DNA from: Polyangiaceae bacterium
GTDB lineage: Bacteria; Myxococcota_A; Polyangia; Polyangiales; Polyangiaceae
NCBI GenBank assembly: GCA_050287085.1
Contig: JBNKBE010000004.1
Location: 128,288-192,287 of the forward strand
Length of the DNA: 64,000 nucleotides
Reading direction: 5' to 3'
Part shown: positions 1 through 64,000 of the stretch, one piece after another
Numbering within the stretch: position 1 is the stretch's first letter
Layout of the letters: every line of letters starts with the position of its first letter
Position numbers and translations under genes: made by a program
The notes under the pieces: generated by a model
The model's input: the letters and a program-made list of their open reading frames with translations, nothing else
What the model was told of the DNA's origin: nothing
Database searches by the model: none

Positions 1-338
1 CCCGCCGCTCCACCTCCGCCTCCGCCACCTCCCGCTCCGCCATCCTCCGTGGACCCCGCTCCCGCGCTGTCGAGGGGGCCTTGTCCTGCGTTTGTGGCTC
101 CGCCTTCCGCCCCTGGCGCGCTCCCTCCGGCTCCTGCCGTTTGGCTCTCCGAGCCCCCCATGGCGCTATCGCCCGCGCCGCCGGGCGCGCCACTTCGGCC
201 GCTGCTTGCGGGTGGCGTAGGAGTCTCGCTGGCCGAGCAGGCGGGGAGCGCCGCGCCCGCCGTGAGCCACACCGCGAGCAGGGGGGAGGGGGTACCGAGC
301 AGAGCGCGGGCTTTGCGGAGCGAGAGGCTTGGACTCAT
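1..338 (-). CDS. Partial (runs off window) secreted lipoprotein with Gly/Ser-rich linker
   Basis: Not in ORF track. Own translation from ATG at 338: MSPSLSLRKARALLGTPSPLLAVWLTAGAALPAC-SASETP..., hydrophobic stretch, lipobox-like LPAC, then a Gly-rich linker open to the window edge. Confidence 0.6.
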   Translation of the reverse strand, partial: MSPSLSLRKARALLGTPSPLLAVWLTAGAALPACSASETPTPPASSGRSGAPGGAGDSAMGGSESQTAGAGGSAPGAEGGATNAGQGPLDSAGAGSTEDGGAGGGGGGGGAA

Positions 339-551
339 GACCTGATTACAGTCCAGACCCGGGCCTCGCACCAGTTGAATCTGCCGAAACGGGGCGCCTC
401 AGCGGGGAGCCGTCGCGCCGTACTCCGCATATTTTTGGCGCAGACTTGGAGGTGCCGCCGGCGGCCGAGACGCCTCGAGATGGGGGGGGCAGGCCCAAAC
501 GCCTGCCAAGAGCCTTGCCCTGCTCGTGGCAGCGCGCTAATCACGCCGCCG

Positions 552-1469
552 ATGCAAATCGACCTTTCGAACAAGCGCGCCATCGTCGCGGGAGTTGCCG
601 ACGATGTGGGGTTCGGCTTTGCCATCGCCAAGGCTTTGGCCGAGGCGGGCGCTTCCGTTTCGGTGGCTGTTTGGCCGCCCGCAATGAAGATCTTCGAGAC
701 GATGCTGCGTCGCGGCAAGATGGACCAATCGCGGATCCTGGAGCGCGGCGGGCAATTGGAGTTCGAAGAAGTGGTGCCGCTCGATGCTGCCTACGACACG
801 TGGGAAGACGTTCCCGCGGAGGTTCGAGACAGCAAGCGATATCAGGACCGTGGGGATTTCACTATTCAAGGCCTAGCGGATCACGTTCAGAAGCGATACG
901 GCGATGCTTCGTTGGACATCGTTGTCCATTCGCTAGCCAACGGTCCCGAGGTTGCCAAGCCGCTACTGGAAACGTCCCGCGCCGGCTACTTGGCGGCGGT
1001 GGGTGTCAGCGCCTATTCCAATGTTTCGCTCGTGCGCCGGCTTGGGCCGCTGATGCGCGAAGGGGGGAATTTCCTTTCGCTGTCCTACCTCGGCGCGGAG
1101 CGCTTCGTGCCGCACTACGGTGGGGGCATGTCCGCTGCCAAGGCGGCGCTCGAGAGCGATACCCGCTACCTGGCCATGGAGGCGGGGCGCCGTTTCGGGG
1201 TTCGGGTGAACGCCATTTCGGCGGGGCCCTTTGCGTCGCGGGCCGCGAGCGTGACGGGTAATATCGACGGCATCGTCGACTACTACGAGCAACATTCCCC
1301 ACTGCCGAAGCGCTTGACGACCCAAGATGTGGGCAATACGGCGGCCTTCCTCTGCAGTCCGTTGGCCGGCGCCATCACCGCCTCGACCGTGTACGTGGAC
1401 TACGGCTTTCATGCGACGGCAAAAGGCTTGTCGGAAAACGACCTAGCCTGGATCCACGGAACCAAGTAG
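552..1469 (+). CDS. fabI: Enoyl-ACP reductase (NADH), plant/Chlamydia-type FabI
   Basis: MQIDLSNKRAIVAGVADDVGFGFAIAK, HSLANGPEV, LLETSRAGYLAA, YGGGMSAAKAALESD motifs; start reassigned to ATG 552. Confidence 0.93.
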   Translation: MQIDLSNKRAIVAGVADDVGFGFAIAKALAEAGASVSVAVWPPAMKIFETMLRRGKMDQSRILERGGQLEFEEVVPLDAAYDTWEDVPAEVRDSKRYQDRGDFTIQGLADHVQKRYGDASLDIVVHSLANGPEVAKPLLETSRAGYLAAVGVSAYSNVSLVRRLGPLMREGGNFLSLSYLGAERFVPHYGGGMSAAKAALESDTRYLAMEAGRRFGVRVNAISAGPFASRAASVTGNIDGIVDYYEQHSPLPKRLTTQDVGNTAAFLCSPLAGAITASTVYVDYGFHATAKGLSENDLAWIHGTK

Positions 1470-1498
1470 CTCTTGCTCGCCGGGTGCCGGTGGTGATG

Positions 1499-1517
1499 GG
1501 GCCCGCAAGGGCCCTTT
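1499..1517 (+). terminator. Short GC hairpin between convergent fabI and hisF
   Basis: GGGCCC-GCAA-GGGCCC followed by TTT. Confidence 0.35.
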
Positions 1518-1543
1518 GGCGGCTCTTGGCCCTGAGCCGGCTG

Positions 1544-2323
1544 TCAATAGGACAGGCGCACCTTCAGGCCCCGATCGTGCAGGTATTGCTTGAGTCCGGA
1601 AACCGTGTACTCGCCATAGTGCACCATTGACGCGACCAGCGCGGCGTCGGCTTTGCCTGCGGTGAGGGCGTCGTAGAGGTGCTCCGGCTTGCCCGCGCCA
1701 CCCGAGGCGATGACCGGCACCGGTACCGCTTCGGCCACCTTGCACGTGAGGTTCAGCTCGTAACCTTCGCGGGTGCCGTCGGCATCGATCGAGTTGACGA
1801 CCAGCTCACCCGCACCGAGCTCAACGCCGCGCTTGGCCCAGTTGATGGCGTCCAATGCCGTGCGCTTGCGCCCCCCGTGAGTCACGATTTCGTACCCGGA
1901 GGGGATGGACTCAGTGGCGGGCACGCGCAGCACGTCCATGCTCAGGATAGTGCTCTGCGCACCGATGGCTCTCGAGATCTCGGCGATGAGCTCTGGACGG
2001 GCCACCGCGGCGCTGTTGACGTTGACCTTCTCAGCGCCGGCCAGGCGCAACCGGGTTGCATCTTCCACGGAGCGAATGCCACCGCCCACTGAGAAGGGGA
2101 TGAAGATGCGTTCTGCGACCGCCTCCACCACATGCAGCATGATATCGCGCTCGTCGCTGGACGCGGTGATGTCGTAGAATACGAGCTCATCGAGTCCGTC
2201 AGCGTAGTAGGCGGCGGCCTTCTCCAGAGGATCTCCGATGTCCCGGGTATCGACGAAACGAACGCTCTTGGCGAGCTTTCCATCGCGGACATCGAGACAG
2301 GAAATGACGCGTTTGCTCAACAT
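1544..2323 (-). CDS. hisF: Imidazole glycerol phosphate synthase cyclase subunit
   Basis: [45 protein letters not shown]. Confidence 0.96.
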
Positions 2324-2369
2324 GACTCGTTTTCTCCAAACCTTCTGTCGCGGCCAATGCGCTCAGCGC

Positions 2370-2984
2370 TCACTCGCCCTTCCAATGCCCAAAGCGCTCT
2401 AGGATCCCAAGGCCGAGTCGGCCGCTTTTCTCGGGGTGAAACTGGGTTGCGAAGAGATTGTCCCGGCCAAGCGCGCAGCAGAAGCGCTCTCCGTGCTCTG
2501 ACTCAGCCGCCACACAAGCAGGGTCAGTCGGTGCGGGGTAATAGGAATGGACGAAGTACAACTCGTCGCCCGGCTGCAAGCCCGATAGCAGCGAGTGGGG
2601 GCGGCACACGTGCACTGCGTTCCAACCCATATGGGGGATCTTGAGCTGAGGGTCTTCGGGGCGAAAGCGTCGCGCTATGCCTGGCAGCAGTCCGAGGCAG
2701 GGCAGGGGGCTCTCCTCGGAGCGTTCGAGAATCAACTGAGCGCCAACGCAGATACCGAGCAAGGGCGTGCCGCGTTGAAACGCGTCTCGCAGCGCTTCGT
2801 CCATGCCCGTTTGAACGAGATTGGCCATCGCGCTGCCCGCGTGGCCCACCCCGGGGAAGATGACCTTGTCTGCGCGTCGAATCGCGTCGGGATCCGCGCT
2901 CAGCGTGGCCTCTTGACCCGCGGCGCGACAAGCGCGCAATACGCTACGAAGATTGCCGGCTTGGTAGTCTACAATGGTGATCAT
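2370..2984 (-). CDS. hisH: Imidazole glycerol phosphate synthase glutamine amidotransferase subunit
   Basis: MITIVDYQAGNLRSV, PGVG, GICVGAQ, PHMGWN, YFVHSY, QFHPEKS; start ATG 2984. Confidence 0.96.
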   Translation of the reverse strand: MITIVDYQAGNLRSVLRACRAAGQEATLSADPDAIRRADKVIFPGVGHAGSAMANLVQTGMDEALRDAFQRGTPLLGICVGAQLILERSEESPLPCLGLLPGIARRFRPEDPQLKIPHMGWNAVHVCRPHSLLSGLQPGDELYFVHSYYPAPTDPACVAAESEHGERFCCALGRDNLFATQFHPEKSGRLGLGILERFGHWKGE

Positions 2985-3262
2985 GGCGTCTCTGGACGGA
3001 GAGGGGCGCGAGCTGATTCCAGGCTGCCCTTCAAACCGCCTTGTGCCAAGAAAGCCCGCAGGGCGCAAAGCGTATTCCGTGCGCCCAAGCTGCGAGCGGA
3101 GGTGCGGAGCGAGCTTGCTCGCGCCGCGCGCTTTGGGGTTCGGCCGGTGGGAGGGGGTTCGGTGTAGGGGGCCGGTTGCCGCGCCGCCTTGCTGGTGATT
3201 GCGTGCGACCGCGAGGGCAACGGTTTGGTCGCGGCTTTGGCGGCGAGCGTCGCGTGCGTCCC

Positions 3263-5252
3263 TCAGCCCAGCTGAAGAACGGTTCGGCTCGGTCCTGGCT
3301 CGCCCTGGGGGGCCACGATACGCAACGTCGTGTCCGAAGGCGTAGCTTGGTTGCAGTCGGGCGGCGCGGAAGCATCCGGCGCGGCCCCGGGGCCTTCGAT
3401 GGCCGAGCCCCCGATGCTCCCTTCAGGGCCGCAGACGTTCGCGCAAGTCGCGTCCGAGCACGTCACCTCGCTGGGGATGAGGGTGATGCCGCCCTGGCCG
3501 CCCTCACCGCCGGGGCCCGCAGAGAGCATCGTGTCCTCGAGCTCCGGTGGGGAGCCAACGTGCGCGATGGCGGCAGAGGGCCCCCCGGAGCCGCCTGCGC
3601 CGGGTCCGCCAGAGCCGCCCAGGGCGCCGTCGCCACCCTTGCCTCCGCCGCTCATCGTCAGTGCCGTGGCCGGATCCTCGGCTTGCAAGCGAGCTGCACT
3701 CCCGCCGCGCGCGCCGGCGCCGCCGCGGCCTCCGAAGACCCCCAGCGCCCCCTTGCCCACCCTGGCCGCCGGCAGCCGAGCTCAGCTCGCAGCCGGTCAG
3801 GGTAACGGTGCTGTTCAGCAAGGCGAGAGCAAACGATGCGCCCCCCCCGCGTCCGCCTTGGCCCCCGAGACCTCCACACCCTCCGGGCCCTCCGGCGCCA
3901 CCGCTTCCAGCTAGGCATTGGATGTTGCCGGCGCTGATGCTCCGCCCGCCGCCGCCGCCGCCCCCGGGACCCCCCCGACTTCCGGGGCTGCCTGCGCCTG
4001 CAAGCGCCGGCACGTAGCCCTCGCTCGGCGCCAGGATGCCGCTGACCGGTCCAACGCCTCCCGGCGTGCCGGGCAGACCCAGCGTACCGATCGTTCCGTC
4101 CCCACCCGCCGCAAGGGTGGCGGCGCTGCCATTGTTCAGGAGCTGTGCGGGCGTCGGAGGCGTGCCGGTGAGGCCGGAGGAGCCCTCCTGGTCGCGCCGA
4201 GCGGCTCCGCCTTCGCCGCCGCGGTTGCCGCAGGCGCTGACCGTTGGCCAATGACCCCCGGGCTGAGAGGCGGCGACGACGCTGTCCGTGAGGCAGAAGC
4301 CGTCGCGGCCGTGCTGGTCTTCCGCGGCTTCGGGGGCGCTGTTGCCATCGGCTCCGGACTGACCCTCTTCGCCCTGGGCGCCCGCGCCGGCTGTTAACCG
4401 ACAGGTGTCAAAATGCACCTTGCGCGCGGTGGCAATCAAGACGCCAATGCTGCTGTGCCCCATGCTGCGAGCCGGGAGCGCAACGATCTCGACCCCGCGA
4501 ACATACAAATCGCTGACGTTATCCAATACCCAGGTGCCCCGACCGCTCGCAACAAAGCGGGCCTTCACGTCGGGATTGTAGGCCCAACTCGCGCAGTCGA
4601 AGCTGCCGTAGATCTCGCGATTGCTATCGGCGGCGTTCAGGGTAACGGTCGCGGTGTAGTCGCCGGCCGTAGCGCAAACGTAGATTCGCTTTCGGTCACC
4701 GCGCGTGGCCGCGAGCGCTTGCTCAAGGGACAGAAAGGGGCGAGCGCGCGTTCCGTCACCTTCCTCCGTCGCCCCGGGGGAGACGAACACACCGATCGCC
4801 TCGTCGATCGCACAGGGGTCGACCGCCGGATCACCGAGGGTGGCGCGGCTGCACCCCTCGCGCGAGGCCGCATCGCCGCCGTCGCTGCGTGCGCTGGGGC
4901 TGTCGCCGCCGTCGCGGGCGCCGATGCCTGAAAGGCCCCCGTCTTTGTCCGAGGCCGCGTCGCCGCCGTCCCTTGCGGCTTCTGGTTCAACGCGCGATTC
5001 GCCTCCGGTTGTCACCCCTTTGGCGTTTGGCTCCTCGCCCGGCTTGCGACACGCGCCCGGGCTGCTGGTGCAGTGGCGAAACCCGTTGTCCGTCGTGCAG
5101 GCCAGCGCCATCGTCAGGAGCGGCGCCGCCGCTAGGCGTAGTCGGGGCTGAGGCCAGGGCCAGAGCAGGAATAGACGCCGTCGTCGGGAGCGAATAGAAG
5201 GGTTGCTTGTGCGCGTTGTTTGGGTTAACAGCAACCGCTTCGTGCGCTCCAT
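3263..5252 (-). pseudogene. Gly-rich (PGRS-like) myxobacterial lipoprotein, apparently frameshifted near 3739-3743
   Basis: ORF 3504..5252 has LAC lipobox, VFVSPG..GDGTRARPF..RIYVCA motif and GGxGG repeats, then turns Arg-rich. ORF 3263..3760 continues the GGxGG pattern in another frame. Could be a sequencing error. Confidence 0.6.
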
Positions 5253-7246
5253 CGCTGGCTGTTGCGCGGGTCATGGCGCTGGCCGGAAGTCCACGTGGTC
5301 AGCGCATCGTTCAACTCCACGCGACGAATGGGCTTGGCGACGAACGCGTCCATTCCAGCTTCAGTGCAGCGCTGGAACGCACCCGCGATTGCGTTTGCTG
5401 TCAGGGCAATGACTGGGATGCTGGCTGCCACCGGATTGGGGAGTTCGCGGATCGCTCGCGTCGCTTCGTATCCGTCCATCACCGGCATTTCACAATCCAT
5501 GAGGACAACGTCGTAGTTGCGCTCGCTGAGAGCAATCAGCGCTTCTTCCCCGTTTTCGGCGACGTCAGCATCGTAGCCCAAGGAGTTGGCCATTCGAACT
5601 GCAACCCTCTGATTGACAATGTTGTCTTCTACGACCAGCACGGTCTTGCCCGTCGCCTCGACGCGCCGTTTCGCGCCAGAGGTTCGACCGAGGGTTCCAA
5701 ATAGCGCCTGGTCGAGGCCCATGCGGACGCGGCTGCGGCGCAGCGGTTTGGGAATGCGCGCGCGAACGGTTTCGGGCAAGGGGACTTCATCATCCCAGCG
5801 CTGGCCGGCGAAGGTGAGAACGAAGGGAGCGGTGACGCCCCGCTCGCTCAGGTCGGCGATGACCTGCAGGCCATCTTCTTCACGCATGACCAAGCTGACG
5901 AGGACGGCGTCAAATGTGCCCAAGGGCTCGCTCAGCACTCGGGATGGAGATTCTGCGGTGGTGACGTGAGCTCCCCACTGGGTCAGCATCTGGTGCAAGG
6001 CTGCCAGTGCTGCTGGCTGATCGTCTATCACCAGCAGTCGTTTGCCCTGATACGACGGCTTGGGTGATTCGGGAGCTTCGTCGCAGGGGGCGAGCTGTGC
6101 CGTGAACCAGAACGTCGAGCCCTCGTGCAATGCTGAGCGCACGCCGACAGCGCCTTTCATCAGTTCGGCCAAACGCTTCGCGATCGAAAGCCCCAGACCG
6201 GTGCCGCCGTATTTTCTCGCAACGCTGCTAGAAGCCTGGGTGAAGGGCTGGAATAGGGCGGCTTGGGCTTGGTCGCTCAGTCCGATGCCGGTGTCGCTCA
6301 CCTCGACGCGCACGCCGATTTGGTCTTGGGCAGACGCCATGCTTCGGACGCCGACCACGATCGAACCCTGTTCGGTGAACTTCACCGCGTTGGTGAGGAA
6401 GTTCAGGACGATCTGACGCAGCCGCCCCGCGTCTCCAATGACGCGTCGAGGAAGGGTGGCGTCGTAGTCGAGGACCAGTTCGAGGTGCTTCTGGTGGGCT
6501 TGGGGCGCAACCAGATCGAGCGCATCTTCCAGCTCATGTTGTAGGTCGAAGGGCATCGCCTCCAGGGTGAGTTTGCCGGCTTCGATTTTGGAGATATCCA
6601 GGATATCGTTGAGAATCGTTAGAAGGGCCTCTGCCGAGCCTTGGATCGTACGTGCGAGATCGACCTGCTCAGGGTCGAGCTCGGTGTCCATGAGCAGCGT
6701 GCTCATCCCCATGATGCCGTTCATGGGCGTCCGGATTTCGTGACTCATGGCGGCCAGGAACTCCGCCTTCATCTGGGCGGTGTCGCGCAAGACCCGCATG
6801 GCGTCCCGCACCTTCAGCTGCGCGCGGAGCTTGGCAGCTATCAGGGGGGGATTGAAGGGTTTGGAAATGAAGTCGGCTGCGCCGCTGTGCAGCGCGGCCA
6901 AGGCGACGGCATCCTCGGTGCGGCCTGACGAGACCAGTATGGGCACGTCTTCGAAGCGCGAGTCCGCTTTTAGCAGACGCAACACCTCAAGGCCGCTGAT
7001 GTCCGGCATGATCACGTCCAGCAGAATGGCGTCGGGGGCTGCTTGGCGTGCAAGCTTCAGCCCTTCCGCCCCGGTGAGCGCTGCTAGCACGTCGAAACCA
7101 AGCAAATCGAGGGTCTGCTGAATGCAGCGCACCTGGGTGCGATCGTCCTCAATCAAGAGGACTCGAATACGATTGCCGCTCACCTTGAAGCCAAGAACGG
7201 TCGCTCCGGCACGGCCTTTAGTGCGCTTACCGACTCGGGATACCAA
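5225..7246 (-). CDS. Cytoplasmic hybrid histidine kinase (REC-HisKA-HATPase-degenerate REC-REC)
   Basis: LLIEDD..LLDVIMP, MSHEIRTPMNG H-box, NAVKFT, DTGIG, GGTGLGL, C-terminal VLMDCEMP; start codon uncertain. Confidence 0.92.
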   Translation of the reverse strand: MVSRVGKRTKGRAGATVLGFKVSGNRIRVLLIEDDRTQVRCIQQTLDLLGFDVLAALTGAEGLKLARQAAPDAILLDVIMPDISGLEVLRLLKADSRFEDVPILVSSGRTEDAVALAALHSGAADFISKPFNPPLIAAKLRAQLKVRDAMRVLRDTAQMKAEFLAAMSHEIRTPMNGIMGMSTLLMDTELDPEQVDLARTIQGSAEALLTILNDILDISKIEAGKLTLEAMPFDLQHELEDALDLVAPQAHQKHLELVLDYDATLPRRVIGDAGRLRQIVLNFLTNAVKFTEQGSIVVGVRSMASAQDQIGVRVEVSDTGIGLSDQAQAALFQPFTQASSSVARKYGGTGLGLSIAKRLAELMKGAVGVRSALHEGSTFWFTAQLAPCDEAPESPKPSYQGKRLLVIDDQPAALAALHQMLTQWGAHVTTAESPSRVLSEPLGTFDAVLVSLVMREEDGLQVIADLSERGVTAPFVLTFAGQRWDDEVPLPETVRARIPKPLRRSRVRMGLDQALFGTLGRTSGAKRRVEATGKTVLVVEDNIVNQRVAVRMANSLGYDADVAENGEEALIALSERNYDVVLMDCEMPVMDGYEATRAIRELPNPVAASIPVIALTANAIAGAFQRCTEAGMDAFVAKPIRRVELNDALTTWTSGQRHDPRNSQRWSARSGCC

Positions 7247-7360
7247 ACGGTCTGGGTAGACCAGTTCCGTATGTGCTGCGGCGCCCTACAACAGGTCCAG
7301 CGAGCTACGATGGTCTTCGAGCGGCGACGTTGGCTATGCGCATCCGTCGCCGGCTTCGAG

Positions 7361-7419
7361 GCGCGACTCAGTTATGAGGTGCGACTCAGTGATAGAGCGC
7401 GACTCAGTGATAGAGCGCG
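7361..7419. repeat. 3x 18-bp tandem repeat overlapping a stop codon
   Basis: gcgcgactcagttatgag / gtgcgactcagtgataga / gcgcgactcagtgataga. Confidence 0.85.
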
Positions 7420-8096
7420 GTAAACGCCAATGTGAGCGCGCCGTGTCCCGAGGTGGCGTCCCAATCGTCTTGGCTACCGCTCGTGCGGGCCAAAGTGAAG
7501 CGAAGCAGTCCGCCGAGGGCAACGTCGCTTGACACCCACGCATCGTAGCCGGCGAAGACCGAGCCGCCGATGCCATAGCCCGTGTCGACCAAGTTGGCAG
7601 ACGGCAGCGACAAGACCGCAAGCCCCACCATGCCCCCGAGGTGCCAGGGGCCGTTGGCATTCGGAAAGCCGTCGATGAACGCGCCCGCCAATAGCGAGGT
7701 GGTGTCGGCAGCGCCGCCCGAGCCGTCCTTGCTCAGGTCAGCCCCGAACGCCAGGTCCGACATGACGCCCCCACCGACGGCAAAGCCCGGCATGGGGGAG
7801 TAGCCCGCCATCAAGTCAATGCCCAGGCCAGCGCCCTTGAAATCCACGCTTTGGCTCGCGTTGTCGCTGTCGGCTTCCATTCCGCCGAGGGTGCGCCCGA
7901 CACCAACGCTTCCGCGCAGGTAGAAGCCGTCGTGGCGGTGGTAGGTCCGCTGCGTGGTTGTCGGCGCCTGACTGACCAGCGTGATCCTGTTGGGTTGTGG
8001 CGGCGCTTCTTCCGCCGCGGTCTCTTGCGCGGCCGCCGTGGCAGTTGCGCTGCTGACTAGAAGGAAGAGAAAAAGGCTTGCTGGTTTGTTTTGCAT
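7404..8096 (-). CDS. Putative small outer-membrane beta-barrel protein
   Basis: Signal peptide MQNKPASLFLFLLVSSATATAAA-Q, HDGFYLR motif, alternating amphipathic strands, aromatic near C-terminus (ALYH). Confidence 0.7.
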   Translation of the reverse strand: MQNKPASLFLFLLVSSATATAAAQETAAEEAPPQPNRITLVSQAPTTTQRTYHRHDGFYLRGSVGVGRTLGGMEADSDNASQSVDFKGAGLGIDLMAGYSPMPGFAVGGGVMSDLAFGADLSKDGSGGAADTTSLLAGAFIDGFPNANGPWHLGGMVGLAVLSLPSANLVDTGYGIGGSVFAGYDAWVSSDVALGGLLRFTLARTSGSQDDWDATSGHGALTLAFTALYH

Positions 8097-8232
8097 ACTC
8101 GAATCTCCGGGCCGAGCGCCGGAGTGAGCCCGGCGTTCCCTCTGGAAGTACATGGTACGCTGCGTCTGGCAGCTGGCCCACATACTACGCAGAGGGCGCC
8201 TGAAGTATGCCCGAATAGTTTGCGGGCTGTGT

Positions 8233-10251
8233 CTACCAGCCGTCCGCCGAGCCGTGTGCGCCATCGACCGCCTTCCAAGCCCGCGGGGTCCGAAAGGTCA
8301 CGTCGGAATCGTCACCCCCGGGGGGGCTGGTGGAAAGCCGTCGGGCGGGCGGCGGGGCGGAAAGGTCGATTTGGAGAGCTGCAGCCTTGGCTTTGACCCT
8401 TGGGGTGGGGGCACTCGGAACGCTTCGACTCGGCTCTGCGGCGGGTTGCGCCTGAACCGGAAGCGCTTTCTGGCTGCGGGGCGCTTCTTGAATCGGAGGT
8501 GCGTAGGAGGGGGCGGCACCGCTCGAAGCGGGGGGCTCCGACTCCAGGAAGTCTTTGAATTCCTCCAGCAGTCCGCCTGCGCTGGACGGTGGGGGCGCGC
8601 TCGTGAATACCCCTCGCTCACCGAGTTCTCGGCTGGAGACGCCAATCGGTTCGGGCTCTTCCTGGCGCCTGGGCGCGACGGGGGCGCTCGCCCGGCGCTT
8701 CGAGCGCGGCGGCGGCTCCGGGGGCGGGACGGACGCTGGGTCGGGCGGCATTGATGGCGGCGCTGGAGCGATGCTGTGCACCTCGATCGTTCGGGGCAGG
8801 AGGTGCGAGTGCAAGGCCACCGGCGGTGCCGCGCCGCTGGCCACCTGATCCGTCACCGCTGGAGCGCCCCGGCGGCGCCCCTGAGAGCGGCGCAGAAACC
8901 ACACCCGTCGAAACCAGCGATGCCAGGCAACGAATACCACAAGCCCCAGCGCTGCGATCAGGCTGGGCGCGATCAGGACTTGCAGGCTTCGGCCGGGACC
9001 GCTGGAGCTTGCAGCTCCGATGGCACTGAGCGCCAGCATTGCAGCGGAGATGGAGCCCCCGCTGATGGCCGCCCAGCGTGGGATGTGGAGTTGCAGCGCA
9101 TTGAACTCGTCAACGCACAACGCACACCACGCGTCCGAGCCGAGTTGATGGGATGGGCATACGTAGCCGTGGCAAGCGGGACACTCGCTTGCGTAGGTGG
9201 GAACACCGCATACGACGCAGGGGAAGTTCTGGGGCACCTTCACGTGGGACTCCGCGCCAGCTTCTCGGCCAACGCGTTTGCCGAGCCGTTCACGCAGTGC
9301 GGTCAGGTGTTCCGGCTCGCCGCGGGGCTCGTCGCCTCGAAAGCCCGCGCGGGACTTTTCCGCCAACGCGTAGAGGTCGATCCAGAGCGTTGCGAGCTGC
9401 GGCTCCGAAAGCTCCATGTAGGAGGCTGCTTCGGTGCGCACGAGGCGCTCCATCTCGTGCTCGGGGAAGGGGCGAAAGAGGGCGTAGCTGAGCGTGTCAG
9501 CGATCCGCAATACCGCCACCATACGAGCCACCAGGGGGTCTTCGTAGGAGCGGGGCGAAGCGTGGTGCCAGGCCACGACTTGTGGGATCGGGCTTGGGAT
9601 GTTCCACGCAGAGAGCACTTGCCCGGCGAGATCGGCGTGGTCGTAGCCCAGCATGTCGCGCTCTTTCAGATGGGCGACGTCCGGTTCACCCGAAGCCAGT
9701 TCCAGCACCTCGGCATAGAGCTCTCCTTCGCAGTCGAGCAACATGAGCTTGCCGATGTCGTGAAGGAAACCGCAGGTGAAGAGCTCGTCCGCGGGGAGCC
9801 CAAAGTGTACGCCTAGATAGCGCGCAAGGGCGCCCACGATCGTCACGTGCTCCAGGATCCCCGCTGCGGTTTCTCCGGAAGCGTCATACATGTCCAAGAT
9901 GGCCGCCGTGGTCGCCACCTGATTGAGCTTCTGAATGCCGACCAGGGTGGCCGCGTGGGCGACGCTGGTGCACGCCGTGCGCAGCGCAAACCCGGCCGAA
10001 TTGACGAGGCGCAGCAAACGGGCCGACAATGCGGGATCGCTTTCCAAGAGCTCGACGACCTGGTTCATCCGGCATTCGGGATTGAGCGTCAGGGTTGAGA
10101 GGCGCTGAGCGGTCACCGGAAACGGTCGAGCGCCGAGAATGCTGCCGACCTGGGCCGCCAAGCTCTTGGCCGCCTTGCGCTCCGCTTGGCTCTGCTCCTC
10201 GGCGCTGCTACCGTACCAGAGCTCTTCGTTGAAGCTGTCCACGGTCGGCAA
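8233..10251 (-). CDS. HDOD-domain protein with Cys/His zinc finger, 2 TM helices and Pro-rich tail
   Basis: DPALSARLLRLVNS, GFLHDIGKL, DHADLAGQVLSAWNIP; CxxC-CxxC-CxxH-CxxC; TTG start. Confidence 0.85.
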   Translation of the reverse strand: MPTVDSFNEELWYGSSAEEQSQAERKAAKSLAAQVGSILGARPFPVTAQRLSTLTLNPECRMNQVVELLESDPALSARLLRLVNSAGFALRTACTSVAHAATLVGIQKLNQVATTAAILDMYDASGETAAGILEHVTIVGALARYLGVHFGLPADELFTCGFLHDIGKLMLLDCEGELYAEVLELASGEPDVAHLKERDMLGYDHADLAGQVLSAWNIPSPIPQVVAWHHASPRSYEDPLVARMVAVLRIADTLSYALFRPFPEHEMERLVRTEAASYMELSEPQLATLWIDLYALAEKSRAGFRGDEPRGEPEHLTALRERLGKRVGREAGAESHVKVPQNFPCVVCGVPTYASECPACHGYVCPSHQLGSDAWCALCVDEFNALQLHIPRWAAISGGSISAAMLALSAIGAASSSGPGRSLQVLIAPSLIAALGLVVFVAWHRWFRRVWFLRRSQGRRRGAPAVTDQVASGAAPPVALHSHLLPRTIEVHSIAPAPPSMPPDPASVPPPEPPPRSKRRASAPVAPRRQEEPEPIGVSSRELGERGVFTSAPPPSSAGGLLEEFKDFLESEPPASSGAAPSYAPPIQEAPRSQKALPVQAQPAAEPSRSVPSAPTPRVKAKAAALQIDLSAPPPARRLSTSPPGGDDSDVTFRTPRAWKAVDGAHGSADGW

Positions 10252-10449
10252 TACGGCTGCCGACGTGTTGGCCGAAGGGGTTGCCGGAATAAATCCTGGG
10301 CTGCGGCCCCAGGAACTGCGGTCTTGTTGCGCGCGTTTCCGCTTCTAGTCGCCGCGGAATTTTTGGGGTGGAGCTCCGGATTTCTGCCTTGCCGGCGCTG
10401 GTGCGTATTCCCCGTTCCGGTGCTCTCTTTCGTGTGGCAGCCTCCGGCC

Positions 10450-11850
10450 ATGAAGAAATGGGCGTGCTGGCTGCTGGCGGCCGCGTTCGTGGCCTCACCG
10501 GCCATGGCCAAGGTCAAACGCAAGCGTGCTCCGGCGCCCTCAGAGTCGGCGGGCAAGCCGCCCTCCGAGCCGCGTCCACGCCCCTCCGCCGCCCCTCCGC
10601 CGGCGTCACCACCCGTTCCGAGTGCTCGAGACGAGGAGGCGTCCGCGCCTTCACCGAGCGTCGTAGCGGAGCCCTCGCCGCCGCCGGTTCTGCCGCCGCC
10701 GCTTTCGGTGCCTTCCCCGAGCGTCGTAGCGGAGCCCTCGCCGCCGGTTCTGCCGCCGCCGCTTTCTGATAAGCCGTCACCACCAGCAGCGTCTGCCCAA
10801 GTGTCTTTGGGAACCCACGCGCCGGACAGTGGTGAATCACCGCAAGCGCAGGAGGTGAAGCCGCGCGTGCCGTGGCGCGGAACAGCGCTGCAGATGACGC
10901 AGGGGATGACCACCAGCCTGCTCGGAGTGGGGGGGCGCTATCAAAGCAGTGCGTACCGGCAGCTCGAGCAGACCTATGCGCTACTCCTGAACTACTACGT
11001 CGTTGACCGTCCGGAGTTCAAGGTTCGCGTCGCCACGAGGCCTTCGGTATCGCTGGAGTTGACCAATAGCGATACGACGACCCGACAACACGAGCCCGTC
11101 TTCAACAACCTCCCCGTTACGGCCGTGGGCCTGTGGACCTTGCATCAAGACGAGCAGGCGCAGGTCCAGTCGATCCTGCTTGGTAACTTCACGGCCACCC
11201 TTCCGACGTCGAAATTCTCTCCGGGCGAAATCGTGGGGCTGTCTCCTCGGTTGACCTTCATGCAGGCGCTGCCCCTGGCGGGCCGAGATGCGCCCGTGTT
11301 TAGCTCCATCCTGCTCGGAGTCGGCGGGCGCTACGATGGTCTGATCTCCAAGGCGACGGTGCAGACCTCCGACGCCGTCGCGCGTATTCCTCGTCAGACC
11401 GGTACGGGGGGGATCTCCCAGGTCGGCTCCGACGTGTTGACGGGCGCGCGCGTAGCACCCCATGCTTTTCAAGCTTCGGCCTTTGCGTTCTTTTCCGAGG
11501 AGGCCTTTGGCACGCCGCTCTTCTTCACCCTCGCCGCCTTCTACCGCAGTGCATTGTTATACGACGCTGCCGGCTCTCGCTACGCTCTGCCAACCGGCCC
11601 GGTCGAGGTGCCATCGACGGGTCGAGGTGCGCGGCAAACGGCGGGAGTGGACGTCAGCCTAGTGGTAGTCCCGATGACGGAGCTCGCTTTTGTCCTGGGT
11701 TACCAGAACGCCGCTGACCTGAGGGGACCGAGTCCCAATCCGCTGTATGCACCCACCGCGCAGTTTCAGGCGGGGTTGTCGGTGAATCTGGATGCCATCT
11801 ACGAGGGCGCCACGGGCCCTCGTCGCACGGTGCCTTTTGTTCTATTCTGA
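10450..11850 (+). CDS. Secreted/outer-membrane hypothetical protein with Pro-rich N-terminus
   Basis: Signal peptide MKKWACWLLAAAFVASPAMA, Pro-rich linker, beta-strand-rich body ending in Phe. Confidence 0.7.
   Translation: MKKWACWLLAAAFVASPAMAKVKRKRAPAPSESAGKPPSEPRPRPSAAPPPASPPVPSARDEEASAPSPSVVAEPSPPPVLPPPLSVPSPSVVAEPSPPVLPPPLSDKPSPPAASAQVSLGTHAPDSGESPQAQEVKPRVPWRGTALQMTQGMTTSLLGVGGRYQSSAYRQLEQTYALLLNYYVVDRPEFKVRVATRPSVSLELTNSDTTTRQHEPVFNNLPVTAVGLWTLHQDEQAQVQSILLGNFTATLPTSKFSPGEIVGLSPRLTFMQALPLAGRDAPVFSSILLGVGGRYDGLISKATVQTSDAVARIPRQTGTGGISQVGSDVLTGARVAPHAFQASAFAFFSEEAFGTPLFFTLAAFYRSALLYDAAGSRYALPTGPVEVPSTGRGARQTAGVDVSLVVVPMTELAFVLGYQNAADLRGPSPNPLYAPTAQFQAGLSVNLDAIYEGATGPRRTVPFVLF
10648..10767 (+). 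repeat. ~60-bp intragenic tandem duplication
   Basis: PSPSVVAEPSPP(P)VLPPPLS occurs twice, near-identical at DNA level. Confidence 0.85.
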
Positions 11851-11855
11851 GGCGA

Positions 11856-12770
11856 CTATCGCGTGTTGTCGGGAGGCGGCGTCGCCGACTCGCCGCCCAT
11901 AATTCGCGTATTGGGCGGCACGGAGCTCAGCAGCCAGGCGTTGGCGCCGATGACGGAGCCCGCGCCGATCACGGTATTGCCGCCCAGTATCTTCGCTCCC
12001 GCGTAGATCGTGACGTCGTCTTCGATGGTGGGATGCCGCTTTTCGCTGCCACAGGGCGTTGAACGCGGAGTGCGGCGCACGCTGAGGGCGCCGAGCGTAA
12101 CGTCTTGGTAGAGCTTGACGTTGTTGCCTATCACGGCCGTCTCCCCGATCACCACCCCTGTGCCGTGGTCGATGAAGAAGCGCTCGCCGATGCTGGCTCC
12201 TGGGTGAATGTCGATTCCGGTGTCGGAGTGTGCGTTCTCCGCCAGGATGCGCGGGATCATCGGGACGCGGCTCTTGAACAGTATGTGCGCTACGCGATGG
12301 GCTGTGATCGCTCGAAGCCCCGGCACACTGAAGATGACTTCCTCGATGCTCTGTACGGCTGGATCCCCGTCGAAAGCAGCTTGAACGTCGCCGCTCAGGG
12401 TTTGGCGTAGGGCGGGTAATTGATTGAATAGATCGATCACGACCTGTTCGCACCAGCCGTCAGCGCAGGGGGGCATCCGACCTCGCTGTTGCTGATAGGT
12501 GATCGCTCGACGGATCTGCTCGACGAGGATCTCGTAAGCCGGGTAGAGCATCTCGCTGATCGAGTAGCGGAGGTTGTCTCGATCCAACTGGCGCGTAGCG
12601 TAGTAGCCCATGAGCAGCGCTGGTACGAGGTGATGATACGCTTCCAGTACCTGGCGCCGGTTCGGCAGACTGGCGCTTTCGAGATTGTTGATTTCGTTGT
12701 CGGAGTCGTAACTCGCCACCAAGGCGTCGATGGCCGTCTCGAGATCTTTGCTGCGCAGCGGGCGGTACAT
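11856..12770 (-). CDS. cysE: Serine O-acetyltransferase (long EpsC-like form)
   Basis: AAFDGDPA, GIDIHPGA, FFIDHGTGVVIGET, KRHPTIEDDV hexapeptide repeats. Confidence 0.92.
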   Translation of the reverse strand: MYRPLRSKDLETAIDALVASYDSDNEINNLESASLPNRRQVLEAYHHLVPALLMGYYATRQLDRDNLRYSISEMLYPAYEILVEQIRRAITYQQQRGRMPPCADGWCEQVVIDLFNQLPALRQTLSGDVQAAFDGDPAVQSIEEVIFSVPGLRAITAHRVAHILFKSRVPMIPRILAENAHSDTGIDIHPGASIGERFFIDHGTGVVIGETAVIGNNVKLYQDVTLGALSVRRTPRSTPCGSEKRHPTIEDDVTIYAGAKILGGNTVIGAGSVIGANAWLLSSVPPNTRIMGGESATPPPDNTR

Positions 12771-12887
12771 GGCGGTGGCTCTAGCACATCACTCGGCAGC
12801 TCGGCAGGCGTGCGACCGGACAAACCCGTGCGCTAGGACATTGCGTGTCCACAAATTGGGGTCGATAACTGGACAAGGTTTCAGTGG

Positions 12888-13247
12888 TTGGATAGTACTG
12901 AACGCATGATCGGACACAGCGAGTCGGCTCGGGTACTTATGGCGGCCTTCCTGCTCCTTCGAGAGGGGCAACCGCTTAATCTATTTACAATTTGTGGGGA
13001 GGCGGACATGGACGCCTACCGCGCCTTGCGGGCGCTTTCGCGACTTCACCAGCTGGGCCTCATGGACCGACGAACCCTCGGTCCAACCCTGGCGGGAGTG
13101 GCTGTGGCCGCGGGGTTGTGCGCGGAGCTAGAGGTGGAGCCTAGGCTCCGGCGGGCAACAGACCCATGGCCCCGCGGGTTTGCGTCTAGGAGAGCGGGGG
13201 CTGAGTGCCTACAGCGGAGGGCAAACGGCGGCGCGGACGCCGCCTGA
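12888..13247 (+). CDS. Small hypothetical protein, possible winged HTH
   Basis: RALSRLHQLGLMDRRTLGPTLAGVAVA resembles a MarR-type recognition helix and wing; start uncertain. Confidence 0.45.
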   Translation: MDSTERMIGHSESARVLMAAFLLLREGQPLNLFTICGEADMDAYRALRALSRLHQLGLMDRRTLGPTLAGVAVAAGLCAELEVEPRLRRATDPWPRGFASRRAGAECLQRRANGGADAA

Positions 13248-13284
13248 GGGCGGGCCTCTAGGAAGGAGAGCTGTGTGTCTAGAG

Positions 13285-13803
13285 CTAGGCGCTGGGGCGG
13301 CCTCGCCACTCGGCGATGGCCGCTTCGACGTCTCGCGCCTGAATCGTCTTTCTGCCGTCCTGCGCGGCGAGCCGCAGGGCGGTGGTGCTCACCGAACGCA
13401 GAAGGTCCGAGAGGAGGGGCAATACCGTGTCGCTGGTGTTCATACCGGATTGCTCCCGGACGAACGCCTTGAGCTTGGACGCGACCACCAGGATCTCCTT
13501 CGAGGTCGGTGGTGCATCCACCGTGCTGCCGAGAACACGCCGCCGCGGTGGGGAGCTCGTGGCCGCCAGGGAGTCGGCGTTCTCCGCCGCCTTCTCGGCG
13601 GCGCGGGCCGCTTCCTGCGAAGGGGCCTTGTCCTCTTCCGCCCACGCATCTCGGTGCCGCATCATGGGCAAATGAGCTTCGAAACAGCTCACGCTGCAGA
13701 ACAGCATCGGGTTGCGCTTGCTTTGGCAGGTCGAGACGCTGCAGGTGTAGTACTTTTGCTCAAAGCCGATGGGCTTCTTGCAGATATTGCAGAGCTTCCA
13801 CAC
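13285..13803 (-). CDS. Zinc-finger + bacterial histone-fold protein (ZZ-type histone-like)
   Basis: N-terminal CNIC..CSVSTC..CSVSCFEAH; C-terminal EILVVASKLKAFV..MNTS..DGRKTIQARD resembling Bdellovibrio Bd0055; GGAGG SD before GTG. Confidence 0.85.
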   Translation of the reverse strand: MWKLCNICKKPIGFEQKYYTCSVSTCQSKRNPMLFCSVSCFEAHLPMMRHRDAWAEEDKAPSQEAARAAEKAAENADSLAATSSPPRRRVLGSTVDAPPTSKEILVVASKLKAFVREQSGMNTSDTVLPLLSDLLRSVSTTALRLAAQDGRKTIQARDVEAAIAEWRGRPSA

Positions 13804-13929
13804 GGTGACCTCCCTATCAGAAGGTCACCGGGACGAAAAGCCGATTGCTGCAGGGGATCGTGGCCCAACGTCGCAATTTTTCGAGAGGCGGGGTTGACTG
13901 CTCGGAAATGATGCCAAGGTTGCGCCGCG

Positions 13930-15840
13930 ATGAGCGACAGCAAGGTCCATAACTTTCAAGCCGAGGTCTCCCAGGTCCTCAAGTTGGTCGTCAACTCGCT
14001 GTACAGCCACAAGGAGATCTTTCTCCGCGAGCTGTTGTCGAACGCTTCCGACGCCCTGGACAAACTCCGCTTTCGGGCGTTGAGCGAGCCGGAGCTGCTC
14101 GAGGGAGAAACCGAGTACCACATCCGAATCATCCCCGATGTCGAGAACAACACGGTGACGATCTCGGACAACGGAATCGGCATGACCGAAGCGGAGTTGG
14201 TCGACAATCTCGGGACGATCGCCCGCTCCGGGACCCGCGAGTTTCTGGAGAAGCTGCAGGCTGCGCAAGCGCAGAAGGACGTCCAGCTGATCGGTCAGTT
14301 CGGTGTAGGCTTCTACAGCTCGTTCCTCGTGGCGGATCGGGTGGACGTTGTGACGCGGGCCGCGGGGCAGACGCAGGCTTTCAAGTGGTCAAGCGACGCC
14401 AAGGAATCCTACACGGTGGAGCCCGCGGAGCGCGCTGGGCATGGCACGGACGTGGTTCTACACCTAGCCGACGACCAGAAGGAATACGCACAAGGCTATC
14501 GCCTGCGACACCTGATCAGCCAGTACAGCGACTATATCGAGCATCCGATCGAGATGCCCAAGGTGAAGCTCTCGTCCGAGGAAGATGAGGAGAAGAAAGA
14601 CGACGAGCCCACAGCGCCCGAGTTCGAGCGGGTCAACCAAGCGGGGGCCTTGTGGCAGAAAAGCGACAAGGACGTTGCCAAGGAGCAATACGAGGAGTTC
14701 TACAAGCACTTGAGCCACGACTGGGAGGCGCCGATGGCCTATCGGCACTTCAAAGTCGAAGGCACTCAGATGTTTGCCGGGCTCGTATTCCTTCCCAAGC
14801 GTCCTCCCTTCGACCTGTTCGATAGCAATGCCACGCATGGGGTACGACTGCATGTCAAGCGGGTCTTCGTGATGGACAATTGCGAGGAGCTGCTGCCCAA
14901 GTACCTGCGTTTCGTGCGCGGCTTGGTGGACTCTGAAGATCTGCCGCTGAATGTGTCGCGCGAGCTCCTGCAGGACAGTCGAGCAATCCGAATCATCAAG
15001 AAGCAGGTGGTCAATCACGCCCTATCGATGATCGAGGAGGTCGCGAGCGAGCGTGCCGAGGACTATGAGACCTTCTGGCGGTCGTTTGGCGCCGTTCTGA
15101 AAGAAGGCTTGCACTACGGAGCTGATGATAAGGAGCGGCTTGCGAAGTTGGTGCGCTACGAGTCGTCGACGACGGAGGGATTGACCTCGCTTTCCGACTA
15201 CGTTGGGCGCATGAAAGAGGGGCAGACGTCGATCTTCTACGCGGTCGGTCCCGACCGCCGTCTGCTCGAAAACAGCCCGCACTTGGAGCGCCTGCGCAAG
15301 CGTGGCTTCGAGGTCTTGTTCATGACCGATCCGGTCGACTCTTTTGCGGTCGCAGGTATCGGCGAGTTCGAGGGCAAGACCCTCGTCAGCGCAATGGACG
15401 ACAAGCTCGACCTCGGCGACGACGGCTCCGAGGAGGAGAAAGCGCAGCGCGAGACGGATAAGAAGGACGCCGAGTCGCTGCTCGGACGTTTTAAGTCCGT
15501 TTTGGAGAACAAGGTCTCCGAGGTCCGGGCTTCGGAGCGGCTGACGGATTCGCCGGTATGCCTGGTGATTCCCGAGGGAGGTGTTGCGCCCCACATCGAG
15601 CGCCTGATGCGGGCGCACAATCAGGCACTGCCGGCAACCAAGCGCATTCTCGAGGTCAATCCTTCCCATCCGGTCATCGCCAAGCTGAAGCGGGCGCACG
15701 AAACGGATCCGGAGAGCCCTGCGGTGGCAGACCGGATCGGGTTGCTCTACGACCAAGCCCTGATCGCTGAGGGCAGCCCGGTTGAAGATCCCGCTGAGTT
15801 TTCCAAGCGTCTGAGCCGGCTCATGCAGGCGGAACTCTGA
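13930..15840 (+). CDS. htpG: Chaperone Hsp90
   Basis: YSHKEIFLRELLSNASDA, IGQFGVGFYS, DSEDLPLNVSRE, LEVNPSHP. Confidence 0.98.
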   Translation: MSDSKVHNFQAEVSQVLKLVVNSLYSHKEIFLRELLSNASDALDKLRFRALSEPELLEGETEYHIRIIPDVENNTVTISDNGIGMTEAELVDNLGTIARSGTREFLEKLQAAQAQKDVQLIGQFGVGFYSSFLVADRVDVVTRAAGQTQAFKWSSDAKESYTVEPAERAGHGTDVVLHLADDQKEYAQGYRLRHLISQYSDYIEHPIEMPKVKLSSEEDEEKKDDEPTAPEFERVNQAGALWQKSDKDVAKEQYEEFYKHLSHDWEAPMAYRHFKVEGTQMFAGLVFLPKRPPFDLFDSNATHGVRLHVKRVFVMDNCEELLPKYLRFVRGLVDSEDLPLNVSRELLQDSRAIRIIKKQVVNHALSMIEEVASERAEDYETFWRSFGAVLKEGLHYGADDKERLAKLVRYESSTTEGLTSLSDYVGRMKEGQTSIFYAVGPDRRLLENSPHLERLRKRGFEVLFMTDPVDSFAVAGIGEFEGKTLVSAMDDKLDLGDDGSEEEKAQRETDKKDAESLLGRFKSVLENKVSEVRASERLTDSPVCLVIPEGGVAPHIERLMRAHNQALPATKRILEVNPSHPVIAKLKRAHETDPESPAVADRIGLLYDQALIAEGSPVEDPAEFSKRLSRLMQAEL

Positions 15841-16082
15841 GTACCGCTCGGCTCCGGTCACTGGTCGCGGCTCCGCGAATGGGGCGGGGCGCCCCTTCCA
15901 TCGAGTAGGGGCTTCACTACAGTGTCGGCGTAGGGTGCGTCTGGCCCGCCGGCTACCGTCGCTTGTTTTCGCTGTCGGCTCGGTCGCTGTGTGTCGCCTC
16001 GGCGCGGGGTGTTACATTGCGCTGTGCGACGGGAGCTGGTGGCCGCAGGTGGTGACGGCCCCGGACCGAAGGGTGGCAAGCG

Positions 16083-16889
16083 ATGAGACAGACCAACGCT
16101 GGGGTGGGGCTCCGTAGGGAGTTGGTATCAACTCGAGAACGCCTTGGCCCTTGTGTCTCGGGGGTGGGGCCGTGGCTATCGCGGACGACGCTTAGGCGGC
16201 CCTGGCGCGCGCTGGTTGTCGTCTTCCTCGCTTGGGGATTGTACGGCTGCGACGGGGCTGAAAGGCGTTCTCGGGCGGGCCAGGGTACGGCGCATGGTGA
16301 GTTCAAGTTGGAAGGAAGCGCGAGCGCGACGCCGAGTCGAGCTTCCTTGCCCCCAACCCGAGGGCGAGGGGGCTTGGGTCCCGGCGCCAGCGGGGAGCTG
16401 GCGGCTTCAGTCGCGCCGGCAGGCGGCGAGTCCGGGGGGGTACAAGGGGGCTTGCGGGGCGCTACCTCAGCTCTGGAGCGGGTGGAGGGGCAGGCTCTGG
16501 CTCCCACAAAGGGCGCAGGGGCACCCGCGAATGCCGTTATGAGTGAACTCGGCCTGGCCGAGCTGACGCTCCGGCGCTTGGTTGCGGCGTCCGCCGTCGA
16601 AAGCCGAGAGCCAGTTGTCCCGGACGGACCTTTCGAGCCAGGCCAGTCGGTGGTCGCGTTTGTGGAAGTCGTCAGCGGGCCGGGCCAGCCGCACCCGATG
16701 CGTGTGGTCTTTGAGCAGACCCCTGGGCGTGAGGTCGCTGAGCTCACCCTCGAGGTTCCCGGCGCCCGTCCACGCTGGCGGACCTGGGGGCGAACGCGAC
16801 GCGTGGATCGCGCGGGCCGCTGGCGCGTGCGGGTCCTTACCCAAGGCGGGCGCGAGCTCGGTCAAGTCGAGTTTTCCGTCGAAGAGTGA
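16083..16889 (+). CDS. Exported protein with C-terminal DUF2914-like Ig-fold domain
   Basis: Hydrophobic segment plus YGC, then VESREPV...RWRTW...GRWRVRV..GGRELG pattern; start uncertain. Confidence 0.65.
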   Translation: MRQTNAGVGLRRELVSTRERLGPCVSGVGPWLSRTTLRRPWRALVVVFLAWGLYGCDGAERRSRAGQGTAHGEFKLEGSASATPSRASLPPTRGRGGLGPGASGELAASVAPAGGESGGVQGGLRGATSALERVEGQALAPTKGAGAPANAVMSELGLAELTLRRLVAASAVESREPVVPDGPFEPGQSVVAFVEVVSGPGQPHPMRVVFEQTPGREVAELTLEVPGARPRWRTWGRTRRVDRAGRWRVRVLTQGGRELGQVEFSVEE

Positions 16890-17177
16890 GCGCACGCGGC
16901 CCGACGTTTGGGGCGTGCAGATCGGCTCAAGGTCGAGCGCCTGGGGAACGCTATTGGCCGCCTCGCGCGGGGGGGATCGCAGCGTGCCGTGGGAAGGTGG
17001 GCGGCGGTAGGGGCTAGCACAGCAATTGTGTAGCAAGGGTGAAACCCAGATCTCCGTCGCGCGACTGGGGTGCGAGCGCGGATTACAATCGACGCGTGGC
17101 CCTCGACCGTGTAGACGGCCCTGAACTAGACTTTGCGAGCCCTTGTGGGGACACCGCTCGCTCTGATGAAGGACTTG

Positions 17178-19664
17178 ATGATGAACGACAGATTTAGACT
17201 GCTGCTGCTGCCGTTGCTTTGGCTGAGCGCCGCGGCGCTCGCGTTCGGCTGTAGCACGGACGCAAAGAAGGCTGACGGCGACGGCCCAGGCTGCCCGAGC
17301 GAGTACAGCTTGTGCTCGACGCCGACTCAGGACCAATGCGTCAACTTGCAGCTCGACGCCAAGAACTGCGGCAGCTGTGGTCAGCAGTGTGGTGCGGGCC
17401 AAGTCTGTAGTGCTGGTCAGTGCGCGTGTCCGGTGGGCAAAGAGCTCTGTGGAGATACGTGTGTTGACATTGCAATAGATCCGAACAACTGCGGCGTCTG
17501 CGGAAAGTCCTGCGCAGCGGAGGGTGCCAGCTTCTGCTCTTCGGGCGCGTGCACCAACGAATGTGGAGCGCCCAACAGCATTTGCGCCAGCGGGGCTACG
17601 GCGTTGTGCGTCGACCTGCAATCGAGCGTCGACAACTGTGGCGGCTGCGGAAAGACCTGCGGCGGCGCCCAGAGCTGTAGTGCGGGTAGCTGCGCGTGCG
17701 CCGACGGATCACCGGCGTGTGGTGCTGAGTGCTGCGGCGCTGGGCAAGAGTGCAACGCCGCGGGTACGGCCTGTGTGGCGGTCAGCGCAAACGGTGGCGC
17801 TGGCGGCGGCGGCGGCGGCAACGGCGGCGGCGGGATGTCCAACGGCGGAATGTCCAACGGCGGAGCCGCTCCAAAGCCCGTGGACGACCGCGAATGCCCT
17901 GCGGCCAGCGACGGCGTGATCGTCGACTTCGAAGAAGGCTCAGCGGCGGTGTTGCCGCTCGAAGGTCGCCAAGGCGCCTTCGAACCCTACGGCGATCCGG
18001 ATGGCACCTTTTCCGTCGCTGAGATCGAAGAAGAGGGCGCTGAAGCCTGCAATAAGGGGGTTTTTCACGCCGCGGGCTCGGGGTTCAGCACCTACGTGGG
18101 CGTGGGTACGACCTTTGCCTCCTCCGGGGTGGTGGACGAGGAATACGTACCCGTTCAATACGACGCGAAGTCCCGGGGCTACGTGGGGGTTGCCTTCCGC
18201 GCCAAGGCCGGGCCGCAACAACAAGGCCCGGTTCGTATCAGCTTGTCCATTCCTTCATCCGAGGGTGAGCCTCACGGGGACGGCACCTGCGGGACGGACG
18301 AGGGCGAGCAATGCTGGAACCACTTGGGGCATTTTCTCATCGACGACGAGGCTCTCGGCTCCGAGTGGAAAGACTACACCTTGTGTTTCGATGATCTGCA
18401 CACGATGTGGGTGCCCGGTACCGTGCAGCCACCCGCGCGCGCCAAGCTGCCGGAGCAACTGCTGAAGTTCCAGGTGCAGTTCAACCAGGGTTTTGATCCA
18501 GCGACCACGAAGCAATACCCGTATTCCCAGTCTTTCGACTTCTACATCGACGACATCAGCTTCGTCAAAGACGGCTGCCCAAGGCCGTCACCCTTCGAGT
18601 CGTCACCGAATACCACACAGCCTTTCGGCAGCAATATGCCGGTGGGTACGTGCATGCCGGTGCCCAATGCGGCCGTTCATAACACGGAGATTGCCCAGGC
18701 CTACCTCCGCTGGAAGAGCACTTTTGTGGGCGCAGATGGCACCGTTTTCGACCCTGAGCAGGGCAACCGCGTCATCTCCGAAGGCATCGGCTACGGCATG
18801 TTGTTGTCCGCCGCGATGGGTGACAAGGAGCTTTTCGACCGGATCTGGGGTTGGGCGGAAGGCAAGATGGGGGGCGGCTTGCTCGGTTGGGACAATGGCA
18901 ACTCGGGCTCAGGCTCCGCTACCGACGCTGACACCGACATGGCGTACGCCTTGTACATGGCCGATCACCAGTGGGGGGGCTACGCGGCCGCAGCCGCTGA
19001 CCTTGCGACCAAGGCGGCCGCAGCAGATCTCGATGGCACCAACCTGAAGGCGGGTAGCCAATTCAACGCGGGCAACCCAAGTTACTTCTCTCCCGGCTTC
19101 TACCGCAAGCTCGGTGGCGCGTGGGCGTCGGTGGTGGGCCCGGGTTATCAGTGGATGGATTCCTGCGACAGCAGCTTTGGCGGGGGTCAGAACGGCATCA
19201 TCTCCGACTGGTGTGACTTCGGTGGCAACGCCGTGTCATCATCCTCCACCGGGGCCAACGTCACGAGCGAGACCTGTCCCAATAGCGGCGAGGCATGCTC
19301 CGCCTACGACGCCTCGCGGATCCCTTGGCGGGTGGGTTATGACCTCTGCTTCAACGCCCAAGGAGCAGCGCTGGCCGCGCGCATGGTGCAAACCTATCAG
19401 GACCGTTTTCAACGCTTGGACTTGGCTCAGGCGGGGATCAGTCCCAGTGGTAGCCCCTACGAGGATCTCCAGGGAAGCGAGATGGCTGTGATCGGATCTC
19501 TGGCGGTAGCCGCTTGGGCCACCAACAACGTCGCTGCTCGTGATGTAGCGTTCTACGCAACGCTCGATATCTTGCAGCGCCCTGAGTACTACAAGACCTA
19601 TTACTCCACCACTCTGGGATTGTTGACGATGACCTTGATGACGGGCAACTGGCCCGCGCCTTAG
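17178..19664 (+). CDS. Modular lipoprotein: Cys-rich repeats, CBM-like domain, GH8 glycoside hydrolase
   Basis: FGC lipobox; D..NCGxCG repeats; Gly linker; FYIDDISF beta-sandwich end; GH8 motifs ISEGIGYGML, SATDADTDMAYAL, NPSYF, YDASRIPWRVG. Confidence 0.85.
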   Translation: MMNDRFRLLLLPLLWLSAAALAFGCSTDAKKADGDGPGCPSEYSLCSTPTQDQCVNLQLDAKNCGSCGQQCGAGQVCSAGQCACPVGKELCGDTCVDIAIDPNNCGVCGKSCAAEGASFCSSGACTNECGAPNSICASGATALCVDLQSSVDNCGGCGKTCGGAQSCSAGSCACADGSPACGAECCGAGQECNAAGTACVAVSANGGAGGGGGGNGGGGMSNGGMSNGGAAPKPVDDRECPAASDGVIVDFEEGSAAVLPLEGRQGAFEPYGDPDGTFSVAEIEEEGAEACNKGVFHAAGSGFSTYVGVGTTFASSGVVDEEYVPVQYDAKSRGYVGVAFRAKAGPQQQGPVRISLSIPSSEGEPHGDGTCGTDEGEQCWNHLGHFLIDDEALGSEWKDYTLCFDDLHTMWVPGTVQPPARAKLPEQLLKFQVQFNQGFDPATTKQYPYSQSFDFYIDDISFVKDGCPRPSPFESSPNTTQPFGSNMPVGTCMPVPNAAVHNTEIAQAYLRWKSTFVGADGTVFDPEQGNRVISEGIGYGMLLSAAMGDKELFDRIWGWAEGKMGGGLLGWDNGNSGSGSATDADTDMAYALYMADHQWGGYAAAAADLATKAAAADLDGTNLKAGSQFNAGNPSYFSPGFYRKLGGAWASVVGPGYQWMDSCDSSFGGGQNGIISDWCDFGGNAVSSSSTGANVTSETCPNSGEACSAYDASRIPWRVGYDLCFNAQGAALAARMVQTYQDRFQRLDLAQAGISPSGSPYEDLQGSEMAVIGSLAVAAWATNNVAARDVAFYATLDILQRPEYYKTYYSTTLGLLTMTLMTGNWPAP

Positions 19665-19727
19665 GTTCTCGTAGCTAGATAGGAGAGCCATGCTCCCCAT
19701 GCGGGAGCGCGGCTCTTGACCCTTTGG

Positions 19728-19757
19728 CGCCCCGCTGGCTCTTCCGTCAGCGGGGCG
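19728..19757. terminator. Hairpin between convergent genes
   Basis: cgccccgctg-N10-cagcggggcg perfect 10-bp stem. Confidence 0.6.
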
Positions 19758-19813
19758 TTGGCGCGTGCGCCGTTTCGTGCGCTAGGAGCGAGTGATGCGC
19801 TGAGCCTGCCGCT

Positions 19814-21358
19814 TCAGTACCAGCACACGGACAGACCGTCGAGCAGCCCCGCACCCCCACCCAGGTAGGGCCGGCACTCCCCCTCTTCGCAGGGGTCGTT
19901 GGGGGAACAAACGACGAGATCATAGAAGCCCATGTACGTATCTCGATCTGCGCATTCTTCCCGCGTGGTGCACGTGACCAGGTCGCGAACGGTGGCGCCC
20001 GTCACGTGGACGCAGCATATCTCGTCAGAATGGCAGTCACTGTGGGCATCGCATTCGACGGCGTCCGCCCCGTGCAGCGAGCCCCCCGCTTGGTGGCCAC
20101 AGGCCTCTGGTCCGTCGGTGGTGCAGAAGGGCTCTGCGCGCCTGGCGCAGCAGGTTTCCCCGGTATGGCAAACGACGTTGTAGCCTGCGTTGCAGGTGAA
20201 CGCGCCGCGCGTGTTGCGGGTGTCGAGGCAGTCACCCTCGTAGCAGAGAAAGTCACAGCTCGTATGTTCGATGACGCCTCGAACGCAGTGAGCGAGCACG
20301 CCGCCCTTCCACTCGAGATTCCAGCCATCCCACTCTGGGGGCTCACACCAGTCGGCGCTTCCAGGAATACAAGCCACACAGTCGCCTCCGTGGCATAGGG
20401 GCGCCGAGCTCGGGCAGGTCCGCGCGACCCAGGTGCCAGCGAGGCATTCGAGACGTGTGCCTTCGCCCTCACAACGCGTCGAGCCATTGTCGCACACGCA
20501 GCGCCCTTCCACTGCGTCGCAGAGGGGGGTTGTGTCCTCGCAGGTGGCTACAGCATTCCAGCTCCCGCTTTCGCATCGTTCAAGGCGTGGCTTGGCGAGA
20601 CCCTGGCAGCGAAATGTGCCCTCAGCGCATGCGCACGCGCCGGTCTCTTGATTGCAAATCGGCGTGTCGTTCGAGCAAGGGGCTTGGGCAACCCACCGGT
20701 CATCGCGGCACACTAGGGGTGTTGTGCCCGAGCATCGAGTGGACAATCCGGCCTCGGTGCTGCACTCAACACAACTCGATCCCTGGCATACGGGCGTGCT
20801 CCCCTCGCAGGCGCTGGCCTGGAATTCCCCGTATTCGTTGCAGGTCTCGACAGCGCTCAGATCTGCGGAGCACTGCTCTTGGCCCGCAGAGCAGGTGCCG
20901 CAGGTTCCGGTGGCCGTCAGGCACACCGGGCTCTTGCCCTCGCAGCGCTCGGCGAGTTCATAGCTTCCGTCGGCGTTGCACTCGTAGCTCGCAGCGCTTC
21001 GGCAGATCGGCGGCGACTGGCCCGGCTCACATTCTAGGCACCGCGTGCCCCCGCAGAAGGGGGTGTCTTTGGGGCAGGTCATCGTTTTCCATCGGCCCTC
21101 GGCACATACCCGCAGGGTTGCTGGATCAAGGCAAGTCTTGTCGCTGGGGGCGCACGTTGCGCCGGCGTCTCGGACCCAGGGCGTACCGGCGTCGCTGGGT
21201 TCATTGCGAATGCGGCCTGGGCCAGCGTCCGCGGCAGCGTCTGCTGGGGTGAGCGTTTCTGTCCACTCAAAGGGACCTGGATCGCACGCCAGCGCAGCCA
21301 GAAGCCCCAAGGGCCAGGCCGCGAAGGCCGGCAATAGGTGAAGGGAACGCACGCTCAT
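19814..21358 (-). CDS. Cys-rich repeat lipoprotein
   Basis: ATG 21358 overlaps the PAAR stop (ATGA); LAALAC lipobox; ~40-aa repeats C..G..C....L..C..G.W....C...TP.C. Confidence 0.8.
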   Translation of the reverse strand: MSVRSLHLLPAFAAWPLGLLAALACDPGPFEWTETLTPADAAADAGPGRIRNEPSDAGTPWVRDAGATCAPSDKTCLDPATLRVCAEGRWKTMTCPKDTPFCGGTRCLECEPGQSPPICRSAASYECNADGSYELAERCEGKSPVCLTATGTCGTCSAGQEQCSADLSAVETCNEYGEFQASACEGSTPVCQGSSCVECSTEAGLSTRCSGTTPLVCRDDRWVAQAPCSNDTPICNQETGACACAEGTFRCQGLAKPRLERCESGSWNAVATCEDTTPLCDAVEGRCVCDNGSTRCEGEGTRLECLAGTWVARTCPSSAPLCHGGDCVACIPGSADWCEPPEWDGWNLEWKGGVLAHCVRGVIEHTSCDFLCYEGDCLDTRNTRGAFTCNAGYNVVCHTGETCCARRAEPFCTTDGPEACGHQAGGSLHGADAVECDAHSDCHSDEICCVHVTGATVRDLVTCTTREECADRDTYMGFYDLVVCSPNDPCEEGECRPYLGGGAGLLDGLSVCWY

Positions 21359-21735
21359 GGGCCGATGAGAACGCTTGGGCAGCCGGCGATGACGCGGCCG
21401 CCTTGGCTCGTCGAATCGTTCTGCCGTGCTGCGGGCTTGCCGCCGATCAGAACCGACGAAGACCCTGTTATGATGGTGTCCTGGCCGTGGGTGCAGCCTG
21501 CCTGATCGCCGAGCCGCGCTGCGGGTTTGCCACATAGAAGAACGCGTGGGTCGCCCGTGAGCACGGGCCCTGCGCCACGCGGAACCGGGGTAGGGACCCC
21601 CAGCGGGCCAGATACGACGTGAACGCCACCGCAAGTGTGGGCGTCACCAACGCGAGCGGCTGGCCCGCTGCTGGAGGTGGCGGTGGCGGTGAGTAGGGCG
21701 GCAAGTGCAAGCCAAAAAACGTGTTTGGGCGTCAT
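21355..21735 (-). CDS. PAAR-domain spike-tip protein with N-terminal signal peptide
   Basis: Three PAAR motifs (GPAARVGD, KPAARLGD, KPAARQND), ends SVLIGP; N-terminus MTPKHVFWLALAALLTATATS; AAGGAAG SD. Confidence 0.93.
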   Translation of the reverse strand: MTPKHVFWLALAALLTATATSSSGPAARVGDAHTCGGVHVVSGPLGVPTPVPRGAGPVLTGDPRVLLCGKPAARLGDQAGCTHGQDTIITGSSSVLIGGKPAARQNDSTSQGGRVIAGCPSVLIGP

Positions 21736-21746
21736 AGCACTTCCTT

Positions 21747-22118
21747 TCAGTTCAGCTTGATGAGGCCGCCGCGTACCTCAACCAACGACTGGCCCCGGAG
21801 TTCAAGGGTGGTGCTGGCTTCGACCTGCAGCTTTGAGCCGGCGTGCAGCTTGGTTTCCGCACCGGACTCCACCTTGAGGTGTCGCCCAGCCTTCAGTGTT
21901 AGGTCGCGTCCGGCCTCGATGGTCAAGGAATCGCCCTGAATCATCAGGAATCGGCGCAGTGTCGCATTCTCCTCTTCCAGTCGAGCCACCCGACTCTGCA
22001 GGGCGACCAATGCCGGATCGGAGGGGGTGGGACGCCCAGCGATCCGCGGCGCCGCTCCGGCCACCGCCGCCGCTGCCAAGGCCAAACAAAAAGTTCCGAC
22101 GACTGCCGATCGCATCAT
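21747..22118 (-). CDS. Signal peptide + coiled coil + VgrG/gp5-like C-terminal beta-helix (mini-spike), 123 aa
   Basis: AGGAG SD before ATG 22118; MMRSAVVGTFCLALAAAAVAGA; heptad LVALQSRVARLEEENATL; seven octapeptide repeats ending GGLIKLN. Confidence 0.8.
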   Translation of the reverse strand: MMRSAVVGTFCLALAAAAVAGAAPRIAGRPTPSDPALVALQSRVARLEEENATLRRFLMIQGDSLTIEAGRDLTLKAGRHLKVESGAETKLHAGSKLQVEASTTLELRGQSLVEVRGGLIKLN

Positions 22119-22249
22119 TGACGTACTCCTCCGCTGGCCAACGTTCAGAAACGTTCGGCCCAAGGCCCCTAGGATACCCGTCAGAGGCAGGCTTGTGTAG
22201 CCCGCTCTCCAAGTAAGCCCCCAGCTAACGCCGAGAAGGAGGGCTACGC

Positions 22250-24025
22250 CTATTCGTCCGAGAGTGGGATCGGGATCCAGAACAGCTTGGCTTCGGTTTT
22301 GCGCCCGTCACGCTCGTAGCCAACAAGACCGAATAGGATATCCCACCAATGGCCGCGCCGAGTCTCGCCGAAGCCGAACGCGGGCAGGACGTGCACGCTC
22401 CAATTGTCTTTGCGCGTTGTCTTGCGCTCACGGTAGAGCACGTTGCCCATCAACTGGGTCAGGCTGTCGGGCCGCGCGAAGCGCCAGAATACCGGGAAGA
22501 CAACCGTCGTGCGCTCCGTGGGATCGTCGAAGTCGAAGAGAAGCGGCGCCAGCACGCGGTGCGAGCTCGTTCTGTCGCGCCCGAAGTAGGCGAGCGGAAA
22601 TAGGTTGAGGTTCCAACCGGTAATGCTCGTCTCGTAGTTGAATAGCGGCGTGATCCAGCGGCTGTGGGATAGACTGTGGCGCTTGAAACTGCCGTAAAAA
22701 GGGAACACAGCCCAGCTGTCTTCGCGCGGGCTTTGGTAGGAATAGTAGAACGGCAGGATCCACTTCTGGTCGATGCCTGCTGCCGGCTCGCGGTAGAGCC
22801 ACACCAAGGGCGAGAACATGTCGAGTTCTCGGCGTCCGCGGTGACGAGCGTAGCCCCACGTGGCAAAAGTCGTGTCGCCAGCTTCGCCCCGGCGGGAGAG
22901 GTAGAACGGATTAATGAAGAGCTCTGCCGACTTGTCCCAGCTGTAGTGAAAGAAAGGAAGCAGCGTCGTGCTGCGCCGATCTTTGCCCCAACTGCTCCAG
23001 TACAAAGGCATTAGGTGGAGGCTGTCGGCGTCGGGCCCGTGCTCGCGGTAGTACGGACCCCAGACATCGAGCTCGGTTTCAGCGTCGAGGTCGGCGCCGT
23101 GATAGTGCAGCAGCGGGGGGATCAGCCGGTAGTTGCTGGTGTCGTCCCGGCCGGCGAAATAGAAGGGCGCCACCCCCAAGTCTCGTTCGGTGGTCTCCGA
23201 CGAGAAGCAACCGTCACCCTTCTTCCAGGAACAGAAGCCTGGACCAAAGAGGTTGAGACCCCCCTCCGCGTCCTGGCTCATGTAGGTGAGCAGGGGCGGT
23301 ATAACTGCGTAGCCACCATCTGGGCGCGTGCCGAAAAAGTAGAGGGGAGCCAGCCAATCATCGCTCTTGCCCTGGCCGCGCCGATTCAGGAATGGACCGA
23401 CGAGGGTCGTGCGACTCTCGGCGTCACGCAGATTCCAAAAAACGGGGAAGACGATATCGTCAGCTCGCTCAGCGCTGCGGCGGTTGTAATACAGCCCGCC
23501 CCATAGCGAGGCTCTGTCGGGGACCGCTGGATCAGCCAGGCTTGGCTGCTGACGCTCAAACCACAAGGGAAATGCGGTACGCAGCTGATAGCTACCGCTC
23601 TTCTCCTGGTAGTACAGCCCGTAGAAGTCGCGCTCCGCAAACCCGCTCCGGCCCCGCTCGGCGTTGTTGTCGACGGTATCTGTGCCAAGCTGAGCGAGCA
23701 GCTCATCGCTCAAGGCCAAAGGATCCGCCGGCAAGCTCGGCTCACTGCCTTCGGGCAGCGTCGTTTGCCCGCTGCCGGATGCGGCGTGCAGTTCTGGGGT
23801 TCCCGGGGGCGCTTTGCTCTGACCTTTCCCCTTGGAGGGGCGCGCCGAACCACCGCCCGGACTTGCCAAGGGATCTTGCCCAAGGCCCGCGCCTCCAATC
23901 CCGCGATTGAAGGGGTCGTTTTGAGCCCAGGCTTGGGCTTGGGGAAGCAAGGCCCAAACCAGAGCCGACGCTGCCACGCGACAACACGCCCACCGGGAAC
24001 GCCGCAGTCGGCGGTGCTTCACCAC
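22250..24025 (-). CDS. Exported aromatic-rich beta-repeat protein of unknown function
   Basis: Signal peptide ending AQAWA-Q; many ~16-20-aa repeats with xP(L/F/V)(F/Y)(W/F/Y) cores; ends KLFWIPIPLSDE. Confidence 0.75.
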   Translation of the reverse strand: MVKHRRLRRSRWACCRVAASALVWALLPQAQAWAQNDPFNRGIGGAGLGQDPLASPGGGSARPSKGKGQSKAPPGTPELHAASGSGQTTLPEGSEPSLPADPLALSDELLAQLGTDTVDNNAERGRSGFAERDFYGLYYQEKSGSYQLRTAFPLWFERQQPSLADPAVPDRASLWGGLYYNRRSAERADDIVFPVFWNLRDAESRTTLVGPFLNRRGQGKSDDWLAPLYFFGTRPDGGYAVIPPLLTYMSQDAEGGLNLFGPGFCSWKKGDGCFSSETTERDLGVAPFYFAGRDDTSNYRLIPPLLHYHGADLDAETELDVWGPYYREHGPDADSLHLMPLYWSSWGKDRRSTTLLPFFHYSWDKSAELFINPFYLSRRGEAGDTTFATWGYARHRGRRELDMFSPLVWLYREPAAGIDQKWILPFYYSYQSPREDSWAVFPFYGSFKRHSLSHSRWITPLFNYETSITGWNLNLFPLAYFGRDRTSSHRVLAPLLFDFDDPTERTTVVFPVFWRFARPDSLTQLMGNVLYRERKTTRKDNWSVHVLPAFGFGETRRGHWWDILFGLVGYERDGRKTEAKLFWIPIPLSDE

Positions 24026-24198
24026 CCGTGGGGCTCCGAGCCAAAGTCGTGGGTGCAGGATGCTGTCACAGGGCCTCGAACGAGCATGCGCTTATCGTTT
24101 GCGAGGGCACGTTGGTCAAGCGTTCGCTCCCCGGCGTCCGGAAGCTTTCTGGTCAATTGGCCAGCCGTCGTGGGTGTGCTACGCAGCGGCCTTCAGAC

Positions 24199-24624
24199 GT
24201 GAGAGTCGCTGGAATTGACTATGGCCGTGCGCGCGTGGGCGTTGCAGTGAGCGACGAGCTGGGCTTGTTGGCGCATCCGAGACCCTATCTCGACGCTGGC
24301 AGCTTGAAGCTCGTGCTCTCACAGCTACGCGTGCTTGCGCGCGAAGAACAGCTGGAGCGCTTCATCGTGGGGCTGCCCCGCAGGCTCAATGGGCGCGAAG
24401 GGGCTTCCGCTCGGCGGGTGCGGCGTTTCGCGGAGTTGCTCGGCAGCGAAACGGGCGTTCCCGTTACATTGGTCGACGAGTGGCTGTCCACCCGCGAGGC
24501 TCAGGCGCGACTGCACGAGGGAGGCCTCGACGAAAGGGCGTCGCGGGCTCGGATCGATAGTGCGTCTGCGGCGGTCATCTTGCAGAGCTGGCTCTCCCAG
24601 CAACAGCGCGAAGGTGGCGAGTAA
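24199..24624 (+). CDS. yqgF: YqgF/RuvX pre-16S rRNA nuclease
   Basis: GIDYGRARVGVAVSD, VGLP, VDEWLST, IDSASAAVILQ; GTG start 24199. Confidence 0.93.
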   Translation: MRVAGIDYGRARVGVAVSDELGLLAHPRPYLDAGSLKLVLSQLRVLAREEQLERFIVGLPRRLNGREGASARRVRRFAELLGSETGVPVTLVDEWLSTREAQARLHEGGLDERASRARIDSASAAVILQSWLSQQQREGGE

Positions 24625-25807
24625 GCGCGGCGCGCGCGTCCGTAGCGCACCACAACCGCGCGCGCGGCGCGCGCGGACAGCGGCCTCATCCAAGCGGCGG
24701 CTGCGTCCCCTCCGGCTGATTGGGCGATGGGGACTTGCGGCGCTCATCTTTCCCTCCGTGGCGTGGGGGGCGCTTCTTTTCTGGGGTCAGCGGGCACCCT
24801 CCCAAGCTGCCAGCGCCGGTGAGCATCACGAGCTTGTCCTCTTGGAAGGTGGCACGTACGCCGCGGGCCAGGCGCTAGCGATGCGGGGCTGGATTGCGAG
24901 CCCTTGGTTGTTCCAAGCCTACGCGCTGCTCGTGGAGCCTTGGCAGAGGCCGACGCCCGGACGCCATTGGATATCTGCTGAACGCTCGCCGAGCGCTTGG
25001 TTGCGGTTGCTTTCGCGCGGTCGCGGACGGCCAGCGCGGCGTGTTCTGCTGCCCGAAGGGGAGAATCTATTCGAGGTGGCGGCGCGCCTCGCACGCGCCG
25101 GGATCTGCTCTGAAGCCGCCTTTGTCGAAGTCGCCCTGGGCGCAGCACCTCCGGCAACGTCGGCGGAGGGATACCTTTACCCGGCAACCTACGAGTTTTG
25201 GGAGAACACGCCGCCGGAGCGAGTTGCCGGCCGCTTGCGGGCGGAAGCTGAACGCCGATTTGAGCTCTTGTTCAAGGAACAGCAGGTGGCGGCGGCAGCG
25301 GTGCAGCGTCAGCTTGGCTTGACCCGGCGGGAGCTTGTCGTGTTGGCTTCGATGGTGGAGGAGGAGGCGCACCGTCCGGACGAGATGGGGCGCATCGCGC
25401 GGGTCTTTCTCAATCGTCTGAGCGATCCTGAGTTTCGTCCGCGGCGTATGTTGCAGAGCGACCCCACCGCCGGGTACGGGTGCCGTCTGAAGCCAGAGCT
25501 GTCGAGCTGCGCGGCATTCAACGGACGCATCACCCCACAACTCTTGCGCGACGCGCTGAACCCCTACAACACCTACCGTCATCCGGGGCTGCCGCCTGGA
25601 CCGATCACGTCGCCCAGCGTGCGGGCGCTGCGCGCGGTAGTGCTCGCGCCGGAGGACTCCGCGCTCTTTTTTGTCGCGAACGGCCAGGGCGGACACCACT
25701 TCAGTCGCACCTTGAGCGAACATCGCTTGGCGACGCGGCGGGCGAAGGCGAGCGAGTCCGCCGGGGCAACAGGCGCTTCCGTCACTCCGTCCGCGGGCAC
25801 CGAATGA
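24614..25807 (+). CDS. mltG: Endolytic transglycosylase MltG
   Basis: LPEG, EGYLYPATY, LASMVEEEA, VFLNRL, LQSDPT, YNTY..PGLPPGPI, LFFVA. Confidence 0.92.
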   Translation: MASKRGARVRSAPQPRARRARTAASSKRRLRPLRLIGRWGLAALIFPSVAWGALLFWGQRAPSQAASAGEHHELVLLEGGTYAAGQALAMRGWIASPWLFQAYALLVEPWQRPTPGRHWISAERSPSAWLRLLSRGRGRPARRVLLPEGENLFEVAARLARAGICSEAAFVEVALGAAPPATSAEGYLYPATYEFWENTPPERVAGRLRAEAERRFELLFKEQQVAAAAVQRQLGLTRRELVVLASMVEEEAHRPDEMGRIARVFLNRLSDPEFRPRRMLQSDPTAGYGCRLKPELSSCAAFNGRITPQLLRDALNPYNTYRHPGLPPGPITSPSVRALRAVVLAPEDSALFFVANGQGGHHFSRTLSEHRLATRRAKASESAGATGASVTPSAGTE

Positions 25808-25930
25808 GCTAGACCAGGGGCTCCCAGCCCGCTCGCCTCGGTCCTGCTGTTGCCCGCGCCTCCGCTGGGCGTGAGGGCGCTCTGGCCGTTTCGGTTGAAA
25901 GCGCTGCGCAGGTGTACTACTAGCGAGCCC

Positions 25931-27895
25931 ATGAGCGCGTTCGAAACCGCCGTAAAGACAATACAGTTCTTGGCCGCTGATGCGGTCCAGCAGGCCAACT
26001 CCGGTCACCCTGGCACGCCGATGGCGCTGGCTGGGATCACGACCGAAATCTTCAGCGAGCACCTGCGCTACCAGCCGGAAGATCCGAGCTGGCCCAATCG
26101 CGATCGCTTCGTGCTGTCGTGTGGCCACGCTTCCATGTTGCTGTACTCGGTGCTCCACCTCGCGGGCTACCCGGTGAGCAAAGACGATCTGGTCAACTTT
26201 CGGCAGCTGGATAGCAAGACGCCGGGGCATCCGGAGTTCGGCCACACTGTGGGGGTTGAGACCACGACCGGACCCCTCGGGCAGGGCGTGAGTACGGCGG
26301 TAGGTATGGCGCTTTCGGCGCGTCTCGGTGCCGCTCGCGTTGGGCCGGAGCTGCTCGACTATCGGGTTTACGTGCTGGCCTCGGATGGCGACCTGATGGA
26401 AGGCGTGGCGTCCGAGGCAGCGAGCCTGGCAGGTCATTGGGGCCTCGGCAATTTGATCGTTGTCTACGACGCAAACAACATCACGATCGATGGCAAGGCC
26501 GAGGTCGCCTTCAGCGAGGATGTGGGAAAGCGCTTCGAGGCTTATGGCTGGGGGGTGCAACAGGTCGATGGACACGCCCCGGAGCAGGTTCATGCGGCGA
26601 TTGAGGCGGCCAAGGCAGATGCCGGGCGCCCGTCGTTGATCGTGGCGAAAACCCGGATCGGAATTGGCTGTCCGACCAAAGAGAATACGTCGGCGGCCCA
26701 CGGTTCCCCGCTGGGTCGTGATGAGATCAACGCGGCCAAAGCTGCAGCAGGTTGGCCGCAAGAGGAATTTGTCGTGCCCAAGGAGGCGTATGCTCCGTTC
26801 GAGGCGCGACGGGCGGCGGTCAAGGCGGAATACGACGCGTGGCAGGCCCGTCGCGCGGCGCTGAGCGGTGAAGCGCTGGCGACCTGGGAGAGCCTGTTCG
26901 AGCAACACGCGCCCTCCGATCTGTATGAACGCCTCTTGGCGGCTGCCCACAAGGAGACCAAGGCGATGGCCACCCGTGCCAGCGGCAGCTTGGTGGAGCA
27001 GGTTGCGGCTTCGTGTATTGCGTCGCTGGTGAGCGGCTCGGCCGATCTCAACGCGTCCACCAAGACCGACATTACGGGCGGCGGGTACGTGACGCGCGAG
27101 GACTTTTCTGGTCGCAATCTACGCTACGGGATCCGCGAGCACGCGATGGGCGCTATCGCCACCGGGATCGCGTTGAGCGGGTTCATACCGGTGACCTCCA
27201 CCTTCCTGATCTTCAGCGAGTACATGCGCCCGCCGATTCGGCTTGCAGCCATGATGGAGCTGCAGAGCGTGTACGTGTTCACCCATGATTCGTTTTTCGT
27301 CGGAGAGGACGGCCCAACACACCAGCCCGTTGAGCAGGTCAGCGCGCTGCGCCTGATTCCCAACGTAGACGTCATGCGTCCAGCTGACGTCGTGGAGTGT
27401 GCTGTCGCTTGGGCACACGCTCTGGAACGAAAAGACGGCCCGACCGTGTTGGCGCTGACCCGTCAGAATCTCCCGTATCTGTCGCGGCCCGAGAGTCTCT
27501 CGCCCGAGACCATGCGACGCGGTGGCTACGTCTTGCGTGATGCGGAGGAGCCGACGTTGGTGTTGATGGCGACGGGCAGTGAAGTGTGGGTGGCAGTGGA
27601 AGCCGCCGCGCTCTTGGAAGAGGCCGGCCACCGCGTCCGCGTGGTTTCCATGCCCTGTTTGGATGTGTTCTTGCGTGAGCCCGCCGAGTACCAGAAGCAG
27701 GTTCTCGGGACGGCGCCGCGGATCTCCCTGGAGGCCGGCTCCACGCACTTGTGGAAGGGCGTCGTAGGACTGGATGGACTCTGCATCGGGCTCGACCACT
27801 ACGGCGCCTCCGCGCCAGCGGAGCAGTTGCAGGAGCGATTTGGCCTCACGCCAGCCCAGGTGGCGGCGCGGGTACGCGAAGCGTTTCCCGCATGA
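25931..27895 (+). CDS. tkt: Transketolase
   Basis: [45 protein letters not shown]. Confidence 0.97.
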
Positions 27896-28006
27896 GTGCA
27901 GGTCCCCTCGCGGGCGATTCACGCGGGGGGCTGACATCAGGTTGCGGTGCTGGGGTAGGTCTGGTCCTGGCGCCGTTTGAGATTTCGGTCTACAGTGGGG
28001 CTCCCC

Positions 28007-28327
28007 ATGGCGCAGGATAACTCGTTGCCGCTGGTGTTGATTCCACACCCCCATGTTCGTGTGGACCGCAACGTGCTGGCGGGCAGCCCCTATGTCGTGG
28101 GCTCGCGCGTTCCAGTGCGGCGCTTGTGGTCGTTCTATCAAAGCGGAGCTTCGGTCGAAGTGTTGATCAAGCGTTACCCTCGTCTCGGGGCCGGTAAGAT
28201 CTTCGACGCCTTGGCGTTCGCGTTTGACAACGAAGAAGTGATTCGGCGCGATATCGAGCGCGAGCGCTCCCTGCTGCAAGCGGAATCGCCACCGCCGGAT
28301 CGGCAGATCTCGTTGTTTGAGGAATAG
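28007..28327 (+). CDS. DUF433-domain protein (VapB45-like antitoxin/DNA-binding)
   Basis: VLAGSPYVVGSRVPV..GASVEVLIKRYPRL..IFDALAF. Confidence 0.85.
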   Translation: MAQDNSLPLVLIPHPHVRVDRNVLAGSPYVVGSRVPVRRLWSFYQSGASVEVLIKRYPRLGAGKIFDALAFAFDNEEVIRRDIERERSLLQAESPPPDRQISLFEE

Positions 28328-28408
28328 GCCCCGCCACTCGGCCCGGGTGATGCCGGGCGGCGCTGGGGTTGGGCCGGGCGGTAGAGACGGGACTGCGGGG
28401 AAGCAGGC

Positions 28409-29533
28409 TCAACCGGTTGGGGCCGGCTCAGCGAGTGAGGCCGAGTTCAGAGACTGTAGCCTGCGTTGAAGCTCGCGCCGTGCGCTTGCGCGCTGGCGAA
28501 GCTCAGCCTGGGTTTTCTTCCACGCCTTGAGCGCTGCCCGGCGCGAGCGCCGCAAGTTCAATCCACGCTCTACGGCATTGCGTAGGCGAGCGCGGAACTC
28601 GGCATCTGACGCCGCTCGCGCCGCGAGCGCCTGGCGAGCGCGCACAACGAGGTCTCCCTGGCTGCAGATGAGCAGGGCATCACAACCGGCGAGGATGGCC
28701 TGCGGCGCGAGCTCTTCGATAGGAGCCAGCTCGCTGACGGCGCGCATCTCGAGATCGTCTGAGAACAACACCCCTCGAAAGCCGAACTCTTGTCGCAGGA
28801 GGCTGATGAGCAAGCGGGGGCTCAGCGTTGCGGGCCGGTCGTCGAGCGCCGGGAAGACCACATGGGCGCTCATCATGGTGGGCGCCTCGGGAGCGAGCCG
28901 CTCAAACGGATAGAGTTCTCCCTGCCGCAGCGCGAGAACACTTCTGGTCACCACCGGCAAGGTGAGGTGGCTGTCGGTGGTCGTATCACCATGGCCCGGG
29001 TAGTGCTTGAGGCAGGAAACCAGCCCCGCACGACGATGGCCCGCCATGGCCGCCCGAGCGTGGGCGACGACCAGTTCGGGCGAGGCGCTGTAGGCGCGGT
29101 CGCCGATCACGGGGTTGTCCGGATTGGAGTCTACGTCGGCCACGGGGGCAAAGTTCAAGTTGAAGCCGAGCAGCCGAAGATCCGATGCCAACTCGAAGGC
29201 TGCCTCTTCGGTCAGGGCGACGTCGCCTTCGGCACCCAGAACGCGGGCCGCGGGCACTTCGAGCACACCGCTAGTGAGGCGCCGAACCCTTCCGCCTTCC
29301 TGATCGACACCGATCCAGGGGGGAAATTCGGCGGGGGCCGCGGCGCTGACCGCGGCGCATAAGGCGTGCACTGCCCGGGGGGTGCCGATATTGCGGGCGA
29401 AGAGGATGACCCCACCCAAACATCCAGCGCCAAGGGCTGCTTGGGTGGTGGTTTCCAGGCGCTGACCGTCAAAGCCAGCCACCAGAACCTGTCCGGCAAG
29501 CTGCTCGTCGGAGAGCGCGTCGACTTCCTTCAC
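28409..29533 (-). CDS. nagZ: GH3 beta-N-acetylhexosaminidase
   Basis: GVILFARN, VDQEGGRV, NFAPVAD, KHYPGHG, DSH, FSDDLEM. Confidence 0.93.
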   Translation of the reverse strand: MKEVDALSDEQLAGQVLVAGFDGQRLETTTQAALGAGCLGGVILFARNIGTPRAVHALCAAVSAAAPAEFPPWIGVDQEGGRVRRLTSGVLEVPAARVLGAEGDVALTEEAAFELASDLRLLGFNLNFAPVADVDSNPDNPVIGDRAYSASPELVVAHARAAMAGHRRAGLVSCLKHYPGHGDTTTDSHLTLPVVTRSVLALRQGELYPFERLAPEAPTMMSAHVVFPALDDRPATLSPRLLISLLRQEFGFRGVLFSDDLEMRAVSELAPIEELAPQAILAGCDALLICSQGDLVVRARQALAARAASDAEFRARLRNAVERGLNLRRSRRAALKAWKKTQAELRQRASARRELQRRLQSLNSASLAEPAPTG

Positions 29534-29609
29534 GTCGCCTCCGCGGCGGCACCAACTCGGTTGTCGTGCAGTGCTCTCGGTTGTCGGTGCGTCATGGAAT
29601 GCCCGCGGG

Positions 29610-31034
29610 TCATGGGGCTTGGGCGGGGCCTAAGTCGACGCAGGCGGCCTCTGCCATGTCGTCAGCGAGCCGGTCGAGGACGTCGTTGCTGGGGCCTTCG
29701 AGCATCAGGCGTAGCTTGTTTTCCGTCCCGCTCCAACGCACCAGAACTCGACCTCGGGTACCCAGTTTTTTTTCGGCGGCGCGGATAGCGCGCTGCAGGG
29801 AGGGCAGCGATTCGACCGGTCGCTTCTCTCGAAGCGACACGTTCTTGAGCACCTGCGGCAGCGCTGTCATCACCTGGCTAAGTTCCGACAACGGCTTACC
29901 CTCCCGCACCATTACGGCCAGCACTTGGAGCGCGGCCACGATGCCGTCTCCGGTCGTGGCGTGGTCTAGGAATACGAGGTGGCCAGACTGTTCACCCCCG
30001 AAAGAGTAGCCGCCTGAGCGCATCTTCTCGACGACATAGCGATCTCCGACCTGGGTGCGCAAGAGCTTGCCACCCGCCTCCTGGAGCGCGTGCTCAAGGC
30101 CCATGTTGCTCATCACGGTGGAGATGACCGTCCGCTTTCGGAGGCGCTTGTCCTTGAGCAATTGTCGTGCGCAAATGGCCATCAGGTGATCGCCATCGAC
30201 GGTGTGTCCGTGTTCATCTACGACGATGAGCCGATCCGCGTCGCCGTCCAAGCCTATACCAATGTCGGCGTGGTGGCGGCATACGAGTTTCGATAGGTGC
30301 TCAGGGTAGAGCGCGCCCACGCCATCGTTGATATTCTTGCCGTTGGGATCGCAGCCGGTGGTGTACACCTTCGCGCCAAGTTCGTGAAACACCGATGGGG
30401 CAACCCGGTAGCCTGCGCCGTTGGCGGCGTCCACCACGACGCGCAGACCCCGCAATGCCAAAGCGGACGGAAACGTGTTCTTGGCATAGACGATGTAGCG
30501 CCCGGACGCCTCTTCAATGCGCTCGGCGCGACCGATGCGTCCCGCGTCGACGACGTCGGACTGAGCCTCGTCGTTCAAGAGCAGCTTTTCGACCAAGAGC
30601 TCCTCTGCGTCGTCCAGTTTGAAGCCGTCAGGTCCGAACAGCTTGATGCCGTTGTCGCGGTACGGATTGTGTGACGCGCTGATGACGACACCGGCATCGG
30701 CGCGCATGCTATGCGTGAGTTGTGCTACCGCAGGCGTAGGTAGCGGACCGGTGAGCAGGACACGGCCTCCCATGGAACAGACGCCGGAGGCAAATGCTGT
30801 CTCAAGCATGTAGCCGGAAAGGCGCGTGTCCTTGCCGACCACAATTGCCGGCTCTCGTGGCTGGTCTCGTCGCTCACTTCCCATTCCAGGGTGGGCGGGG
30901 CCGCCCCGTATCTTTCGGCTTCCTGCCACTCGAGTGACAGCGCGACCAAGGCGCAACGCCACCTCCGGCGTCATGGGGTAAGTGTTGGCAAGTCCGCGGA
31001 TGCCGTCGGTGCCAAATAGCTTGCGCTCTCCCAT
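29610..31034 (-). CDS. glmM: Phosphoglucosamine mutase
   Basis: FGTDGIRG, ISASHNP, DGDADR, GGEQSGH, RWSGTE. Confidence 0.96.
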   Translation of the reverse strand: MGERKLFGTDGIRGLANTYPMTPEVALRLGRAVTRVAGSRKIRGGPAHPGMGSERRDQPREPAIVVGKDTRLSGYMLETAFASGVCSMGGRVLLTGPLPTPAVAQLTHSMRADAGVVISASHNPYRDNGIKLFGPDGFKLDDAEELLVEKLLLNDEAQSDVVDAGRIGRAERIEEASGRYIVYAKNTFPSALALRGLRVVVDAANGAGYRVAPSVFHELGAKVYTTGCDPNGKNINDGVGALYPEHLSKLVCRHHADIGIGLDGDADRLIVVDEHGHTVDGDHLMAICARQLLKDKRLRKRTVISTVMSNMGLEHALQEAGGKLLRTQVGDRYVVEKMRSGGYSFGGEQSGHLVFLDHATTGDGIVAALQVLAVMVREGKPLSELSQVMTALPQVLKNVSLREKRPVESLPSLQRAIRAAEKKLGTRGRVLVRWSGTENKLRLMLEGPSNDVLDRLADDMAEAACVDLGPAQAP

Positions 31035-31036
31035 GA

Positions 31037-31522
31037 TCAGTCGCGAAAGTTGTTGTACTGGAGCTCGATCCCGAAGTCGTGGCTCTTCAGCGCGGCGATT
31101 GCGGCCTGAAGGTCGTCGCGCTTCTTCCCGGTCACTCGCACTGTGTCCTCCACCACGGAGGCCTGCACCTTCAACTTGGCGTCCTTGAGGTAAGCCACAA
31201 TCTTCTTGGCCTGTTCCCGTTCGACGCCCTCGGTCTTCTTGATGACAAGCTTGCGTCGGCTGCCCGTCGCTGGTTCCGGCTGACCGGGCTCGAAGTGTTT
31301 GGCGCTAACACCTCGCTTCGCCAGCTTCTCGACGAAGACGCCATACGCAGAGCGAGCTCGTTCGTCACTATCGGAGGTGATAGTGAAGGACTGGTCGCCG
31401 ACTTGAAGTTCGGTGTCGCTACCGCGGAAGTCGTAGCGCTGCGCATACTCCTTTTTGGCTTGTTCGGTGGCGTTCTTGAGTTCGGCTTTGTCTATCTTGG
31501 ATACAACGTCGAAAGAAGGCAT
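31037..31522 (-). CDS. yajQ: YajQ family nucleotide/c-di-GMP-binding protein
   Basis: MPSFDVVSK, RYDFRG, VRVTGKKRDDLQ, NNFRD. Confidence 0.95.
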   Translation of the reverse strand: MPSFDVVSKIDKAELKNATEQAKKEYAQRYDFRGSDTELQVGDQSFTITSDSDERARSAYGVFVEKLAKRGVSAKHFEPGQPEPATGSRRKLVIKKTEGVEREQAKKIVAYLKDAKLKVQASVVEDTVRVTGKKRDDLQAAIAALKSHDFGIELQYNNFRD

Positions 31523-31593
31523 AACGATTGCGCAGGGCAGTTGTAGTGCGTGCTGTAGCCGCACGCAGGGCTGGAGGAGAAGGGCGCGGCGCG

Positions 31594-32835
31594 CTACATA
31601 TCGATGGGCGGATCCATCTTGATGCCCAGCAGGGCAGCACGTGCCGGGCCGACGACGAAGATGGAGCCCGCCACCACGACCAAGCCTCGGGGGCCGACGA
31701 TTGTGCGCGCCCGCCGCAGGCCTTCTCCGATAGAAGACGCCACCTCTCCGGGGAGTGCCGCTGCGAACTCTTCTGGCGCCACGCTCTTTGGGCTGTTGGC
31801 CGCGACGAACACGCGATGAGACGCCGTGTGCTCCAGGCGCGCCAGCATCGCGCGCCAGTTCTTGCCTTGCATGGCGCCGAAAACCAAAGCGACGTTGCGG
31901 CGGTTGCCAACCGTCTCCGACGCCGTTGCGTCGATGATATGACTTAGCAACACCGCGCCGTCTGGATTGTGGCAAGCGTCAAGCAACGTCAGCTCTTCGC
32001 CGTTGCGGTGGAGAAGCTCATTGCGTCCCGGCCAGACCGTTCGCTCGATTCCCAAGGCGATCTTGTCGGGCTCGAGGCCGATAGCTCGTGCCACCGTGGT
32101 GGCCACTGCAAGGTTGGTCCCGAACATGGCCATTCTGGGATAAGCAAGCTGCGCTCCTGGAAACGGCTCGGCTCCGCCCAATGGCAAGACTTCTGCACCC
32201 ACGGCCGCCGCGCGCTCTTCAACGGCTTCACGGGCATGGGGATGGAGTTTACCCACAACGACCTTGCTGCCTTCTTTGATAATCGCGGCCTTTTCGGTCG
32301 CGATTTGTCGAAGCGAGGGCCCGAGGACGTCCTGATGATCGAAGGCGACCCGGGTGATCAGCGCGAATTCAGGCGGGGGCAGCACATTGGTAGCGTCCAG
32401 GCGTCCGCCAAGCCCAACCTCTACGACAGCTCGGCTTACCTTCTTATCTCGGAACGCTAGAAACGCGGCCAGCGTGGTTGTTTCAAAGAACGTAAGTTCG
32501 TCCGACGCATCGAGCGCTTCGCCCACGTATCGCACCACGTCGGCGTCCGAAAGCGGCATACCATCGATCTGGATGCGCTCACCAAACTGACAGAGGTGCG
32601 GCGAAGTAAACATCCCGATGGGACCTTCACCTCCTCGCTTGCTGGCCCGCAGCATCGAGGCCAAGAAGGCTGTGACGCTTCCTTTGCCGTTGGTGCCTCC
32701 AACGTGAATTGCGGCAAAGGATTGCTCTGGGTTACCGAGCTTGTCGCATGCGCGTCTGACCCGATCTAGCCCCAGCTTGCGACCCCGCGGGGCGAGCGAG
32801 TACAGCCGTTCCAGGATTGTTTTGAGTTCACTCAC
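31594..32835 (-). CDS. folC: Folylpolyglutamate/dihydrofolate synthase
   Basis: HVGGTNGKGS, FTSPHL, EVGLGGRLDATN, WPGR, LDACHNPDG; GTG start 32835. Confidence 0.94.
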   Translation of the reverse strand: MSELKTILERLYSLAPRGRKLGLDRVRRACDKLGNPEQSFAAIHVGGTNGKGSVTAFLASMLRASKRGGEGPIGMFTSPHLCQFGERIQIDGMPLSDADVVRYVGEALDASDELTFFETTTLAAFLAFRDKKVSRAVVEVGLGGRLDATNVLPPPEFALITRVAFDHQDVLGPSLRQIATEKAAIIKEGSKVVVGKLHPHAREAVEERAAAVGAEVLPLGGAEPFPGAQLAYPRMAMFGTNLAVATTVARAIGLEPDKIALGIERTVWPGRNELLHRNGEELTLLDACHNPDGAVLLSHIIDATASETVGNRRNVALVFGAMQGKNWRAMLARLEHTASHRVFVAANSPKSVAPEEFAAALPGEVASSIGEGLRRARTIVGPRGLVVVAGSIFVVGPARAALLGIKMDPPIDM

Positions 32836-33027
32836 CAGTTGTTTCCCGCCGGCGCCCGCAATAGCCTGCTTGCGCAGCGGGCAAAGTCCACACAGCGTCG
32901 TACTTTCTCTGCGATCAGGCAACTTTGAAACCACCGCTCCAAAACTGAATGGTGGGCTTTGCGCGGCCCGCTGGTCGGTGGCGCCCGGGGATGCGCGACC
33001 GCAAGCAAGCGGGTTATGCTGCTCTGG

Positions 33028-33477
33028 ATGAATCCCACGGTGCGAGTCATGCGCACGGGCCCGGTGAGGGTCCCTCTGCCCCGATATGCGACCCATCAGG
33101 CCGCCGGTCTAGACCTCCATGCGGCTCTGGAGAACGTGGTTCGGCTTAAGCCCGGCATGCGACGGGCCGTTCCCACCGGACTCTGCTTTGCGATTCCAGA
33201 AGGCTTCGAAGGACAGCTGCGACCTCGCTCCGGCCTCGCGCTCCGCTCCGGGGTCACGCTGGTGAATTCGCCCGGTACCCTCGACGCAGACTATCGCGGC
33301 GAGGTTGCCGTTATTCTGATCAACCACGGACAAGAGGACGTAGTGGTGCGTCCCCTGGAGCGGATCGCTCAGCTGGTGATCGCTCCGGTGGTGATCGCGT
33401 TCATTGAGCCCGTCGAAGAGCTGGACTCAACCCTGCGCGGAGCGGGGGGCTTCGGCAGCACCGGCCTGCTTCCCTGA
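33028..33477 (+). CDS. dut: dUTP diphosphatase
   Basis: [36 protein letters not shown]. Confidence 0.96.
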
Positions 33478-33492
33478 GCCACGGGTCCGGCG

Positions 33493-34311
33493 CTAGCGAG
33501 CGATGACCTCCCGGAGTTCGTCGATGAAGCGCTCAACGCGACGGCAGAGCGCAACTACTTCGAAGTCCTGGGTCAGGATGTGGTGGGAGTGCTGTAGGAT
33601 GAGCACCTCCAGGTGAGCCGTCCCGATCCGATCAGCGGCGAGCCATACGTTGCTCACCGGCGCGACCCGGTCGAGCAGACCGTGGACGAGTAGCGTGGGG
33701 CATTGGATCCTCGGTAGCAGGGTGCTCACAGCTCGGCCCGCGCGTTGCAACGACAGGGCCGCGCGCGCCGGGGAGGCGGAGTAGTTGCGATGCCGCTTCC
33801 GTCCATCCGGATCCCCAATGTCTGGGCCGTGGCGTTTTGGCAGTAGAAGGTCACCCCTGGGCAACAGTCCGAGTAGATCGAGGCTCAGCGCGGGGTGCGG
33901 CCAGTGCAGGCGGAGGGCGTTGGCAAGCGCGACCAATCCACCGACGCGCGCAGGGTGTTGGGCCGCGAGCTTCATGGCAAGCACGGCGCCCATCGACTGA
34001 CCGCCAACGATGACCGGCGGTGAGAGCGAGAGAAGGGCATTTTCCGCGGCGGCGTACCAGTCCGAGAAGGAGGTGCGGGCCAGATCGCGTGCATGTGTAC
34101 CGTGTCCTGGCAACTGGGGAACGGTGAGGGCGAGCCCTCGCGCTCGCCCGAGCTCGGCCAGGGGCATCATCTCGCAGGGCGTGGCGCCGTAGCCGTGAAG
34201 AAGTAGAAGTGAGGGGCCAGCTCCGGGTTCCGCGAGCGGCGGGCAAATGGGCTCGGTTCCGACTAGGGCTCCCCAGTCGCGCCCTCCGCTAGGGTGCAGT
34301 TCACTCGCCAC
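33493..34311 (-). CDS. Alpha/beta-hydrolase (carboxylesterase/monoacylglycerol lipase-like)
   Basis: LLHGY, LPGHGT, GQSMG nucleophile elbow, D and H triad candidates. Confidence 0.88.
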   Translation of the reverse strand: MASELHPSGGRDWGALVGTEPICPPLAEPGAGPSLLLLHGYGATPCEMMPLAELGRARGLALTVPQLPGHGTHARDLARTSFSDWYAAAENALLSLSPPVIVGGQSMGAVLAMKLAAQHPARVGGLVALANALRLHWPHPALSLDLLGLLPRGDLLLPKRHGPDIGDPDGRKRHRNYSASPARAALSLQRAGRAVSTLLPRIQCPTLLVHGLLDRVAPVSNVWLAADRIGTAHLEVLILQHSHHILTQDFEVVALCRRVERFIDELREVIAR

Positions 34312-35755
34312 GCTCGATTCCGTACGCTCGTATCTTCTTGTGCAGGTTGGTGCGCTCGACCCCTAGCAATACGGCTGCACGAGAGATGTTGAAGTCAACC
34401 TCTCGCAGCGTGCGCAGGATGTACCCGCGTTCAGCTTGTTCCCGGTATTCGCGTAGACTTGGGCGCTCCCTAGAGGATTGCAGCACCTCCTGCGTGGGGG
34501 TGCCAGCGTTTTCGAGCTCCTCGAAGGGGCTGTCGTGTGGATCCTCGGGTAGATCCGCGATCGTGATGACGTCGCTCGAGAGAATGGCGGCCCGTTCTAC
34601 CACGTTGCGCAGTTCACGGACGTTGCCGGGCCAGCGCCGCCGGAGCAGGGCCTGGAATACCTCGGGGTCGATCTTCTTATTGCGCAGGCCATTGTCGCGG
34701 CAGAATGCTTCGACGAACGAAATGGTCAGTGCCTCGATATCCTCGCGGCGTTGTTCGAGTGACGGTACGTCGATCGGAAACACCTTCAGGCGAAAGTACA
34801 GATCTTCGCGAAAGCTGCCGCCAGCAACGGCGCGTTCCAGGTCCTTGTTGGTCGCGGCCAGGACCCGCACGTCCACATGCAGAATCTGCTCTGCGCCAAC
34901 GCGAGTGACTTCGCCGTTCTGCAGCGCGCGGAGCACCTTCGCTTGCGCCGACAGATCCATGTCGCCTATCTCGTCCAGAAATAGTGTTCCGCCGTGGGCC
35001 TGCTCGAAATAGCCACGTTTGCGGGCGGCGGCTCCCGTGAAGGCCCCCTTCTCGTGCCCGAATAACTCGCTTTCGAATAGCTCAGCGGGGATCGCCGCGC
35101 AATTGACCTTCACGAAGGGAGCATCAGCGCGCTGGCTCAGGCGGTGGATGGCTCGGCTCACCAGCTCTTTGCCGGTTCCACTTTGACCGGTGAGCAACAC
35201 GGTGGCTCGCGTCGGCGCAACCTTGTCAATCTCTTGATACAAGCGCTGCATGCACTCGCTCGAACCGATCATCTGGTAGCGGCGCGAGAGTTCTTGTTGC
35301 ATCTCGCGCACGGTGCGACCCAGGCGCGCACTGCGGATGCAGTTCTGCACGCTGACGATCACGCGTTCGCGATTGAGGGGCTTCTCGAAGAAATCTGTCG
35401 CGCCCAGGCGGATGGCGTGGACCGCGTCGTCGACCGTTGCGTGGCCGCTGATCACGATGACGGGAAGGCGCCCGAGTTCGGGATCGGCCTTCAGCTGCTC
35501 CAGGGCCTGAAGGCCACTCATGTTGGGGAGCTTGATGTCCAGGATCACCAGGTCCACGGGACGCGCCGCATCCGCCAAGCGTTGCATGGCCTCCTCAGCG
35601 CTGCCAGCCGTGGATACTTCGTATCCGGCGCCGGTCAGCACCATGTTGAGCGTGCGGCGAATATTGGGTTCGTCGTCGACAACCAGGACCGAGGCGGCAG
35701 CGCCGCTCATGGGTTCTGGCATCGGTCTCGTCGCTTCCGTCATTCCACTGGTCAC
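34301..35755 (-). CDS. Sigma54-dependent response regulator (NtrC/NtrX-like)
   Basis: REC (VVDD, LDIKLP), GQSGTGKE, GAFTGA, FLDEIG, WPGNVREL, Fis-type HTH; start uncertain. Confidence 0.95.
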   Translation of the reverse strand: MTSGMTEATRPMPEPMSGAAASVLVVDDEPNIRRTLNMVLTGAGYEVSTAGSAEEAMQRLADAARPVDLVILDIKLPNMSGLQALEQLKADPELGRLPVIVISGHATVDDAVHAIRLGATDFFEKPLNRERVIVSVQNCIRSARLGRTVREMQQELSRRYQMIGSSECMQRLYQEIDKVAPTRATVLLTGQSGTGKELVSRAIHRLSQRADAPFVKVNCAAIPAELFESELFGHEKGAFTGAAARKRGYFEQAHGGTLFLDEIGDMDLSAQAKVLRALQNGEVTRVGAEQILHVDVRVLAATNKDLERAVAGGSFREDLYFRLKVFPIDVPSLEQRREDIEALTISFVEAFCRDNGLRNKKIDPEVFQALLRRRWPGNVRELRNVVERAAILSSDVITIADLPEDPHDSPFEELENAGTPTQEVLQSSRERPSLREYREQAERGYILRTLREVDFNISRAAVLLGVERTNLHKKIRAYGIERGE

Positions 35756-36630
35756 AGGTGGGAGGCTTCGGCGCCGAGCCGGCTCTCCGCGTGGACTGCC
35801 GAGCCCTGGGCCTGCTTTGAGTCGATGCCGAGCTCGTGCATATGGCTCAGAAAGTTGCCCGCCACTGCGTGAAAGGGACTGCGCGGATAGGCCTTCTGCG
35901 CGTGGTGGAACATCGCTTCGGCACGGCGGTGTTCACCCATGCGTAGATAGGTCTCGCCGAGCAAGACCTCCGCTTCGGGCTCTAGACCCGATGTGTTGTA
36001 GGTCCGGAGGCAGTGCTGCACGCGACGCAGGGCGGCCACGTACTGGTCTTGTTTGAGGTAGAAGCGAGCCACGTACAATTCATGACGTGCAAGCAGGCCA
36101 CTGACGGCTTCCAACATGTAGTCGAGCTCTGCGCGCGGCGTGTAGCTTGGGTAGTCAGCTAGAAATGAGCGCAGCTCGGTGAACGCTTCGCGCGCCGGAG
36201 CCAGATCGCGCTCTTCGACCGGTGGCTGAAAGATGCTGCCGCTGCTTTGTTCGAAGTGGGCCCGAATGACGCGCAAGCGAGCGTAAGGCACTTCCACATC
36301 CTGGGGGTGGTCGTGTACGTAGGCTTCGTATTCTGCTACCGCTTCGGGCAGCCGTTCCTGCTCGTAGGCGATGTCAGCCAAGCGCAGCTGGGCTTTGCGT
36401 GCAAAAGGCGTGTAGCTGTAGTTGCGACGGACATCGTCCATCAAGAGCCGTGCGTACTCGAAATTCCGCTCTTCGAATTCCGCCTCCGCCTCCGCAAAGG
36501 CTCGAGCGGCATCCGCTTGCAGTTCAGCATGCGTCTTGGCAGACGTCTGAGCGCTGACACAGGCGCCGGGCGCAAGGATGAGGGCGGTGAGCAGCGAGGG
36601 GAGCCAGGCGAGGCGATGAGGGCGCAGCAT
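35752..36630 (-). CDS. bamD: Outer-membrane assembly lipoprotein BamD-like
   Basis: GAC lipobox, TPR helices, YPS, LARHELYVARFY. Confidence 0.82.
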   Translation of the reverse strand: MLRPHRLAWLPSLLTALILAPGACVSAQTSAKTHAELQADAARAFAEAEAEFEERNFEYARLLMDDVRRNYSYTPFARKAQLRLADIAYEQERLPEAVAEYEAYVHDHPQDVEVPYARLRVIRAHFEQSSGSIFQPPVEERDLAPAREAFTELRSFLADYPSYTPRAELDYMLEAVSGLLARHELYVARFYLKQDQYVAALRRVQHCLRTYNTSGLEPEAEVLLGETYLRMGEHRRAEAMFHHAQKAYPRSPFHAVAGNFLSHMHELGIDSKQAQGSAVHAESRLGAEASHL

Positions 36631-36825
36631 GGGGCCAACGGGGCCTTAGCGGGTTAGCGGCCAAAGGGCAAGCGCGACGGCGCTGGCCGCTTCGCTAGCA
36701 GGGTGTGGGGAAGGGGTGCCGCCAGGAAAAAGACGTGCCAAGTCGACAGATTAGCGCGGTCATCCGAGGTCTTTCTGCGATCGGCATTGACCTTCTTGGC
36801 TGCTTTGAGCCAGAACATTCACCTT

Positions 36826-37296
36826 ATGGAACGCGTACCGATGACGCCTTCGGGGCACGAGAAGCTGAAGCAATTGCTTGCCAAGCTGCGAGAAGAACGC
36901 CCAAAGATCTCCAAAGAAATCGAGACGGCTCGAGAGCACGGTGATCTGAAGGAAAACGCGGAGTACCACGCGGCCAAAGAGCGTCAAGGCATGCTCGAGG
37001 CGCAGCTGAAAGACACCGAGGACAAGCTGGCCCGGGCGGAAGTGATCGATCCCAGCAAGTTGACCGGCACACGGATCCGCTTTGGGGCCACGGTGGCTTT
37101 GCTCAACGTGGAGACCGAGGAGGAATCTGTGTTTCAAATCGTCGGCGCAGACGAGGCGAACGTGGACCAGGGCCTGATTTCAGTGTCCGCCCCATTGGCG
37201 CGGGGTCTCATCGGCAAAGAGCCGGGCGACGAGGCGACGATTCGGCTCCCGAACGCCACCCGCACCTACGAAGTCGTGTCCGTCGAGTACAAGTGA
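36826..37296 (+). CDS. greA: Transcription elongation factor GreA
   Basis: AREHGDLKENAEYHAAKE, ISVSAPLARGLIGK. Confidence 0.97.
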   Translation: MERVPMTPSGHEKLKQLLAKLREERPKISKEIETAREHGDLKENAEYHAAKERQGMLEAQLKDTEDKLARAEVIDPSKLTGTRIRFGATVALLNVETEEESVFQIVGADEANVDQGLISVSAPLARGLIGKEPGDEATIRLPNATRTYEVVSVEYK

Positions 37297-37378
37297 AGCC
37301 CTCTCGCCGGCGCCTCTACGCGACGTCTTTTGCGCTGGGGCATATGCGCCGTTGGCGAGTCTCTGCCCCGGACCCGAG

Positions 37379-40300
37379 ATGAGGCAAGTGCTTGCCAGCG
37401 CGGCTCGAGGCGCCGCACTCGCCGTGGGCGTCGCGCTCGTCGAGCTGACGCTCGTTTTCGTCGCGTACAGTAGAAGCTTTGCCGGGATCTGGGAGCTCCA
37501 GCATGGCGCCCTGTACCTGCTACCGACGCTCGTCCTGTTCGCCGGAGCGGCAGGGGCCGCAGGAGCCGGGGTCGCCCGAGCGGCCGTGGCCGAGCCCCGG
37601 GCGCTCCGGATCGGAGCCGCTGGGCTTTCGTGGCTCGCGGGCGGGCTTGTGGGCTATAGCGTCAGCTTCGGGCGCCACTTCGAAGAGCTGTGGCGCCGCA
37701 TCGGCTTTGTTGGGCTGACCGGCGGCCTGGCGACGCTGGCGGTCATGGCCTTTGCCCCGAAGCTCTACGTGGCGGCGCTGAGAAGCCCGCGCTGGGTTGC
37801 GATCGGAGCTGGCGTCTTCATCGGGCTGCTTGAGCTCGCCAATAGGTATCTCTTCGTTCGGCTCTACCCGGGCTTTCATCTTACGGCAGCGGCGCTCGGG
37901 CTGGGGCTCTCGGGCTTGCTCTCGCCTCGCCGCCTGTTTGCGGCGCCGTCAGCCTGGATGCGGCAGCCGCGGCGCTGGGGCCTCGTCCTTGGGGGGCTGG
38001 TGGCTCTTGGGGCGGGGCTTGGGCCCGCGGCGCAGCGACTGGCTCGTTTCGATAACTTCCGGCTGGTGCTCGATGAACAGGCACCGATCGCGCGTCAGGC
38101 CAGTTTGCTGAGCGCACGCCTCGTGCCAGCGCCCGCGTTGGACGAGACATTGGCGTCGAAGCCCCAGGAGCAAAGTCCTAGCCCGCCCGAGCTCCGCGGA
38201 AGGAGCGTTCTACTGATAACCGTTGATGCCCTGCGCGCCGATCACCTCGGCGCGTACGGGAGTCGCCAGGCGCTCACCCCAAACATGGATGCCTTGGCCC
38301 GTGAGGGATTGCGTTTCGATCACGCCTATTGCGCCACGCCGCATACTTCTTACTCCCTGACCAGTCTGATGACGGGCAAGTACATCCGCCCGTTGCTGCT
38401 TCAAGGGCTCGGAGCTCACTCGGAGACGCTGGCAACCACCCTGCGTCGCTACGGCTATCGTACCGCGGCGTTCTACCCTCCCGCGGTATTCTTCATCGAT
38501 CGCGAGCGCTTCGCAGCATTCGATCAGAGCCAACTCGGCTTCGAGTATCAGAAGCGTGAGTTCCTCGAAGGGCGAGCGCGTGTGGAGCAGCTGGCGGGTT
38601 ACCTTGGAACGCTGCCGGAGGGGGCGCCCGCGTTTGCTTGGGTGCACCTATTCGGCCCCCACGAGCCCTATGAGAGCCACGAAGGGTATGAATACGGCGA
38701 CTCCGACCAAGAGCGTTACGCGAGCGAGGTGGCTTTTGCCGATCGGACGGTAGGGCAGCTCGTGAGTGCGTTTCGGGGGCGTTATCCCGACGCGCTCGTG
38801 GTGGTCACGGCCGATCACGGTGAGGAATTCGGGGAACATGGCGGGCGCTACCACGGCAGCAGCGTGTATGAGGAGCAGGTGCGCGTGCCCCTGATCTTCC
38901 AGGCACCTGGGGTGGTCAAAGCGGGGAGCGTCTCGGCCCCGGTCCAGACCATCGATCTGCTTCCAACCGTGCTACGCAGTCTCGGGATCCCGGTGCGTCC
39001 CTCGGTCCGTGGGCGCGACCTGAGCCGAGCGTTGACCACGGGTGAGCTGCCTGGTCCTGGTTTTGCGTTCGTCGAAACCGACGCTCAGACCCTGCTCGCC
39101 GAAGGGCGTCATCGACTCATTTGTGAGCGGCGCTTGGGCGCTTGCAAGCTATTCGATCTCGAGCAGGATCCCACCGAGCAAAGCGCCGCTGAGGATGAAA
39201 ACGCGGTCGCGGTCACTGAACGATTGCGGGCGGAGAGCCGAGCGCTGGGCGCTTCCCACGGGCGCTACGAGCTCGATTCGAACGCCCGCGCGCCGGGCCA
39301 GGAGGCGTGGCCCGCTCCGATCCTGCGCGGGCTTGCCGGTGATGGCGACGCGGCGGCCGATCTGGCTTCGCTCCTGGATGACGCCGAAGCGCCCATCCGC
39401 GAGAAGGCGGCTGAGCTGCTCTTCTCCCTTGGCACAGAGGCCCAGGCATCGGCCCTGAGACTCGCACTGCAGCGCGAAGAGCGTGAGGCGATTCGCCGCT
39501 GGCTGGCGGTGGACGTCACGCGCTTGGGCGATGGGGCGCCTCTGGTTGAAGAACTGCTAGCCGGTGACGCGCTGGTATGGCGGCGGCGCGCGGCGTTGGC
39601 CCTGGCCGAACGCGGAGATCGCCGAGGGCGTTTCGAGCTCGTCGGCTGGTGGGTGGACGGCGGCTCCGACGACTTCGTGCTCGCCGGCCGCCTGCTAGGC
39701 GCCTTTGCCAAGACCCGCGCCAAGGAGGCCGTCGGCCCCCTGCTCCGCGCATTGGACGATCTGCGTCTGCGCCCCCTGATCGCCGATACGTTGGCCGCCA
39801 TCGGCGACGAGACGGCTCGGGGGGCGCTAGCACGGGCCTTTGCGAGTGAACCCTATCATGGAACCCGAGAACGCCTGGGGGCGGCTCTCGTCAAGTTGGG
39901 GGCGCGGGGAGAGCTGATCGCGCCGCTGCGCCGTTGGCTCGGGGCGCCGGATCCGCTCAGCACGGGACTGGAGCTGGCTCGTCAGGCGGACGTGCTCGAG
40001 TTCGTCGGAGGGCCGAAGGATAGCGAGCAAGCTCGGCTGGCTCATGAAGCCGGGGTGGGGGCGTTGGTGACCGTGACGGTCCCGCCTGCCGCTGGCGATG
40101 CAGCACTGCGCTTGTTGGTGCTTGCGCGCCCCCCCACGGCGGTCGACGGCGAGGTCCGAGTAGGCCTTCCGCGGGGCCTCTACCGCTACGACACAGCAGG
40201 GAAAGCGGTTCGCTCTCGTCGCGTACCAGAGCTCGATCCTCAGCGCTTCGTGCGGATTCGGGTGCCCGCTGGGCGCGCGCCGCAGCAGTTCGTAGCGACG

Positions 40301-40486
40301 GTGCCGCGGGATTGGGGGCTCGCGCCGGGTCGGGCGTCTCACTTGGTCGTATTTGCTGAGCCTGGCTCCAGCGTCGACGCGCTGGCGGTTGTACCCGTCA
40401 CGGGGCCTCAGGTCCCCGAATCGGCCAATGACTCGAAAGGGAAACAAAGCGCTCGCAACGGGGCGGGCGAATCCACAAAGCGATGA
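37379..40486 (+). CDS. Membrane-anchored alkaline-phosphatase/sulfatase-superfamily protein with HEAT-like repeats
   Basis: N-terminal TM helices; LITVDALRADH, HLFGPHEPY, TADHGEEF, YEEQVRVPL; C-terminal helical repeats. Confidence 0.85.
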   Translation: MRQVLASAARGAALAVGVALVELTLVFVAYSRSFAGIWELQHGALYLLPTLVLFAGAAGAAGAGVARAAVAEPRALRIGAAGLSWLAGGLVGYSVSFGRHFEELWRRIGFVGLTGGLATLAVMAFAPKLYVAALRSPRWVAIGAGVFIGLLELANRYLFVRLYPGFHLTAAALGLGLSGLLSPRRLFAAPSAWMRQPRRWGLVLGGLVALGAGLGPAAQRLARFDNFRLVLDEQAPIARQASLLSARLVPAPALDETLASKPQEQSPSPPELRGRSVLLITVDALRADHLGAYGSRQALTPNMDALAREGLRFDHAYCATPHTSYSLTSLMTGKYIRPLLLQGLGAHSETLATTLRRYGYRTAAFYPPAVFFIDRERFAAFDQSQLGFEYQKREFLEGRARVEQLAGYLGTLPEGAPAFAWVHLFGPHEPYESHEGYEYGDSDQERYASEVAFADRTVGQLVSAFRGRYPDALVVVTADHGEEFGEHGGRYHGSSVYEEQVRVPLIFQAPGVVKAGSVSAPVQTIDLLPTVLRSLGIPVRPSVRGRDLSRALTTGELPGPGFAFVETDAQTLLAEGRHRLICERRLGACKLFDLEQDPTEQSAAEDENAVAVTERLRAESRALGASHGRYELDSNARAPGQEAWPAPILRGLAGDGDAAADLASLLDDAEAPIREKAAELLFSLGTEAQASALRLALQREEREAIRRWLAVDVTRLGDGAPLVEELLAGDALVWRRRAALALAERGDRRGRFELVGWWVDGGSDDFVLAGRLLGAFAKTRAKEAVGPLLRALDDLRLRPLIADTLAAIGDETARGALARAFASEPYHGTRERLGAALVKLGARGELIAPLRRWLGAPDPLSTGLELARQADVLEFVGGPKDSEQARLAHEAGVGALVTVTVPPAAGDAALRLLVLARPPTAVDGEVRVGLPRGLYRYDTAGKAVRSRRVPELDPQRFVRIRVPAGRAPQQFVATVPRDWGLAPGRASHLVVFAEPGSSVDALAVVPVTGPQVPESANDSKGKQSARNGAGESTKR

Positions 40487-40499
40487 TATAGAGGCGCCC

Positions 40500-41588
40500 G
40501 TGGCAGACGAAGATCTACAAGCCGAGGGGGCCATCGAGGCCAACGGCGGGTCCGAGGGCACCGAAGCCGGTGAGGATGTCGAAGCAGGAGGCGCCGATGC
40601 CGAAAACCGCCGTGCGCGGCGAGCCGCTGCGGCCCGTGCTCGCAAGGCTCGACTCAGGGAGCGCAAAGAAGCCGAAGCGGTCGGTCTAGACGCTCAGGAG
40701 ATGCTCGACGACGCGTTGGTGCGCGGGCAAGACCGCGCCGCAAAGTGGTTCAAGAAGAACTGGAACGCAATCCAGTGGACCCTCGTTGGAGGCCTGGCCG
40801 TGTGGGGCGCATGGGGGCTTTACGACCTGCAACAGGCAAGGGGCCAAGCGGAGGCATCGGATGTGCTGGCCGACGCACTTCGGGCTGAGGCGGGACGGGT
40901 TGACTCTGAGGGAGCCAATCCGGACGAGCCGGCAGCCGCTCCGGACCCGACGCCGGTGTTTGCGACCCAAGCGGAACGGCTGACGGCGGCACGCACCAAG
41001 TTTGAAGCCGCCAGTCAGGAGCGCTCCGGATCGGGCACAGCGGCGTTTGCGAAGCTAGCCTTGGCGGCCGTGAAGCTCCAACAGGGTGAGCTGGATCAGG
41101 CGGTGGCTGAGTTCGATGCGGTTCTGGCGCTCCCGCTGGCGAAGAGCTATCCGGAGCTCAGGGGTCGTGCACTCGACGGCAAGGCCCAAGCCTTGGAGGC
41201 TCAGGGTAAGCGCGATGAGGCGCTGAAAACCTATCAAGAACTGGCTTTGGTTGACGGCTTCAAGGCTCTCGCCAAGATGGAAAGCGTGCGTCTTGAGTTG
41301 GTGGCCGGAAGAGAAGCTGAGGCGAAGGTGATGCTCAAGGAGCTCAACGAAGAGCTCGGACCCCCCACCAGTCAGCCGGCTCAGAATTACCTTGAGCAGG
41401 CTGCCAAGACGTATACGACGCAGCTCGATCCGAGCGCGATTCAACCCGCCGGCATCACCCCAGAGCAGCTCGAGCAGCTCCGCACTCAGATGATGCGGAG
41501 CGTACAGAAGTCCGCGCCGGCCGGTGACGCCCAGAAGCAGGCTGATAACTCCGGAGCTCCGGCGGGGCCCGCGGGAACGGCGCAATAG
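40500..41588 (+). CDS. YfgM-like single-TM TPR protein
   Basis: AGAGG SD + GTG 40500; TM segment, TPR-like helices; directly upstream of bamB-like gene. Confidence 0.7.
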   Translation: MADEDLQAEGAIEANGGSEGTEAGEDVEAGGADAENRRARRAAAARARKARLRERKEAEAVGLDAQEMLDDALVRGQDRAAKWFKKNWNAIQWTLVGGLAVWGAWGLYDLQQARGQAEASDVLADALRAEAGRVDSEGANPDEPAAAPDPTPVFATQAERLTAARTKFEAASQERSGSGTAAFAKLALAAVKLQQGELDQAVAEFDAVLALPLAKSYPELRGRALDGKAQALEAQGKRDEALKTYQELALVDGFKALAKMESVRLELVAGREAEAKVMLKELNEELGPPTSQPAQNYLEQAAKTYTTQLDPSAIQPAGITPEQLEQLRTQMMRSVQKSAPAGDAQKQADNSGAPAGPAGTAQ

Positions 41589-41590
41589 TT

Positions 41591-42928
41591 TTGCGCGCAA
41601 AGGACTCGGGCTGGGTGCCGATGGGTGAGTTGGCTTCGACTCTCGCGCGTCAGGCCGATCGCGTTCGACGCGGGCGGTGGCTGAGCGCGGTGTGTTTGAC
41701 GGCCTTGTTCGCGCCCGCTGTGGGGTGTGACAGTCTCAGGACTGGGGCCCTGCCGGAGAACGCGCCATGGCGACGTCGCGCTATGCCCGTGCTTGAACTT
41801 GAATACAAGCGTTCACTCCGGGCGGACTCACTGCACGTGGGTGAACCCTACGAACGCGGCAGACCTGCGATCGATATGGAGCAATATCGCGTATTCGTGG
41901 GATCGAGCGACGGTGGCCTGTACGCGCTCAATGCGCGCGACGGCTCGAGTTTGTGGCGTTTTCAGACGGCTGGCCCCGTTCAGAGCGAACCGCTCTACGA
42001 TCCAAGGGAAGACGTCGTCTATTTCGGCTCTAACGACGGCGCCTTGTACAAATTGAACGCGGCCACGGGGAAGCTCGTGTGGCGCTTTGCCACCAATGCT
42101 GAGGTGGCCCAGCGACCCGAGTTGAATGGCGATAGGCTGCTTGTGGTCAACGCCAACGATACGGTCCTGGCGTTGGACCACGCGAGCGGCAAGCTATTGT
42201 GGAGCCAACACCGTTCCCCGGCGCTGGGTATGGAAGTGGCGGGACACGCGGGGCTCTTGGTGCAGGCTGGAAGGGTCTACACCGCCTTCAGCGACGGCAC
42301 CGTCACGGCGTTCGACGTGGAGAACGGACGCGAACGCTGGGAGCCGGTTGACTTGACCGTTGAGGCTGAGCAGGTGCGCGGCGAGGCGCCCCAGTACCTG
42401 GATGCTGACGCGACCCCCGCATGGACAACGATCGACGACAAGGAGGCGATCGTTGTCGGTGCTTATGACGGAGGCGTCTTCGCCTTGTCTGCGGACTCCG
42501 GGAACCAACTGTGGGGCAATATGGCAGTCACGGGGGCTACGGACGTGACCGTGTGGCACCAGCCAGCCCATCGAGAACCCGATGCACCGGGGCGTTTGGG
42601 CTCGCTTTATCCGGAACGGCATTGGGTCGTGGTGGCGACCGGCACGAGCGGCCTGTGGGCGTTGGACGCGGAAACTGGGGCCGAGGTGTGGCGACAGGAC
42701 TTGCCCGGCGGTGGCGTTCAGCGACCCGTGTTGTTTCAAGGTACGTTGGCGGTCGCCACCAGCGCACAGGGCTTCTTCCTGGTGGCGCCCACGGACGGCA
42801 GTATCATCGATGGAATACAGGCTGACGTGGGCTTTTCCATGGCTCCGGCTGTGGCGGGTCATCGCGCATTCATTCTGTCGAACGCTGGCGTTTTCTATTC
42901 GTTCAGCGTGACGCCACCGATGCTTTGA
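41591..42928 (+). CDS. PQQ-type beta-propeller lipoprotein (BamB-like)
   Basis: VGC lipobox; repeated LYALNA.DG..LW motifs. Confidence 0.85.
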   Translation: MRAKDSGWVPMGELASTLARQADRVRRGRWLSAVCLTALFAPAVGCDSLRTGALPENAPWRRRAMPVLELEYKRSLRADSLHVGEPYERGRPAIDMEQYRVFVGSSDGGLYALNARDGSSLWRFQTAGPVQSEPLYDPREDVVYFGSNDGALYKLNAATGKLVWRFATNAEVAQRPELNGDRLLVVNANDTVLALDHASGKLLWSQHRSPALGMEVAGHAGLLVQAGRVYTAFSDGTVTAFDVENGRERWEPVDLTVEAEQVRGEAPQYLDADATPAWTTIDDKEAIVVGAYDGGVFALSADSGNQLWGNMAVTGATDVTVWHQPAHREPDAPGRLGSLYPERHWVVVATGTSGLWALDAETGAEVWRQDLPGGGVQRPVLFQGTLAVATSAQGFFLVAPTDGSIIDGIQADVGFSMAPAVAGHRAFILSNAGVFYSFSVTPPML

Positions 42929-42947
42929 CGGGTGTGAGCACGCCACA

Positions 42948-43402
42948 CGTGCTCTTCGAACGGCACGATGGCTATTGAGCGGCGCGGACAGCGCGTGCGC
43001 GCACAGCTGCGCCGCGTGCTCTTCGAACGGCACGATGGCTCGGAGTTGGGCCCAGAAGGCGCACGGGCCGCAGCACGGCAGCGCCGCGTGCTCGTGCTAG
43101 CTAGTCACGAGAAGCTCGGAAGCGGCGCGCAGACGGCGCTTGCTGTTGCGCTTGCGTGCTTTTGAATCCGAGCCGCGCCTTGAATCCGAGCCGCGCCTTG
43201 AATCCGAGCCGCGCCTTGAATCCGAGCCGCGCGCAGACAGAGCTCTTGCGCGCCTTGAATTCGAGCGGCGTGCAGACAGCGCTTGCGTGCTTTTGAATCC
43301 GAGCGGCGCCTTGAATGCGCACGGGCCGCAACACAGCACCGCGGCACGGCCAGCGCCGCGTGCTTGCTAGCTAGCCACGAGAAGCTCGGAAGCGGCGCGC
43401 AG
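42948..43402. repeat. Mosaic of direct and tandem repeats
   Basis: 26-bp cgtgctcttcgaacggcacgatggct at 42948 and 43015; ~75-85-bp direct repeat at ~43059-43132 and ~43317-43402; 18-bp ttgaatccgagccgcgcc x4 at 43162-43233 plus degenerate copies. Confidence 0.9.
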
Positions 43403-43484
43403 CAAGGAGTGAGCGCACGCAGCACGCGCCGCCACAGTTGCCGGCGCCGCCGTGTGCGAAGCCCCCTGCTGAGCTCTGGTATAA

Positions 43485-43512
43485 ACTTCGCATAAGATAG
43501 ATTATGTTAACT
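43485..43512 (+). other. dif site (XerC/XerD chromosome dimer resolution)
   Basis: ACTTCGCATAA-GATAGA-TTATGTTAACT, 11-6-11 layout; compare E. coli GGTGCGCATAA-TGTATA-TTATGTTAAAT. Confidence 0.92.
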
Positions 43513-43577
43513 TTTCGAGAAGGGTCTTTGGACGCCTTCCGCCTTCCGAACTCTTCGCCGGGCGCGGCTGCCTCGGT

Positions 43578-43710
43578 CGCTGACGCGCCTGAGCCGTGCC
43601 TGGGGTTCACCGCTGACGCGGCTGAACGGTGCCTGCTGGGGTTCACCGCTGACGCGGCTGAACGGTGCCTGCTGGGGTTCACCGCTGACGCGGCTGAACC
43701 GTGCCTGGGG
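43578..43710. repeat. 36-bp tandem repeat (~3.5 copies) with palindromic core
   Basis: ggggttcaccgctgacgcggctgaacggtgcctgct units start at 43602, 43638, 43674. Confidence 0.9.
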
Positions 43711-43801
43711 ATCGAGAAATGCAAGCGCTGCTGATGGGCTGGTCGCAGCTGAGGTCGCCACTGCTTGAGCACTGTTCAGAACAACAAAAAGGCGTCCACA
43801 C

Positions 43802-43837
43802 AGAAACGCGCCGCAGAAGGTTCAGCGACGCGTTTCT
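43802..43837. terminator. Hairpin in convergent intergenic region
   Basis: agaaacgcg...cgcgtttct inverted repeat. Confidence 0.4.
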
Positions 43838-44083
43838 TGGCGTTTCTTATTGCTCCGCCCGAAGAAGCGGCGGCGGGTCGTGTTCTGTCTGCTTGCCTAG
43901 TTAGGGCCGCGGACGCGAAGAAGTCAGACTACGTCGGCCGATCCTCCTGCTGTGGCGGGCGGGTTTGTCGCTGTGCGCCTCGAGCTACTCCAGTAGCTGC
44001 GGTGCTCGCGCCTCACGCACCCACCTCGCGGCGGTCTGGACCGGCTCGCGACTGACTTTCCCATTCGCGGGGCCCTAGAGAGG

Positions 44084-45799
<1,716 letters not shown>

Positions 45800-46145
45800 G
45801 TCTTTTCGACTCCTTGTAGTGCGCCAGGCCGACCGCAAGCGGGGCGGCTGTGTTCTCTCGTCAGCGGGCTGAAGCGCGGCGAGAGTCTCCCGTGTGGTGG
45901 GCGCAGAGGGCTCATGTATTGGGTCAGGTGCCCCACCCTGTCGTTTGGTGAAGCGGCCTAGTTCCCAAATGTCCGTAGATAAAAGTCTTTTCTTTGGTGC
46001 CCACAGCGACGTCAAACTCTGACGGGCCGAGGCTAGGTGCGCGCGGAAGTTAAGAGCTCATGGGCGCGGGTCAAGCCCTTCCCGCTTGATTTTCGGCGAA
46101 CACCTGAAGCGGTCGCGCTCAATTGCGGTTTCAAGAATAATTCGC

Positions 46146-46174
46146 TTGAAATCCCGAGCGTCCACGCATATCTA
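46146..46174 (+). promoter_or_regulatory. Possible sigma70 promoter for tRNA-Gln
   Basis: TTGAAA-N17-TATCTA 13 bp upstream of the tRNA. Confidence 0.4.
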
Positions 46175-46187
46175 CACGCTCCCTTTT

Positions 46188-46258
46188 TGGGGAATCGTCT
46201 AACGGCAGGACGCAGGTTTCTGGTACCTGTTATCTAGGTTCGAATCCTAGTTCCCCAG
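46188..46258 (+). tRNA. tRNA-Gln(CTG)
   Basis: Acceptor TGGGGAA/TTCCCCA, anticodon loop TT-CTG-GT, GGTTCGAATCC; CCA not encoded. Confidence 0.95.
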
Positions 46259-46439
46259 CTACACCGCAATTGCACCGGTTCCTATGGGTATCCGACAATT
46301 GTGGAGTGTGGTGGCTGCATGTTCGGTTGGACGGCAGTTCGTCGTGGTTCGTTGGTAGATCATAATTCGTCTGCAAAAAGGCTAACAAAGTACTTTGCAG
46401 CGAAACGGGTGGATGCAATAAGCGCGTCCCACAAAACCA

Positions 46440-46511
46440 GGCCCCATCGTCTAGCGGTTAGGACATCGGCCTCTCACGCCGGTAACACGGGTTCGAGTCC
46501 CGTTGGGGTCA
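46440..46511 (+). tRNA. tRNA-Glu(CTC)
   Basis: Acceptor GGCCCCA/TGGGGTC, anticodon loop CT-CTC-AC, GGTTCGAGTCC; CCA not encoded. Confidence 0.95.
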
Positions 46512-46522
46512 CTGATAGAAGG

Positions 46523-46559
46523 AGACCACCGTGGCTTTTGCTGCGGTGTCTTTGCTTTT
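46523..46559 (+). terminator. Intrinsic terminator after tRNA-Glu
   Basis: caccgtggc-tttt-gctgcggtg stem (G-U pairs) followed by T-rich tail. Confidence 0.55.
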
Positions 46560-46611
46560 GTAGTGGCAGTTCTGCGCGGCGGTCGCGACTGACTTGCCCA
46601 TCCGCGGGCCC

Positions 46612-49600
46612 CTAGTGAAAGTCGCGAGAGCGTAGCTGCGGGGACTGCGGAGTATCGAGTCGTGCGAGCTGTTGCGCGATGACGTGTATGATCGCTGTTG
46701 GGCGCCCAACCTCCCCGGGTTTTGGGCGAGGCATCTTGCGCTCGAGCTTGCCGACGACAAGCAACATCATCGCGTGCCTGGCGACGTGATGGTACTGCTC
46801 AAAGAGCTGACGAAACAGCACCACGTTGATGGTTCCGGTTTCATCTTCGAGAGTGATGAAAACAATGCCAGACGCCGTGCTGGGACGTTGGCGTGCCAGT
46901 ACCAAACCCGCTACGCGAACCTGAGCGTTCCCAGGTGCATGGCTGAGTTGTGAAGCGCGGATGACCCCTTGCTGAGCCAAGCGAGCGCGCAAATGGCTCA
47001 AAGGATGATCGGATAGGCATAACCCCAGCCGCTGATAGTCCAGGGCCATCTGCTCTCCCTTGGCGAGCGGTGGCAAGTTCGCTGGCGTTGTGGTTGACGG
47101 TGCGTTGCGAAAGAGCGGGCCAGGGCTTTCGATCCCGACAGCCCATAGTGCTTGTCGTCGACCCAATTGCAAGCCTTCGAGTGCCCCTGCTTCTGCGAGA
47201 AGTTCAAGCTGTCGCGTCGCCAAACCGCTGCGAGTCCTAAAGTCCGCTAGATGTTGAAACTGGCGTTCATTGCGCGCAACTATCCAGTGCTGGGTCTGTG
47301 CGGAATTGAGTCCCTTGATCAATCGTAAACCCAATCGTACAGCGCGTTTCTCAACGGGGCCTTCCAGAGTGCAGTCCCAATCACTGTGACAGACGTCCAC
47401 AGGAAGAATTGTAACGCCGTGTCGCTGTGCGTCTTTAAGCAGGCTTGATACCGAGTAGAAGCCCAGGGGCTGAGAATTAACTAGAGCACAGGTGAAATAG
47501 GCTGGGAAGTGCGCCTTCAGCCAAGCAGATAGGTAGACCAAAAGCGCAAAGGAGGCCGCGTGTGACTCGGGAAAGCCGTATTCACCAAAACCCTTGATCT
47601 GCTCGAATAGAGCCGTCCCAAATGATTCTGAAATGCCTTTGCGCTTGAATCCGGAAATCAGTCGCTCTCGATGGCGGTTAAGTTGTCCTGTTCGCTTCCA
47701 GGCGGCCATGTCGCGCCGCAGTTGGTCAGCCTCACCTCCTGTGTACCCCGCACCGGCGATAGCCAGTTGCATGACCTGTTCCTGAAACAACGGCACACCT
47801 AGTGTGCGCTGAAGGATGGGCCATAGACATTCATGGGGGACATGGATCGGCTCTTCACCATTTCTGCGTTTCAGATAGGGGTGCACCATGCCCCCTTGAA
47901 TCGGCCCAGGTCGAACAAGGGCTACTTCGACCACGAGATCGTAAAAGTGCTGCGGGCGAAGGCGCGGCAACATGGCCATTTGTGCTCGACTTTCGACTTG
48001 AAAAACACCAACCGTATCGGCTTCGCTAATCATGCCGTAGACAGCACGGTCTTCAGGGGGGACGCGTGTTACGACCTCCAGCGGATCGAAGAAATCAGCC
48101 GTCGCTGAGGGTGAAGTCAGCAGGTGCGTGCCCCGAAGGTATCCGTCATTCCACGTGAGACGTAGTGCCTTGCGGATAGCAGTAAGCATGCCCAGACCAA
48201 GGACATCCACCTTGAAAAAGCCGAGCGCATCGATGTCGTCCTTATCCCACGGGATGACTGTGCGGCCGGGCATCGAAGCTGGTTCGACAGGCGCTATCTG
48301 ACAGAGTGGAGCTTGAGATAGAACAAAACCCCCCACATGAATCGACATATGACGAGGTGTTCCTTCCAATGCCTTCGACCATTCAACTACCTGGCGTAGC
48401 CCATGGTCATTGACGTCGAGGCCATGCTGTCGAAAGTGTTCAGTGCTCGACTCGGCACTATTCCAATGGGTGATTGAGCTGCTCAGTTGATTGACTTGGT
48501 TATTTGATAGGCCAAAAACCTTTCCGACTTCACGCAATGCGCTCTTGCCGCGGTAGCAAATGACCGTAGATACCATTGCCGCACGATCACGGCCGTAGCG
48601 GTCGTAGATGGCCTGTATTACTTCTTCGCGGCGTTCATGCTCGAAGTCGATATCGATATCTGGCGGCTCTGCTCTTTCTTCGCTGAGGAAGCGTTCAAAT
48701 AGTAGATTGCTTCGAGCTGGGTCGACAGCTGTGATGCCAAGGACGAAGCAGACGGCGCTATTGGCTGCACTTCCCCTGCCCTGACATAAGATGTGTTTTG
48801 TGCGAGCAATCTCGATGATCTCCCATGTACACAAAAAATAGCTTGCGACGCCTAATCGTGTGATGAGCTTCAGTTCCTTTTCGAGCTGCAATACAACCCG
48901 TTCTGGAATGTCCTCGGAGTAGCGTCTGGCGGCGCCCTCCCACGTTAGACGTCGCAACTTTTCGTCGGCTGTTTCACCTTCGTCGAGCGCGCATGGAAAC
49001 TGGTAGCGTAGATCTTTGAGATCGAATTGTAGCGCCGCTGCCGCTAGTTCTGTGTTGTCTACCCAGCTTGGGCGTTCCTGGAATAGACGCCGCATAACCT
49101 GCTCGGAGCGTAAGCAGGCCTCAGCGTTTGAGCTCAGTCGAGTTCCAGCTTGGTCTAGCGTGTAGCCTTCACGAATGCATTGGACGATATCTGCGAGCGG
49201 TCGACGAGAGCGTTCGTGATATAAAGGAAAATTGCTCGCGATAACCGGAAACCCCGTAGTGCGAGACAAGCGCTCTGCCTGGGCCATTCGCTCGGGGTCA
49301 AAGCCGTCCAAACGCCGATAGCAGGCGATGTAACCGCGATTTCTAAAGAGCTGACTTAGGTGTGATAGTGAAAGAATTGCAGAGCTGCGCGCCTCGTCGG
49401 ATGTGGCTTCTGAGCTGGTAATTTCGCTATCAAGAAAAACAGGGACAATAAGCGATAGGCTTTGTGATGACTGCTCTGAGAAGTCAGAAAGCCTGAGCCA
49501 GGCTTCGCCTTTTATGCCTCGGCTATGCGCTTGGGTAAGTAGTTGGCAGAGGTTCTGGTAGCCCAGCGCGTCGTGAGGTAGCGCACAAAGGGTAAACGTA

Positions 49601-49824
49601 GCTGTTGCATCGGTTGTAAGCGATATCGATGCGCCGAAATGAAGCTTCTGACCAAGCTCCTTGGCTGCGACCCATGCTCGTACGGCGCCGTAAAGACCGT
49701 TGTGGTCACAGAGACCCAAGGATGAAAGCTTTAGGGCTTGAGCTCTGTGGAGTAGTTCTTCTGGACTGGATGCGCCGCGAAGAAATGAAAAATTGCTTCG
49801 TGCAATGAGTTCCGAAAAGGCCAC
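46612..49824 (-). CDS. dnaE2: Error-prone DNA polymerase (ImuC)
   Basis: SNFSFLRGAS PHP start, GRGSAANS, PPDIDIDFEH, FKVDVLGLGML, YGFPESHA, C-terminal SRDFH. Confidence 0.97.
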   Translation of the reverse strand: MAFSELIARSNFSFLRGASSPEELLHRAQALKLSSLGLCDHNGLYGAVRAWVAAKELGQKLHFGASISLTTDATATFTLCALPHDALGYQNLCQLLTQAHSRGIKGEAWLRLSDFSEQSSQSLSLIVPVFLDSEITSSEATSDEARSSAILSLSHLSQLFRNRGYIACYRRLDGFDPERMAQAERLSRTTGFPVIASNFPLYHERSRRPLADIVQCIREGYTLDQAGTRLSSNAEACLRSEQVMRRLFQERPSWVDNTELAAAALQFDLKDLRYQFPCALDEGETADEKLRRLTWEGAARRYSEDIPERVVLQLEKELKLITRLGVASYFLCTWEIIEIARTKHILCQGRGSAANSAVCFVLGITAVDPARSNLLFERFLSEERAEPPDIDIDFEHERREEVIQAIYDRYGRDRAAMVSTVICYRGKSALREVGKVFGLSNNQVNQLSSSITHWNSAESSTEHFRQHGLDVNDHGLRQVVEWSKALEGTPRHMSIHVGGFVLSQAPLCQIAPVEPASMPGRTVIPWDKDDIDALGFFKVDVLGLGMLTAIRKALRLTWNDGYLRGTHLLTSPSATADFFDPLEVVTRVPPEDRAVYGMISEADTVGVFQVESRAQMAMLPRLRPQHFYDLVVEVALVRPGPIQGGMVHPYLKRRNGEEPIHVPHECLWPILQRTLGVPLFQEQVMQLAIAGAGYTGGEADQLRRDMAAWKRTGQLNRHRERLISGFKRKGISESFGTALFEQIKGFGEYGFPESHAASFALLVYLSAWLKAHFPAYFTCALVNSQPLGFYSVSSLLKDAQRHGVTILPVDVCHSDWDCTLEGPVEKRAVRLGLRLIKGLNSAQTQHWIVARNERQFQHLADFRTRSGLATRQLELLAEAGALEGLQLGRRQALWAVGIESPGPLFRNAPSTTTPANLPPLAKGEQMALDYQRLGLCLSDHPLSHLRARLAQQGVIRASQLSHAPGNAQVRVAGLVLARQRPSTASGIVFITLEDETGTINVVLFRQLFEQYHHVARHAMMLLVVGKLERKMPRPKPGEVGRPTAIIHVIAQQLARLDTPQSPQLRSRDFH

Positions 49825-49844
49825 GGATGAAGTGTTGAGCTGGG

Positions 49845-51449
49845 CTAGCGGATAATGCCGTGTAGATAGGCCTTTCCAGTTGACTTGTCTTCGTAGGCGA
49901 CGCCTTCAAACGACTCCTTCTCTGAGCGAAGTATTACGTCTGCATAATCTCGAGAAATGGAATTGGACCACCAGAGCACCGAGCCTAAGCGGTGCCTAAA
50001 TTGCAGAGCCTCGACAAAAAACATGCGTTCTTCGATGCGAACGCTGGAGTGTTTCTTGAATTCACCGATGATTGCGAGCGCTGGAGTGAAAAGGCGCATG
50101 AGAGAGCCGAAGGTTGTGCCCCTGAGAGTCGATGGTATTTGTGTGCTCGTTGCAGTTTCCAAGAACGGTACGAGTTGACTCTGCTTCTCGGGGCAGTATG
50201 TGTCGACAAGCTGGAGCTTGCCAAAGCACTCGGCACCGATGTCAGCAGTGAGTTCACCGAACAATACGGATAGCTCTGCTGCTCCGGCTTTTAACTTGGT
50301 GAAGGCACTGGTAAGAGGCAATTGATGAGAGATGGGGAGGCACAATGCAGGCACTGTCAGTGTGACTCCGACGCAGGGGGCGGAGAGCTTTGTTTGCTCC
50401 AGCCGCGCACAAGCGACCGACCAGATATCAGCGGCTTGATATAGCGGGGCCAGGAGATCGAGCTCACTCGTCGTGACTGGCTCGAGGTTGTGAAAGCGGC
50501 AAAATGCAGGGTCAGAATGTAGTGTGATTCGTAACCTTTGGGCTGCAAGGCCCCGCCCTTGAAGACGCCGGGACATGCGTGCAGATAGGCCACGAAGAGC
50601 AAAGAGCAGTGGCTGATACTGAGCAATTGGCTCATCCCAATCGATGCGCTCTTGAAGTTGTGGCTGAGGTGTATGCCACTGAAGTGGCGCATCGTCGCGC
50701 CCTGACAATAGCTGCAAACAATGCTGTGCAGAGCTGTCCAAATGAAGTGCTAGCGCTTTGGATGGTAAGCGCATGAGCTGATGCCACGAATGAAAGCCGA
50801 GCCGAGTGAGTCGCTTCTTCGCAGATTCAGTCAGTGGCAACGCTTCGATTGGCAGTTTTCTGAAGTCAGCGGTAGTGATGGGGTCAGAGCATAGGTAGCC
50901 CGTCTCATGGGATGATTCTGGATGCCAGTAAGCCAAGGCAAACCCTAGATGAGGTCCGGGCGCAGTAGCGATGCGGACACGATGTCCCAAGGTCCTAAGA
51001 GTGGTGCAGATCTGCCTGCAGAGGAGCGCCTCGCCACCAAAAAGATGTGAGCGTCCGGTGATTTCAATCCAAATGCAGGGCTTGAAGGAACTGTTGCGCT
51101 TGGTCTCAGTAGGAGCGTTAAGTCGAGTTAGTGAGCAAGCAACCGATGATGAGAACTCAAGCAAACACTCACACAGGCTTTGCAAGGTCTGTTCGAGGAG
51201 ATGCCGAGGAAGAGAAAGAATCTCCAAGTTCGCAACGTAGGCTTTGGCTTCGATGATCTGCTGACCGGGCGATATACCCAAATCGGCGGCTTTTTTGTTA
51301 ACAGCAGCTATGTGCTGGGTCTGAAGCTCGTCCTCGATGATAGCGGCCCAGGGTTGGCTGTCATCATGACCTTGCTGTCGGAGGAGCTCATCGAATAGGT
51401 GCGGCAAGGCAACTGTCAGAATGCGTCGATGGCCCATCGGGAGCTCCAT
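49845..51449 (-). CDS. imuB: Inactive Y-family polymerase-like ImuB
   Basis: AVNKKAADLGISPGQ, HLFGGE, LPIEAL; no catalytic Asp in first strand; lies between imuA and dnaE2. Confidence 0.85.
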   Translation of the reverse strand: MELPMGHRRILTVALPHLFDELLRQQGHDDSQPWAAIIEDELQTQHIAAVNKKAADLGISPGQQIIEAKAYVANLEILSLPRHLLEQTLQSLCECLLEFSSSVACSLTRLNAPTETKRNSSFKPCIWIEITGRSHLFGGEALLCRQICTTLRTLGHRVRIATAPGPHLGFALAYWHPESSHETGYLCSDPITTADFRKLPIEALPLTESAKKRLTRLGFHSWHQLMRLPSKALALHLDSSAQHCLQLLSGRDDAPLQWHTPQPQLQERIDWDEPIAQYQPLLFALRGLSARMSRRLQGRGLAAQRLRITLHSDPAFCRFHNLEPVTTSELDLLAPLYQAADIWSVACARLEQTKLSAPCVGVTLTVPALCLPISHQLPLTSAFTKLKAGAAELSVLFGELTADIGAECFGKLQLVDTYCPEKQSQLVPFLETATSTQIPSTLRGTTFGSLMRLFTPALAIIGEFKKHSSVRIEERMFFVEALQFRHRLGSVLWWSNSISRDYADVILRSEKESFEGVAYEDKSTGKAYLHGIIR

Positions 51450-52267
51450 GGTTTGGAACTGACTGACTGTGAACGAGTAGAACTTATAGGGATTATTTGT
51501 GGCGCTCGCAGCCGTCCGCGCTTGTCCTTGGTGATTGCGATGGAGAGCTGTTGCTCGCTGTTTCCGATAACATTCGCGAGGTGCAGTCGCATTCCCACTG
51601 GGAGCGGCTGCGTGCGAGGGAAGGAATCATCGGTGAGCAGCAGCACAACCGTTTGATTGCCTTGAATCGCCAGCGAGATTTGGCGTGTTGCTCGGATCCA
51701 CTGCGAGAGCCCAGGCGAGAGATGGGAGCGCGGTGTTGCCTTGCTGCGGAGACTTGTTCTGGCGGGTGTATTTGAACGGCCAGCTATTGCTGACAACAAG
51801 TCGACCACAATGAGTGAGAAGATGTTGCTGCGGGCTAGTTTTACCGCAGTTCGCGCCAGTGAAGCGACCGGAGGACGGACGATCAACAGCTGATCTAAAG
51901 CGATCCCCATGGCCAATAGAGTGGGAGCAAATAGCTCACCCCGCGGGTCGACAAAAGCGCACACGGCTGAGGCCCCGGTTCTACAAGCCTGATGTTGAAC
52001 CTGGTAACAGGCGACCAGAGCGAGCCACGTACTCCATCCACTGAGTCCAATATGAGTCAGCTCTGTAAGTTGTCCGTGAGGTAACCCACCCTCAGGAAGG
52101 AAGCGATCAAGAGCCTCAATGCCTAGGCTTAGAGCTGTGGTGGTGCCCAGGCCTTCTTTTCCAAGGAGGGGCTTGCTGTGTTCGCTCTGCCATGTAGTTG
52201 CCAGCTGAATGAGCGAGGCAGTGCCCTGCACGCGAGCTGAATCAGAGCGCAATCCAGAAGGTGACAT
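51416..52267 (-). CDS. imuA: RecA-like ImuA
   Basis: GIEALDRFLPEGGLPHGQLTEL, AFVDPRGELFAP, LLIVRP, LIVVDL; degenerate Walker A. Confidence 0.85.
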   Translation of the reverse strand: MSPSGLRSDSARVQGTASLIQLATTWQSEHSKPLLGKEGLGTTTALSLGIEALDRFLPEGGLPHGQLTELTHIGLSGWSTWLALVACYQVQHQACRTGASAVCAFVDPRGELFAPTLLAMGIALDQLLIVRPPVASLARTAVKLARSNIFSLIVVDLLSAIAGRSNTPARTSLRSKATPRSHLSPGLSQWIRATRQISLAIQGNQTVVLLLTDDSFPRTQPLPVGMRLHLANVIGNSEQQLSIAITKDKRGRLRAPQIIPISSTRSQSVSSKPWSSRWAIDAF

Positions 52268-52317
52268 CTGAACATAATACCAGATACTGTTTATAAGAAC
52301 AGTATCTGGTATTATGT
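52268..52317. promoter_or_regulatory. LexA (SOS)-like boxes within a long palindrome upstream of imuA
   Basis: CTG-N10-CAG at 52268-52283 and CTGT-N8-ACAG at 52287-52302; perfect 20-bp arms 52272-52291 and 52298-52317. Confidence 0.75.
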
Positions 52318-52370
52318 GGCTGATTCCTTAAGTATTCAGTAGTTAACGAACATGCCTGGGCGCCGAGGGC

Positions 52371-53210
52371 ATGTTAGAACCATGTCTTATGGTTTCCCCC
52401 GCCCTCGGCCGTCTCCAATCCGCGATCCGTCGACTGGATTCGGTCTTGGTGTGCTTTTCAGGCGGGATCGATAGCGCTCTCGTGTCGGCTATTGCGCATC
52501 GCCAACTGGGTGAGCGAGCCGTCGCGTTGACCGCATTGAGTCCGAGTTTGGCGCCGGTAGACCGTCTGGACGCGGAGCGTACGGCCCGCGCCTTGGGGAT
52601 CCAACACGTGCTCAGGGACTCCCACGAGCTCAGCCGTCCAGGGTATGTCAAGAACGGCTCCGACCGCTGTTATCACTGCAAAAGTGAGCTCTACACTATT
52701 GCAGAACGTGAACGTCGTGCCCTGGGACTAGCTCACATCGCCAACGGCTCGAATCTTGACGATCTTGGCGACTACCGTCCAGGTCTAAAAGCTGCCAGCG
52801 AGGCCGGCGTAGAAAGCCCTCTCATCACCGCTCGACTCACCAAAGCGGACGTGCGCGCCGTGGCCCGCGAGATCGGTCTGGAACTCTGGTCCAAGCCTGC
52901 CGGGGCTTGCCTCGCCAGTCGTCTACCCTATGGCAGCGAGGTGCAACCCGAGCGCTTGGCTCAGATCGCAACCTTCGAAGCGGCCCTCCGCGAACTCGGC
53001 TTCCCTCTGGTTCGGGTTCGGTGGCATGACACCGTCGCCCGAATCGAAGTTCCTTCTGAAGATCTGTTGCGCTTGTGCACAATGAGCGAGCGCGCACAAG
53101 CCTTGGGACGCGCTTCAGGATTTCACTTCATCACCGTCGACCTGGGGGGATACCGCCGAGGTTCGCTCAACGAGCTGCTGGAGGGTCGCCGCCTTCGCAT
53201 TGTCTCCTGA
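52371..53210 (+). CDS. larE: ATP-dependent sacrificial sulfur transferase LarE family
   Basis: FSGGIDS PP-loop, RCYHCK, DDLGDYRPG, ACLASRLPYG, RVRWH. Confidence 0.9.
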   Translation: MLEPCLMVSPALGRLQSAIRRLDSVLVCFSGGIDSALVSAIAHRQLGERAVALTALSPSLAPVDRLDAERTARALGIQHVLRDSHELSRPGYVKNGSDRCYHCKSELYTIAERERRALGLAHIANGSNLDDLGDYRPGLKAASEAGVESPLITARLTKADVRAVAREIGLELWSKPAGACLASRLPYGSEVQPERLAQIATFEAALRELGFPLVRVRWHDTVARIEVPSEDLLRLCTMSERAQALGRASGFHFITVDLGGYRRGSLNELLEGRRLRIVS

Positions 53211-53233
53211 CGCTTCTGCGGGCCCCAGATGCC

Positions 53234-53263
53234 CCCTGGGGTAGGTTTCCCCTCCCCCCAGGG
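53234..53263. terminator. Hairpin between convergent larE and pnp
   Basis: ccctgggg...ccccaggg inverted repeat. Confidence 0.4.
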
Positions 53264-53396
53264 CAGAAGCCCCACGCTCACGCCCTGGCGCGCCTCAGAC
53301 CGTCTCCGCACGCAGCTCAGCAGCCCGGGGTGGCGTGAAACGCAAGAAGCGCCCAGAGCCGTTGCTCCAGACGCTTCCCAGGCGGCTTGCGTTGCC

Positions 53397-55613
53397 CTAT
53401 TCGGAGCGAGGGGTACGCGAACGAGGCGGGCGACGTCGGCCGCCTCCATCGCGATCACGACGCGGGCCCGCCGCCCCATCGCGCCGAGGGGGGCGTTCAG
53501 CAGGGCGTTCCTCCATACCTTCCGGCACCGGCAGCAACGCGCGACGGCTGAGGCGGATCTTCCCGTCGCGTTCGACGCTCAGCACCTTGACCTCGATCTC
53601 GTCGCCCTCTTGCAATACGGCGCCCACGTCCTCAGTTCGCTCGTGTGCGATCTCAGATACGTGGAGCAGTGCCTCCGTGTTCGGCAAGATCTCGACAAAC
53701 GCACCGAAGTCGACGACGCGCTTGACGACGCCCTGGTAGACCTTATCGACCTCCGGCTCCTCGAGCAGTCCTTCGATGATCTTGACGGCCCGCGCCACGG
53801 CTTCTGAGTCTGCTGACGCCACCGCGACCGTTCCGTCATCTTCGATATTGATCGAACAACCTGTCTGCTCGGTAATCCCCTTGATGGTCTTGCCGCCAGA
53901 GCCGATGATGATTCGGATTTGCTCCGGCTTAACCTTGAGGCTGGTGATGCGCGGGGCCCAACGGCTCAACTCCGGACGATGGCTCGGAAGCGTTGCGAGC
54001 ATTCGGTCGAGGATGTGTGCACGTCCGTCACGCGCTTGAGACAAGGCTTCTTCCATCAGCGAGCGAGGAAGACCCTTGATCTTGATGTCCATCTGGATCG
54101 CTGTGATCCCCTTCGCGGTGCCGCACACCTTGAAGTCCATGTCCCCCAGGTGGTCCTCGTCGCCGAGAATGTCGCTAAGAATGGCGTAGCGCTCCCCTTC
54201 TTTGATCATGCCCATCGCGATCCCAGCCACGGGCGCCTGTATGGGAACACCGCAGTCCATCATCGCCAGGGTGCCGCCACATACCGATGCCATCGAGCTT
54301 GAACCGTTCGATTCGAGCACCTCGCTCACGAGCCGCAAGGTGTAGGGAAAGTCTTGATGCTTGGGAATGATCCGCGCCAGAGCTCGCTCCGCCAGGGCCC
54401 CATGCCCGATTTCACGCCGCGCAGGTCCGCGCATCGGCTTGGTCTCGCCGGTGCAGAAGGGAGGGAAGTTGTAGTGGAGCATGAAGCGCTTCCACGTTTC
54501 TCCGGTCAGACCATCGATCTTCTGCTCGTCGGTGGCGGTACCGAGAGTACAGGTGGCGATCGCCTGAGTTTCTCCGCGTTGGAACAAGGCCGAGCCATGG
54601 GTGCGCGGCAGCAATCCCGGTTCGCAGCTGATCGGGCGGATCGTCCTGGAGTCCCGTCCGTCGATACGGCTGCCGGTCTCCAGCACCATGTTTCGAACCA
54701 CGTCGTACTTACGATGTTCAAACTCATCCTTGATGAGCTTCTCGTTCTCCGACCAGACGGCGTCATCGAGCTCGGAGCGCAAAGTCTCAACCAGCTTGGT
54801 CTTGATGGCACCGTACGCTTCATAACGAGCGTGTTTGGCGCGCACCACACAAGCCTTGGCAATGTCGGCATCGACCACTGCTTTGACCCGTTCTGCCAGC
54901 TCAGGCGAGAGGGCTGGCACGGAGAACTCGCGCTTCTCCTTGCCCACGGCTTTGCGCAGCTTATCAATCAGCTCAAGGATCGGCTGCGCCTGTTGGTGAG
55001 CGAACTCCAAAGCGTCGATGACGTCGGTTTCGCTGGCCTCCGCCGCTCCGCCTTCAACCATGATGATCGCGTCTTTGCTAGCCGCGACCGTGATATCGAG
55101 ATCTGCAGTCTCGAGTTCCTTGAATGTCGGATAGGCCACGAAACGCCCGTCGACTCGGCCAACACGTACACCGACCACAGGGCCATCCCACGGGATGTCC
55201 GAGATGTGTAACGCGGCGCTCGCGCCGATCAAGGCCAACACGTCGGTTGGGTTTTCCTGATCGCTGCTCATCACCGTAGCGATGATCTGAGTGTCCTTGC
55301 GGTAGCCCTTTGGAAACAGCGGACGGAGAGGACGGTCCATCAGTCTGGCCGTGAGCGTCTCGTTCTCCCTTAGGCGCCCTTCTCGCTTGAAGAAGCCGCC
55401 TGGGATGCGCCCGGCGGCGTAGGTCTTCTCGACGTATTCACACGTCATGGGGAAGAAATCGAGACCGGGGCGCTCGCTGGTCGAAACAGCGGTCACCAGC
55501 ACGACACTTTCGCCGTACGTAACCAACACGGCGCCGTCGGCCTGCTTTGCCAAACGGCCAGTCTCCAAGGTGAGCGGTCGACCGCCGACCTTGACGGATT
55601 CTCTAACAAACAT
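53397..55613 (-). CDS. pnp: Polyribonucleotide nucleotidyltransferase
   Basis: [37 protein letters not shown] and S1 domains. Confidence 0.98.
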
Positions 55614-55793
55614 GCTATCGCGCTCCTGCGCATGCCGCTGCGTGCGGCCAGACGCTGACGACGGCGCGTATCGCTTCAGCCTCGGTTCTTGAGCACTACC
55701 GCATTGGGGTGACGCCCACGAATCGAAGTTGAAGAACCAATTCGGGCCGAGTCAGATGATTGTCGAACTTCGAGTTGTCCTGCGATGGAAAGC

Positions 55794-55822
55794 AAAACGC
55801 CCGACCCCGTGGGGCCGGGCGT
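55794..55822 (-). terminator. Intrinsic terminator after rpsO
   Basis: Minus strand ACGCCCGGCCCC-AC-GGGGTCGGGCG-TTTT. Confidence 0.7.
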
Positions 55823-55829
55823 CGAGAGC

Positions 55830-56099
55830 CTAGCGGCGGAGTCCTAGCGTGGCCACCAATTTGCGATAGCGACCTAGGTCCGTGCGCTTGATGTAGTCGA
55901 GCAGCCGACGACGTTGGCTGACCAGCTTGAGCAAACCTCGACGCGAGTGGTGGTCCTTCTTGTGCGTCTTGAAGTGCTCGGTGAGGTGGACGATGCGCTG
56001 CGTGAGCAGTGCGACCTGCACCTCGGTCGAACCGGTGTCTTTGTCGTGTAGCTTGTGCTGCGCAATGGTTTCTGCGCGTTCTTGAGTTCCGATTGGCAT
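55830..56099 (-). CDS. rpsO: 30S ribosomal protein S15
   Basis: [24 protein letters not shown], 89 aa from ATG 56099. Confidence 0.97.
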
Positions 56100-56313
56100 A
56101 GGTTCCCTTTGCGGGTTGCTGGTTTGAGGAAGCAGCAACTTACCCGCACGTGCGACTCCCAGAGTTGCTGGTCGCTTTGGGACGCGGAAAACAGCGCCAA
56201 AAAGGACGACCCTGCTGGGACTTGCGTGAGGGCAAGGAGTGGGGCGAGCTTCTAACCGGGAACCCCGGAGAGGGCAAGGTCGCGGGCTCACCCTGGGCGA
56301 ACCTTGAGCCAGT

Positions 56314-58110
56314 CTAGTCGTCAGCCGGGCGACCGGATGAGAGTCTGCCGCGGTGCTGAAGTCGCGACTCCACGGCTTCGGCGCTGGATAGTGACAACGC
56401 TTCTGCCGCGAGCGCGCGAGCTTCCGCGCTCGAAACCGCCCGGAGGGCTTTGCGAACCCGTCCCAAAGCTTGGGCCTCGACGCTGAGACTGTCGAAACCC
56501 AAGCCGAGAAGCAACACGGCCATGGCTGGATCACTCGCACTCGCGCCACACACCGAAACAGGCGTCTTGCTGGCAGTTGCGGCCTCTGCGATCAGCTTCA
56601 GCAAGCGCAATACCGCCGGGTCGAGGGGGCTGGCGAGATGGGCCACCTCCGATGAGCCGCGATCGGCGGCCATCGTGTATTGCACTAGGTCGTTGGTTCC
56701 GACGCTGAAGAAGTCAGCGACGGTTGCGAGATGATCCGCCGTCAAGGCGGCGGCGGGCACCTCCAGCATGCATCCCAAGGGGACCGCCGCATGAGCCGCG
56801 TCGGGAGTGTTGCCTTCGCTGACGAGCTCGTCGCGGGCCGCTTCAAACAGGCTTCGCGCGGCCCTCATCTCAGCGACCGTGGTCACCATTGGAACCATGA
56901 TCCGCATCGCCCCAAACGCGGCAGCTCGCAATAGAGCTCGGAATTGGATCCGGAGTTGAGCGGGCTGTGCCAGCGATAGTCGTAGCGCCCGAAGGCCGAG
57001 CGCCGGATTGGATTGGCGGGGCATGGAGACGACTCCGCCGAACTTGTCTCCCCCTATGTCGAAGGTCCGAAATGTGACGGGACGTCCGCCCGTGCTCTGC
57101 ACCACATCTCGATACACCCGAAACTGTTCCTCCTCACTCGGGAACGCGGTCCCCCGACTCAAGAGGAACTCGGTGCGGTAGAGCCCTATCCCCGCTGCGC
57201 CGGCGCGGAGCGCCGCCCCCACCTCAAACGGAAACTCGATGTTTGCAGCCAGCTCAAACGGGACCTTATCTAACGTGAGGCAAGGGCTCGGGACGAGCGC
57301 TTCTTGCCCCGGGGTTTCAGGGGCGACGCTGTCAGCCAGGTGGAGCGCCTGATGATCGGGAGAGAATACGACCCAGCCGCGGGTTCCATCGACCACGGCC
57401 AATGAGTGTCCGCGGGCCGCTGCCAATGCCCCGGAGCAACCGACAACCGCCGGGATCCCAAGGGCGCGGGCCAGGATTGCCACGTGTGATGTTCTGGTTC
57501 CCGCTTCGGTCACAATGGCTAGAATTTGCTCGGGAGCAAGCTCGGCCGCCTCCGCCGGGCTCAGTTCCTGGGCGACCAATACACACGGGTGTGGAGGGGG
57601 CTGCAGAGCGCGGGCGTGCCTGCGTTCCTTCCCCGGCAGCGCTTCCAGCAGCAGCGTGGCCACGAATCGAATGTCGTGCCCGCGTTCGCGCAGATAGGGA
57701 TCGGGCGTGCTTTCCAGCTGTCGCGCCAGGCCATCCGTTGCGTCTTCAATGGCCCACTCCAGACACTTCGCTTGCGCTCGAATCCGTGTCGCTACCTCGC
57801 TTTCGAGGACGGAATCCTTCAGCATCAGTAGGTAGGCATCGAGTATCGACAGCTCGGCTCGCGCGCCACGGGAGGCCGCCTGCTTCCGCACCACTGTGAG
57901 CTTTTCGCTCGCTTGCTCCACGGCCCCCGCGTATCGCTCCAGCTCGAGCGCTACGTCCTGTGGACGGATCGTCCGCTCGAGACGGGCCACCGGTGGACTC
58001 TCCAGGAGCCAAAGCGGTCCGACCCGCACGCCCTCCGACGCAGCTCGGCCCTCAAGGCGCCGGGCCGATGCCGTCGCCCCCCCCGTCTCGCTAGGTGTGT
58101 CCGATGCCAT
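56314..58110 (-). CDS. ptsI: PEP-protein phosphotransferase (PTS enzyme I)
   Basis: [44 protein letters not shown]; no GAF domain. Confidence 0.95.
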
Positions 58111-58119
58111 CTTGCCTCG

Positions 58120-58392
58120 TCAGACGTCTTCTCCAAACTTGTCGGAAAATAAGGCTCCGATGCGCGCGAGTGCCTGTTCGGCGTCGGGGCCATCTGCGAC
58201 GAAGTGTACCTGACAGCCCTTTGAACCGCAGAGCAGGAGTACCCCCATCACGCTCTTGGCGTTGGCGACTTGCTCCCCTCGACGGGCTTCGATCTCGGAG
58301 GCGAAAGAAGAGGCTAGCTGAACCAACTTGGACGCTGCTCGGGCGTGCAGACCGCGTTCGTTGACCACTTCGAATGTGTCTTCTACCCGCAA
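58120..58392 (-). CDS. ptsH: HPr phosphocarrier
   Basis: GLHARAA (His15), NAKSVMG (Ser46). Confidence 0.95.
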   Translation of the reverse strand: MRVEDTFEVVNERGLHARAASKLVQLASSFASEIEARRGEQVANAKSVMGVLLLCGSKGCQVHFVADGPDAEQALARIGALFSDKFGEDV

Positions 58393-58425
58393 AGGAATGC
58401 CTTTCTGGTTGGCGTTGGCGCTGCG

Positions 58426-59370
58426 TCAGAGGGAATTGGGGCGGAGCGTGTTGCTCCCACGGTGAATGTCGCGGTGCACGACGTCGAGTTCAAGCGCCAG
58501 CATGGTCCGGATCTTAGCTGCCACCCGCTCTGCTATCGCGACGGAACGATGCCTTCCTCCGGTACACCCGAAGCCCACGGTGAAGTAGCTTTTCCCTTCT
58601 TGCTGGTAGCGTGGAATCAAGAAGAGTAGCAGCTCCTCAACGGTGTGACAGAAGGTTTCGGCATCGCCTTGTTCACCCACGAAGCGCTGGATCTCCGCGT
58701 CGAGTCCGGTGAGCGATCTGAGCTCTGGGACGAAGTAGGGATTGTTCAAGAAGCGAACGTCAAACAGCGTGTCGCAGCCTGCCGCGGCGCCATACTTGAA
58801 GCCAAAAGAAACGAATCGAACCACGAGACTGCGTTTGGGGCCGCTGCGTGGCTTGAAGAGTCGCAGCACTTCGCGGCGAAGCTCGTGCACGCTCATCTCC
58901 GTGGAGTCGAGGACGACTCCGGCCTGGGCTCGCAGCGAGATCAGTCGTTCGCGTTCTAGCTGGATCCCGTCACCAATGCTCAATGAGGGTTCTGGTGTAC
59001 CATCCGCCTTGGTTGACAACACGCGCAGTGGATGCGGACGCCGGGTACTCCCAAAGCGGGTGGCGAGTGCCGTATCCGACGCGTCCAGGAATAGCAATGT
59101 GGTGCGATAGCGGTCAGGGGTGTGCGTGAGGGCGGAGGTCACATCCTTCAAGAAGGGCCCCACCCGAACGTCGATTCCAAACGCTACGAAGGCGAGTCCG
59201 TCTTGGGTACAGGCCTCCAAGGCGGCCGCAAAGGCTCGCGGCGGCAAGTTGTCAATGCAGTAGAAGCCGAGGTCTTCGAGAGCATGTAGCGCGGTCGAGC
59301 GCCCCGCCCCGCTCATGCCCGTGACGACTACCAGCTCCGCTTCACGGGCGCCAGTCTGTGCGGGGCTCAT
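58426..59370 (-). CDS. rapZ: RNase adapter RapZ
   Basis: TGMSGAGRS, IDNLP, RRPHPL, SFGFKYG, DVRFLNNP, GCTGGRHRSV. Confidence 0.95.
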   Translation of the reverse strand: MSPAQTGAREAELVVVTGMSGAGRSTALHALEDLGFYCIDNLPPRAFAAALEACTQDGLAFVAFGIDVRVGPFLKDVTSALTHTPDRYRTTLLFLDASDTALATRFGSTRRPHPLRVLSTKADGTPEPSLSIGDGIQLERERLISLRAQAGVVLDSTEMSVHELRREVLRLFKPRSGPKRSLVVRFVSFGFKYGAAAGCDTLFDVRFLNNPYFVPELRSLTGLDAEIQRFVGEQGDAETFCHTVEELLLFLIPRYQQEGKSYFTVGFGCTGGRHRSVAIAERVAAKIRTMLALELDVVHRDIHRGSNTLRPNSL

Positions 59371-60458
59371 GTATTGTTGCCCTTCTTCTTGACCGGCGCG
59401 GGAATGCTGCTTTCCAATACGGAACGTGCGGGAGCGTGGCTATCGCGCGGCGATAAGGGGGCCCGAGGAGGCTGAGTCGAAGGTGTTGCAAGGCGACTCG
59501 CCGATTCGACCCGCTCCAAGAAAGCGCGCGTTGCGTCCCTGCCCGCCTGACGCAGCAGTTCATTGCGCGCCGCGATTTCGATGATGGCGCTGGCATTGCG
59601 CCCCGGACGGACCGGGATGAGGACCTCCCGAATGGGTACGCCCAGAATCTCATAGGTGCCTTCACCCGGTCCCAGACGGTCAAGCCGGCTTTCGTCGATG
59701 TCCTCCTGCAAACGAACCACCAAATCGATGCGTTTGCGCTCGCGGATAGCCGTGACGCCGTACAGATCTTTGATGTCGAGAATGCCGAGCCCGCGCACCT
59801 CGATGTGGTGTCGCAACAGTTCAGCGGGCTCCGCGAAGACCATGCCTGGCGGGCGGTAGTCGCATTCCACGACGTCGTCGGCCACCAGCTTGTGCCCGCG
59901 CATGACCAATTCAAGAGCGGTCTCGCTTTTACCGATGCCGCTGCGTCCGAGGAGCAACACGCCCACCTCGAAGACGTCGACCAATACCGCGTGAATGCGG
60001 GTGCGGGGCGCGAGAAGCTCGTCCAACAAGGTGTGAATCGCTGTGATGGCCACACTGGAGCGTTGCCGGCAGACGAGGGTGGGCGTGTCCGTGCGCTCGG
60101 CTTCGCTTATGAAGTCGTCGGGGGGCTCCGCGCCGCGGGTGATGATCACACACGCTAGACCGAGCGAAAACAGATCTCGCGCGGCCTGGCGTCGCCGCTC
60201 CTCGGGCAAGGCCTCAACGAATGTGAGCTCGGTTTCGCCGAGAATCTGAATCCGCGTCGGCACGAGTCCGTGCATGTGGCCCACCATGGCCAGCCCTGAC
60301 TTCTGGATGCGCGGATGGTCGATCTCGCGAGTGAGGCCCCCCTTGCCGGCAAGCAAGCGAACCTCTAGCTGCAGTCTGGGATCTTCGATCAGGTCACCCA
60401 CACTGATCGTCAGCTTGTGGGTGGGGCGCGGGTCGAAGAGGCTATTGACCTGACCCAT
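59367..60458 (-). CDS. hprK: HPr(Ser) kinase/phosphorylase
   Basis: GRSGIGKSETALEL, LVADD, EVRGLGI, PVRPGRN. Confidence 0.96.
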   Translation of the reverse strand: MGQVNSLFDPRPTHKLTISVGDLIEDPRLQLEVRLLAGKGGLTREIDHPRIQKSGLAMVGHMHGLVPTRIQILGETELTFVEALPEERRRQAARDLFSLGLACVIITRGAEPPDDFISEAERTDTPTLVCRQRSSVAITAIHTLLDELLAPRTRIHAVLVDVFEVGVLLLGRSGIGKSETALELVMRGHKLVADDVVECDYRPPGMVFAEPAELLRHHIEVRGLGILDIKDLYGVTAIRERKRIDLVVRLQEDIDESRLDRLGPGEGTYEILGVPIREVLIPVRPGRNASAIIEIAARNELLRQAGRDATRAFLERVESASRLATPSTQPPRAPLSPRDSHAPARSVLESSIPAPVKKKGNNT

Positions 60459-60918
60459 CGGATTCTCCCTGCTCGACTAGCTTGAAGAGTTCTTGCGCTG
60501 TGCTTGACGCGAAGAGGGCCCGCCGAGTGTTTGGATCGTGGAGCAGACGACTGACGCGGGCGAGCAACTTGAGGTGCTCTCCGCCGGCCCTTTCCGGACC
60601 GACGACGCCAAAGAAGAGATAGGCCGGTTCGCCATCGATGGCGCCGAACTCAACCCCGCTTCGACTCAGAACCAGCGCCGCGAGCTGTCGTCCGACGCCG
60701 GGAAGCCCAGTGTGGGGGATCGCGATGCCGTGCCCGATTCCAGTGGAGCGCAGCCGCTCCCGCTCGAGCAGGCCCTCGAATACCGTGGTTGCACTCTGCT
60801 GTACGGCCGGCGCAAGCAGGTCTGCAACGGCGCGCAACACACCCTCGCGTGTTGACGGCACCGCCACGTCATCCAGGACCCGGATCCGATCAGGGCTCAG
60901 GGTTTCGACCACACGCAT
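60442..60918 (-). CDS. ptsN: PTS EIIA(Ntr)-like protein
   Basis: RERLRSTGIGHGIAIPH, FGAIDGEP, HLKLLA. Confidence 0.92.
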   Translation of the reverse strand: MRVVETLSPDRIRVLDDVAVPSTREGVLRAVADLLAPAVQQSATTVFEGLLERERLRSTGIGHGIAIPHTGLPGVGRQLAALVLSRSGVEFGAIDGEPAYLFFGVVGPERAGGEHLKLLARVSRLLHDPNTRRALFASSTAQELFKLVEQGESDGSGQ

Positions 60919-61224
60919 GTCTTGCTTTCCGTCGCTAGAGCCATCGCTTGCACCCCTCAGGTGTCCGCGATCTCAAACTCGAGTGCAAGGCCCTTCGGCG
61001 GTCGCCCCGATTCCCCGTGAGCTCGCGCCGCGTCGTTGCGGGTGAGCCCTTTCCCTATCGGTCCGTGGAAGCTGCCCGGCTCCAAGAATGAATGACGGAC
61101 TGCTTGGGACTGCCGACGGGAGTTCGCCACGCTCCCCTCGGACAGCTCGCATCACCTTGGAAGTCCCACCACGGCCCCCCGGGCTGCACCCGAGGTGAAG
61201 GGCGACCCAGGGCTATTCGACGGC

Positions 61225-61563
61225 TTATTCGACAACGTCGCCGGGCCGCCCCCGGACCGTCTCGCCGCTGCGTCGACGTTTGGCGTCCATCGCGCCCTTG
61301 GTCGCGTCGATCTGGCGCTCCAACTTGTCGATGACCTTGTCGATGGCGGCGTAGAGATCGTCGTTGGTCTCCCGTGCCTCGTGATGCTCTTGGCCGCTTG
61401 ACACACGCACTTCGGCCGACTTCTCGTGCTTCTCGACGGACAGAGTCACCTTCGCTGTCATGGGTTGACGCAGGAACTTCTGGACTTTGGCGACCTTCTC
61501 AGTCGCGTAGGTTTTGATGGCGTCCGTCGCTTCCATGTGCCGAAAGGTTATCGATATGTTCAT
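61225..61563 (-). CDS. hpf: Ribosome hibernation factor (short HPF)
   Basis: MNISITFRHMEAT, DLYAAIDKVIDKLERQ; downstream of rpoN. Confidence 0.93.
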   Translation of the reverse strand: MNISITFRHMEATDAIKTYATEKVAKVQKFLRQPMTAKVTLSVEKHEKSAEVRVSSGQEHHEARETNDDLYAAIDKVIDKLERQIDATKGAMDAKRRRSGETVRGRPGDVVE

Positions 61564-61897
61564 GTTCTCCTCGTCATTGCCTTGACACTACCTCGGCCTT
61601 CTGAGCCCAAGCGGGCCCGCCGAAGCTTGCTGACCGCGACCGTTTGGTGCGGCATTGTGTGGGAGCGGCCTTTGTGTGGGATAGGCGGCGTGAGTCGACC
61701 TCACACAGCCTTGGCGAGTCCCGCTATTGGCCAGACCCGATACAACCAGAACCGATCTGTGATCGGTAGTCTAAAAGCACCTAAGAACCTGGATTCTGCC
61801 AACCTGCCCATTTGTTTGCGAGCTAGCTTTGGGGCCCATCAAAGGCCGTTGGAACCATTGTCGGGTGTAAACCCGAACGAAGTAAGCGGTGGGTGAG

Positions 61898-63397
61898 TCA
61901 GAAGTGCTTCTTACGCTTTGAGGATGAGAGGATGCCCAGCATCTCTCGATACTTTGCAACAGTTCGGCGGGCGATCTTTATTCCCGATTGCGCTTCGAGC
62001 AGCTTGACGATCGCTTGGTCGCTGTAGGGATTCGACTTTTCTTCTTCGTCGATGAGCTTCTTGATCGCCTGTTTGACACTTTCGCTTGCGATGTCTTCGT
62101 CGGCGACGCGGCGAATACTGGAATTGAAGAAGTACTTCAGTTCAAATAGCCCTTGCGGAGTGTGAACGTACTTGTTCGTCGTGACGCGTGAGATCGTCGA
62201 TTCATGCATCCCCACGTCGTCAGCGACGTCTCGCAAGATCATCGGTCGAAGTGCCCCCACTCCTTTCTCGAAGAAGTCGCGTTGCATCTTCACGATGCAC
62301 TCTGTCACTCGAATGATCGTCTTGTGTCGCTGCTCGATGGCACGGATCAGCCACAGAGCGTTCTTCAATTTCTCTTCGACAAACTCCTTGGCACTAGGGT
62401 CTCGCAGCAGTTTCTCCTTCAATGCCTCGTTGATCTGGAGTCGCTGCAGGCCGCGATCATTGTCGACGACTCGAAAGTCGTCCCCGTCTCGAACAACGTA
62501 GACGTCCGGAGTGATCGCTATGCTGCGTTCGTCGATATCGCTGAAGTTCCGAGCCGGGCGGCTTTCGAGCTTCTGGATTTCTTTGGCCGCTTCGTAGACC
62601 TCTTCCAGCGGCAACTTCAGATCCTTGGCTATCGCCGGATAGTTGTGTCGTTCGAGGTTGCCCATATGATCGTGCAAGATCTGGATCTCGATATCCTCGT
62701 ACCCGTAGGCTTTGGCCTGGACGAGTAGACACTCGCGCAAATCGCGAGCCGCGACGCCAAGGGGATCGAAGTTCTGAATCATTTCGAGGACGAGCGGAGC
62801 GTCCTCGGGATCGAGGCCCACTTCCGTGGCCAGATCTTCGATCGTCAAGTCGGGCGTGCGCGTGCCGTCGGGGCGCTCGACACCCGCCAGATCCAGGTAG
62901 CCGCGCTCATCAAGATTACCGATCACGAGCTCACCGAACATGCGCTCGACATCGGTGAAGTCACCTAGCTGCAGCTGCCAGAGCAGATGCTCCTGCAACG
63001 ACTCCGATCGCGTTAGGTTCTGTTCGATCGGCGGCAGGTCATCATTGCCCCCCGGTCGTTGTCCTCCACCCGGCTGCTGCTGGGTGCGGTTCTCGAGAAA
63101 CTTCTCCCAATCGACCTCCTTGGCCGCCTTCTCCCCTTCACGCCCCTCTTCGGTTTGGGTGTAGCGCTCTTTTTCTTGAAGCTGCGCTGCTTCTACCTGT
63201 GGCGCTTCGCGGGTGCGGCCCGGGTTCTTCGGATCGGTCGTATCGGGATCGTCGGTCAGGATGGGGTTGCCATCCAACTCTTTGCGAACCTCATCCACCA
63301 ACTCAAGGCGCGACAGTTGCAGCAAGCGGATCGCCTGCTGAAGCTGGGGCGTCATCACCAGCTGTTGGCTCAATTTGAGTTGTTGTTTGAGTTCCAT
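61898..63397 (-). CDS. rpoN: RNA polymerase sigma-54
   Basis: MTPQLQQAIRLLQL, HESTISR, RpoN box ARRTVAKYRE; ATG 63397. Confidence 0.98.
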   Translation of the reverse strand: MELKQQLKLSQQLVMTPQLQQAIRLLQLSRLELVDEVRKELDGNPILTDDPDTTDPKNPGRTREAPQVEAAQLQEKERYTQTEEGREGEKAAKEVDWEKFLENRTQQQPGGGQRPGGNDDLPPIEQNLTRSESLQEHLLWQLQLGDFTDVERMFGELVIGNLDERGYLDLAGVERPDGTRTPDLTIEDLATEVGLDPEDAPLVLEMIQNFDPLGVAARDLRECLLVQAKAYGYEDIEIQILHDHMGNLERHNYPAIAKDLKLPLEEVYEAAKEIQKLESRPARNFSDIDERSIAITPDVYVVRDGDDFRVVDNDRGLQRLQINEALKEKLLRDPSAKEFVEEKLKNALWLIRAIEQRHKTIIRVTECIVKMQRDFFEKGVGALRPMILRDVADDVGMHESTISRVTTNKYVHTPQGLFELKYFFNSSIRRVADEDIASESVKQAIKKLIDEEEKSNPYSDQAIVKLLEAQSGIKIARRTVAKYREMLGILSSSKRKKHF

Positions 63398-63674
63398 CGG
63401 CAAGGCAGAGGCCTCGCGACTTTCGCGAGGGCAACAACAGGCAGTCTAACACCCACGCAGGATTCGTCAGCGGAAAGCCCGGGAAATCGGCGAGTCCAAC
63501 GAGCAAGCTCAGAACCGGGCCGGCTCAACGAACGAAAACGCTAGGGGCTGGGCCGTATGCCTAGAAGGCACCCCCTCTTCTTGGGTCGTGGGACGGCTCA
63601 CACTTGTCTACAGGCGGGCGGGACCTGCCGAAAAGTTCTAACCGAGTATTGCGGGGTCCTACCATGTGCGGGTC

Positions 63675-64000
63675 ATGCCTGCTCTGCACGTCGTTCGCCC
63701 TCAGGGGGTACGCTTGGTCCACCCTGCCCTGATTGAATTCCTGGGGCTCTTTCAGGCTCGTGCGGTGCTTCAGTCGAGCTCGGCCGAACTCGGCTCAGAG
63801 CAGGTTGCGTCGCTGCTTGCAGACGTCGCGTTGGGGGCGCGCGAGCTCTACGAAGCGGGCAAGACGGGCTGTTCAGTACCCATTGATCTGGGCCGGGAGA
63901 GCTGGGAGCTCGGACTGCGCGCCGACGGTACCGACCTGCTGGTGAGCCTATTTCGGCAAGGGCCAATCGCCGAGGTGGCGGTATTTCGCACCCGCATTGC
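63675..64000 (+). CDS. Partial hypothetical protein (runs off window)
   Basis: Own translation MPALHVVRP...WELGLRADGTDLLVSLFRQGP..., open to the window end, divergent from rpoN. Confidence 0.5.
   Translation, partial: MPALHVVRPQGVRLVHPALIEFLGLFQARAVLQSSSAELGSEQVASLLADVALGARELYEAGKTGCSVPIDLGRESWELGLRADGTDLLVSLFRQGPIAEVAVFRTRI

Follow-up and report, generated by a model that had tools for sequence, protein, structure and literature searches.

Two adjacent genes of a Polyangiaceae bacterium, which we call A and B, encode a miniature VgrG-type spike and a PAAR protein that probably form an exported, PAAR-capped trimer assembled outside the cytoplasm. In the reading we favor, both proteins would leave the cytoplasm via Sec, and their signal peptides would be cleaved. 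Three mature A chains (~100 aa each) would then form a trimeric coiled coil running into a short triple-stranded β-helix, homologous to the last turns of the VgrG/gp5/Cis8 spike, and one mature B molecule, the PAAR cone, would cap the blunt GGLIKLN end of this helix via three VLxGG strands. Because gp27-like hub, OB-fold, tube, sheath, and baseplate are all missing, such a needle would have to work without contraction, as a pointed trimer, periplasmic or surface-exposed, that binds or enters an envelope or membrane.

Gene layout, domains, and export signals

The 64,000-nt stretch of DNA analyzed here (the window) carries three linked genes on its minus strand. Gene A (21747..22118; protein P0001, 123 aa plus stop) is followed after a gap of 11 nt by gene B (21355..21735; P0002, 126 aa plus stop), and the stop codon of B overlaps the start codon of gene C (19814..21358; P0003, 514 aa plus stop) in the sequence ATGA. 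On the same strand, a Shine-Dalgarno-like GGAGGAG (22126..22132) lies 7 nt 5′ of the gene A ATG, and a second such motif, AAGGAAG (21740..21746), lies 4 nt 5′ of the gene B ATG. The open reading frames and translations thus bear out the original prediction of three tightly linked minus-strand genes with an 11-bp gap, an ATGA overlap, and ribosome-binding motifs before the first two. A scan for promoters and terminators gave nothing informative. Domain searches of the other long ORFs identified housekeeping genes only in the window outside the cassette. The gene upstream of A encodes a 591-aa protein that is LA_1737-like (below cut-off) and is conserved alongside ruvX and mltG in a genome of the same genus that has no cassette; we therefore do not count it in the system.

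Export was called with a home-made heuristic rather than SignalP, based upon a positively charged n-region, an uncharged hydrophobic stretch, and small-x-small sites. All three features were seen in the N-termini of A, B, and C, with hydrophobic stretches of 16–21 aa. The signal-peptide-like N-terminus of A (residues 1–22; 22053..22118, minus strand) consists of MMR and an uncharged hydrophobic stretch of 21 aa, with candidate cleavage sites at AVA↓G, VAG↓A, and AGA↓A. That of B (residues 1–23; 21667..21735, minus strand) consists of MTPKH, VFWLALAALLTATATS, and SS, with a hydrophobic stretch of 16 aa, and it stops exactly where canonical PAAR proteins have Met1 (alignments A1 and A4), so that the predicted mature protein would begin with GPAARVGD. 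No in-frame ATG, GTG, or TTG occurs between the gene B ATG and the first PAAR motif. The hydrophobic segment of B must therefore be translated, which answers for this gene the earlier concern that the true start might lie downstream. From these sequence features, we infer that A and B are cleaved and reside outside the cytoplasm.

The remainder of A comprises a putative coiled coil (residues ~36–58; 21945..22013, minus strand), ALVALQSRVARLEEENATLRRFL, assigned from the best-conserved block of its family and from PDB profile matches, and β-helix repeats (residues 59–123; 21750..21944, minus strand) that end in GGLIKLN. By itself, P0001 matched DUF2345 (E 0.0044, residues 63–101) and Francisella TssI (E 0.011) below the respective cut-offs, and its 123 residues gave no match to a gp27-like hub (PF05954) or an OB-fold in Pfam or NCBIfam. 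A profile of the A family matched the C-terminal β-helices of solved VgrG/Cis8 spikes in the PDB with E-values from 2.6e-8 to 9e-5 (best matches: 9gtr_q, 2.6e-8; 7b5h_AJ, 1.2e-6; 9rce_F, 1.8e-6), and it also matched trimeric and designed coiled coils. The C-terminal residues of A, VRGGLIKLN, resemble those of full-length VgrG proteins at other loci (GSLVQIN or GTFVKIN), in each case directly before the stop codon. The description of A as a 123-residue combination of signal peptide, coiled coil, and gp5/VgrG-type repeats is thus backed by the heuristic, the family block, and the VgrG-like C-terminus.

B is a PAAR protein by Pfam (PF05488: E 9.6e-22, 77.4 bits against a cut-off of 27, three matched stretches), and its profile matched the SalCis10 chain 9rce_c with an E-value of 1.4e-40, as well as 8gra_J, 4jiw, and 4jiv. 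Its score against the NCBIfam T6SS PAAR model NF033420 was 50.4 bits, below the cut-off of 124. The mature PAAR domain (residues 24–126; 21358..21666, minus strand) has three PAAR repeats by alignment A1 and PDB profile, and the protein terminates right after it. Together with the heuristic signal peptide ahead of the canonical start, these matches uphold the earlier identification of B as a PAAR protein that carries an export signal. In P0002, two of the three near-invariant PAAR histidines are replaced, by arginine in VPHVGGP (VPRGAGP) and by glutamine in TAHGG (TSQGG); they are kept in an alignment of other signal-peptide PAARs. P0002 keeps Cys35 and Cys81 and has additional histidines in an 8-aa insertion and in CTHG. 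Orphan PAARs, according to Ahmad et al. (2020; PMC7773334), typically have four His/Cys metal ligands. The branch of P0002 in a tree of mature PAAR domains is long (0.67), and this length together with the lost histidines could point to decay.

Gene C would be co-translated with B to give a lineage-typical Cys-rich exported protein, possibly a lipoprotein. Its sequence around the candidate site, LLAALA↓CD, does not fit the strict lipobox L-[AS]-[GA]-C, and ALA↓C is an equally good SPase I site; it does fit the loose PROSITE-type lipobox pattern. P0003 had no match in Pfam, NCBIfam, or the PDB and gave only repeat-level matches in same-genus genomes; its nearest Atlas clusters are Myxococcota hypotheticals (0.83–0.84). 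At loci with related gene pairs (see below), the PAAR gene is followed by a P-type ATPase gene (L023) or by an unrelated gene on the opposite strand (L062/L079). Gene C is therefore not conserved with the pair, contrary to its inclusion in the originally predicted system, and might serve the pair locally as cargo or partner.

Relatives and distribution of the pair

A belongs to an unnamed family of ~28 small metagenomic proteins, all with the order signal peptide, coiled coil, β-helix. A word-indexed search with P0001 recovered only the protein itself, and the relatives surfaced in an exhaustive search; a word-indexed search with the A2 profile gave 10 small members, none named. Identity between A and its full-length relatives is 26–37%, and the best-conserved block in the alignment is LEQRVAxLExQNAxLR. 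Our heuristic found signal-peptide features in 27 of the 28 aligned relatives, compared with none of four canonical PAAR controls. In roughly 20 of the 28 relatives, the chain continues beyond the helix into a C-terminal tail, which in most cases resembles a single PAAR repeat (G-K/R-P-A/V-A-R-x-G-D ... GS-x-TV). Consistent with this resemblance, PF05488 matches six of the 29 members of the family alignment (best E-value 1.5e-7), and hhalign aligns the family tail to the third PAAR repeat (82% probability, E 1e-5). The A family thus appears to have its tip either fused or, as in the window, separate. An Atlas search pointed to Nitrospirota and Gemmatimonadota (0.94) as a lead, and a lead only, on the taxa that carry the family. 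Two loci from an A3 scan of metagenomes matched through the coiled coil only and were rejected as false; an A3 scan of viral contigs gave one match, again confined to the coiled coil.

Signal-peptide PAARs directly follow β-helix genes at three other loci (L023, L062, and L079), which represent two other lineages. The β-helix partners end in GGLITLN at L023 and in GGLVTIN at L062 and L079 (pattern GGLxxxN), and P0001 aligns with both partners through its last residue. The L062/L079 partner has 360 aa and its own signal peptide; the L023 partner gene is broken by a contig end and lacks the part for its N-terminus. In the tree of mature PAAR domains, nine signal-peptide PAARs fall into three clusters, requiring three label changes for the trait (8.5 in shuffles, none of 500 being as low), and this clustering indicates that the trait is inherited. 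In each of the four genomes with such a pair, the signal-peptide PAAR is the sole PAAR match, and none of the four has a TssC match. Signal-peptide PAARs thus recur beside β-helix genes in genomes without a TssC match, in support of the original prediction.

The pair is rare. Among the matches inspected, it occurs in one of 401 genomes of the phylum, the source genome (G000); G480 is the only one of 301 genomes of its own order to have it, and both genomes from the genus of G000 lack the cassette. The A2 profile gave 114 matches over the 401 genomes, one of them in G000, and no second member of the A family was found among these matches. The 17 A2 loci that we inspected were rejected as helix ends of gpV/gp5-type or VgrG spikes without a signal peptide, among them L115, a gpV-like spike with a fused apex, and in all but two of the remaining rows the alignment is confined to the helix portion. 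The same profile gave no match over 31 genomes of the phylum of G479, including G479 itself, which has the pair, so that this result is uninformative.

The original prediction also held that no contractile genes accompany the pair. That part stands for the window: its 41 other long ORFs contain no tube, sheath, baseplate, or hub domains, and no chaperone-like or toxin domain was found among the window ORFs. VipB/TssC, Hcp, and gp25 were likewise not found in G000, which is 96.8% complete. For the genome as a whole, the claim must be qualified, because G000 carries contractile-tail (myovirus-type) prophage modules on two other contigs (C24 and C6). A negative search of G000 with the sheath family PF04984 was a false negative that missed these prophage sheaths, and PF04984 therefore gives a weak negative for metagenome-assembled genomes. 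A search with phrog_23 found a sheath-like gene in G481 and no match in G479 or G480, both of which hold the pair. A Phage_GPD match on contig C10 was rejected as a contractile-injection locus; it is a lone 516-aa ORF (29.9 bits) with unrelated neighbors.

The modeled tip and competing explanations

We modeled three mature spike chains with one mature PAAR protein, alongside three controls. The complex scored an ipSAE of 0.89 in three of three runs, the best of the three controls scored 0.00, partner pLDDT was 93–94, and contact agreement was at least 98%. Among solved complexes, 116 of 157 attain the mark set for ipSAE; among mismatched pairs, two of 215 do. Contacts in the model are made by spike residues 117–123 of all three copies and by residues 64–69, 94–99, and 121–126 of B, with residue 26 also in the interface. 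The predicted interface is thus the canonical one between the helix end and three VLxGG strands, with the reservation that, given the likeness to solved VgrG–PAAR structures, the high score may reflect the predictor's familiarity with them.

An exported trimer is not the only way to read these proteins. A, and perhaps B, might retain an uncleaved signal anchor and point as a tethered needle from the inner membrane into the periplasm. The 21-aa stretch of A has the length of a transmembrane helix, as do stretches of 20–26 aa in several relatives, and an anchor followed by a coiled coil is a common stalk design. We nonetheless regard this arrangement as unlikely: small-x-small sites (for example, AQA↓E or AHA↓E) follow the stretch in A and nearly all relatives, the stretch of B has only 16 aa, and an uncleaved helix would be awkward next to residue 26 of B, which lies in the modeled interface. 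An envelope location would also suit a role in decoy or exclusion, in which a periplasmic mimic of a spike tip occupies the envelope target of incoming phage, tailocin, or T6SS spikes. The predicted periplasmic site is the compartment that such spikes cross, and the sporadic, island-like distribution is like that of defense genes. Yet the window has no defense-island neighbors, and we know of no exclusion protein with a spike-tip fold, which leaves this role quite improbable.

The remaining explanations start from the prophage tail modules of G000, whose contigs stop short of the baseplate genes, so that a phage origin of the pair, or a link to phage, is possible. A and B could be what is left of a spike operon (phage, eCIS, or T6SS), with hydrophobic N-termini that are incidental and no functional product. 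The tail modules, the absence of the cassette from same-genus genomes, and the missing histidines and long branch of P0002 all favor such decay. Against it, the A and B reading frames are intact, tightly coupled, and preceded by ribosome-binding motifs; signal peptide and coiled coil are common to the whole A family and occur in no VgrG; signal-peptide PAARs form inherited clusters; and the interface residues are kept, with the complex predicted confidently. A functionless relic therefore seems to us a poor bet. More improbable still is a role as moron or moonlighting genes, in which A and B would provide the myovirus-like elements with their spike tip. No other PAAR or β-helix spike was seen in the G000 assembly, and the broken prophage contigs could be taken in favor of this idea, but phage tails assemble in the cytoplasm, from which export signals would remove A and B. 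Moreover, A has no OB-fold or hub for docking on a tube, the pair sits among housekeeping genes on another contig (319 kb), and G479 and G480 have the pair without a phrog_23 sheath match. We thus retain the exported, PAAR-capped trimer as the preferred reading. More tentatively, A–B may represent a class of Sec-exported, contraction-independent needles of coiled coil and VgrG-type β-helix, with a tip made either of three fused single PAAR repeats, one from each chain (a homotrimeric cone), or of a separately exported, monomeric PAAR protein, that pierce or bind envelopes on their own without a T6SS.

Comparison with known systems

The usual view assigns PAAR and VgrG to contractile machines assembled in the cytoplasm, and reviews and effector-prediction tools treat PAAR as a T6SS marker. 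If our reading is true, bacteria would have put the spike tip, as a module sufficient in itself, to new use beyond the cell membrane, and caution would be due in taking every PAAR gene for T6SS cargo. For structural studies and engineering, the pair would provide a pointed trimer that assembles by itself and is very small (about 100 + 100 aa). The relatives with a fused single repeat would, in addition, open the origin of the pseudo-threefold PAAR fold to direct testing, and in them the one-repeat ancestor of that fold would have a living representative.

In agreement with the original prediction, we found no described system with this architecture in the literature. The closest structural counterparts are compared here in turn. 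The VgrG/PAAR tips of T6SS and eCIS machines (4JIV/4JIW, 8GRA, 9RCE SalCis8/SalCis10, 7B5H, and 7AEF) likewise have a three-repeat PAAR, the β-helix of A matches the last turns of VgrG/Cis8, and there, too, the spike gene precedes the PAAR gene. Unlike these tips, A and B have export signals, and A, in which most of the helix is missing along with the OB-fold and gp27-like hub, has a coiled coil instead. Spikes of the P2 gpV/phi92 gp138 type are reportedly trimeric β-helices with a tip built by all three chains; these phage proteins are cytoplasmic and begin with an OB-fold. That design fits the A relatives with a fused PAAR-like repeat and the gpV-like ORF at L115, whereas A of the window has a separate PAAR and no fused apex, and members of the A family combine a signal peptide with a coiled coil.

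The prePAAR effectors, as presented in the eLife paper of Ahmad et al. (2020; PMC7773334), combine the prePAAR motif, a transmembrane domain, PAAR, and a toxin, use Eag chaperones, and are T6SS substrates. From that account, they share with B a PAAR protein with a hydrophobic N-terminal region. In B, by contrast, the segment lies ahead of the first AAR motif and has the form of a signal peptide, the PAAR domain is not followed by a toxin, and searches of the genome found no T6SS.

By analogy, and as described by Caulton et al. (2024, Nat Microbiol; PMC10769870), the MAT fibers of Bdellovibrio are the nearest functional precedent for A–B. These are Sec-exported, phage-like trimeric β-helix fibers displayed on the surface without a contractile machine; the same paper gives them ~1,000 aa, a conserved β-rich domain of ~130 aa after the signal peptide, and S74, TNF-like, or lectin tips, and the word PAAR has no occurrence in it. 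With only 123 aa, A has no room for the ~130-aa MAT domain so described. The 360-aa partner of the signal-peptide PAAR at L062/L079, compared by description with the fibers in that paper, resembles the MAT idea.

Architecture of the spike and PAAR genes

Genes A, B, and C lie co-oriented on the minus strand at 19814-22118. Gene A (22118..21747), encoding a candidate mini spike of 123 aa, carries GGAGGAG 7 nt ahead of the ATG; gene B (21735..21355), encoding a 126-aa PAAR protein, starts 11 nt past the gene A stop behind AAGGAAG; and the ATG of gene C (21358..19814), encoding a Cys-rich protein of 514 aa, overlaps the gene B TGA as ATGA. Housekeeping genes make up the other 41 long ORFs in the window (among them hisF/H, htpG, tkt, bamB/D, greA, groEL, pnp, ptsI, and rpoN), none of which contains a tube, sheath, baseplate, or hub domain. 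Gene layout, domain matches, and this survey thus bear out the coordinates, arrangement, PAAR identity, and lack of such domains in the original prediction. Convergent with the cassette is a gene (17133-19664) for an 843-aa secreted protein with an MXAN_6577-like/Stig1-like Cys-rich N-terminal region and a GH8 (BcsZ-like) glycoside hydrolase. Elsewhere, at 46615-52267, GC falls to 0.53-0.56 from about 0.64, and ORFs for a DnaE-type polymerase (1070 aa), a 534-aa protein with no Pfam match, and a RecA-like protein (283 aa) follow in a row, an order that resembles an imuA-imuB-dnaE2 mutagenesis cassette.

Gene A had only sub-threshold domain matches (DUF2345, E 0.0044; Francisella TssI, E 0.011), and a word-indexed search found no relatives. 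Searched exhaustively with HMMER, 1.84 billion representatives yielded 104 matches with E up to 1e-3, about 28 of them to small proteins of 106-192 aa, all metagenomic and unnamed, that are 26-37% identical to gene A across nearly the whole length and belong to an unannotated family (P0129-P0226). In this family, a signal-peptide-like N-terminus is followed by a Pro-rich linker, a coiled coil with the strongly conserved block LEQRVAxLExQNAxLR, beta-helix repeats, and the end motif G-x-[LV]-x-[LV]-N. By an n/h/c-region heuristic, 27 of the 28 small relatives have signal-peptide features, the exception, P0196, beginning at the coiled coil. In the PDB, the family profile matched solved VgrG/Cis8 spikes in their C-terminal beta-helices (9gtr_q, 2.6e-8; 7b5h_AJ, 1.2e-6; 9rce_F, 1.8e-6; 7aef_q, 3.1e-5; 8gra_I, 9.3e-5), and its coiled-coil part matched trimeric and designed coiled coils. 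Gene A ends in ...GGLIKLN*, and full-length VgrGs adjoining canonical PAAR genes end in ...GSLVQIN* or ...GTFVKIN*. Based upon these profile matches and the shared C-terminal motif, we read gene A as the last turns of a VgrG-type spike, in which the hub and OB-fold would have given way to a signal peptide followed by a coiled coil for trimerisation.

Roughly 20 of the 28 small relatives continue for some 30-40 aa beyond the ...LN end, most with the consensus G-[KR]-P-[AV]-A-R-x-G-D ... G-S-x-T-V-[LF] (GKPAARVGD...GSxTVLV). The Pfam PAAR model matched this tail in 6 of 29 alignment members (best 1.5e-7), hhalign placed it on the third PAAR repeat (82% probability, E 1e-5), and a PDB search aligned it to residues 68-98 of the 4JIV and 9RCE PAARs. 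One such repeat per chain could, in a trimer, form a cone equivalent to the pseudo-threefold PAAR domain, and the tailed proteins may therefore be homotrimeric, self-capped needles bearing a one-repeat relative of the PAAR fold. The tail is absent from P0142, P0188, P0215, and gene A of the window, which is followed by the separate PAAR gene B, so that one family would combine fused and split versions of the tip. A similar single PAAR-like repeat occurs at L115 (G053:C111:5984-8883), where a 217-aa open frame combines a beta-helix with a fused apex (...GAMPVARQGDPV...GNPTVKA); no signal peptide was evident in the stretch read, and we read this frame as a gpV-like spike.

Pfam identifies the gene B product as a PAAR protein (PF05488, E 9.6e-22; 77.4 bits, cut-off 27), but it scored far under the cut-off of the NCBI T6SS-PAAR model (50.4 against 124 bits). 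Could its true start lie downstream of the hydrophobic segment? Read in frame, the stretch from the annotated ATG to the first PAAR motif holds no further ATG, GTG, or TTG, so any functional PAAR has to carry the extension of 23 residues. Among 50 aligned PAARs, this extension stops exactly at Met1 of canonical 96-aa PAARs (MxxPAARxGD), and cleavage after ...TSSS would leave a native-like GPAARVGD N-terminus. The same kind of extension occurs among the best gene B matches (P0004, P0005, P0006, P0018, P0038, P0089, and P0102). Our export-signal calls come from a simple n/h/c-region script, a heuristic, which recognised such features in A, B, and C as well as in each of six further signal-bearing PAARs, and at the N-terminus of none of four canonical PAARs. 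In a tree of mature domains only, nine signal-bearing PAARs formed three clusters, and the signal-bearing label changed 3 times, where shuffling gave a mean of 8.5 and none of 500 shuffles so few. This clustering argues that the extension is an inherited trait of PAAR sublineages rather than an annotation accident; the tree is also compatible with a single origin of the extension. Gene B represents one of a few lineages of putatively exported PAARs.

Orphan PAARs usually have four His/Cys zinc ligands, as described by Ahmad et al., 2020 (PMC7773334). In gene B, substitutions remove two of three near-invariant histidines (VPHVGGP to VPRGAGP; TAHGG to TSQGG), which the other signal-bearing PAARs keep. 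Gene B has also acquired an 8-aa insertion with a histidine (GGVHVVSG) and CTHG in place of CxGP; its mature product (21358-21666) has four cysteines. These changes may point to a reshaped metal site, to a core held by disulfides, as would suit the periplasm, or to decay.

A modelled three-to-one complex

We modelled three copies of A (residues 34-123, family alignment A2) with one of B (residues 24-126, PAAR alignment A1). The complex scored an ipSAE of 0.89 in all three runs, compared to 0.00 for the best of three controls, with pLDDT of 93-94 and at least 98% of contacts common to the runs; 116 of 157 solved complexes reach the ipSAE mark, as do 2 of 215 mismatched pairs. The contacts run from residues 117-123 in every copy of A to B residues 64-69, 94-99, and 121-126, which are the three VLxGG strands, with the geometry seen in VgrG-PAAR structures. 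The predicted interface between the trimer end and PAAR was thus recovered with the mature chains. The model speaks to retention of the interface rather than to binding as such, and the high score may reflect likeness to complexes that have already been solved. Residue 26 of B, the third of the presumed mature chain, lies in the modelled interface, which would favour a cleaved over an anchored B N-terminus.

The pair recurs in genomes where TssC was not found

Among 80 genomic PAAR loci fetched with the closest signal-bearing PAAR as query, three contain a signal-bearing PAAR beside a beta-helix gene. In L023, from an unclassified high-GC MAG, a beta-helical ORF whose N-terminus is cut by the contig end finishes in ...VNGGLITLN* 13 nt before the PAAR gene. 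In two Rikenellaceae MAGs (L062:6505-7587 and L079:1176-2258), the upstream gene encodes a 360-aa signal-peptide protein (N-terminus MKKSFFLLMILALNINSFPQA...) whose beta-helix ends in ...QGGLVTIN*, and the PAAR has a C-terminal extension of ~40 aa. Gene A aligns with these partners to the last residue (L023, 34% over 65 aa, E 1e-3; L062/L079, 26% over 73 aa, E 3e-5). Wherever the partner N-terminus is visible (the window, L062, and L079, representing two independent lineages), export signals are present on the spike-like protein and the PAAR alike. The finding holds and is no mere curiosity of a single genome.

In each of the four genomes holding the pair, the signal-bearing PAAR is the sole PAAR match, and VipB/TssC was found in none; Hcp and gp25 were also not found in the window's genome (96.8% complete). 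On these results, none of the four genomes ties the pair to a T6SS. The idea of a genome without contractile systems was wrong, however, for the window's genome. A tube search (PF06841) gave two strong matches, which PHROGs annotation placed in myovirus-type prophage modules: one at C24:78300-94282, with an XkdF-like protease fused to a D12 methyltransferase, major head, neck, 740-aa sheath, tube, hub, and tape measure, and a partial one at C6:257200-271188, both reaching contig ends ahead of any baseplate genes. A PF04984 sheath search of this genome was a false negative; PHROGs 15814, 23, and 17610 detect that sheath. By phrog_23, sheath-like genes number two here and one in G481, with none found in G479 or G480. 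Here the pair lies far from the prophages, on a separate contig of 319 kb with housekeeping surroundings. A lone Phage_GPD match in the same genome (29.9 bits, unrelated neighbours) was rejected as a contractile locus.

Across 401 genomes of the phylum, the A2 profile found no second gene A family member, with 17 loci opened and the remaining matches judged from aligned profile range; the opened loci were rejected as helix ends of gpV/gp5-type or VgrG spikes without a signal peptide. With the signal-PAAR profile, 63 of these genomes proved to have PAARs, and only the window's was signal-bearing among the matches inspected, which comprised seven of the top 12 loci opened (L185, L186, L188-L191, and L194) and L187, L192, L193, and L195 by aligned range alone, leaving out lower partial N-terminal matches (G263:C6, G191:C59, and G224:C27). 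In the order of G480, PAARs occur in 25 of 301 genomes, and only that of G480 is signal-bearing. The neighbouring gene at 22250-24025 encodes a 591-aa signal-peptide protein full of [FY]-P-[LVF]-[FYW] repeats, with a below-cut-off NCBIfam match (LA_1737_Cterm, 4e-12). It is conserved in two same-genus genomes (56-60% identity; about 58-60% by tblastn), and in one of these, G097, its flanking genes are ruvX and mltG, just as in the window. The cassette is missing from both, other genes, including a different Cys-rich protein, standing in its place, and the 591-aa gene is not linked to it. Rarity in the phylum and order searches and absence from congeners mark the cassette as a sporadic accessory unit, probably mobile or of fast turnover.

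Gene C, proposed action, and related systems

Gene C has no Pfam, NCBIfam, or PDB match. The gene that follows PAAR encodes a P-type ATPase in L023 and is, in L062 and L079, an unrelated one on the opposite strand, which places gene C outside the conserved unit; the proposed display of the spike by a lipoprotein found no support. Its translational coupling to the PAAR gene recalls effector genes downstream of PAAR and suggests that it may be a local partner; its likeness to Myxococcota-style Cys-rich proteins is a lead only.

We consider it fairly probable that an exported PAAR-capped trimer is made. In the mechanism we propose, A and B would be exported by Sec, cleaved, and assembled in the periplasm or beyond into the modelled 3:1 needle, whose tip would bind the envelope or insert into a membrane without contraction. 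From gp5 helix and coiled-coil geometry, we estimate a needle of roughly 10-12 nm.

We place the pair, with its tip split off, in a so far unannotated family of coiled-coil/beta-helix needles with predicted export. Zhang et al., 2012 (PMC3482391) confine PAAR to a T6SS context, Wood et al., 2019 (PMC7376260) mention signal peptides only for immunity proteins and artificial targeting, and Ahmad et al., 2020 describe N-terminal PAAR extensions as prePAAR and transmembrane domains. None of the papers examined from full-text searches of open-access main texts on PAAR export, T6SS-independent PAAR, and Bdellovibrio fibre trimers reports a PAAR with a signal peptide or a VgrG-tip protein with one. 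The Bdellovibrio MAT fibres are Sec-exported trimeric beta-helices (Caulton et al., 2024; PMC10769870), but the word PAAR does not occur in the main text of that paper. The A-B pair, not described in the papers examined, is best filed as a probably Sec-exported and contraction-independent variant of the spike/PAAR module.

What the first reader, a model, noticed from the sequence alone, without database searches (positions are those of the whole stretch)
21747..22118. Stand-alone spike needle lacking all VgrG base domains
Seen: after the signal peptide, a heptad pattern (L-L-V-L-N-L-L at 3/4 spacing), then strict octapeptides QGDSLTIE/AGRDLTLK/AGRHLKVE/SGAETKLH/AGSKLQVE/ASTTLELR/GQSLVEVR and terminal GGLIKLN. 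Established: 8-residue repeats build the T4 gp5/VgrG triple beta-helix, and G-x-x-I-x-L-N is a typical PAAR-binding C-terminus. Inference: the coiled coil replaces the gp27/OB base as trimerisation stalk, so the protein could not dock on an Hcp tube.
Basis: partly seen in the sequence, partly recalled or inferred. Interest (0 to 1): 0.78.

Follow-up and report, generated by a model that had tools for sequence, protein, structure and literature searches.

The report
Exported miniature phage-type needle with tip
This bacterium appears to export a tiny needle and its pointed cap, parts normally fired by phage tails or bacterial injection machines, without the tube and spring that usually drive them, which hints at an undescribed use of these parts in the cell envelope.

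Summary
The minus-strand ORF 21747-22118 (123 aa) has a signal-peptide-like N-terminus, a 3/4 heptad stretch containing the R-h-x-x-h-E trimer motif, and eight-residue repeats (lag-8 identity reached by 0 of 2000 shuffles). The ten best structural matches are all central spikes of phages or injection systems, though at middling Z, and the family profile matches eCIS VgrG ends at 1e-7. The next gene is the genome's only PAAR, and it too has a signal-peptide-like N-terminus. The protein belongs to a scattered family (63 sequences, including Nitrospirota; 10 of 383 genomes of the host family) with two layouts: a blunt needle followed by a separate PAAR gene (7 of 8 intact blunt cases), or a needle with one PAAR-like repeat fused to its end. 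Neighbouring genes differ between lineages; I saw no toxin, tube or sheath gene beside it. Best reading: a Sec-exported, self-trimerising needle with a cap that works without a tube. Function is open. A hub supplied from elsewhere, as in Francisella, is not excluded.

The parts
21747..22118 (-). Mini-needle gene, 123 aa (P0001)
   Evidence: GC3 0.72, like neighbours
22126..22132 (-). Shine-Dalgarno-like GGAGGAG, 7 nt before the ATG
22053..22118 (-). Sec-type signal-peptide-like segment, residues 1-22; cleavage after A-G-A inferred; no lipobox
   Evidence: hydropathy heuristic; inferred
22011..22052 (-). Pro/Ala-rich linker, residues 23-36; very variable in length in the family
   Evidence: alignment A1; low pLDDT at its start
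21945..22010 (-). Three-heptad coiled coil L37-L58 with R-h-x-x-h-E motif (RVARLE, residues 43-48)
   Evidence: helix 35-55 in the model; motif defined in PMC5940361 and PMC6173795
21750..21938 (-). Seven octapeptides plus terminal strand, gp5C/VgrG-type beta-helix, residues 61-123
21355..21735 (-). PAAR tip protein, 126 aa (P0002), 11 nt after the needle's stop, own AAGGAAG ribosome site; only PAAR found in the genome
   Evidence: PF05488 E 9.6e-22; closest solved chain 9rce_c E 1.1e-16
21667..21735 (-). Signal-peptide-like N-terminal extension of the PAAR, residues 1 to about 23
   Evidence: similar extension in G002, G015, G363, G381, G428
19814..21358 (-). Cys-rich repeat protein with lipobox-like L-A-C, 514 aa, overlapping the PAAR stop (ATGA); probably co-transcribed here but not conserved beside other copies
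   Evidence: paralogues elsewhere in the genome

Best explanation
A two-gene cassette for a small exported needle that works without a tube. Inferred steps: each chain crosses the inner membrane by Sec and loses its signal peptide; the short coiled coil sets three chains in register, as periplasmic coiled coils do for trimeric porins; the octapeptides wind into a gp5C-type triple beta-helix; one PAAR caps the hydrophobic blunt end. In most relatives three fused single PAAR-like repeats make the cap instead. The product would be about 40-45 kDa and roughly 10 nm long (my estimate from residue counts and recalled geometry). With no spring, no cargo domain and no toxin neighbour, it most likely acts as a rigid pointed stud in the periplasm or at the surface, held or pushed by an envelope partner that grips its N-terminal stalk, in cell contact or antagonism. 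Shown: sequence anatomy, fold-level kinship, gene pairing, purifying selection. Inferred: export, trimer, capping. Guess: the role.
Confidence: 0.58

Rival explanations
1. Split spike: the needle is one part of a larger device whose hub and driver are encoded elsewhere, as Francisella VgrG uses PdpA. The coiled coil would plug into that hub.
For: Precedent in PMC5924787; weak matches to the Francisella VgrG model NF041249 (E 0.011 for P0001). G000 C10:147571-149121 encodes a gpD/gp27-like protein (PF05954 E 4.7e-7; phrog_52 E 2.2e-14) with a hydrophobic signal-like start.
Against: That protein was not found in 23 other genomes, 9 of them needle carriers. PF05954 matched 0 of G002, G015, G285. 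The tube and sheath genes of G000 lie in prophage-like remnants at contig ends. Cytoplasmic tubes cannot meet an exported needle.
Confidence: 0.17
2. Decoy or shield: a periplasmic spike mimic that soaks up effectors, tips or receptors used by incoming T6SS, eCIS or phage spikes.
For: No cargo or immunity neighbours seen; sporadic presence and broken copies as for conflict genes; phage P2 spike ends up in the periplasm on infection (PMC12407873).
Against: Spike-effector contacts are specific (recalled), and a capped needle hides the surface a tip would bind. No direct evidence.
Confidence: 0.1
3. Membrane-anchored needle: the hydrophobic N-terminus is an uncleaved anchor, so the needle stands on the inner membrane on a coiled-coil stalk and acts on the cell's own envelope.
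For: Uncharged stretches of about 20 residues; layout resembles bitopic coiled-coil proteins (weak DivIC matches in 6 of 37).
Against: A-x-A-type ends followed by Pro or Gln are the rule in A1; a separately anchored PAAR could not reach the far end of the needle.
Confidence: 0.1
4. Functionless relic of an eCIS or prophage spike locus.
For: Rare, patchy, some copies broken.
Against: dN/dS below 1, strong ribosome sites, the same architecture in distant phyla, and signal-like segments on both genes.
Confidence: 0.05

Closest known systems
eCIS VgrG/gp5 spikes and their PAAR tips (AlgoCIS 7aef, Streptomyces CIS 9gtr, 9rce, Anabaena 7b5h)
   Same: Octapeptide beta-helix with the same terminal strand; spike gene followed by PAAR gene; closest solved PAAR is 9rce_c.
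   Different: No gp27 hub or OB fold; signal peptide and coiled coil instead; no tube, sheath or baseplate genes seen nearby.
Francisella T6SS VgrG (164 aa) with PdpA
   Same: Needle lacking gp27 head and OB fold (PMC5924787); weak profile match.
   Different: That protein sits in a T6SS locus with a dedicated hub; no signal peptide is mentioned in the passages read. Here there is a signal-like start and no T6SS in the genome.
Phage spikes with fused tip (P2 gpV, Mu spike)
   Same: Trimer whose own C-terminus forms the point, as in the fused family members.
   Different: Those have an OB fold and an iron-binding HxH apex (PMC12407873 introduction); most fused members here have no Cys and few His after residue 30 and the tip resembles one PAAR repeat.
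Periplasmic trimeric coiled coils of FapF, DcaP, ScrY porins
   Same: Signal peptide, linker, short coiled coil with R-h-x-x-h-E or Gln layers (PMC6173795); a relative's coil matches a BBP2 porin N-terminus at 14 of 16 residues.
   Different: A beta-helix needle follows instead of a barrel; a 16-residue coiled-coil match can be convergence.

Membership tests
Canonical VgrG / gp27-gp5 spike | gp27-like hub and gp5 OB fold | tested here: not met
   123 aa fully accounted for by other parts; no PF05954 or PF04717 match
Canonical VgrG / gp27-gp5 spike | C-terminal 8-residue beta-helix repeats with blunt terminal strand | tested here: met
Canonical VgrG / gp27-gp5 spike | Intertwined trimer that binds one PAAR | not testable with these tools
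T6SS component | Hcp tube and TssB/C sheath encoded in the genome | tested here: not met
   no PF05638 or PF05943 match in G000, 96.8% complete
T6SS component | Cytoplasmic assembly, no signal peptide | tested here: not met
   signal-like N-termini on both genes by heuristic; not confirmed by a dedicated predictor
eCIS component | Cluster with gp19-type tube, sheath, baseplate genes | tested here: not met
   flanks are a core 559-aa gene and a Cys-rich protein; tube genes lie on other contigs in prophage-like remnants
Francisella-type split VgrG | Separate hub protein (PdpA-like) that co-occurs | tested here: inconclusive
   one candidate in G000 only, 0 of 23 other genomes; PdpA itself not searched
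PAAR repeat family (partner gene) | Three PAAR repeats, PF05488 above cut-off | tested here: met
   77.4 bits against cut-off 27
PAAR repeat family (partner gene) | His/Cys metal site at the tip | tested here: inconclusive
   C35 and C81 are invariant in 8 of 8 aligned; two His conserved in relatives are replaced in P0002; no structure made
Bactofilin or autotransporter head | Best sequence or fold match | tested here: inconclusive
   not among the rows listed; spikes rank first

The most novel reading that the evidence does not exclude
The puncturing tip of contractile injection systems has been domesticated as a free-standing, Sec-exported needle of about 10 nm, used across several phyla by an envelope machine that is not a contractile tail (for example pushed by a pilus or type II piston, or seated in an outer-membrane partner). 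The family would also keep side by side the two stages of tip evolution: three fused single repeats and one free three-repeat PAAR.
Probability: 0.3. Interest if true: 0.88.

Novelty: new variant of a known kind. Interest (0 to 1): 0.68.

Why it matters
Spike and PAAR proteins are understood as parts assembled in the cytoplasm on a tube. A pair that both carry export signals, recurs in unrelated neighbourhoods and occurs in a genome with no tube found implies a use of the needle outside that paradigm. It is small and soluble enough to test at once, and the fused and split layouts give a natural test of how the three-repeat PAAR tip relates to trimeric spike ends. It also warns that an orphan PAAR gene is not evidence of a T6SS or eCIS.

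Full report
Observation. The finding is a minus-strand ORF at 21747-22118, 123 aa, with a GGAGGAG site 7 nt upstream and GC3 of 0.72, like its neighbours. The octapeptides are as quoted; their lag-8 periodicity was reached by 0 of 2000 shuffles. The heptad L37-L58 is as described and is helical in the AlphaFold2 monomer (H35-55, mean pLDDT 82.4). It contains RVARLE, an R-h-x-x-h-E motif with the hydrophobic residues on core positions; this motif is described as a trimerisation motif in PMC5940361 and PMC6173795 (passages read). The signal peptide is judged by a hydropathy heuristic only.

Partner. Eleven bases downstream lies a 126-aa PAAR (PF05488 E 9.6e-22), the only one found in this 96.8%-complete genome. 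It has a hydrophobic N-extension before the first repeat, whereas ordinary PAARs of related genomes at L005, L010, L011, L018, L019 and L023 start at the repeat. A 514-aa Cys-rich protein with a lipobox-like start overlaps the PAAR stop but has paralogues elsewhere and does not follow other copies.

Family. A search of 1.84 billion representatives gave 104 hits at E 0.001; I chose by eye the query, one genome relative and 33 short hits with the coiled-coil architecture for alignment A1 and left out VgrG ends and repeat proteins. A1 found 33 proteins at 1e-5 among 8000 scored, 28 of them new and near full length, one labelled Nitrospirota; the Atlas's nearest cluster is an unnamed 178-aa cluster, commonest Nitrospirota (0.91). 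The heuristic finds a signal-like start in 60 of 63, against 2 of 11 VgrG-like controls. R-h-x-x-h-E occurs in 27 of 35 A1 members; the 28 others mostly have a Gln-rich coil (5 of 28 with the motif). By eye 8 of 35 A1 members end bluntly, 2 have a few extra residues, and 25 carry an extension, as do 28 of 28 of the second set. The extension aligns to a PAAR repeat (hhalign E 9e-5, probability 59; PF05488 in 7 of 37 at E 0.05; PAAR chain 9rce_c E 0.0022). Three such ends in a trimer would stand in for one three-repeat PAAR; this is inference.

Genomic context. In the host family (a same-family record is titled Polyangiaceae), 20 of 383 genomes matched A1 at 1e-12. Ten have the signal-coil-needle layout: G000, G002, G015, G016, G285, G363, G381, G390, G428, G530. 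One (G031) has another exported N-terminus, one (G070) is a prophage spike, and eight match only the needle part in long frames; I read one of those eight (G575), an ordinary eCIS VgrG. Of 8 intact blunt needles, 7 are directly followed by a PAAR, 6 of these with a signal-like extension; G530's has none, and G016 has no PAAR neighbour. G285 is fused and stands alone; G390 is cut short; G363's PAAR is split by an insertion element. Flanks differ between lineages (G002 and G015 are near-identical). I saw no toxin, immunity, tube, sheath or baseplate genes there, judged by reading ORF starts; only G000's neighbours were scanned against Pfam. In G000 the cassette follows a core gene present in 16 of 17 congeners; 0 of the 15 loci read carry it within 1.5 kb downstream. 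dN/dS is 0.41 (few changes) and 0.32 for needles, 0.06 and 0.31 for PAARs; the G002/G015 PAAR extension shows 4 silent and 0 replacement changes.

Machinery elsewhere. G000 has no Hcp or VipB match. Its two gp19 tubes, sheath and OB fold lie in prophage-like remnants beside genes I take for tape measures (that label is recalled). Across ten needle genomes gp19 matched in 6 and Hcp in 3; G428 (91% complete) has neither, nor an OB fold. One result cuts against the simple reading: G000 C10:147571-149121 encodes a gpD/gp27-like protein with a signal-like start. It was not found in 23 other genomes, including 9 needle carriers, so it is not a general partner, but it is a candidate hub here. A signal-less coiled-coil needle also occurs alone in 1 of 351 Pseudomonadota genomes, so the coil-for-base swap is wider than the exported form.

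Mechanism. Most likely both chains are exported by Sec, the coil sets the register, the beta-helix forms, and PAAR seals the sticky blunt end (PMC10715212 passages). Without a sheath it cannot be fired in the usual way; a pointed stud held or pushed by an envelope partner is my best guess for its role. A split spike, a decoy, a membrane-anchored needle and a relic are the rivals.

Literature. Eight searches (listings only) showed no paper on signal-peptide-bearing spike or PAAR genes. The PAAR survey PMC8651086 (abstract and passages) has no occurrence of 'signal' in its main text; its supplements were not read and may bear on this. Of PMC12407873 I read the introduction and passages; of PMC5924787, passages. 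I recall a preprint on tube-less VgrG/PAAR toxin particles; searches did not find it, so it remains an unchecked recollection, and as recalled it involves cargo toxins, which are not seen here. The library lacks most subscription papers.

Verdict. A real, conserved and apparently undescribed variant of the spike-tip module. Architecture well supported, export and assembly inferred, function open. Interest 0.68.

Noticed in passing
G000:C10:147571-149121 (+), locus L124:2572-4122: Orphan gpD/gp27-like protein (phrog_52 E 2.2e-14, PF05954 E 4.7e-7) with a hydrophobic signal-like start; not found in 23 related genomes. Candidate exported hub.
   Followed up: partly
L121:7589-8155 (+), G1504: Stand-alone coiled coil plus VgrG-type needle without a signal peptide among transport and metabolic genes in a Pseudomonadota genome; P0103 looks similar.
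   Followed up: partly
L089:1425-2492 (+), and proteins P0090, P0146: Exported proteins with other N-terminal domains joined to the same needle and fused PAAR-like end: a wider set of exported needles.
   Followed up: no
window 22250-24025 (-): Core gene of about 559 aa with aromatic repeats and no Pfam match, next to ruvX and mltG; present in 16 of 17 congeners at 50-60% identity.
   Followed up: partly
window 19814-21358 (-): Cys-rich repeat lipoprotein-like protein with no Pfam or PHROG match, coupled to the PAAR stop; several paralogues in the genome.
   Followed up: partly
window 17133-19664 (+): Exported protein with Stig1-like Cys-rich repeats and a GH8 domain.
   Followed up: no
L084:5372-6600 (+), G363: Signal-bearing PAAR interrupted by a transposase gene.
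   Followed up: partly
G000:C24:78000-94282, C6:266600-271188, C13:6494-10626: Prophage-like remnants with sheath, gp19-type tube and tape-measure-like genes at contig ends.
   Followed up: partly
L119 (MT836410.1): A record deposited as a bacteriophage holds an ordinary bacterial VgrG locus; probably host DNA.
   Followed up: no
L081:7008-8258 and L082:6879-8189: Phage proteins of about 420 aa ending in a similar single-repeat tip, next to a very large gene; possible phage counterpart of the fused tip.
   Followed up: no
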